Shown piece after piece: positions 1 through 32,000 of a stretch of DNA of 32,000 nucleotides. A program made the translations under genes and the position numbers. This DNA comes from Candidatus Thorarchaeota archaeon (GTDB lineage: Archaea > Asgardarchaeota > Thorarchaeia > Thorarchaeales > Thorarchaeaceae), in assembly GCA_003345555.1 (NCBI GenBank), contig PRDJ01000050.1, forward strand, positions 14,302-46,301, in the 5' to 3' direction. How positions within the stretch are numbered: the stretch's first letter is position 1; every line of letters starts with the position of its first letter. The notes under the pieces were generated by a model that saw nothing but the letters and a program-made list of their open reading frames with translations, was not told the origin of the DNA and did no database searches.

Positions 1-245
1 TTGGATATCTTCTTGAGCCCATGCTGTCCGGGTTCAAAGCGACATTCTAGCAGACCCGCCTCAAGCAGTATCTTGATCTGAGCGCTGGCATTTGCCTCAG
101 TACCACCGAGGTGCCTTGCCACTCTAGTAACATCCTTCTCTCCATCGAACAGAAGCCTCAGTATCTCTATGCGCGTCTTCGATGAAAGAGCCCGGCCGAC
201 ACGCAGTACTGCATCTTCGTCATTGACTTGCAGTGTTTCTGACAG
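1..245 (-). CDS. ArsR/SmtB-family winged-helix transcriptional regulator (partial, runs off the left edge)
   Basis: Manual translation of the minus strand, absent from the ORF track: LSETLQVNDEDAVLRVGRALSSKTRIEILRLLFDGEKDVTRVARHLGGTEANASAQIKILLEAGLLECRFEPGQHGLKKIS. This is the typical ArsR pattern ALSSxTRxxILxLL...SxQIxxLxEAGL. The start is uncertain: a CTG lies 6 nt after GAGGTG and an in-frame TGA lies just upstream. Confidence 0.8.
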   Translation of the reverse strand, partial: MSETLQVNDEDAVLRVGRALSSKTRIEILRLLFDGEKDVTRVARHLGGTEANASAQIKILLEAGLLECRFEPGQHGLKKIS

Positions 246-389
246 TTGTCACACCTCGCATGAGTTGCGCTGTCGCTCAAGTATGGCTTTATTATACTTG
301 TTGTTTGTTAACAGCTTGCATGGTGCGAAGGCAGACCCATCTGAATGCTTATAGCCTAAGCCGACTTTTCTTGTCTGAGTACTGAGCCA

Positions 390-2408
390 ATGGGTGATGA
401 CAATGTATTCATTGTTGGCTTTGATATTCTCCCTTCTCAGAGCCCGCGATCAACCACGAGCCCTAGGTATTCTTGTGTGATAGTACGCAATGGAATGGTT
501 CTCAACGAGTATCCTGAGATATCTCGAAGGGACCTCCTTGACTTGGTTCGAGAGATACGTCCCAAGTATCTCGTGACAGACAACATTCTCGAGATTGTTC
601 CGGACAGCAAATCAATGTTTAGTCTTGTTAGCAGGATACCGACCGAGACAAAGCTGGTTCAGGTGACGGGTGTACCACCGAACCAAGTCCCTCTCAAGAT
701 TCTTGCCCGGCGTTACAAGCTTCAATCCGGAGCTCATTTGACGCCGCTTGCTGCTGCGAAAACCGCGGCACAGCTCGTGCATCTCGGTGTTGGCTATCGC
801 CTTGAGTGTTTTGGTGAACAGACCGAGGTTCGAGTGACACGAGGAAGGAAGACTGGTAGTGGAGGGCAGAGCGCGAACCGATACCGCCGCAGATTACACT
901 CGGAGATTCAGCAGGTTACTCGCTTCATAGAGTCTCAGCTCAAGGCGGCGGGAATTGAATATGATTCTGATATTAGGGACTCGGACTTTGGGTATGAGAG
1001 TTCGCGTCTTGTTGCCTATGCTCCGTTACCTGCAATAAAAGGCCTAGTCGAATCGAGGCGCGGCAGTGATTTCAACGTATTCGTCTCTCCTGTCAGAAAA
1101 CGGGTCGAGTTTGTCCCACTTGAGCCACAAGGCATTCCTGCTGAGCTTACGCCACAGTATTTCATATTGGGAATCGACCCCGGCACAACGGCAGCACTGT
1201 GTCTGGTCTCTCTCGATGGACGAGTAAGTTTCCTTGCGAGCAGGAAGGGGCTTACGAGAGCAGACATCATCAGACTTGTCTATCAACATGGCGTTCCAGT
1301 CATGGTTGCAACCGACGTTACTCCAGTACCTCATCTCGTGAAGAAGATAGCAGGCACTGTCAATGTGGCGATATTCACTCCCGAAAGACCGATACCCGTG
1401 GCCGAAAAACAGGAGATGGCGAGAGAGTTCTCTCAAGAGACACAGATCAAGAACGCCCACGAACGGGATGCATTGACTGCAGCTATCTATGCTTACAGGA
1501 GTGTTCTGCCGAGGCTCGAACAGATAGACCAGAAGGCGCACGATGAGCAACTTATGGTGGACAGAAACCATCTGAAGGCCCTTGTGATAAGAGGAATGAC
1601 CATCAACGAAGCGTTGGCAAGTCTCGTTCAAGAAGGTCCGGAAGTTGTCGAGTTGGCAGCCGAACAGCCCGTCCGTGAGGCGGTCCTAACACAGGCCCGT
1701 TTCGACGCCCTTGTGGACAAGAGCGAGACTCTGGAGGCCGAGAACCGCACACTAACGGAACAGAACGCTGATCTCAGGCGACTTGTGGAGTATCTCAAGT
1801 TCAGAGAAAGCGAGCTACAGCACAGTCTTGAGATTATCAGTCGTGACAACTACTGGCGAGTGAAGCGTGACCGTGAGATTGCTAAGAAGGAGTCAGAGCT
1901 AAGCCATGCATCGACCGAGACCGACAGACTCCGAGGACAGGTGGCAGATCTGACTAGGCGTATCGAGCTTTTCAAAGGCGTACGACGTTTGGAGATGCAT
2001 GGCGACACAATCGCAGTGAAGACCATCCCTCATTTCACTCGCGAAGGGATAGAGGCTTACATGAGAAAAGTGGGTCTCAAGGACGGAGACATCGTGCTTT
2101 TTGAAGATGCCAGCGGAGGAGGTCCCCATACTGCAGCCATGTTAATCGAGCGCGAAATCAAGGCCGTTATTGTGGATACGCCGCTTTCGCATCTCTCTGA
2201 GGAGGAGCTAGTGAAGGCGCAAATCCCCGTAATTCAGGCCAAAGATGTTGAACTCCAAAGAATCGAGGAATTCGCATTCATAAGCAGAAGGAAATTCGAA
2301 AGACTGTTCCAAGTGTTCACCAAGGAAGTGCATGAGAAGGCACGAAAGAAGAGCGAGGACGACTTGGTCGAAGCTGTGGAACGTTACAAGAGGCAAATTG
2401 AGAGGTAG
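390..2408 (+). CDS. DUF460-family protein (COG2433-like; RuvC/YqgF RNase H-fold domain plus long coiled coil)
   Basis: ILGIDPGTTAALCLVSLDG RNase H-fold strand motif, NAHERDALTAA, and a heptad-rich coiled coil. The N-terminal IVGFDI...LVTDN region is as in archaeal DUF460 proteins. Confidence 0.8.
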   Translation: MGDDNVFIVGFDILPSQSPRSTTSPRYSCVIVRNGMVLNEYPEISRRDLLDLVREIRPKYLVTDNILEIVPDSKSMFSLVSRIPTETKLVQVTGVPPNQVPLKILARRYKLQSGAHLTPLAAAKTAAQLVHLGVGYRLECFGEQTEVRVTRGRKTGSGGQSANRYRRRLHSEIQQVTRFIESQLKAAGIEYDSDIRDSDFGYESSRLVAYAPLPAIKGLVESRRGSDFNVFVSPVRKRVEFVPLEPQGIPAELTPQYFILGIDPGTTAALCLVSLDGRVSFLASRKGLTRADIIRLVYQHGVPVMVATDVTPVPHLVKKIAGTVNVAIFTPERPIPVAEKQEMAREFSQETQIKNAHERDALTAAIYAYRSVLPRLEQIDQKAHDEQLMVDRNHLKALVIRGMTINEALASLVQEGPEVVELAAEQPVREAVLTQARFDALVDKSETLEAENRTLTEQNADLRRLVEYLKFRESELQHSLEIISRDNYWRVKRDREIAKKESELSHASTETDRLRGQVADLTRRIELFKGVRRLEMHGDTIAVKTIPHFTREGIEAYMRKVGLKDGDIVLFEDASGGGPHTAAMLIEREIKAVIVDTPLSHLSEEELVKAQIPVIQAKDVELQRIEEFAFISRRKFERLFQVFTKEVHEKARKKSEDDLVEAVERYKRQIER

Positions 2409-2443
2409 TTCTGCTTTTCACGAAATATAAACCATTATCGACG

Positions 2444-2460
2444 GGATTTAGTCTAAATCC
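2444..2460. terminator. Perfect inverted repeat between convergent genes (possible terminator hairpin or protein-binding site)
   Basis: GGATTTAG-T-CTAAATCC lies in the 62-bp gap between the convergent DUF460 and Sm genes. Confidence 0.35.
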
Positions 2461-2470
2461 GTTGTCTGTA

Positions 2471-2701
2471 TCATTCCGGTATCCGAATCCACAGGATGTT
2501 GTTTCCCCTGATCAGTACTGAACCATACTTGGCTCTCACTTGGTCATTCTCCAGTTCCTCCGCGTCCGCAAGAGTGAGGTTCATGTATATATCGCATCTC
2601 GTGAGTCGTCCCCGAAAGATCCTATTGTCTTTCAGCTTGATTGATACGACATCGTTGACAACATTCTCAAGAGCCTTAATCGGCATCTTTTCAGTGGACA
2701 A
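2471..2701 (-). CDS. Sm-like (LSm/SmAP) RNA-binding protein
   Basis: Sm1 motif VSIKLKDNRIFRGRLTRCDIYMNLTL and Sm2 motif YGSVLIRGNNI; 76 aa; TTG start. A TATA-like TTTATAA lies on the minus strand about 35 bp upstream. Confidence 0.93.
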   Translation of the reverse strand: MSTEKMPIKALENVVNDVVSIKLKDNRIFRGRLTRCDIYMNLTLADAEELENDQVRAKYGSVLIRGNNILWIRIPE

Positions 2702-2842
2702 AGGGAAACCTCAGACCCGCGACCTTGTGGACGGATTATAAACCCTTTGTTGCAGAGAGCATCTGAGAAGCGCGGTTTCTAGCATTGGTCTATCTCGTCA
2801 CTGTTAAGAGCAGCAAGAAATCAGTACATTGGGAGAATCATA

Positions 2843-3838
2843 ATGCCCTTGATATGTCTCGGCCTCGAGGGGACTGCGCATTCATTCGGAGCTGGCGTTG
2901 TCTCTGGTGAAGGCAGAGTTCTGTCAAACTGTTGGGACATGGTCTCTCCGCAGGAAGGTGGCATTCATCCGCGTGAAGCAAGCCGGCATCACTCGGACAT
3001 GGGTCCTGACATCATAAAGAAGGCATTGACAGAAGCCGGCGTCGCTTTTCGTGATATCCATCTAATCGCTTTTTCACGCGGCCCCGGGCTAGGGCCCTGT
3101 CTCAGGGCAACTGCTACCATGGCACGTTCTCTAGCCTTGAAACTAGGAGTCCCGCTCGTAGGTGTAAATCACTGTGTCGCGCACATCGAGATAGGCTGTC
3201 TTGAGTCTGGGTTTAGAGACCCTGTCACGGTATACGTATCTGGCGGCAACACTCAGGTGATTGCTTTCGCAGGGAACAGGTTCAGAACCTTCGGCGAAAC
3301 CTTGGATATTGCCATCGGCAACATGCTCGATGTCCTAGGACGTATCGTCGGCATGCGTTTCCCAGCTGGTCCCGGAATCGAGAAGGAGGCAGAGAAGGGC
3401 GAGAATTACCACAGCTTGCCCTATTCCGTCAAAGGAATGGATGTCAGCTATTCCGGCATGTTGACTGCGGCACGGAGACTCTACTCGGAAGGAGTGGCGC
3501 TATCGGATTTGTGCTACAGCGTCCAAGAAACAGCCTTTGGCATGCTTGCCGAGGTCACTGAGCGCGCCATTGCACACACGAAGAAGACCGAGATATTGCT
3601 CACTGGCGGGGTAGCTCGTAACAAGCGTCTCGGAGAGATACTCACAGGCGTAGCCAACAGACATGGAGCGGCTTTTCATACTGTTTCTCCCCCGCTGGCA
3701 GGCGATCAAGGTGCTATGATAGCATGGACCGGCATTTTGCAGCATAGTGCAGGCGACAAGCTCGACGTTGCAGACTCACACGTAAGACCGAAATGGCGCA
3801 CCGACGAACAGGACATAACATGGAGGGCGTCTAGCTAG
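2843..3838 (+). CDS. kae1: KEOPS subunit Kae1, tRNA N6-threonylcarbamoyladenosine synthase
   Basis: LGLEGTAH, FSRGPGLGPCL, metal-binding NHCVAHIE, YVSGGNTQ, GETLDIAIGN and GGVARN motifs. Confidence 0.97.
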   Translation: MPLICLGLEGTAHSFGAGVVSGEGRVLSNCWDMVSPQEGGIHPREASRHHSDMGPDIIKKALTEAGVAFRDIHLIAFSRGPGLGPCLRATATMARSLALKLGVPLVGVNHCVAHIEIGCLESGFRDPVTVYVSGGNTQVIAFAGNRFRTFGETLDIAIGNMLDVLGRIVGMRFPAGPGIEKEAEKGENYHSLPYSVKGMDVSYSGMLTAARRLYSEGVALSDLCYSVQETAFGMLAEVTERAIAHTKKTEILLTGGVARNKRLGEILTGVANRHGAAFHTVSPPLAGDQGAMIAWTGILQHSAGDKLDVADSHVRPKWRTDEQDITWRASS

Positions 3839-3840
3839 AA

Positions 3841-4464
3841 ATGGAACCATGGGCGATAGGTGCCGAGTCGACCATCTTCAAGACTGAGCAGTGGGGGCGT
3901 CCTATAATCTTGAAGTGGCGTCCAGAGAAACCCTACCTTCTGAAAGAGATCGACGAACAACTGAGGCGCACTCGAACCAGCAGGGAGTGCAAGATGCTCA
4001 CATATGCCCGCTTGTTGGGTGTCCCCACTCCGGCGGTACACTGGACGAATCTTGCTAGCTGCACAATAGCCATGGATTACATTGAAGGGAGGCAGCTGAA
4101 GTTAATGGCCGGTACGTTATCGCGGTCTTTATTGCACGAACTCTGTTACAGGTTCGGGCAGTCAATCGCGCTAATGCATAGAGGAAATGTGGTGCATGGA
4201 GATCCTACGACAAGCAATGTTCTGATTGATGGCAAGTCTCGACTTTGGATGGTAGACTTCGGGTTGGCAGAATGGAACGCTACACTTGAAATGAAGGGCG
4301 TGGACCTGCACCTTATCCATCGTGCACTGGAGACTACTCATTGGGATCAGCAAGAGGACATGCTTGCGGGAGTGCTTGAAGGATACATGAGTCTCCTTGG
4401 CAGTGATGCCGAACTGGCGTTTTCAAGGATGAAATCTATCCGGGAGCGCGGCAGGTACCATTAG
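3841..4464 (+). CDS. bud32: KEOPS kinase/ATPase Bud32 (PRPK)
   Basis: GAES P-loop, ILKWR, RTRTSRECKML, HGDPTTSN catalytic loop, VDFGL and KGVDL. Lies directly after kae1. Confidence 0.95.
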   Translation: MEPWAIGAESTIFKTEQWGRPIILKWRPEKPYLLKEIDEQLRRTRTSRECKMLTYARLLGVPTPAVHWTNLASCTIAMDYIEGRQLKLMAGTLSRSLLHELCYRFGQSIALMHRGNVVHGDPTTSNVLIDGKSRLWMVDFGLAEWNATLEMKGVDLHLIHRALETTHWDQQEDMLAGVLEGYMSLLGSDAELAFSRMKSIRERGRYH

Positions 4465-4471
4465 CTACACA

Positions 4472-4494
4472 GGTTACCCTTGTCTAGGGTGACC
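4472..4494 (+). terminator. Hairpin downstream of bud32 (possible terminator)
   Basis: GGTTACCCT-tgtct-AGGGTGACC forms a 9-bp stem with one G-U pair, starting 7 nt after the stop codon. Confidence 0.35.
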
Positions 4495-4601
4495 AAGCCA
4501 CACTGACCCTCCAGTCACACGGCAATCTTTATATCCGGAGCCAAGGGGCGATGGTGAGGAGCGGGTTTTTACAAAGCTCTGTCGACCAAGAGGTCGTATC
4601 C

Positions 4602-5057
4602 ATGGCGAGGATGCACACTAGACGCAAAGGCCAGTCTGGAAGCAAGAGACCATCGACTCTTCAAACACCCCAATGGTTGAACAAGGATGCTTCGTGGGTT
4701 GAGAAGACCGTAGTTGAGATGGCCAAGGGCGGCAACAGCCCATCAATGATTGGCATGATTCTGCGTGATCAGTATGGCGTCCCGCTTGTGAGAGTGGTCA
4801 CAGGGAAAAGAGTATCCGAGATTTTGAAGGAAAACAACCTTCAGAGACGGATACCTGAAGACCTGCGCAACATGATTGCGAAAGCCACCGAAATTCGCAG
4901 GCACCTCGAGGAACACAAGAAGGATCTTGTTTCAAGAAGAGGCCTTCAGCTTGTCGAAAGCAAGATACATAGGCTCTCGAGATACTACAGGAGAACAAGA
5001 GTTCTTCCGTCAGACTGGAAGTACTCTCCTGAACAGGCCGCGGTTTTGTTGAGATAG
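4602..5057 (+). CDS. rps15: 30S ribosomal protein uS15 (S15/S13e)
   Basis: MARMHTRRKGQSGSKRP, PSMIGMILRDQYGVP, IPEDL and LVESKIHRLSRYYR motifs. Start moved from 4551 to the ATG at 4602. Confidence 0.97.
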   Translation: MARMHTRRKGQSGSKRPSTLQTPQWLNKDASWVEKTVVEMAKGGNSPSMIGMILRDQYGVPLVRVVTGKRVSEILKENNLQRRIPEDLRNMIAKATEIRRHLEEHKKDLVSRRGLQLVESKIHRLSRYYRRTRVLPSDWKYSPEQAAVLLR

Positions 5058-5091
5058 TCTTATCAGAATCCTCAGTGTCATTCAGCTCGAG

Positions 5092-6432
5092 ATGAGTGCG
5101 AGGGACTTCAGTACTCGGGAGCTCGATGCCCTAGGAGTCAAATACAGGAACGTATCTCTGGACAAAGGTGCACGGGTACTGATTGTGAGTTCGCCTGCTC
5201 CCGAGGCGGTACTGGCAAGCACACTCTTGTGCCGGTCAATCATGAAAACTGGCGGGGTCTTCCATATCACATTTGTTGAACCTGTGATAGATGCCCGAAC
5301 TCTCGAACGGCTCCTGGACGCAAACCCGAAGCATACCATCATAGTTATTGGAGCTGACGTGACTGATGATGTCTCTCCTAATCCTGAGCTCCCACCGCCG
5401 ATTGTAATAGGCGGCAGGATTCGCGCTGGCGCTATTTCTGAACACTCTTTCAACATAAGAGAACGGGTTCCTGTCGGCGCTTATGTCATTGCCCGAGAAA
5501 AGCTGGAACTCGGGCTTGAGGAGCTATATCTGGCGGCTGCCGGACTACTTGTGCAGGATCAATCATTAGCTGAATCAGACCGTGTGTTGAAAGAGATAGT
5601 ACTGCTTGCGCAGGAAAGGAATACTCTACGAGAACGAAGAGGCTTCAGGGCTTTCGGAACGAACTTCCTCCCTCTAATCGAGACTCTCTCAAGCAGTATC
5701 AGCCCTTATCTGCGAGGCATAAGCGGAGCCCTCGATTCCTGCGAACGCATTCTGAGTGAGGCTGACATACCCCCATCAAGGCGCAACATGCCGATTGAAG
5801 CTTTAGCAAGTGAAGAAAAACGGCGGCTCACCGAGAAGCTGACGTTGAAACTGGATGTCTCTGCAATACGACGACTGCTGGGCTTGGACTTTGAAAACTG
5901 CCTTGAACCCGAAAGCAGTCCCCTGCGATTCCTTTCTGCAGTCAAGTCCATGTCAGAAGTGGCATGGAGCCGGCACGAAACGGGCTTGGCTATGGCCGTC
6001 TGGATGGGCGATCGCGCCAGAATGCTTCGAATGCTTCTTGATTCCTATAGGCTTCACTGTAGACAGACTATATCAGGAGTGGAGCGGTTCATGTCGATTC
6101 GGAGTAAGAATGAGGTGAATACCCAATCGGATTCGGTAGCTGTAGCTCCTATGTCTACAGTGCCGTGTGAGGTCCTTTCTGACGTGGGTCGAATCATATT
6201 CGAGATCTCGTACGTTGATCCAGAGCGGTTTCTTGTCTTGGAGACGGAAGACTGTGCCTGTGTTGTATGGGCTTCTGATGACATGAGCCTGTCCGATGTC
6301 CTGCAGTCTTTCATGACGGCCGGATTATCATCATCTTCTGCTTCTCCGAAATCAGTATTGGTTCAGCTTCCAAAGGAGAAACGACAGAATCTCGTTAATG
6401 CGATAGGTAGTCTCGCAGGAGAGATGAGATAA
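5092..6432 (+). CDS. Cdc45/RecJ-like GINS-associated nuclease (GAN) homologue with degenerate DHH catalytic motifs
   Basis: Occupies the conserved rps15-GAN-pcc1 position. The GAN-type central insertion FRAFG...LPL...LSSSISPYLRGISG...IEALASEEKRRL and GLAMAVWMGDR are recognisable. No HxDADG or DHH motif is present. Confidence 0.8.
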   Translation: MSARDFSTRELDALGVKYRNVSLDKGARVLIVSSPAPEAVLASTLLCRSIMKTGGVFHITFVEPVIDARTLERLLDANPKHTIIVIGADVTDDVSPNPELPPPIVIGGRIRAGAISEHSFNIRERVPVGAYVIAREKLELGLEELYLAAAGLLVQDQSLAESDRVLKEIVLLAQERNTLRERRGFRAFGTNFLPLIETLSSSISPYLRGISGALDSCERILSEADIPPSRRNMPIEALASEEKRRLTEKLTLKLDVSAIRRLLGLDFENCLEPESSPLRFLSAVKSMSEVAWSRHETGLAMAVWMGDRARMLRMLLDSYRLHCRQTISGVERFMSIRSKNEVNTQSDSVAVAPMSTVPCEVLSDVGRIIFEISYVDPERFLVLETEDCACVVWASDDMSLSDVLQSFMTAGLSSSSASPKSVLVQLPKEKRQNLVNAIGSLAGEMR

Positions 6433-6674
6433 TGATAGTTGTTACTATCGAGCTGGAGCTTCAGCCAATCGCAGATGCCCAACGGGTATTGGCTTCCGTG
6501 CTTCCAGATAACGTACCACTGCCTACCGGTCTCAGAATCGAGTCGGAGACACTCAACGGAAAGCTTGTCTTCAGGATTGAGTGTAATCGAGCGTTGGATT
6601 CACTTAGAGCGACAATAGAGGATCTATTGAGTGCAGTCGACTTATCACTCAGGACTCTCAAGTCTACGGAATAG
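6432..6674 (+). CDS. pcc1: KEOPS subunit Pcc1
   Basis: 80 aa with pattern ASVLPDN...LVFRIEC..LDSLRATIEDLLSAV. TAATG overlap with the GAN stop codon; canonical position. Confidence 0.85.
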   Translation: MIVVTIELELQPIADAQRVLASVLPDNVPLPTGLRIESETLNGKLVFRIECNRALDSLRATIEDLLSAVDLSLRTLKSTE

Positions 6675-6681
6675 TCGAACG

Positions 6682-8178
6682 TCAATCAATGGACGAAGTC
6701 TCAGGTAAGTCCTCGTCGGGCGTCTTCCAGTCCGCCCCCTCGCCAGCCAGACTGAAGTACGCTGCTTTGGCCTTCAATCGTGCGACGTCCGCCAATTCCT
6801 TTGTTATGAATCCTCTTTGGACAGCACGCTTAAGCAGATGCTGATCGATTATCCTCGTCTCTCCTTGGGTTGGGCTTACCACATCGATTTCCAAGTCTAT
6901 ATATCTAATTCGACTAGGACTGTTTCCGGAACCAGGGTAGATTTCTACTCCTGTGTTCACATTCACATAAGTGCCTCTGGGATGTTCATCATGGGAGAAG
7001 TATTCGGTTACGAGCGTTGTTGAGCCAGGTATAGCATGAGTAATTGCGAAGTCTCCTTCGTACTCTTCCATTTCTACGTCTTCTGTGAAGTCGGGGGCAA
7101 GCTTCAGCTTCCTGCCTGTGTACCTGAACTGTCTTCTGATAAGAAGTTCTTGGGCCGTGATAGCAATGACTCTGCCTTTGGACAATACTATGTTCCTACC
7201 GTCAAGCTTGACATGCTCTATGTTAATGGGATCGTCAACCTTCGGCATGTCCTTGTTGATTATCTTCTCAAGCTTCGACATAATGTACGCTCTTTCGTTC
7301 GGGCGCTCTTCGATGATTGTTTCTGCGAGCTCTACGATGGCCGCATAGCCCGCGCTCTTGTAGAAGTGATGCAGCTTTATCGTAGGCGTAATCTTTGCCC
7401 GGGTAACGTCCAGTGCTTCTTTCACTTCAGAAGGGAACTCAATGTCTGCATTGCTTGTTCCTTCAAACAGAAGGTCGGGTGTACTAGTCTTGTCGAACTT
7501 GGATTGAACTTGCTGGGCTGTATCAAGCAGGTCGTCTATCTCGTTGCGTAACTCATCCTCTGCAAGTCTCTCAGCTGATGTTCTCCAAAGAATGCCCCAG
7601 TTCTCCGAGCTCTGCCTGATTCTTTCGCCTAGACCAAGTAAATGATTGCGCATTTCCTTATCCTTGATCTTTGCGCTCAATCGGACCACCGGTTCTGGCA
7701 GTAACACCGCAGCTTTACCGGGAATGGTTATGCTGGACGAGAGCACAGGAGACTTTCTTCCATAGTCATGGGCTCTCACTTGGACCATTATGTACGTCCC
7801 CTGTTTGAGGCCCTTCTCGGGCAGTAGACCAGCTATCCCTCCCAAGTCCACTTTGGTCTGCCCGGTCTTCTCATCTGTTCCAAGGACAGTGCCCTTGTAT
7901 ATCGAGCCCTTTGCCACACGCGGCGTACGTGTTATTACATTGCCGAGTCGTCTGCGAAAAACATCCGTCAGGCGGCTCAAGACCGATTCATAGGCAATGG
8001 CAACGACGCCCTGCAAATCACTGCGGTCCCACATATCCACGTCTGGAATCTCGTCACGAAAAGGCAGGCCGAACCTTCGTGCAACCTCAGGACTGGGCTG
8101 CACCACATCAAAGTGGTTCTGTAGCATTATCTGTGTCAGTGATTGCGAATAGATTCCTCTTATCCTCACCTTGCTCAT
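6682..8178 (-). CDS. fau-1: FAU-1 (AU-binding, RNase E/G-related probable ribonuclease; S1 and DUF402 domains)
   Basis: N-terminal VRIRGIYSQSLT, S1 region GKAAVLLP, and C-terminal GTYVNVNTGVEIYP...RYIDLEIDVV (DUF402). Start set at the ATG of MSKVRI. Confidence 0.9.
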   Translation of the reverse strand: MSKVRIRGIYSQSLTQIMLQNHFDVVQPSPEVARRFGLPFRDEIPDVDMWDRSDLQGVVAIAYESVLSRLTDVFRRRLGNVITRTPRVAKGSIYKGTVLGTDEKTGQTKVDLGGIAGLLPEKGLKQGTYIMVQVRAHDYGRKSPVLSSSITIPGKAAVLLPEPVVRLSAKIKDKEMRNHLLGLGERIRQSSENWGILWRTSAERLAEDELRNEIDDLLDTAQQVQSKFDKTSTPDLLFEGTSNADIEFPSEVKEALDVTRAKITPTIKLHHFYKSAGYAAIVELAETIIEERPNERAYIMSKLEKIINKDMPKVDDPINIEHVKLDGRNIVLSKGRVIAITAQELLIRRQFRYTGRKLKLAPDFTEDVEMEEYEGDFAITHAIPGSTTLVTEYFSHDEHPRGTYVNVNTGVEIYPGSGNSPSRIRYIDLEIDVVSPTQGETRIIDQHLLKRAVQRGFITKELADVARLKAKAAYFSLAGEGADWKTPDEDLPETSSID

Positions 8179-8255
8179 AGGCAACACTGGCCCGGACCTT
8201 AGGCGTCAGAACCCCATTCGTGAGGACCGCGTATCCGCCGTCTATTCCATGAAAG

Positions 8256-8519
8256 CTAGTCACGTATCGGCTCCAGGAGACTAGAAACATGCCAGATTTT
8301 CGTTCGTGCATGGTTAGGGCAATTCGGATCTTGACTTGGCTCATCAAGAATTGCGATTGCGTTCTGCGCCCTTACTGCCGGCGAATCTGAGCCGCGGTCA
8401 AGGACTGCGATAGCCTCATTGGCTGCACGACGAATGTTTCGGGGGACCGATGAATCTTCAGATATCTGTCTAAGCAAATACTTCGACTGGTCTATGCTCC
8501 TCTGTATCTCTGGCTCCAA
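8256..8519 (-). CDS. UPF0147-family protein
   Basis: Signature DSSVPRNIRRAA...PAVRA..AI.ILDE.SQDPN.P.HART.IW. TTG start follows GAGGTGA. Confidence 0.9.
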   Translation of the reverse strand: MEPEIQRSIDQSKYLLRQISEDSSVPRNIRRAANEAIAVLDRGSDSPAVRAQNAIAILDEPSQDPNCPNHARTKIWHVSSLLEPIRD

Positions 8520-8730
8520 TTGGCTCACCTCTGAATAGTCTTGCCGCACGAATGGAGTGCGTTAACAACCAGAGCATCAGACTTGGCGTGACCATATCAA
8601 CATTGCGACATGGTTGATGGTTTCGAATGACCTGGGATTTTGTCTTGACGGACGTAGACCGGTCACACTCTTCGTCCGACACCGGTATCACTTATTACAT
8701 CGTTTCTCATCTTGCTGGGCTCGGATAGGA

Positions 8731-9117
8731 ATGGCCGACAAGACTGATGCATCAATCAAGAAGATGGCCGACCTGCTACGTCGAGGCGCTACGATGCTGG
8801 CGCAGGCCTGTCCGCAGTGCGGGTCTCCTCTGTTCAAGGTAGGGAATGATACCTATTGCGTCGCATGTGATCGTCGCATAGTGGTCGTGCGCTCAGGCCA
8901 GGAATTGGAGACTCCGGCATCCAACACAGTGGTATCACAGCTGAGGGAGACTTTGATTCGGAAACTGAAAGATGTGAACGAGCTGGTTGCAGGCGAGAAT
9001 GACGTCGAAGCGCTCACAAAGCTGGCGCGACTGATGGTCTTGCTACTTCAAGCATTGCACAGACTTGAGAGTATGAGTCGTATCGTGGATGCCAAGAACA
9101 CGGCAAGAGGGCCTTGA
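8731..9117 (+). CDS. UPF0148 / Sjogren's syndrome-scleroderma autoantigen 1 family zinc-ribbon protein
   Basis: IKKMADLLRRGATMLAQACPQCGSPLF...YCVAC. Start moved to the ATG at 8731. Confidence 0.9.
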   Translation: MADKTDASIKKMADLLRRGATMLAQACPQCGSPLFKVGNDTYCVACDRRIVVVRSGQELETPASNTVVSQLRETLIRKLKDVNELVAGENDVEALTKLARLMVLLLQALHRLESMSRIVDAKNTARGP

Positions 9118-9185
9118 CAATGGCCCTACGTCAGGGACGATCTACTTCTGATTGAACTAGAACGCCCGGTTGCGTCCCTGCGGAC

Positions 9186-9869
9186 TTAGCTCGATGCTTC
9201 AGGCGTTTCTTCAGTCTCGGCCTTTGGACCGCCCCTTCGGAGCCTTGCCCTTCTGGCCCTCACTTCCTCTGGCGCCTTCAACACCTTGCTCTTTCGAATC
9301 TCACATTCGCGAATGGGTGTGATCTTCTTGACCTCTTCCTGAACTTCCTTGGCGAGATCTCCGAGAATCACTTTCTGAACCAATTCATCAAATGTGTGCT
9401 TCTTTGCGTGTCCGACTATGACGTTCTCAATGGCTTTCCTCACAGAGTGCTCTTGGCTAGTCTTCGAGCGAGTTATGGTGAACACAATCACAGAAATCCG
9501 CATCATATAGTCGTCTTTCGTGAGTATGGGCCCAATCCAGTCTATCCTAGATGTGCCTCTTCTGACAAGACCACGCAAATAGTCTGAGCTCCATTCATGA
9601 CCATAGAAGACGGTCTTAGCCTGCTGCCCCACGACTCCCGTTATCTTGAATCGAAGCTTGACGTGAATCTGATCGAAATTGCCGGTAATGTCGTAGAGTG
9701 TGGGCTCCAATGTGCGTCCAATCACCGAGTCCGGAGTCTCCCCTGGCGTGCTGCCAATCTCCTTGTTACCAAAGTACTCTGGTGCCAAGACCTGATACCA
9801 AGCTTTCTCTCTCCACTTGTCTCTTGCTCTTGCTGTAGTGGCTGCTATTTCCTTGGTCTGCGAGGACAC
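9186..9869 (-). CDS. rps3ae: 30S ribosomal protein eS1 (S3Ae)
   Basis: RDKWREKAWYQVLAP, GRTLE.TLYDITG, DYLRGLVRRGTSRID and PIRECEIRKSKVL motifs. Confidence 0.96.
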   Translation of the reverse strand: MSSQTKEIAATTARARDKWREKAWYQVLAPEYFGNKEIGSTPGETPDSVIGRTLEPTLYDITGNFDQIHVKLRFKITGVVGQQAKTVFYGHEWSSDYLRGLVRRGTSRIDWIGPILTKDDYMMRISVIVFTITRSKTSQEHSVRKAIENVIVGHAKKHTFDELVQKVILGDLAKEVQEEVKKITPIRECEIRKSKVLKAPEEVRARRARLRRGGPKAETEETPEASS

Positions 9870-10091
9870 GTCACATCACACTCTTGGTGATATACTCTAG
9901 AATGGTCCGAAGAATCTCAATCCACGCCGTGGTAACGCCACGGTTCCCGCCGTCATCCTACGGTGCTAATAAAAAGGTTGTGACGTGGGTTGAGCCGTTT
10001 CCTTAGTTAGACGCCCTAGTACAGGTCCAAGCCAAAGCTGGTAGCAAACTAAATATCCCGATGCGAACAGTTCTTCGTCGAGGATACTATT

Positions 10092-10259
10092 ATGTCCGAA
10101 GTCACATGCCCGCACTGCGGATCCAAGGATGCTGCGCTCGTAAGGAAAGAAGTAATCGGGGGTGGCAAGCTCAACAGGCGCAAGTGGAGATGTCCACGCT
10201 GCAATCATATTTGGGAGACCGTGACGGATTCAAGCGGCAAGCCGGTCAAGACGAGCTAA
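10092..10259 (+). CDS. Small CPxCG-type zinc-ribbon protein, 55 aa
   Basis: Manual translation, below the ORF-track cutoff: MSEVTCPHCGSKDAALVRKEVIGGGKLNRRKWRCPRCNHIWETVTDSSGKPVKTS. Two CxxC pairs; GAGGA SD-like sequence and an AT-rich promoter-like stretch upstream. Confidence 0.7.
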   Translation: MSEVTCPHCGSKDAALVRKEVIGGGKLNRRKWRCPRCNHIWETVTDSSGKPVKTS

Positions 10260-10403
10260 AGAGTAGATACAAACACACCGTCATTCTTCAGCAACAGTCA
10301 TGTTGCAGTCTAAGAATGTCCGGTATTTCAACACTGACCGAAGTCGAATCAGGACGCGTTCCCAAAATCGTTATATCGTGTAGCTAGCCGATGACCCAGC
10401 AGA

Positions 10404-10517
10404 GCGGAGGTTGCCAAGCTAGGTCAAAGGCGCGAGACCGAGGCGCACGGCCAAGGCGCGATGCTTAGGACCTCGTTCTGTAGAGATTCGCGCGTTCGAA
10501 TCGCGCCCTCCGCACCA
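10404..10517 (+). tRNA. tRNA-Leu(UAG) with a 26-nt intron (10437-10462) at non-canonical position 30/31; CCA encoded
   Basis: Acceptor stem GCGGAGG/CCTCCGC-A-CCA, D-arm GCC...GGC, T-arm GCGCG-TTCGAAT-CGCGC and a long variable arm. Removing 10437-10462 restores a perfect anticodon arm CGAGG-CT-TAG-GA-CCTCG. The junctions form a bulge-helix-bulge with central helix CGCG/CGCG and bulges AG|A and AT|G. Confidence 0.88.
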
Positions 10518-10605
10518 CCTCCCCCCATTGGACATCTTTCTTGTAGCGAACAGGCCGAGACTATCTATCTCAAGCGGCGGAATACTCACTGAAGGTTAGC
10601 ACAGG

Positions 10606-10687
10606 CGCCGAGGACGAGATTCGAACTCGCGAGCCACAAGGGCAACGGTTTTCGAGACCGTCTCCGTAACCACTTGGATACCTCGGC
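10606..10687 (-). tRNA. tRNA-Ser(CGA), intronless; CCA not encoded
   Basis: Reverse complement reads GCCGAGG-TA-TCCAAGTGGTTACGGA-G-ACGGT-CT-CGA-AA-ACCGT-variable arm-GCGAG-TTCGAAT-CTCGT-CCTCGGC-G. Confidence 0.95.
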
Positions 10688-10810
10688 TAGAATACGACGC
10701 GCCTGTCAGGAAGGCGAACCGAAGCACGTCGGGCGAGCTGTGGATTGCACGAGATTTAACATTAACTACGCATCTCGAATCTCCAAGTTCCACAACGTTA
10801 AGTCTCTTGC

Positions 10811-12205
10811 TCAACTAGTAGTCTTGGTACTCTCTTCGACAGCTCTGCGTATCGCGCTCATTGCTATGCCTGCCAGCTTATCGAGGGATGGTTGAGTTCT
10901 TGCCCCTATGTAGACTCTGGCCTTTGGTTCGGTACCCGAGGGTCTTACGAGCAAATACGAACCATCGGTGCACTCGATTCGTATGCCATCAATATCAAGT
11001 ACTCTCTGAACTCCAGTTACTTCTGATAGTAGCATTCTCCGAACGATAGTCATGAATTTCTGTTTCGCATCATCAGGGCATGCTACCTGATCACGCAATA
11101 CGGGATACTCGGGTATTGCGCTCATCAGCCTGATGCAGCTGTTCTGTCCGACTTCTCCAATCATCTGTGCAAAGCGACCAGCTGCTGCAATGCCGTCCAT
11201 CCAGCCGCCCAAGTCCGTGAATATTGCCTTCCACGGCTCTGAAGCAAAGACAATCGACCGCTGCTTGTCTCTTGCTAATTCCTCTTGAAGCGAGCCAAGC
11301 GGCACTCTGGTGACTTTGCCGCCAACTTTCCCGACCACTTCGTCTATGACGCTGGATGTATCAATTGATGTTACTACCGAGCCGCCGCTCTTCCTCTCCA
11401 CCTCGTCCTTGGCAAATAGGGCGATGACCCTGTTTTGGTCCACGAAACTCCCCTTTTCATCGATGACTGCAAGACGGTCTCCATCACCGTCGTGGCAGAA
11501 GGTTGCTGCGAAATCTGAACCTGCACCGACTTTCATAGTATCAATAAGATTGCCCGGTGAGGGCTCTGGCAATCTTCCTGGAAAGTGGCCGTCAGGATGT
11601 GAATTAATAGTAGTCACAGTGATTCCTAGTTCTCTCAGGAGCTCAGGCGTATATCCCGTAGCAGCGCCATTAGCTAAATCTACTAGAATCTTGGTTCGCA
11701 CCGGTTCTCCCCCTCTAGTGCTGAGGAAGCCCTTGATTCTCTTAAGATACGCTTGCTTGATATCTGTCTCCACGATGCTTCCAATCGCAGTCCAACTGGC
11801 AGTACTGAACTCGCGGTTGAAGACACACGTCTCCAGCCTTTCTTCCTCCGACTTGATGAATTCCCGGCCGTCGGTGAAGAACTTGAACCCGTTGTCTGAA
11901 CCTGGATTATGGCTGGCCGTGATGATTACTGACGCGGAGATGCCAGTCAACGTACTCTGGGCGGCCACAGCCGGCATTGGGGCAACTGACAGGTCAACAA
12001 CGCTCGTACCCGTTGACACCAGCCCGGCGACGAAGGCATTTCTGAGGACTTGTCTTGAGGTTCTGGCATCAGTACCCACTGCCACTGTCCCCCTCCCGCT
12101 GAGGACAGTCCCAAGTCCTCGTCCGAGATTGAGGGCCAGATCAACATTCACCTTATCTGCTATACTGCCGCGAATCCCGCTTGTCCCGAACAGCTTCCTT
12201 TCCAA
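10811..12205 (-). CDS. Alpha-D-phosphohexomutase (phosphoglucosamine mutase / PGM-PMM family)
   Basis: LFGTSGIRG, phosphoserine loop TASHNP, metal loop DGDGDR and LLVRPSGTEPKARVY. Substrate specificity is not assignable by eye. Confidence 0.95.
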   Translation of the reverse strand: MERKLFGTSGIRGSIADKVNVDLALNLGRGLGTVLSGRGTVAVGTDARTSRQVLRNAFVAGLVSTGTSVVDLSVAPMPAVAAQSTLTGISASVIITASHNPGSDNGFKFFTDGREFIKSEEERLETCVFNREFSTASWTAIGSIVETDIKQAYLKRIKGFLSTRGGEPVRTKILVDLANGAATGYTPELLRELGITVTTINSHPDGHFPGRLPEPSPGNLIDTMKVGAGSDFAATFCHDGDGDRLAVIDEKGSFVDQNRVIALFAKDEVERKSGGSVVTSIDTSSVIDEVVGKVGGKVTRVPLGSLQEELARDKQRSIVFASEPWKAIFTDLGGWMDGIAAAGRFAQMIGEVGQNSCIRLMSAIPEYPVLRDQVACPDDAKQKFMTIVRRMLLSEVTGVQRVLDIDGIRIECTDGSYLLVRPSGTEPKARVYIGARTQPSLDKLAGIAMSAIRRAVEESTKTTS

Positions 12206-12217
12206 TTCAATGCCTCC

Positions 12218-13198
12218 TCAGCTCTGTGGCAATGCTAAGTCTGCGATGTCTTTCGCGGTCTCGCCGACTCTCAATAGACTGTCCACTACAAACAGATGGT
12301 CTTGCGGATTCTTGTTTTGGCTTCCGATGATATCATCACGCAGCGCCGCCGTATCTGTGATTAGTTTGCCCTCTGCCGTTATTACCCAAGCAACCTTGTC
12401 CGGGTCGAATTTGAAGAGATTGGCCACTGAGACAGAGAGCATCTCCTTCGCCATAGCAGCTATAGGATTGATCTTCCCGACAAGAGATTTCTCAAGTGTA
12501 TGTTTTGTCCTCGCCGCGATATCCGTAGCTAAGTCTGCAATTCTCTCAATGTACTGGGCTGCGAGTCTGAAATCGAGAGCCTCGACAGGAGGCATGCTCA
12601 TTTTCTCTGATATGCTCGGGTACTGGATTGCAGACCTCAATTCACGCACTATCAAGAAGAATAGACGATCCACTTCTTCATCTCTCTGTACAACATCATC
12701 TGCAAGTTCCTTGAGTCCTCCGAAGTAAGCGTCTACTGCGTCATTGAGCATCCTTGAGGCAATAAGATTCATCCTCTTCATCGCTTTGTTAACCGGAAGG
12801 ATAAATGGATCAACAAGACACTGTATCATGACCTGCTGATCATCTTCGTCCGTGACCTCCATCCCCACGAAGCGTTTGATTATCCTCTTTAGCTCCTCTC
12901 TCTGGCTGTTCGTAATTGGCTTTTCACTGACTACTCGAATCTCGTCAAACCCCAGCAGATACGTGCTCGTGATGGCCCACCGCAAGTTGTGCTCCATCTT
13001 GATTGTCGCAGACCTAGTCTCTCCCGCCCTAGGAAACCTAGGATCTATTATAAGGCAGCCATCCTCACGTTCTGCAACGACAACCGGGTCCCCTTTGTTC
13101 AGTTTGTGCCGCAGTATCCATTCCTTTGGAAGTATCACGAGAAAGGAGCTGCCTTCTTTCCCGCCAGTCTGCTGCAGCTTCCTGATGTCATACGGCAT
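12218..13198 (-). CDS. phoU: Phosphate-uptake regulator, archaeal AbrB-PhoU type
   Basis: N-terminal AbrB/SpoVT motif RKLQQTGG..SSFLVILPKEW, plus PhoU motifs RDEEVDRLFFLIVR and AQYIERIADLA. Confidence 0.9.
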   Translation of the reverse strand: MPYDIRKLQQTGGKEGSSFLVILPKEWILRHKLNKGDPVVVAEREDGCLIIDPRFPRAGETRSATIKMEHNLRWAITSTYLLGFDEIRVVSEKPITNSQREELKRIIKRFVGMEVTDEDDQQVMIQCLVDPFILPVNKAMKRMNLIASRMLNDAVDAYFGGLKELADDVVQRDEEVDRLFFLIVRELRSAIQYPSISEKMSMPPVEALDFRLAAQYIERIADLATDIAARTKHTLEKSLVGKINPIAAMAKEMLSVSVANLFKFDPDKVAWVITAEGKLITDTAALRDDIIGSQNKNPQDHLFVVDSLLRVGETAKDIADLALPQS

Positions 13199-13411
13199 TA
13201 GTCACATCCCCGACTGATTCTGTGGTCTTGCGGCTGACTATCTGTTGCAACCTTATTACGCTTCCCGCAGAGAATACAACTGTGGGTTGTCTAGGGTCCC
13301 ACAATACTGGCCACGTGTCTAGATGACTGACTGGTTCTACTTTTCTTCGGAAGAAACTCTTTTGCAATCTTTAAAACGGCTTAATCATGTTCACTCAGAT
13401 GGTGACCAAGC

Positions 13412-15067
13412 TTGTCAGTCCGTCGGGATGTCTTGCAGAGGCTGATCAAATCTGGGTTTCAGGTCACACCAGATGCACTGGAGTACATAATGAACCAAGA
13501 ATCGCCGACTCGGGTTGTAGAATCACTCGTGTCCAAGTGGGGGTCCCAAGAGAAGGGCGGAATACTGCTCTCTCTAGAACACGTGCAGTCCTGTGTCACC
13601 GGCTTAGTCACCTCTCCTGTGAATGGCGAGACAGTCGTCGAAATCATCAAGACCGACAATGAGTCCGCAGTCACGGAAACATTGCAGGAATATGTCTTGC
13701 CGAGCGAAAGCGATAGAGAGTCAATCGAGATACTGAAGAATCCTTCTCCCGCAGCAGTAGGCTCCGCGGGGACCGTGGACGATTTCTTAGCGCTATTCAC
13801 AGACCGGTTTCAACGCATCAAAAGGATGTACATGGCTCGGGTCGACACGCGGGGTGCCGTGTCAATTGATACACTGAAGCAGAAGAAAGATGATACTCGA
13901 CATCAGAAGCGACTGTACAGTGCAGGTGTGCCGGCTGAGCCGCTTCCGAGCTACATGATTATAGGCATGGTGAAGAGCAAGAGCGTATCGCGGTCAGGCA
14001 ACGTAGTAGTCGAGCTCGAGGATGCTGAGGGGTCTGTTGCTTGTGTCATTCCCTCGGGCCGGGCGGGTCCCGAAGGGCGCGATTTGCTTGAGAGTGGCAA
14101 TTCGTTACTTCTTGATGAGGTAGTATGCATTTCGGGTCGTGTCGATCAAGACGGCAGAATGATTGCAAACACCGTTGTCTTTCCTGATATTCCACAGACT
14201 GTCGACCGATTGCGGGCACGACGAGATGTATACGCGGTCTTCATTTCGGATATGCATTATGGTAGCCTTCACTTCTTGGAAGACGAGTTTGACAGATTCA
14301 TAGAATGGATTAGTGGGCGCGATCTACATAGCCCGGCTGACGAGGCGATTGTTGAGAAGACTGAGTATCTTTTCATTGCTGGGGATTTATGCGACGGCGT
14401 AGGTGTATATCCGGGTCAAGAAGAGGACCTAGGCATCAAGAGCATACTTGACCAGTACTCGCGTCTGGCGGATAAGCTGCGTCATGTTCCAGAACGCATC
14501 AAGATTGTCTGTATACCCGGTAACCACGATGCATGTAGGCAAGCATTACCTAGGCCTCCTATCCCCGAGGCCTTCGCAAGCGAGCTCTACAAATTCGGTG
14601 ATAGGATGTTCATGATGGGCGATCCCTGTCAAGTCCGCGTTGAGGGCGTGAATATACTGGTAACGCATGGAGACTCGCTAGATGACTTAACCACCCAGCT
14701 CCCAGGTGTTACCTACGAGAAACCCAATTTGGCGATGAAGGCGCTCCTCAGGAAAAGGCACCTTGCACCTATGTACGGTGGCAAGACAGAGCTGGCTCCA
14801 CTAGCTCGAGATTGGATGGTCATTGATACACCTCCTGACATCGTGCATTTCGGTCATGCTCATCATAATGCTTGTGACAACTACCGAGGAATACAGATCA
14901 TTAACTCGGGCTGTTTCCAGAGACAGACCGATTTCATGAGGAAGCAAGGAATCAAGCCAACACCGGGAATAATTACACTCGTGAATCTGGCGACGCTCAT
15001 GCCGGAGTTGAAATTCTTCTATGACTACGGGGCCCAGCCAAGCGGAGAGAACACAGGCAACCAATGA
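13412..15067 (+). CDS. polB: DNA polymerase D small subunit DP1 (proofreading exonuclease)
   Basis: N-terminal helical domain (GFQVTPDAL), OB region FTDRFQRIK...IGMV...LED, and phosphoesterase motifs FISDMHYGS, AGDLCDG, PGNHDA, THGDSLDD and GHAH. Symbol follows the PolD small-subunit convention (DP1). Confidence 0.96.
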   Translation: MSVRRDVLQRLIKSGFQVTPDALEYIMNQESPTRVVESLVSKWGSQEKGGILLSLEHVQSCVTGLVTSPVNGETVVEIIKTDNESAVTETLQEYVLPSESDRESIEILKNPSPAAVGSAGTVDDFLALFTDRFQRIKRMYMARVDTRGAVSIDTLKQKKDDTRHQKRLYSAGVPAEPLPSYMIIGMVKSKSVSRSGNVVVELEDAEGSVACVIPSGRAGPEGRDLLESGNSLLLDEVVCISGRVDQDGRMIANTVVFPDIPQTVDRLRARRDVYAVFISDMHYGSLHFLEDEFDRFIEWISGRDLHSPADEAIVEKTEYLFIAGDLCDGVGVYPGQEEDLGIKSILDQYSRLADKLRHVPERIKIVCIPGNHDACRQALPRPPIPEAFASELYKFGDRMFMMGDPCQVRVEGVNILVTHGDSLDDLTTQLPGVTYEKPNLAMKALLRKRHLAPMYGGKTELAPLARDWMVIDTPPDIVHFGHAHHNACDNYRGIQIINSGCFQRQTDFMRKQGIKPTPGIITLVNLATLMPELKFFYDYGAQPSGENTGNQ

Positions 15068-15125
15068 AAGCAAAGTGTGCAAGACCGGTATCTGATTGCC
15101 GTGCCTGTTAAGCAACTCCGCTATC

Positions 15126-16373
15126 CTATGCCACCAATTCGCGGGCTATCTTGCTCAATCTGGGGTCTGATTCCATAATACTAGCAATATGCTTCTTGCC
15201 AACTGCCAAACGGATTTTCTTTGTGCGACCGTACCGGCCCTTTGACACCACTGATGTGTTGATCAATCCGAGCATATCGAGTTCACTAATGAGGTCGCTG
15301 ATTCTCCTCTGGGTCAATGTGTCGAGAGAAAGCGATTTGGCTATCTCAGAGTACACATTGAAGCATTCACCTGTGTAGATATCCCGTTGTCCCCTGTCAG
15401 TAAGCACGTATACTGAGAATAAGAGAGCCTTTGACTGCATAGGCAGCGTCTTCAGCGTCTCAGTGATAGTATCACGCTCGATAACCTTCTGCGCCTCACG
15501 CACGTGCTCCTGTGTGACCCTGTCGTCTCCGTTGCGCTCCGCAAGTTCGCCTGCAGTTCTCAGAAGGTCCAGAGCCCTTCGTGCGTCACCGTGCTCCTGT
15601 GCTGCTAGTGCCCCTACGAGGTTTATCACTCCTTCATCCTCGATGATATCATCGTTGAATGCAATCTGTACTCTTTGCTGGAGGATACCCTTCAGCTCCA
15701 CAGCATTGTAGGGCGGGAAAATGACCTCTTCTTCTCCCAGAGTGCTCAGCACTCTTGGGTCGAGCATCTCCTTGAACTTCAAGTCGTTGCTAATGCCGAT
15801 TATAGATATCTTGCTGTTTTCCAGTTCGCTATTCATCCGAGTCAAACCATAGAGAATGTCATTACCTTGAGTAACATCCCGCTTCAATAGACTGTCCACT
15901 TCGTCCAGCACCACAGTGAGTATGTTGGATTCAGAGTCGAGCTTTCTTTTGAGCAGGTCTCTAATCTCATCCGTTGGCAACCCTGTAAACGGAACTTCTG
16001 ATCCATCTGGCATTGTTGCATCTATCTGATCGCATAGGCGCTTGAGCACTCTATAGTTAGTCCCTACTATACGACAATTAACGAAAGCTGTCAGCGGAGA
16101 CCTAACGCCACTCTGGTCAGCCTTCTCTACAAGTAACGACAGAACGTATCGGGCAACTACAGTCTTTCCAGTACCGGTTTTGCCATAGCAGAGGATATTG
16201 GATGGTGGTGCACCTCGCAGGGCAGGCCCAAGAATGGCAGCTATTCTTCTCATCTGCTCCTCTCGATAGGGAATATCATCAGGAACATACGTGGGTCTTA
16301 GTGCACTTCTCTTTCTGAATATGCCCTGACCTTGAAGGAATTTGTCAAAGAGCTTGTCCAAGGGCTTCTCCAA
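15126..16373 (-). CDS. cdc6: Orc1/Cdc6 replication initiator
   Basis: Walker A GKTGTGKT, Walker B VLDEVD, sensor motifs FPPYNA.EL..IL..R and HGDARRALDLLR, and C-terminal wHTH TQRRISDLISELDMLGLI...GRYGRT. Confidence 0.97.
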   Translation of the reverse strand: MEKPLDKLFDKFLQGQGIFRKRSALRPTYVPDDIPYREEQMRRIAAILGPALRGAPPSNILCYGKTGTGKTVVARYVLSLLVEKADQSGVRSPLTAFVNCRIVGTNYRVLKRLCDQIDATMPDGSEVPFTGLPTDEIRDLLKRKLDSESNILTVVLDEVDSLLKRDVTQGNDILYGLTRMNSELENSKISIIGISNDLKFKEMLDPRVLSTLGEEEVIFPPYNAVELKGILQQRVQIAFNDDIIEDEGVINLVGALAAQEHGDARRALDLLRTAGELAERNGDDRVTQEHVREAQKVIERDTITETLKTLPMQSKALLFSVYVLTDRGQRDIYTGECFNVYSEIAKSLSLDTLTQRRISDLISELDMLGLINTSVVSKGRYGRTKKIRLAVGKKHIASIMESDPRLSKIARELVA

Positions 16374-16806
16374 GTCTTATGCTAGCCTCCGCGACAGTTT
16401 ACCTCTCGTTCCGCTGTTTCCGATGGAACCGGTGGAGCGTCTGGAGGACATAAAAGACTAGGTATTACCTAGGAACTCCCTTGCGCTATCTGCAGATACG
16501 ATTTCGTGGCGCTCACGTGGTTCACTCAGAGGGAGTGTGATTAGTTCTCAACACAACTCGAACTTTGTTTTCTTCTCTCCATTTCAGGATGGACCGCGGG
16601 AACACGCAGCACTACTCCGTTCACAGATACAACGCGCAAGACGTGGACTTAAATCATGACGAAACCCCATTACCGTGCGGACCCCTACGACTGCGGTCCA
16701 ATGCATTTCTCTGAAGTGGCGAGCAAATCCGGGATTATTCTTGCCGACGACGTATCAGCTGTCTCCTCCCGAATTGGTGCCCCCTGAGAACTGGAGTGAA
16801 GTATGA
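16374..16806. other. Putative replication origin (oriC) with ORB-like elements
   Basis: 433-bp non-coding gap directly upstream of cdc6. ORB-like GTTCCATCGGAAAC lies on the minus strand at 16416-16429. Related motifs are GTTCACTCAGAGGG (16520-16533, plus) and TTCACTCCAGTTCTCAGGGGG (about 16780-16800, minus). A T/pyrimidine-rich tract lies at about 16561-16583. Confidence 0.55.
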
Positions 16807-17430
16807 ATGCGCTTGAGGGATCTCGAAATGGCTCTGCAATCAATGGAGCGGCTGGATGAACGCGAGGTCAGTCTTGAGAGTTATCCAACTCCCGCGTCGA
16901 TTGCCGCATCGGTCCTGTTCGCCGCTGAGATGGAACACGGTGATATCATAGGCAAGACCGTACTCGATCTCGGATGTGGAGATGGTATCTTCGCAATCGG
17001 CGCGGCATTACTTGGCGCAAGGCACGTTGTCGGGATAGATATCCAAACCAAAGGCTTAAAGGTCTCACAAAGGAACTCGGTTTTGCTCGGGACAGAAGGC
17101 ACAACAGACTGGGTTCTCGGGGACGTCACTTCTGTTGAGGTAACAGAACCCATAGATACTGTGGTGAGCAACCCGCCTTTCGGAGTGAAGAAGAGAGGCG
17201 CGGACCTGAAGTTCCTAGGGAAGGCAGTATCCATAGCTGCTGTGACATACAGTATGCATCTCGCGATAGAGAAGAACCGAGAGTTCCTAAAGGGCGCAAT
17301 AGAGGAACTCAATGGAGAAGTGACACAAATAGAAACTTTCCAGTTCCCGATTCCAAGGATTTATGACTTTCACAAGAAGGAAATGCACTTGGTTGCGGTT
17401 GACCTTTACCGCGTATGCAGAAGGGCGTGA
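16807..17430 (+). CDS. METTL5-like N6-adenine RNA methyltransferase (COG2263)
   Basis: LESYPTPASIAA, SAM-binding VLDLGCGDG, catalytic NPPFG, and conserved position before csl4 and rpo11. Confidence 0.92.
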   Translation: MRLRDLEMALQSMERLDEREVSLESYPTPASIAASVLFAAEMEHGDIIGKTVLDLGCGDGIFAIGAALLGARHVVGIDIQTKGLKVSQRNSVLLGTEGTTDWVLGDVTSVEVTEPIDTVVSNPPFGVKKRGADLKFLGKAVSIAAVTYSMHLAIEKNREFLKGAIEELNGEVTQIETFQFPIPRIYDFHKKEMHLVAVDLYRVCRRA

Positions 17431-17435
17431 CCCAA

Positions 17436-18224
17436 ATGGCTGATGTGAAGAGCGGCGATGTAGTAGTACCCGGCGATCAATTATGCGTTATTGAGGAGCT
17501 TTCGTCAGGTTTTGGTACGTACGAACAGGATGGTATTGTATATGCGGCTGCTTCAGGAGCAGTACACATTGATCTCAAGGAACGGAGCATAAAGGTCCTT
17601 GAGAAAGATGGCAGCGTGAGAATCGCTCTTCCAATGAAAGGCGACACACTCGTGGGCGAAGTGGTGAACGCCTACGAACAACGTGCCGAGGTTAGTCTGG
17701 TCAAACGCAATGATGCAGATGTTCCCAGTCCTTTCATAGGCGAGATTCACATCAGTAATGTCACTCGAAGATATGTCAAGTCCATGTATGATGTGATTAA
17801 GTCCGGCGATATTGTGCGGGCGATGGCGACCAACACTCACACAATACCAGTACAACTCACGCTTATCGGACCCAAACTTGGTGTCATGCTAGCAAAATGC
17901 TCGAAGTGCGGAAACTCGCTTTCCTTAACGACTGGCAACAATCTGGTTTGTTTGAGATGCGAGAATCGCGAAACTCGTGAAGTGGCAAGCGATTATGGTC
18001 AGAGATTCGGTTTGGAGCCTAGACCAGACCTTGCACCACGGAAGAGATCGTATGATGAGAAACGCTACGACAGCGAGCGTCCCCGTCGCGATCGAGAGTC
18101 TTTTCGCGAAAGACGGCCCTCTAGGACTAGCGAATCCAGAGAGCGGGGTCGTGGTACATCTTCCCGGCCTGTTCGTCGTAGGACTTCTGGAGATGACAGG
18201 CGTCCACGAGTCAGGAGGCAATGA
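17436..18224 (+). CDS. csl4: Exosome cap subunit Csl4 with an Arg/Ser/acidic C-terminal extension
   Basis: VVPGDQL, GFGTYE..G.VYAA, S1 domain IHISNV and DIVRA, Zn ribbon CSKC...CLRC...ETREVASDYG, then a 74-aa low-complexity tail. Confidence 0.93.
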   Translation: MADVKSGDVVVPGDQLCVIEELSSGFGTYEQDGIVYAAASGAVHIDLKERSIKVLEKDGSVRIALPMKGDTLVGEVVNAYEQRAEVSLVKRNDADVPSPFIGEIHISNVTRRYVKSMYDVIKSGDIVRAMATNTHTIPVQLTLIGPKLGVMLAKCSKCGNSLSLTTGNNLVCLRCENRETREVASDYGQRFGLEPRPDLAPRKRSYDEKRYDSERPRRDRESFRERRPSRTSESRERGRGTSSRPVRRRTSGDDRRPRVRRQ

Positions 18225-18517
18225 GATTGGACATAAGGGTTATTGAGAACTCAAAGTACGTGCTTGTGACAGAAATACGTGGAGAAGAGCACTCGTTCTG
18301 CAATCTCTTACGCAAGACTCTTCTCGAAGAGGAATCAGTGGATTTTGCTGGCTATATGATCGAACACCCTCTGCTCGCCAGTCCTGTATTCACTCTAAAG
18401 ACGAAGAGGCGTCAAGCGAACGTTGTCTTGAGAGAAGGATTGGAGAAGATGCTTGCTCGGACCGAAGAGTTCAGGAAGCGATTCCATCAAGCGGCCTCTC
18501 AGCACGAGACCGAATAG
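18221..18517 (+). CDS. rpo11: DNA-directed RNA polymerase subunit Rpo11 (L)
   Basis: GEEHSFCNLLR..L......FAGY.IEHPL motif; ATGA overlap with csl4. Confidence 0.95.
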   Translation: MRLDIRVIENSKYVLVTEIRGEEHSFCNLLRKTLLEEESVDFAGYMIEHPLLASPVFTLKTKRRQANVVLREGLEKMLARTEEFRKRFHQAASQHETE

Positions 18518-18549
18518 ACCAACTAGAGAATCACGGTCGGGTGGTTTGG

Positions 18550-19029
18550 ATGGCTTGGGACTATTTGGCAAGCCACGCCACGATTCACGATATCATGAAT
18601 GATTCCGGACTAGCAAAGCTTGGTGACAGTCTTGTCAATCTCTGCTTCTCGCTTGCAAAATCGGTAGTCATTGGTTGTCCTACTGGTGAGAAGGTCAAGG
18701 ATAGCGTGCTGGCCCGTGCAATTCGCTCCAGTCCGATATATGCCAGTATCGGTCACAGAACGGATCCGGGATCTGCGGCCGATGCCTATGAGGCTGTCAT
18801 GGCATGGCTTTGGCTCAATCGAAAGACAACAATCGATTCAGTTGTCGATTCACTCACGAAGAGCTTGTTGGCCGAAGACATGGAGCGCGAGAAAAGTGCA
18901 AAGAGAAACGATGAATCTGCGGTCCGGGCTTTCCAGAGTCTGCTTGAACAGGTCTCGAAGCAGCTGCCTATCTGCGGGTATACGCAGCAAGACGGTCAGG
19001 ACGAGTCGTATCCGGTCAGTAAGCCTTAA
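18550..19029 (+). CDS. Archaeal RNase III-like domain protein
   Basis: DSGLAKLGDSLVN...GEKVKD..LA and ADAYEA..AWLW resemble the mini-RNase III-type signature found near rpo11/tfs in archaea. Confidence 0.75.
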   Translation: MAWDYLASHATIHDIMNDSGLAKLGDSLVNLCFSLAKSVVIGCPTGEKVKDSVLARAIRSSPIYASIGHRTDPGSAADAYEAVMAWLWLNRKTTIDSVVDSLTKSLLAEDMEREKSAKRNDESAVRAFQSLLEQVSKQLPICGYTQQDGQDESYPVSKP

Positions 19030-19071
19030 TTGACTAGTGTCTCGTAGCCCGGAAGACGTGGGGTGACTCCC

Positions 19072-19404
19072 GTGCAGTTCTGTGACAAGTGTGGATCCAT
19101 GATGGTTCCGTCCTCCGATGCGGAAGGCAAGAAGATTCTGAAATGCAGGAGCTGTGGCCATACTATGAAGCTCAAGGGAGAGATGAAAGTGTCAGAGAAC
19201 ATAAGACGGACTCCCCATGACAAGATTGTGGTTGTCGATGACGACTCCATGCCGATGCCCAAGGTTGCTGCGACGTGTCCGAATTGCGGAAATGATGAGG
19301 CATACTACTGGACGGTTCAAACGAGACGCGGGGATGAAGGCGCAACTGAGTTCTATAGATGTACCAAGTGCAAGCAGACTTGGCGCTACTATGGCGGCCG
19401 CTAG
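19072..19404 (+). CDS. tfs: Transcription cleavage factor TFS (RpoM/TFIIS-like)
   Basis: FCDKCGSMM...CRSCG N-terminal ribbon and CPNCGNDEAYYW..QTRRGDEGATEFYRCTKC with the acidic DE hairpin intact. GTG start follows GGGGTGA. Confidence 0.93.
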   Translation: MQFCDKCGSMMVPSSDAEGKKILKCRSCGHTMKLKGEMKVSENIRRTPHDKIVVVDDDSMPMPKVAATCPNCGNDEAYYWTVQTRRGDEGATEFYRCTKCKQTWRYYGGR

Positions 19405-19490
19405 ACTTATACATTCTTATATCACGAGAATCTAGAACTGGAGCGCAGAGCGCGCTGCTTTGTTCAGCGACATATGTTGGTGCGGACAGC

Positions 19491-19862
19491 TTGACCGAGG
19501 AACAAAGGATTCCGCGTACGCAATATGCTAGGCTTGCAACAGTACGCAGTCTGTCCGCTAGTACCAAGGGCCCTGTGAGGATAATGTGTATCGTTGTAGA
19601 GTCGACCCCTGGACTGGCTCTTGTACAGGATATCTATGATGACGTAGGGAAGGCAAGACAGATTAGGGCATTAGTCGAAGGGAAGCTTGAAGTCGCGCAG
19701 AAGTATATGTTGATAGGCAGCATGACGGAGAAAAGCGGTCCAAACGGGAAGGAGCTAATGCTTTCGGCGTCTCAGACCCTGAATATCAACTCGCTTGACA
19801 TCAAGGAGTATAAACAGGCAATGGAGCTAGAAGAACGAATAACCCGCACCATGGGCCGATAG
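19491..19862 (+). CDS. Single OB-fold protein resembling the RPA14/RPA3 small subunit
   Basis: TTG start after GGTG gives 123 aa. Its pattern YARLATVRSL...PVRIMCIV...MLIGSM...LSA...INSLDIKEYKQAMELE parallels RPA14/RPA3 (V.LIG.V ... D...L....EL) as judged by eye. The ORF-track start at 19359 overlaps tfs and is unlikely. Confidence 0.6.
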   Translation: MTEEQRIPRTQYARLATVRSLSASTKGPVRIMCIVVESTPGLALVQDIYDDVGKARQIRALVEGKLEVAQKYMLIGSMTEKSGPNGKELMLSASQTLNINSLDIKEYKQAMELEERITRTMGR

Positions 19863-19876
19863 ATGGAGGTACCAAG

Positions 19877-20629
19877 ATGTTTCATGCGACACTCGATAGC
19901 ACAAAGACATGGAAACAAATAGTCGACGCACTAGCTACACTGCTGACTGAAGCACACTTTGTTGCTTCAGAGACCGGTCTTATGCTTCGTCAGCTCGACT
20001 CGACGAAAGCAGCCATGATTGACCTTACTCTTCCTGCGGGGCTGTTTCAGGAGTACAGCTGCAAGGGAGATCACGATATCTGCCTCGGAATAGATGAGCT
20101 AACTAAAGTCAGCAAGCGCATGGCCAGCGATGATAAACTCGAGTTCAATCTCAATGAAAGCGAACAGCGCTTCGAAATCAAGATGCTGGGTCAAGCCGAG
20201 CGCCTGTTCAAGCTTCAGATTCTTAGTCCTCCTGAGGATAGGACGAAGAAACCAGCTCTTTCTTTTGATGCGAGAGCAGAGATGTATGCAGAAGCGTTCA
20301 AACAGGCTGTGAAGGACATAGGTGTTGTTTCAAGCCACGTGAAGATTAGCGCAAACGGCGATACGATATCATTCACCGGAGAAGGCGATACTGGGGAAGC
20401 ACAGGTGTCCCTGAAGATGGGAGACGAGTCACTTCTCTATGAGCTCAAGATTGAGAAGGATAGCACTTCTATGTATGCTCTGAATTACCTTTCAGAAATA
20501 TCCAAAGCTATGTCCAGTGACAGCGTCGTTCTTCAGTTCAGTACAAACAAACCCATGATGATGGAGTTTGGAATCGCCGAGGGCGGCAGGATAAGCTTCA
20601 TTCTCGCCCCTCGTGTAGAGCGAAGGTAG
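19877..20629 (+). CDS. pcn: PCNA sliding clamp
   Basis: 250 aa with GLMLRQLDSTKAAMIDL, YALNYL and ISFILAPRVE motifs. Confidence 0.96.
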   Translation: MFHATLDSTKTWKQIVDALATLLTEAHFVASETGLMLRQLDSTKAAMIDLTLPAGLFQEYSCKGDHDICLGIDELTKVSKRMASDDKLEFNLNESEQRFEIKMLGQAERLFKLQILSPPEDRTKKPALSFDARAEMYAEAFKQAVKDIGVVSSHVKISANGDTISFTGEGDTGEAQVSLKMGDESLLYELKIEKDSTSMYALNYLSEISKAMSSDSVVLQFSTNKPMMMEFGIAEGGRISFILAPRVERR

Positions 20630-20658
20630 TTCCTGTTGCTTTCGGTCGCTGTACGGTC

Positions 20659-22041
20659 ATGGCCTTACATACTCAAGAAACAAGGTCCAAGTTCCTGCAG
20701 CTGATATTCCAAGACTACTATCGCGTGAATGCCAATCAAGTCGACATACCGGAACGTCTTCATATGCGCGAGTTTGGCATGGAGAGCTGGGACTATGTCT
20801 GGAGATGTCCAGAACGAAGGACACGCGATGCTTCGGGGGCTGAGAAGAGCATAGGCTGTGGTCAGTCAGGACGTTCCTTCAAGAAGTTCAAGGTATGCCC
20901 GAATTGTGGTTCTCCCGAAGTTCAGATGACCAGTTGGACTCGTCATCTTGGCTACCGTTCACCTGATGCTCTCAGAAACGACCTGGTTGTTTCTGCGCCG
21001 CACAGCGTATACCACTCTGCCGCATTCTATAACATACCAGTATCTCGAAGTATGGACGAAAAGGATTGGCAGGGCGCAGAGCTCGTGTTTGACATTGACG
21101 CTGATCACCTTGATTGCCCGTGTTCACAGGACCACGATGCGTGGAGATGCAACAACCCTGAGTGTAATGAAATGGGCAAGGGTGTCCCCGCGGAGGAAAA
21201 ATGCACCAAGTGTGGGAGCGAGAGCATTACCATCCGCAGGTGGCTATGTGACCGCTGTCTCGGCGATGCAAAAAGATACACACTGAAGCTATATGACGAG
21301 TTTCTGACCAGTGACTTTGGATTTGACCCCCGGAACATTCAGCTGAACTATAGCGGCCATCGGGGATATCACGTACGCGTCAGGGACCCCCGAATCTTCA
21401 AGTTGGATGCGGACGGACGAATTGAGATTGTACAGTATATCAATGGCTTGGGTTTCAGCAGCGAGAGATTCATCACAGAGACATCCATGGCGCTTCTCAC
21501 AGGCAATATCCCGGGTTGGCCGCGGAAGCTGATGGTGGCCATGATAGAATTCATCAGAAACATAGATTCCTACGACGGTAAAGAGCGATGGGTTGAACCA
21601 TTACGCAAGTATAAGACTGCCGCAATCGAGGGTCTCTTGCGAGTTCCGCCCACCCTTCGTATTCCGGTGAAGGGGTTTCTTGGGGTCAAGTCTTGGCAGG
21701 AGATTGCGACACAAGCGGTTGCATTGTACGGCGGCAAGATTGACATACCTGTCACTCACGATATACATAGGGTAATCCGTTTGATAGGGAGTCTACACGG
21801 CAAGACCGGGTTCAATGTGGTACCACTCAGTCGCGATGCGGTCGAGTCATTCAATCCATTTAGAGACGCATTAGCATTCACAGCAGGCTCTTTGAAGGTA
21901 AGAGTTATGGGTGGCGGCGTAGAGATTCCCAAGTTCAGGATAGGCGACACAGAATATGGTCCCTATGGTGATGATCAAGTAGAATTGCCAATGGCTGCGG
22001 CAGTTTTCATTCTCTGCAAAGGTGTGGCTACGATTGAATGA
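20659..22041 (+). CDS. priS: DNA primase small (catalytic) subunit PriS with two zinc-ribbon insertions
   Basis: REFG, RH, VYHSAAFY, ELVFDIDADH (DxD), YSGHRGYHV and KID.PVT.DIHR.IRL.GSLHGKTG motifs. Confidence 0.96.
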   Translation: MALHTQETRSKFLQLIFQDYYRVNANQVDIPERLHMREFGMESWDYVWRCPERRTRDASGAEKSIGCGQSGRSFKKFKVCPNCGSPEVQMTSWTRHLGYRSPDALRNDLVVSAPHSVYHSAAFYNIPVSRSMDEKDWQGAELVFDIDADHLDCPCSQDHDAWRCNNPECNEMGKGVPAEEKCTKCGSESITIRRWLCDRCLGDAKRYTLKLYDEFLTSDFGFDPRNIQLNYSGHRGYHVRVRDPRIFKLDADGRIEIVQYINGLGFSSERFITETSMALLTGNIPGWPRKLMVAMIEFIRNIDSYDGKERWVEPLRKYKTAAIEGLLRVPPTLRIPVKGFLGVKSWQEIATQAVALYGGKIDIPVTHDIHRVIRLIGSLHGKTGFNVVPLSRDAVESFNPFRDALAFTAGSLKVRVMGGGVEIPKFRIGDTEYGPYGDDQVELPMAAAVFILCKGVATIE

Positions 22042-22654
22042 GTCAATTTACGATGAAGTGCGGAAGTCTTGGCAAGCAGAGGTTGAGAGCGACGAAATCA
22101 AAGACCTAGATGATTTGCGTCTTGCCAGAATGACTTCATATCTCTCAGGCGTGCGGCTTCTTCTGGCGGAAACGCCCGCCGAGGATTTTCTGAAAGCAGA
22201 CCTATTGACTCAAGAAGCAGTGAATCTGGAGTTCATGTTAAACGATTTACTGATGGTTCGAAAGAAGAAGATACTGAACGCTGCTCTTGTGCAAAGACGC
22301 CCTCTTGGGAGCCTGACACTTGCGGAAGAAGAGTTCTACAACAGACTCGTGAGAGCTGTCGAAGGCCATGTTGAGTTCGTGAAGTCTGCTCTCTCCGGCA
22401 CATCTTCAGGTAGTGAATCAGTAAAGGGGGAAGAGTCTGTCGCGGCATCGCCGTCCGAATCCGGCGCAGTAGAATACGTCAGCGTTGTTTTTCTTCGTCC
22501 GGTGGAGCAAGCCTTTGTGGGATTGGATGAAGCCACCTACGGTCCTTTCAAAGTGGGTGATAATGCAATGATTCCGATAGAGAACGCACGTGGATGGCTT
22601 CGCGATGGCACAGTCGCCAGAGTAGTAATAGACAAACCGAAGGCGCGTGACTGA
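22034..22654 (+). CDS. GINS complex subunit Gins15 (Gins51)
   Basis: Helical A domain with RKKKIL and LTLAEEEFY, C-terminal B domain FVGLD..TYGPFKVGD...IP..NA. Canonical PCNA-PriS-GINS15 order; TTG start overlaps the priS stop. Confidence 0.9.
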   Translation: MNESIYDEVRKSWQAEVESDEIKDLDDLRLARMTSYLSGVRLLLAETPAEDFLKADLLTQEAVNLEFMLNDLLMVRKKKILNAALVQRRPLGSLTLAEEEFYNRLVRAVEGHVEFVKSALSGTSSGSESVKGEESVAASPSESGAVEYVSVVFLRPVEQAFVGLDEATYGPFKVGDNAMIPIENARGWLRDGTVARVVIDKPKARD

Positions 22655-22946
22655 GATGTCGCAAGAAACGCTGGTCAATCAACTCATTGAGCTCTCCGCT
22701 CAAATCGTCTCTGCTCGCGAGGATATCGAAAGGAAGCATAGGAAGATGCAGATAGCTCTTACGAATGTCCTACGATTGCTGTCTGAGGAAGAAGGGTCTA
22801 CTGCGAGCAAGATACAAGCCAACCCGAGTCGCCTGAAAGGTTACGTGCTGCGGGCTCTTTCCGAGCTGCGCGAAGACTCGCTGAGCCTTTGTGATACGCT
22901 GAGGTCTAGGGTCGATTCCATAATAGAGGTCGCACGAAATCCATAA
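22647..22946 (+). CDS. Hypothetical all-helical protein, 99 aa
   Basis: Overlaps the end of gins15 and has an amphipathic helical pattern; no recognised motif. Confidence 0.6.
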   Translation: MTEMSQETLVNQLIELSAQIVSAREDIERKHRKMQIALTNVLRLLSEEEGSTASKIQANPSRLKGYVLRALSELREDSLSLCDTLRSRVDSIIEVARNP

Positions 22947-22972
22947 GAAGGGTATTTTTCTTCTCAATCTGC

Positions 22973-23179
22973 ATGCCTCCGACAGGACGGTGGATTCTGA
23001 TTGTTGCAGGATTGGCTTCGGCAGCAATCGCATTGTTAGGAGCCGTCACATATCCTGGGACTACAAAGGATTTGGGAACAACCATCCTATACGAGATGGC
23101 TTTGTTCGCCGGCATATTCATCGTTCTCGGGCTCGCATACAAGCAGGGCTACACAGAACGCGAAATCTCCGTCCAGTGA
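22973..23179 (+). CDS. Small membrane protein with two predicted TM helices
   Basis: Hydrophobic segments WILIVAGLASAAIALLGAVTY and ILYEMALFAGIFIVLGLAY; fills the gap co-directionally. Confidence 0.6.
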   Translation: MPPTGRWILIVAGLASAAIALLGAVTYPGTTKDLGTTILYEMALFAGIFIVLGLAYKQGYTEREISVQ

Positions 23180-23351
23180 ATCAGATCGAATCAGCTTGCA
23201 ACTCCTCTCACTTGCGATGCCAGGAGCGACACATATCGGGTCACGTATGATGCAATCTAGTGAGTCAATTGTGAAACTCTTAAATGGGGGCTAGAATTCG
23301 GGACTGGCAGCGACCCAAGCAGGCGGATGCGCCCTCGGTGGTGCTTCTCTA

Positions 23352-23894
23352 ATGACTGAGGCAAAACAAATAGCTGGCCCACCAGCGACCCTTGTTGAAC
23401 CAATCGACATGTCCCAGCTGGATTCCAATTTCCGGGACGAAATACGAAGCATGCCTAATGGCGAAGAACTTGCTGCCTGTTTTGCATGTTCAACGTGCAC
23501 AGCGGCATGTCCCATTGCGAATCAGTGGAAGTACAAGCCTCACCAACTAATCAGGATGATTCTCCTTGGAATGCGCAGTGAGGTCTTGAATAGCAAAGAG
23601 ATATGGGAATGCCTCACTTGTTTTCAATGCCAAGAACGTTGTCCTCAGAAAGTGCGGATTACAGACATACTGTTCGACTGCAAGAATCTGGCCGCAGACG
23701 AAGGAAAGGTACCAGAGAAAATACTTGCACTTGCAAAGGAATTGATTGACAAGGGACAGCTCTATGTTGTGACGGCGGACTGGGAGCGTGAGGACCTTGG
23801 GCTTCAACCAGCAGTGCCCGGGCTTTCCACCGACGGAATCAAACAGATTCTGAGAGAGACTCGAACCGGGAAACTTGCTGGAGGTGGTACCTGA
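23352..23894 (+). CDS. hdrC: Heterodisulfide reductase subunit C-like (2x[4Fe-4S])
   Basis: CFACSTCTAACP, PHQLIRMILLG and IWECLTCFQCQERCPQ motifs. Confidence 0.93.
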   Translation: MTEAKQIAGPPATLVEPIDMSQLDSNFRDEIRSMPNGEELAACFACSTCTAACPIANQWKYKPHQLIRMILLGMRSEVLNSKEIWECLTCFQCQERCPQKVRITDILFDCKNLAADEGKVPEKILALAKELIDKGQLYVVTADWEREDLGLQPAVPGLSTDGIKQILRETRTGKLAGGGT

Positions 23895-23895
23895 A

Positions 23896-24762
23896 ATGCC
23901 GATGTACAACCTCTACATGGGTTGCAGCGTTCCAGCGAATTATCCCAACTACGAAGCGGCCGTGATGAAGGTTGGCGAAGCGCTGGGCATGGAATTCGAG
24001 TACATGACCGACGTCGCCTGCTGTGGCAGCCCTAATCTACGGTCAATCGATTACTTCGGTTGGCTGGTTGTGAACGGGCGCACTCTCGCGATAGCAGAGA
24101 AGAATGGACATGATATAGTTACTCCGTGCAATGGATGCTTTGGCTCGCTGAAGGACGTACAGCATCACTTGAAGCATGATGAGAAGGACCGTTCGCGCGT
24201 AAACAAGGAACTCAAGAAAATGGGCCTGGAGTTCAGAGGCACGGTCAAAGTACGCCATGTGATCGAAGCTCTCTACACCGATATCGGAATCGAGGAGATT
24301 CAGCGCAAAATCACTAGACCACTTGACGGCGTTGGCATCTCGATTCACTATGGCTGCCACCTTCTTCGGCCTGATGATGTTACAGAGTTCAAGCCTGAGA
24401 TGCTGGACGCGTTGGTCCGGGCAACTGGTGCGAAAGTGGTCGAGTATCCCCTTTGGAAGCAGTGCTGCGGTGCTACAGTTCTGCCAGTCAATGAACCCTT
24501 GGCAATTCGACTCGCCAGAGACAAAATCCGCTCCATGAAAGAAGCCGGGGCGGAATTCGCGACAGTGGTATGCCCAGCATGTGGAAATCAGCTAGACCTC
24601 CAACAAGTGGGATTGAAGGACTCCTACGGCGAGGTATATGACCTGCCGGTGTTACTCTATCCACAGATTCTGGCCCTAGCACTTGGAATCAACGAGGATG
24701 CCATCGGCCTTCGTATGAATCGTGTGCCTGCAGACTCAATACTCCCGCACTTGAAGGGCTGA
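23896..24762 (+). CDS. hdrB: Heterodisulfide reductase subunit B-like (two CCG domains)
   Basis: YMGC, CCGS, TPCNGC, HYGCHLLRP, CCGA, CPAC..QLD and PQILALALG motifs. Confidence 0.93.
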   Translation: MPMYNLYMGCSVPANYPNYEAAVMKVGEALGMEFEYMTDVACCGSPNLRSIDYFGWLVVNGRTLAIAEKNGHDIVTPCNGCFGSLKDVQHHLKHDEKDRSRVNKELKKMGLEFRGTVKVRHVIEALYTDIGIEEIQRKITRPLDGVGISIHYGCHLLRPDDVTEFKPEMLDALVRATGAKVVEYPLWKQCCGATVLPVNEPLAIRLARDKIRSMKEAGAEFATVVCPACGNQLDLQQVGLKDSYGEVYDLPVLLYPQILALALGINEDAIGLRMNRVPADSILPHLKG

Positions 24763-24775
24763 GGTGAACTGCGGA

Positions 24776-26026
24776 GTGTCTGACCCGGTCCTCGTCATTG
24801 GAGCTGGAGTCGCAGGAATGACCGTAGCTGCAGAACTCTCTGACGCCGGGATTAAGACAGTCCTCGTGGAAAGGTCTTCCACTATGGGGGGTAATGCGCT
24901 GGATCTCTACAAAGCCTTTCCAACCGATGATTGCTTCTATTGCTTTGAGGGCAACCGTTGGAGACCCGGAATTCGCAAGTGCTTCTACAGAAGTACAATG
25001 ACTGATCAGCCCAACATCGACGTCCGGACAGGCTGCGAGGTTGTCGATATTTCAGGCAGTCCGGGCGAGTTCAAGGTCAAGATTGCTGCTGCCCCAAGGT
25101 ACATTGAGCCCAAGAAATGCACCATGTGCGGACTTTGTGTCGGCCTCTCGAAAGCATTCTATCTGGTATCTCCGCAGTGTCAGCCTCAAGCAGTAGTCTA
25201 TAATCCTCAAAGGCCCGATGAAGGTACCGAGAAAGCTGAAAGAGAGTGCCCCACCAAGGCAATCAATCTGCAAGCACAACCCTTTGAGGAGACGCTCCGA
25301 ATCTCGGACATAGTAATCGCGACCGGCTATCATGAGATGAAACCGGTTGACATGGTGGAATACGGTTACGGAAAGGTTCCCAATGTTATCACGCAGCTGG
25401 AACTCGCGCAGATACTCGACCCAAATGGAAAATCGGGGGGCGCTCTGATACGACCTTCGGATGGGTCTCCAGTCAAGAACATCCTCATGGTTCAATGCGT
25501 CGGAAGCAGGGATGAGAGCTATCACCCCTATTGCTCGAAGATATGTTGTGTGTTTGCGCTCAAACATGCGAATATTGTCATGCAAGAGAGAGGAAACGCA
25601 AGAGTCTCCGTAGTCTATATGGACATTCGAACCTATGACCGACATGAACGCTACTATCGGGAGGCACGACAGGCTGGAGTCGAGTTCATACGAGGTCGTG
25701 TCACGCGAGTGGAGCGGGCGAGGGATGATGCTCTGCAAATCACGGTCTATGACTCTCTGCTTGACAAGTATCTGAAGTTCTCAGTGGACCTTCTTGTCTT
25801 GTCTTCCGCTCTAGAGCCTCAGCCGGACATGGCAGGACTCATCGAAAAGCTAGGACTCAGCTCTTCGGATGGCTTTGTGAAACCCGCTGACCAGCTCTCT
25901 GAGAATGAGGTTGTAGCCGGAGACCATCTTTACGTCTGTGGCACAGCGGCTGGCCCTGCTGAGGTTCCGGAGAGTGTGACTCAGGCTAGGGCTGTGGTAT
26001 CCATGATTCTTCAAGGCAGGGCGTGA
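24776..26026 (+). CDS. HdrA-family flavoprotein, QmoA-like size (about 416 aa)
   Basis: FAD motif VIGAGVAG, FPTDDCxxC, YGYG..PNVIT.LE, cluster motif QCVGSR...CSKICC, YMDIRT and FIRGR. GTG start follows GAGGTGA. Confidence 0.9.
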   Translation: MSDPVLVIGAGVAGMTVAAELSDAGIKTVLVERSSTMGGNALDLYKAFPTDDCFYCFEGNRWRPGIRKCFYRSTMTDQPNIDVRTGCEVVDISGSPGEFKVKIAAAPRYIEPKKCTMCGLCVGLSKAFYLVSPQCQPQAVVYNPQRPDEGTEKAERECPTKAINLQAQPFEETLRISDIVIATGYHEMKPVDMVEYGYGKVPNVITQLELAQILDPNGKSGGALIRPSDGSPVKNILMVQCVGSRDESYHPYCSKICCVFALKHANIVMQERGNARVSVVYMDIRTYDRHERYYREARQAGVEFIRGRVTRVERARDDALQITVYDSLLDKYLKFSVDLLVLSSALEPQPDMAGLIEKLGLSSSDGFVKPADQLSENEVVAGDHLYVCGTAAGPAEVPESVTQARAVVSMILQGRA

Positions 26027-28200
26027 TAGCAGTGACGACGGACAAGTCAGCAGCACTACTGTGCACTTGTGGCAAGACGCTGCGGCTTGACTATGAGTTG
26101 CTGAAGAGGGAGACTCAGGAGACGAATCTTGCCGCCGTTGTCGCAATCCATGACTTAGTCTGCCAAGAAGACGGCCTAGCCCAGATTGAAAGTTTAATCG
26201 ATGACTACGGAGGTCGTCTAGTCATTGCTGCCTGTACAAGTCAGAAAATCAGGCCAAGGATTGATCAGTATCTAAGAGCAAGGGGAAAGGATTCGTCTCA
26301 GATACAATATGTCAACATTCGAGAGCAATCTGCATGGGTGCATAGCGACCAAGATGAGGCCAGCAAGAAGAGTGCTGCTATGATTCACGGAGTTCTGGCA
26401 TGTTCTGCTCTGTCCGTACCTCTCACCTTTGAGCACAAGGAAGTACCCGCTCACGTGACTGTCATTGGCGGCGGCATATCAGGAATCGAATCAGCCCTGA
26501 GCCTTTCTAGATTGGGATATAATGTGTCCTTAATTGAACTGAGCGAGCAACTGGGCGGGCATGTGATTAGTCTGCCCCTAGTTACACCAACAGGGCGGTC
26601 CGGAAGAGAGGTCCTTAGCGGAAGATTGCAGGAACTGGAGACAAGTGAAAGGATTAGCGTTATGACAGGCGCAAGAGTGAAGTTCGTAGAAGGCGAAATG
26701 GGAAACTTCACAGTGCACTACGTCCCGACCAAGGGCGGAGAGGAGAAGAAGTTCAAAACATCGGCCATTGTGCTCGCGATGGGTTTTCAGGAATTCAAAC
26801 CGACAGCATTGGAAGAGTACAGATACGGCAAGAACCCGAATGTGGTCACGCAGTTTGAGTTATCCCGCATGCTAAGTGAAGAGAACCTATCGAGGCCCTC
26901 TGATGGTCAGCCAATCAGAGAGATCATCATGGTCCAATGCGTGGGCAGTAGATCGGAAGACTACAAACGGGATTGTAGCAAGCTCTGCTGTACTTTCGCC
27001 ATTGACAATGCATTGGAGACGATGAAGAGAGTCCCGGACGCCAAAGTCCGCATCATATACATGGACATTCGTGTGCCTTTCGAGAATGAGATAGTCTACA
27101 AAGAGTCTCGTGAGAAGGGCGTAGACTACATTCGTGGCAGAGTCAGCATGGTCTGGGAAAAGGAGGGCAGAACTTGGGTGCGGTTTTATGACTCTCTTCT
27201 TGACAGGTACTTTGAGACAAGTCCTGATTTACTGGTGCTATCCTCAGCAATTCTGCCCGCGGAGGGGGTTACAGAGTTATCACAGTCACTTGGCTTCGCG
27301 GTGGAATACGATGGTCATGTGAAGGAGCTCTACGGCAAACTCCGACGAAATGAGACTAGGAGGAGAGGAGTGGTCGCCGTCGGCGCAATCACGCGCCCTC
27401 AGTTCGTATTTGAAGCCGTGACTGACGCACAGGCCGCCGCACTGATGCTCCATAATGAGTTACAGAATGGTAAGATTGAGACCTTTGCACGTGGTGCAGT
27501 TCTGAAAGCTGATGATTGTGTTGGCTGTAGCTTGTGTGCTCAGCAGTGTCCTCGTGGCGTACCTCTTATGGTTGAGCAAACCGATGCTGAGGCCAAGAGC
27601 GAGGCTCAGAAGATACTATTCAAGGCCACAATCGACACTCTGAACTGTCACGCTTGTGGTATATGTCAAAGTCTGTGTCCGTCTGCTGCAACTCAGCTCA
27701 ACTTCCTTTCGAACGACCAGTTGTGGTCAGAAATCGAGGGAACACTAGATGGAGCAGGACCTGACTATCCAATAACTGTCTGTTTCTACTGTGAAGAGTG
27801 TGCTGTATCTACTATCGACATAGTTGGGACTCGAAGGATGGGGTACCCGGCAAGCACTCGCCTAATCCCCGTTCCGTGTTCAGGGCGGGTATCGATAATC
27901 GATATCCTCAAGGCGTTCGAGCACGGTGCGAGCACAGTGATGGTTGCAGCCTGTGAGAAAGACCGCTGTCATATTGGCGGGACAGGAAACGAGATTGCTC
28001 AGATTCAGGTAGACGTCGCGCGAGAGATACTGGATGCCATCGGGTGGCAGGGCGAGCGGGTCGAGATGTTTAGGATGTTCAGCGCTGAACCTGAACGATT
28101 CACACGCGCTGTAAATGAGATGGTTAAGCGAGCTCAGACTCTTGGCCCGACACCAGTTCATCTGGGCACAGCTGGGAAGTGGATGGAGGCGAGCCCTTGA
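26023..28200 (+). CDS. HdrA-MvhD fusion, QmoB-like architecture (FAD, [4Fe-4S] clusters, C-terminal [2Fe-2S] MvhD domain)
   Basis: CTCG...C...AAC...VNIREQ..WVH HdrA N-terminus, VIGGGISG, QCVGSR...CSKLCC, ferredoxin CVGCSLCAQQCP and CHACGICQSLCP, and MvhD CFYCEEC...PCSGR...AACEKDRCH. Confidence 0.92.
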   Translation: MIAVTTDKSAALLCTCGKTLRLDYELLKRETQETNLAAVVAIHDLVCQEDGLAQIESLIDDYGGRLVIAACTSQKIRPRIDQYLRARGKDSSQIQYVNIREQSAWVHSDQDEASKKSAAMIHGVLACSALSVPLTFEHKEVPAHVTVIGGGISGIESALSLSRLGYNVSLIELSEQLGGHVISLPLVTPTGRSGREVLSGRLQELETSERISVMTGARVKFVEGEMGNFTVHYVPTKGGEEKKFKTSAIVLAMGFQEFKPTALEEYRYGKNPNVVTQFELSRMLSEENLSRPSDGQPIREIIMVQCVGSRSEDYKRDCSKLCCTFAIDNALETMKRVPDAKVRIIYMDIRVPFENEIVYKESREKGVDYIRGRVSMVWEKEGRTWVRFYDSLLDRYFETSPDLLVLSSAILPAEGVTELSQSLGFAVEYDGHVKELYGKLRRNETRRRGVVAVGAITRPQFVFEAVTDAQAAALMLHNELQNGKIETFARGAVLKADDCVGCSLCAQQCPRGVPLMVEQTDAEAKSEAQKILFKATIDTLNCHACGICQSLCPSAATQLNFLSNDQLWSEIEGTLDGAGPDYPITVCFYCEECAVSTIDIVGTRRMGYPASTRLIPVPCSGRVSIIDILKAFEHGASTVMVAACEKDRCHIGGTGNEIAQIQVDVAREILDAIGWQGERVEMFRMFSAEPERFTRAVNEMVKRAQTLGPTPVHLGTAGKWMEASP

Positions 28201-30461
28201 GCACCATGGAAGAAGCAAGAGAGATGGCGCCCAAGAGACGTCGAATGATGGACATGGTCCTGACACTGGGCGGTCTCAGAGAGGAGTCTGCAATACCAGC
28301 TAGTAGAATCGCCGAAGAGATTGAGAACCTGAAGCGCGGACTCCTACCATTGACAGAATCAATACTGGCATTTCCAGACGCGTATTTCAACGCTTTCTTG
28401 GACATAGCTCTGCGAATAGGGCTGGTCGATCAGATAACCGACAAGGCCCTTCTCAGGGAGGCGGTCTCAAACCTTGAGAAGGCGGTATCAAGTGGTGAGT
28501 CCAAAGGCATTGCGGGCCTTCTGAACTCCCTGAAAACACTGCTTGCCAAAACAGAGAAGACTGAAGTTGAGAGCGTTGGCCGCCAAGCAGCAGACATCAC
28601 AGAATCCCTGAAGCTAATCCATGATACCATCCCAAGAGTAGAGTCGGTCCTTGGAGAGTACGATGAGAAAGCCAAGTCAAACGCCACAGGGGCAATTGCA
28701 GACATCAAATCCTTAGCAGAATCATTCTCACTCGTTCTGCAGGACTCCAGTTCGAATCCTGAAGCAAGGCTTGACGCACTTCAGAAACTCGGCACAAAGA
28801 CTAGGTACGGACCGTTCCTGCGAGCCGTTGCTCAGGTGAAGCGTGGAAAGAGAGAGGGACGGATTAGTGACGAGCGTCTGGTCAGGCTGCTTACGGGCAA
28901 CCTCGTGAACGAGCTGTATCGCGGAATGATTCTTTTCATTCTAAATAACGCCGGTTCGAAGACGGTCGTTCAGATGTCTGACTCGATGAAGGTTTCTCCT
29001 GAAAGAATCCAATTCGTAATCATCTCGATGATTCAGAGAGGCGAGGTGGAGATAGCCGGTCTCGACGGTGATGCACCAGTTTTCTCCCGCGTCCTGCCTG
29101 CCACTCCTCCAACAACACTGATAGTGAAGAGGGTGGTTCAACAGCTTCGGGGGCTTGTCAAATCGTTACAAGGGCCAGCAAAGGACTCTGCCAAGGACTC
29201 TCTTGAGCGGTTAGGTCTTGTTCAGGAAAAGCTGCAATTGCTAGGCGAATATGATGAATCGATGATATCGGATCACATGAATGCTATCCGAGAGGCTGTG
29301 GACGCGGCAACGGAGGCTGTCCTTCAGTCACAAAGCACCGAGAGCTCAGAAGACCTCCGACTGCTCGTGTCTGCGGGCCTTGAAGCATTTACAAGGTTTA
29401 GGCTCAAGATAGCGCTGGAAAAGGGTCCGCGATTGGTTTCGCAGGCGAATGTCTACGGTGAGAAGCTTGACCCCGAGGTCTACGAGAAGCTCATGGAGAC
29501 GTACCTCGACAATGAGCTCGAGCGAGGTATGATACTTGTTCTCATCCGTGAGATAGGTGCCATGACAGCACACGACCTAGCAGAAAAGACACACATCCCA
29601 CAAAACCGTGTATTCCAGCATCTGCTGCGGTTGAAGCGGGACGAGCTCCTCACGATTGCAGGAGAAACCCACGGCTACGTGCAGTATGACATTCCTCGAA
29701 CCCCAAATGAGGCTGAGATTACAATAAAGACGGTGGGCGGCTTGGCACTTCAGCTTACCAGTGCACAGAGCGATCTCAAGAGCATCTTGAGTAACCTCCG
29801 CCCCGATGACATAGGTCGGCTTGCTTCTTCTCTCGATATATTCTCCAAGTCTTGCGACAAGATGACCAAAATCAAGGTCGCAGGAAATGTGGTTGCTGAG
29901 CCCGTACTGAAGGATGTAGAAGGCAAGATCAAGTCGGCAGTCCTTCTCGCTTACCGTGCTCGCGCGAGAATCCCAAGCACGCGACCCCGAGTTACGGTGG
30001 AAGAGTTGACGGATATTGATGTTCCATCTGTAATGGACGAGTATCGCGATATGATGGGATATGCTCCGCTGCTTGGCTTTGGAACTATCAACTGGGCTCA
30101 TGCCAAGTGCCTAGGCTGCAAGTCGTGTGAGATAAGCTGCCCCGAGCACGCCATAGAGCTCAAACCAACCATGGACATTCCAAAGTTTTTCGAGTTCTCC
30201 GAAGACGATCTCAAGCTCCTGCCTGCTAACAAGGCTGCGTTCTACAGGACTGTCCGGAGCCTTGCAACCGCGAAGCCCTCCGGTAGCGTAGCATTGAAGG
30301 AAGGTTCTCCGGGATTCGGAAAGGTCGAGGTAGACCTATGGTTGTGTGTGGCCTGCAGGACATGCATAAGGCGTTGTCCTGGACCCGAAAGCGGTGCTCT
30401 GGATTTGGAGCTGAAATGGAGTCTGCCTGAAGTAGTAAAGGCAATGACTGCCCAGAGCTGA
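28197..30461 (+). CDS. Uncharacterised Hdr-operon protein: helical domains, two winged-helix repeats and a C-terminal 2x[4Fe-4S] ferredoxin
   Basis: Internal repeat NEL.RGMIL...IAG at 28908-29084 and 29511-29687; CLGCKSCEISCP and CVACRTCIRRCP. TTG start overlaps the upstream TGA, with GGAGG 8 nt before. Confidence 0.8.
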   Translation: MSTMEEAREMAPKRRRMMDMVLTLGGLREESAIPASRIAEEIENLKRGLLPLTESILAFPDAYFNAFLDIALRIGLVDQITDKALLREAVSNLEKAVSSGESKGIAGLLNSLKTLLAKTEKTEVESVGRQAADITESLKLIHDTIPRVESVLGEYDEKAKSNATGAIADIKSLAESFSLVLQDSSSNPEARLDALQKLGTKTRYGPFLRAVAQVKRGKREGRISDERLVRLLTGNLVNELYRGMILFILNNAGSKTVVQMSDSMKVSPERIQFVIISMIQRGEVEIAGLDGDAPVFSRVLPATPPTTLIVKRVVQQLRGLVKSLQGPAKDSAKDSLERLGLVQEKLQLLGEYDESMISDHMNAIREAVDAATEAVLQSQSTESSEDLRLLVSAGLEAFTRFRLKIALEKGPRLVSQANVYGEKLDPEVYEKLMETYLDNELERGMILVLIREIGAMTAHDLAEKTHIPQNRVFQHLLRLKRDELLTIAGETHGYVQYDIPRTPNEAEITIKTVGGLALQLTSAQSDLKSILSNLRPDDIGRLASSLDIFSKSCDKMTKIKVAGNVVAEPVLKDVEGKIKSAVLLAYRARARIPSTRPRVTVEELTDIDVPSVMDEYRDMMGYAPLLGFGTINWAHAKCLGCKSCEISCPEHAIELKPTMDIPKFFEFSEDDLKLLPANKAAFYRTVRSLATAKPSGSVALKEGSPGFGKVEVDLWLCVACRTCIRRCPGPESGALDLELKWSLPEVVKAMTAQS

Positions 30462-30536
30462 TTCTTTGCCAGTTCGTAAGTCATTAATAGCGCGTGGATA
30501 TCTGGAGTAACCACCACAGCAAGCGAGGGAGCAGAT

Positions 30537-31736
30537 TTGATAGACTTCAGTCTCACCGCTGAGCAATTTGCGCTTCAGAAGAAAGCACGAGAGTTTGCTC
30601 AACAGTATATGATTCCGTACGCTCACTACTACGACAAGACCGGCGAGTTCCCGCTGCCAATCATCCGAAAGTGCTGGGAATCCGGTCTCATGAATCTCGG
30701 CATACCAAAAGAGTACGGTGGCGCCGGGCTTGGTATTATTGACATGTGTTTAGTAGTCGAGGAGATGGCTGCAGGCTGTGCAGGGATGACAACTAGCATC
30801 TATGCCAACTCCTTGGGTGCTGAACCGATTCTTGTCGCAGGCACGAGCGAACAGAAGGAGAAGTACTTGAGACCGCTGACGAAGGAACTGAAGTTCATTA
30901 GCTTTGCAACTTCAGAACCGGGAATGGGCAGCGATGTGGCAGGCATCCAGACTCACGCAAGGAAGGAAGGCAACCACTACGTTCTGAATGGGAGTAAGTT
31001 CTGGATCACGAACGCACCTTACGCCGACACTTTCACGATATTCGCAAGCCTAGACCCCAGTCAACGACACAAGGCTCTATGTGCATTTATCGTTGATGCA
31101 GATTCATCCGGCCTGAAGACCGGGCGCCCAGTCGAGAAGATGGGTCACAGGGCATCAGCGACATCGTCCGTTATGCTCAAGGATGTAAACGTCCCAGAAG
31201 AGAACCTGCTGGGGTCTGAAGGTCAGGGCTTCCTAATCGCAATGTCAACCTTCGCCATGACACGACCGGCAATCGCAGCATTCTCGACCGGTCTCGCGAG
31301 GGCCGCCATGGAGTTCGCCCGAGAGTACGTCAACAAGAGGGAAGCATTCGGAGAAAAGCTGCGGAAGTTCGAGGTCACGCAGTTCAAGTTGGCTGAAATG
31401 TACATGAAAATCGAGGCCTCAAGAATGCTGTACCTTAAGGCTGCATGGGAAGCTGACACTATCGGCGATTCGACTGTCGCGGCGAGTGTTGCGAAAGCCT
31501 TTGCGACGGACGCCGCGATGTGGGTTGCGAGCGAAGCTGTTCAGCTGCACGGCGGATATGGCTACATTGACCAGTACCCACTGGAGAAACTGTTTCGCGA
31601 TGCCAAGCTGTACCAAATCTACGAGGGCACCAGCGAGATTCAGCGGCTCATTCTTGGTCGTCACGTCCTAGATGGTTATGACCCGGCGATGGAGAAGATT
31701 CCGAGGTGGGGATCCATGACTCCCCCCGATTTCTGA
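30537..31736 (+). CDS. Acyl-CoA dehydrogenase
   Basis: FATSEPGMGSDVAG, LNGSKFWITNA, KMGHRAS, QLHGGYGY and catalytic IYEGTSEIQR motifs. Confidence 0.96.
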   Translation: MIDFSLTAEQFALQKKAREFAQQYMIPYAHYYDKTGEFPLPIIRKCWESGLMNLGIPKEYGGAGLGIIDMCLVVEEMAAGCAGMTTSIYANSLGAEPILVAGTSEQKEKYLRPLTKELKFISFATSEPGMGSDVAGIQTHARKEGNHYVLNGSKFWITNAPYADTFTIFASLDPSQRHKALCAFIVDADSSGLKTGRPVEKMGHRASATSSVMLKDVNVPEENLLGSEGQGFLIAMSTFAMTRPAIAAFSTGLARAAMEFAREYVNKREAFGEKLRKFEVTQFKLAEMYMKIEASRMLYLKAAWEADTIGDSTVAASVAKAFATDAAMWVASEAVQLHGGYGYIDQYPLEKLFRDAKLYQIYEGTSEIQRLILGRHVLDGYDPAMEKIPRWGSMTPPDF

Positions 31737-31892
31737 GCACGAAGGCAGGTACAGTCAGGCTAGAATCGTGCAGAGGGCAGGCCCACTGAAGTAACTTGAC
31801 ATTGCTATGGAGCCACAATGCGGTCCTATGCGTAGACGTCAATCACCTTTCATCTGGACTTTCGAGACATTCAGCCAAACGGGCGGCCATTA

Positions 31893-32000
31893 CTATATTT
31901 CCGGAGGCTTAACGCCCATTGATGACATCAGGATGAAAACCTGCCCACGATGGTGTAGCTGCTCCGTTAGTACATTCCAGAGAGCATCTCCATAAGTGCG
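31893..32000 (-). CDS. 3' end of a DinB/DUF664-like protein (partial, enters from the right edge)
   Basis: Manual translation RTYGDALWNVLTEQLHHRGQVFILMSSMGVKPPEI*. HHRGQ...G..PP is the typical DinB-family C-terminus. Confidence 0.7.
   Translation of the reverse strand, partial: RTYGDALWNVLTEQLHHRGQVFILMSSMGVKPPEI

Follow-up and report, generated by a model that had tools for sequence, protein, structure and literature searches.

The Fe-S subunits MvhG, FdhB and ElpB of the MvhAGD-HdrABC, Fdh-Hdr and Elp-Hdr complexes (5ODC, 7BKB, 8RVU; PMC13580544) sit on the mobile arm that is formed by the C-terminal ferredoxin of HdrA and by MvhD. Another solution is found in the class II benzoyl-CoA reductase of Geobacter metallireducens, an HdrA-type system that has a bifurcating FAD with its Lys and a second, non-bifurcating FAD, and in which acyl-CoA/ETF chemistry is linked to the HdrB-like side. 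Its MvhD adaptor, BamF, is reported to be longer by more than 100 aa and to contact the Fe-S relay BamI through its wHTH; from its I3 cluster, BamI in turn feeds the BamE C-terminal ferredoxin (bioRxiv 10.64898/2026.04.10.717634). Furthermore, uncurated 'long MvhD' proteins (PF02662 plus a helix/NVYGEK/wHTH tail of ~115 aa) occur in Asgard archaea and Thermodesulfobacteriota, together with stand-alone tails of ~120 aa. In QmoAB-HdrBC of sulfur-cycling prokaryotes, as in the locus described here, a short HdrA is followed by an HdrA::MvhD fusion, along with HdrBC.

The window (the whole stretch of 32,000 nucleotides analysed, from a Candidatus Thorarchaeota archaeon) contains an hdr locus with replication genes and an acyl-CoA dehydrogenase as neighbours. 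It resembles the Bam system in its two unequal flavin sites and in its link to acyl-CoA/ETF chemistry, and differs from methanogen Hdr complexes in that two unequal paralogues take the place of HdrA. One of its genes, here called X, most likely encodes an undescribed iron-sulfur plug-in subunit through which electrons enter or leave an energy enzyme of the heterodisulfide reductase type. The view of the sequence-only reading that no characterised Hdr subunit has this architecture holds, and literature searches returned no paper describing X or its ferredoxin family.

The hdr locus and gene X

The features of the locus are as follows, with residue numbers (res) referring to X.

23273..23286, + strand: conserved archaeal BRE/TATA-like box upstream of hdrC
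23352..23894, + strand: HdrC
23875..24762, + strand: HdrB, two CCG domains
24764..26026, + strand: HdrA1, QmoA-like architecture, 420 aa, with the bifurcation Lys (SKICCVFALK) and a Cys pair (PTDDCFYC)
26023..28200, + strand: HdrA2::MvhD, QmoB-like architecture, 725 aa, with Asp at the position of the bifurcation Lys and without CxxC
28197..30461, + strand: gene X, open reading frame of 754 aa
28230..28295, + strand: N-terminal helix of X (res 12-33), K13 and R14 invariant, compared with the Fd2 first-helix profile
28752..29093, + strand: module 1 (res ~186-299), a diverged copy of the tail of long MvhD with wHTH1 (res 243-298) at its end
29346..29696, + strand: module 2 (res ~384-500), FRLK...NVYGEK...wHTH2, with a Pfam HTH_5 match at res 445-484
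30018..30458, + strand: Fd2-type 2x[4Fe-4S] ferredoxin of X (res ~608-754), Cys motifs at 30108-30143 and 30345-30380
30219..30317, + strand: insert helix and loop (res 675-707), predicted to dock on MvhD in the complex model
30537..31736, + strand: acyl-CoA dehydrogenase, immediately downstream of X

The position of the bifurcation Lys is occupied by Lys in HdrA1 and by D/R/N in HdrA2 in 15 of 15 loci, a split that matches the B-FAD/NB-FAD split of BamE (bioRxiv 10.64898/2026.04.10.717634). Unlike in the Bam system, no BamGH/NuoEF module was found in the genome (93% complete), and no BamBC gene in the locus; in particular, there was no NuoF/HydB (BamH-like) match in the genome, so that a BamGHI-type partner is not evident. 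The locus also departs from QmoAB-HdrBC, as no aprA (TIGR02061) match was found in the same 93% complete genome and, instead of QmoC, X and the acyl-CoA dehydrogenase come next.

Gene X starts with a TTG that overlaps the TGA stop (28198-28200) of HdrA2::MvhD (junction …CCCTTGAGC); the TTGA overlap on which translational coupling had been proposed is thus present. Other in-frame start codons lie nearby (GTG 28179, ATG 28206), and the modal length of the homologues, 754 aa (64 of 120), agrees with TTG as the start. X is near-universal in Thorarchaeota, with orthologues of 21-25% identity in three other Asgard families. Its linkage to hdrA-mvhD, proposed as a check, was borne out: an MvhD domain lies directly upstream in 77 of 79 distinct assemblies with enough flank, including those of the 21-25% orthologues (in G368 this domain is intact), and X stands apart from hdrA2-mvhD in two g9 genomes, by a 2.7 kb gap in one and on a separate contig in the other. 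In Thorarchaeota, the acyl-CoA dehydrogenase follows directly downstream in 74 of 75 distinct assemblies. A single RNA run, with 8% of words present, gave a few short contigs in hdrB, hdrA1 and the acyl-CoA dehydrogenase gene and none in X, being uninformative on expression and co-transcription.

The protein consists of an N-terminal KR-helix, a helical bundle, module 1, a bundle, module 2, a bundle and a 2x[4Fe-4S] ferredoxin that carries the predicted docking insert (AlphaFold2 model: mean pLDDT 79, pTM 0.42). Foldseek with the whole protein returned weak wHTH/helical matches only; the best one, RPC62 (E 9e-5), was rejected as a whole-fold homologue at a TM-score of 0.09. The three helical bundles, compared alone, gave no mutual match (P<14%).

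The C-terminal ferredoxin and its modelled docking

Both CxxCxxCxxxCP motifs at the end of X, already seen in the sequence-only reading, are intact (C638-P649 and C717-P728, with an insert of ~65 aa between them), and all eight motif Cys are invariant in 69 homologues. The domain matches Fer4_7 (35.6, cut-off 27), and belongs to an uncurated family of two-repeat 2x[4Fe-4S] ferredoxins, here named Fd2, whose HMM aligns with X over model positions 31-155 (83 bits). The Fd2 model (pLDDT 92) superimposes on 1DUR with a VIA Z of 8.2 and an rmsd of 1.7 A over 55 residues; matches to PDB entries are limited to the ferredoxin core of 55-76 residues, beyond which X has no sequence or fold likeness to MvhG, FdhB or ElpB. 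For the C-terminus of X, ESM Atlas returned nothing but generic ferredoxin clusters.

Fd2 is made of two helix-plus-cluster repeats, and in 18 of 18 loci it either adjoins HdrA::MvhD or sits within an MvhD fusion, often being followed by a second HdrA-MvhD or HdrL. From sequence, X looks like an Fd2 enlarged by ~575 inserted residues. Its N-terminal helix is among the top two windows for the Fd2 first-helix profile in 65 of 69 homologues and is the best hhalign match of that first helix in X, albeit a weak one (E=0.023); it is probably the displaced first helix of the ferredoxin, on suggestive evidence, and a candidate second docking face.

When X was modelled with HdrA2 residues 485-725, an ipSAE of 0.81 was obtained (0.86/0.72/0.81; best control 0.00), with at least 76% of the contacts common to the runs and a partner pLDDT of at least 79; this mark is reached by 58 of 80 solved and 2 of 110 mismatched pairs, a calibration that is rough with own alignments. 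The complex is a prediction. In it, the ferredoxin of X docks cluster-to-cluster on the C-terminal ferredoxin of HdrA2 and on MvhD, which together are the predicted binding partner: the confident interface joins X residues 639-732 to the ferredoxin Cys regions of HdrA2 and to the MvhD helices, the face of X being formed by helix 677-689, on MvhD, and by the C638/641/644/727 cluster, against that of the HdrA2 ferredoxin. The modelled site is the electron-input position of MvhG in methanogens or BamI in the benzoyl-CoA reductase, with X on the same mobile arm as MvhG, FdhB and ElpB. Since the PDB matches of Fd2 are limited to the ferredoxin core, the model is unlikely to reproduce a docking helix from a known structure. 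Structures of the HdrA C-terminal ferredoxin with MvhD are in the PDB, so that part of the confidence may reflect likeness. Conservation of the interface residues (0.73) is no higher than that of the rest of the domain (0.77).

A narrower form of the explanation preferred below, tentative and with the odds somewhat against it, would have the pseudo-symmetric ferredoxin join HdrA2::MvhD and a second HdrA/HdrL-MvhD unit back to back, the wHTHs clamping or oligomerizing the supercomplex. The two repeats of Fd2 and the invariance of K13 and R14 speak for such a bridge, as do the recurrent Fd2-MvhD fusions, the gene order HdrA::MvhD - Fd2 - HdrA - MvhD or HdrL, and the double-HdrA plus MvhD unit found just upstream in distant X loci; however, beyond ~15 residues the N-terminal helix of X no longer follows the Fd2 consensus, and the statistical significance of its homology is low.

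The wHTH modules

The repeat of 59 aa without gaps that had been noticed from the sequence starts at residues 238 and 439, with 14 of 59 positions identical as counted. By itself this count is at the level of chance, as 14/59 or better was reached somewhere in 116 of 200 shuffles of X, and identity was dropped as proof in favour of profile comparison. The repeat itself is well founded in profiles (module 1 against module 2: P=98.2%, E=4e-14), its unit being of ~200 aa rather than 59 (residues 100-303 against 304-503: P=98%, 179 columns). In agreement with the pattern first described, AlphaFold2 folds both copies as a helix-turn-helix with a beta-hairpin wing, each preceded by helical bundles.

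The likeness of the second module to an extension of MvhD, noted in the sequence-only reading, proved real. Module 2 has homologues in the C-terminal tails of long MvhD proteins and in stand-alone proteins of ~120 aa from Hdr clusters; the family HMM of the tail finds module 1 with an E of 1.5e-11 and module 2 with 2.9e-28, and the tail pattern (helix, R-x-R-W/K-L-I-G/E-K helix, NVYGEK hairpin, E-x-x-R helix, wHTH) is present in X. A word-based search for shorter relatives gave only X fragments, and it was the HMM search that recovered them, yielding, among 149 representatives, at least 43 fusions with MvhD and 65 proteins that stand alone. X has the module and the Hdr-cluster context in common with long MvhD, and differs in having two copies, a ferredoxin and no MvhD domain: a search of X for FlpD (MvhD) found none, MvhD being fused to the upstream HdrA2 instead. 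In contrast to BamF, too, X carries its wHTH module apart from MvhD, in two copies and within a ferredoxin. By analogy, an MvhD-associated wHTH would serve protein docking here as in the Bam system, and an Fe-S relay would likewise lead to the HdrA C-terminal ferredoxin, the homology of the BamF tail and the X module being suggested by architecture only, as described in bioRxiv 10.64898/2026.04.10.717634. The module had been thought duplicated, split off and joined to a ferredoxin; the duplication stands, while the joining gives way to modules probably inserted into a pre-existing two-repeat ferredoxin.

In 7 genomes a variant of ~972 aa has a GltD-type NAD(P)H flavoprotein module in place of the later part of module 1 (wHTH1). 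The inserted module is complete, comprising Fer4_20 and Pyr_redox_2 with the motifs for FAD and NAD intact (PRK12771: 485.7 bits, cut-off 516), and is similar to the insert of HdrL; the variants are nested among the 754-aa types in a quick tree. The GltD/SudA-type module thus lies inside the adaptor, not inside HdrA as in HdrL, and is absent from the 754-aa X studied here; this variant excepted, X has no catalytic domain, unlike the MvhG, FdhB and ElpB systems.

The wHTHs probably serve to hold partner proteins and not to control gene expression. The sequence-only reading had favoured redox-coupled DNA or RNA binding, with the Fe-S clusters sensing the redox state of Hdr and the tandem wHTHs acting as a transcription factor or nucleic-acid tether, possibly besides docking. 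Such a role is consistent with the true wHTH fold of the model, the wHTH2 score against Pfam HTH_5 (27.6 bits, cut-off 22), the nearest PDB sequences of the module (HlyU/ArsR-type regulators and Z-alpha domains), the basic recognition helix 2 (mean +2.6), and the absence of wHTH residues from the confident interface, which leaves both domains free in the complex model. It is nonetheless unlikely. The wings are acidic in both copies (mean net charge -3.0 in 62 Thorarchaeota against +0.8 +/- 2.5 in 29 ordinary wHTHs of the same genome), the recognition-helix positions -2 and +2 from the His are both hydrophobic in 94 of 134 family members against 1 of 29 controls, and the most conserved residues of the family sit outside the HTH. 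Scores against curated whole-family models of regulators are below cut-off (NF033788, the NCBIfam ArsR/SmtB model, 23.6/55; MarR 22.0/24.6; TrmB 22.2/25.6). Furthermore, wHTH1 is dispensable, being lost in the GltD variant, X models on the input face, and its gene lies inside the operon, translationally coupled like that of a stoichiometric subunit. No operator-like motif was found upstream of hdrC in 10 loci, the BRE/TATA-like box being the only conserved non-coding motif there; a sigma-70 promoter/terminator scan, a model ill-suited to archaea, stayed at shuffle level. The scaffold role that had been kept as a fallback finds support.

It is very unlikely that X acts as a low-potential wire of MvhB/FwdF type, passing the output of the HdrA1 inserted ferredoxin on to a reductase downstream. 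In favour of this reading count the link of HdrA output to Fmd by MvhB (PMC13580544) and the best PDB sequence matches of the Fd2 profile, MvhB and FwdF, via generic Cys motifs only; against it stand the two clusters of X (17.9 against the FwdF polyferredoxin model, cut-off 375; one dicluster domain, not three or more), its modelled docking on the input side, at the arm formed by the HdrA C-terminal ferredoxin and MvhD, and the partial motif of the HdrA1 inserted ferredoxin in Thorarchaeota.

Proposed role in the Hdr complex

X is thus likely to be a dedicated subunit, an electron relay and scaffold, of an HdrC-HdrB-HdrA1-HdrA2::MvhD complex for flavin-based electron bifurcation or confurcation, which would wire a donor to the HdrA2 arm, with the wHTHs holding a putative partner. 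Electrons would pass from the donor through the clusters of X to the C-terminal ferredoxin of HdrA2, the [2Fe-2S] of MvhD and the Lys-bearing FAD of HdrA1, where they would be split between HdrBC and a low-potential exit; alternatively, the chain may be reversed during acyl-CoA oxidation. The insertion of ~575 aa, with its helical bundles and two long-MvhD tail modules, would be a spacer or scaffold, and the wHTHs, with the N-terminal helix, may hold a putative partner serving the second cluster, such as a further HdrA/HdrL-MvhD arm or an MvhAG hydrogenase encoded outside the locus. The variant of ~972 aa would have this partner built in, in the form of the GltD-type flavoprotein.

Automatic labels of X-type proteins as 'MarR/ArsR/IscR regulator' (JGI names) are probably wrong. 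Asgard archaea, Thorarchaeota included, have many hdrA copies, a multiplicity noted in PMC11237513; X names a part at the modelled electron-entry site of the most conserved Hdr complex of Thorarchaeota, and the Fd2 family, with the GltD-swap variant, offers a testable rule for how donors plug into HdrA-MvhD arms without MvhG. A bolder possibility, with the odds somewhat against it, is that Fd2 is a family particular to Asgard archaea, of pseudo-symmetric, two-faced ferredoxin connectors by which HdrA-MvhD arms are wired to one another or to donors that can be exchanged, and that X is a giant form of it, with two wHTH docking modules inserted, assembling a multi-Hdr supercomplex coupled to acyl-CoA oxidation or reduction. 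If true, electron bifurcation in series would here have a novel architecture, which would also be a core energy module of Thorarchaeota.

The protein and its ferredoxin family

The gene at 28197-30461 (plus strand) was confirmed to encode a 754-aa protein, here called X, from a TTG start that overlaps the stop codon of the gene for HdrA2::MvhD ('::' denotes a fusion); 754 aa is also the modal length among X homologues, and all eight cysteines of the two ferredoxin motifs, which the sequence-only reading had described as intact, are invariant among them. That reading had further reported a 59-aa internal repeat with an HTH-plus-wing pattern. The copies begin at residues 238 and 439, and the count of 14 identical positions in 59 was reproduced, but it is at chance level, being reached in 116 of 200 shuffles. 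The repeat itself is real by profile-profile alignment (P 98%, E 4e-14; P 92% with a shallower alignment), which sets the true unit at about 200 aa, that is, a bundle followed by a module, and AlphaFold2 gives a winged helix-turn-helix (wHTH) fold in both copies (wHTH1 and wHTH2, ending modules 1 and 2, respectively).

The C-terminal domain of X belongs to an uncurated family of about 160 aa, named Fd2 here, made of two repeats, each comprising a helix (KR-L-L-LA-K-P), a strand (VP...GFG.I) and a cluster-binding CxxCxxCxxxC motif; its predicted fold is confident (pLDDT 92), and solved structures match only its 55-76-residue ferredoxin core. Among 18 loci, which were selected for likeness to X regardless of context, Fd2 is without exception either part of an MvhD fusion or encoded downstream of HdrA::MvhD; frequently a second HdrA-MvhD or an HdrL comes next. 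Since the Fd2 model aligns to X only from position ~27-31 onward, and the first Fd2 helix is best placed at X residues 12-33 (one of the top two windows in 65 of 69 homologues; weak when taken alone, E 0.023), X is probably an Fd2 protein carrying about 575 inserted residues after the first helix. K13 and R14 of this N-terminal helix are invariant. The component parts of X are all of known kinds; the subunit architecture is undescribed, and a literature search found no publication on X or Fd2.

A second conserved operon of Thorarchaeota (loci L093-L110) runs hdrC, hdrB, hdrA1, hdrA2::mvhD, Fd2::mvhD, and then hdrA, hdrC, hdrB or a gene for a 1134-aa HdrL; no match to Fd2::MvhD was found in the window's own genome.

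Genomic setting and a natural variant

At the locus, a TATA box is followed by hdrC, hdrB, hdrA1 (QmoA-like, 420 aa), hdrA2::mvhD (QmoB-like, 725 aa), the X gene and an acyl-CoA dehydrogenase gene. X is matched in 85 of 85 other genomes of the family, mostly at full length and 50-88% identity, a few having fragments or a weak paralogue match only; orthologues of equal length and 21-25% identity occur in seven genomes from three other Asgard families, and in distant families hdrCB lies downstream of X. The MvhD domain is directly upstream in 77 of 79 assemblies (those with enough flank, duplicates removed) and the acyl-CoA dehydrogenase downstream in 74 of 75 Thorarchaeota, counts that express conservation and not independent trials because the genomes are kin. 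HdrA1 keeps the flavin lysine and the cysteine pair in 15/15 loci, whereas HdrA2 has Asp, Arg or Asn at the lysine site and lacks the pair, also in 15/15, a split equivalent to that between the bifurcating and non-bifurcating halves of BamE, the fused HdrA dimer of class II benzoyl-CoA reductase (BCRII; bioRxiv 10.64898/2026.04.10.717634).

Within HdrA1 (24764-26026, plus strand), the inserted ferredoxin of Thorarchaeota retains no more than CxxCxxC and a lone CP, a fourth cysteine being present in distant families; the low-potential exit through it may therefore have lost one cluster in Thorarchaeota. In G368, a 77%-complete genome (single contig), only an MvhD domain, 83% identical, lies upstream of X (L051:9725-10141, minus strand), and orthologous hdrA2 and hdrA1/hdrBC are absent. 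Other small neighbours are as follows.

22647-22946 (plus strand): conserved ORF (99 aa, helical) that overlaps the GINS gene at its end, with synteny kept in Thorarchaeota at 25-35% identity, without a Pfam family
22973-23179 (plus strand): 68-aa protein with two transmembrane segments just 5' of the hdrC promoter, kept in 10 of 10 aligned Thorarchaeota loci, with nothing above the Pfam cut-off
L036:5507-5800, L039:13754-14056, L040:5248-5532, L041:4969-5277 and L042:14472-14777: conserved protein of ~95-100 aa directly 5' of hdrA1 in distant Asgard X operons, highly charged and coiled-coil-like, not a wHTH module

A longer form of X, of 972-998 aa, is encoded in seven Thorarchaeota genomes. 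Its first helical bundle is shortened, and in place of residues ~206-417, a stretch that includes wHTH1, it carries an intact module of the GltD/SudA type (Fer4_20 plus FAD/NAD(P)).

L043:4057-6975 (minus strand), L044, L045 and L089-L092: X variant with inserted GltD-type NAD(P)H module

In a quick tree, six of these proteins form one clade and one stands apart, all nested among the 754-aa types. The variant possibly had two origins, and its copies in genome group g11 do not cluster with the other X proteins of that group. Because wHTH1 is replaced in a natural variant, the tandem wHTH is dispensable in X, and its exchange for an electron donor/acceptor domain is as expected of a relay, not of a regulator.

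The winged-helix module family

The likeness of module 2 to an extension of MvhD, noted in the sequence-only reading, was borne out by a search with the module 2 profile. Among 597 matched representatives (clustered at 50%), the best 149 comprise 43 clear MvhD fusions, 65 stand-alone proteins (at most 150 aa), 10 X-like proteins and 31 others, many of the last being truncated MvhD fusions; in the fetched loci both fused and free forms lie within multi-HdrA clusters, and ESM Atlas clusters place the MvhD-tail form also in Thermodesulfobacteriota.

The conserved residues of the family (R18, R20, W21, G24, K25, E56 and R59) precede the HTH. Both outward positions of the recognition helix are hydrophobic in 94 of 134 members, as against 1 of 29 ordinary wHTH domains of the window's own genome, and the wings of X are acidic in both copies (-3.0 versus +0.8 in ordinary wHTH domains), although recognition helix 2 is still basic (+2.6). 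These features argue against the redox-coupled DNA or RNA binding that had been proposed for X, and no operator-like motif is conserved upstream of hdrC in 10 loci. A docking role is described for the tail of BamF, an MvhD adaptor of BCRII more than 100 aa over the usual length, whose wHTH contacts the Fe-S relay BamI (bioRxiv 10.64898/2026.04.10.717634); judged from its published description, this tail resembles the X modules in architecture, and on that ground the two may be linked.

A wHTH is also encoded by itself in a second Hdr-hydrogenase cluster of the window's own genome (hdrL ... hdrC hdrB hdrA hdrA mvhD wHTH mvhG mvhA).

L112:2086-2325 (minus strand), equal to 9085-9324 of contig C36: 80-aa wHTH-only protein between mvhD and mvhG/mvhA, resembling the X modules in its hydrophobic recognition helix and acidic wing

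Modelled docking and possible electron routes

Co-folding of X with HdrA2 residues 485-725, on alignments paired locus by locus in identical order, gave an ipSAE of 0.81 (runs 0.86, 0.72 and 0.81; best of three controls 0.00), with contact agreement of at least 76% and partner pLDDT of at least 79; the ipSAE mark is reached by 58 of 80 solved complexes and 2 of 110 mismatched pairs, counts that apply only roughly here. The confident interface is X 639-732, wHTH residues not being among those named: helix 677-689 sits on helices of MvhD at partner residues 140-149 and 184-191, with the surroundings of the C638/641/644/727 cluster opposing those of the C15/18/21/68 cluster in the C-terminal ferredoxin of HdrA2. 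As a prediction, the model supports binding of X to the HdrA2-MvhD arm. In methanogens, MvhG stands at an entry site matching the modelled position of X. The modelled site corresponds to that at the HdrA C-terminal ferredoxin and MvhD where BamI enters electrons in BCRII (bioRxiv 10.64898/2026.04.10.717634), and to the entry site at HdrA used by the Mvh mobile arm of methanogens (PMC13580544).

The proposed electron path would connect an external partner with the flavin of HdrA1 via X, the HdrA2 ferredoxin and MvhD, and the wHTH modules and the N-terminal helix of X would hold the partner. The window's own genome, where no match to NuoF or HydB was found, offers further HdrA/HdrL-MvhD units and NiFe hydrogenases resembling group 3 as candidate partners. 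The same genome encodes one ETF, which, together with the adjoining acyl-CoA dehydrogenase and by analogy with ETF on BamD in BCRII, suggests that the X complex may be coupled to acyl-CoA redox chemistry, in one direction or the other.
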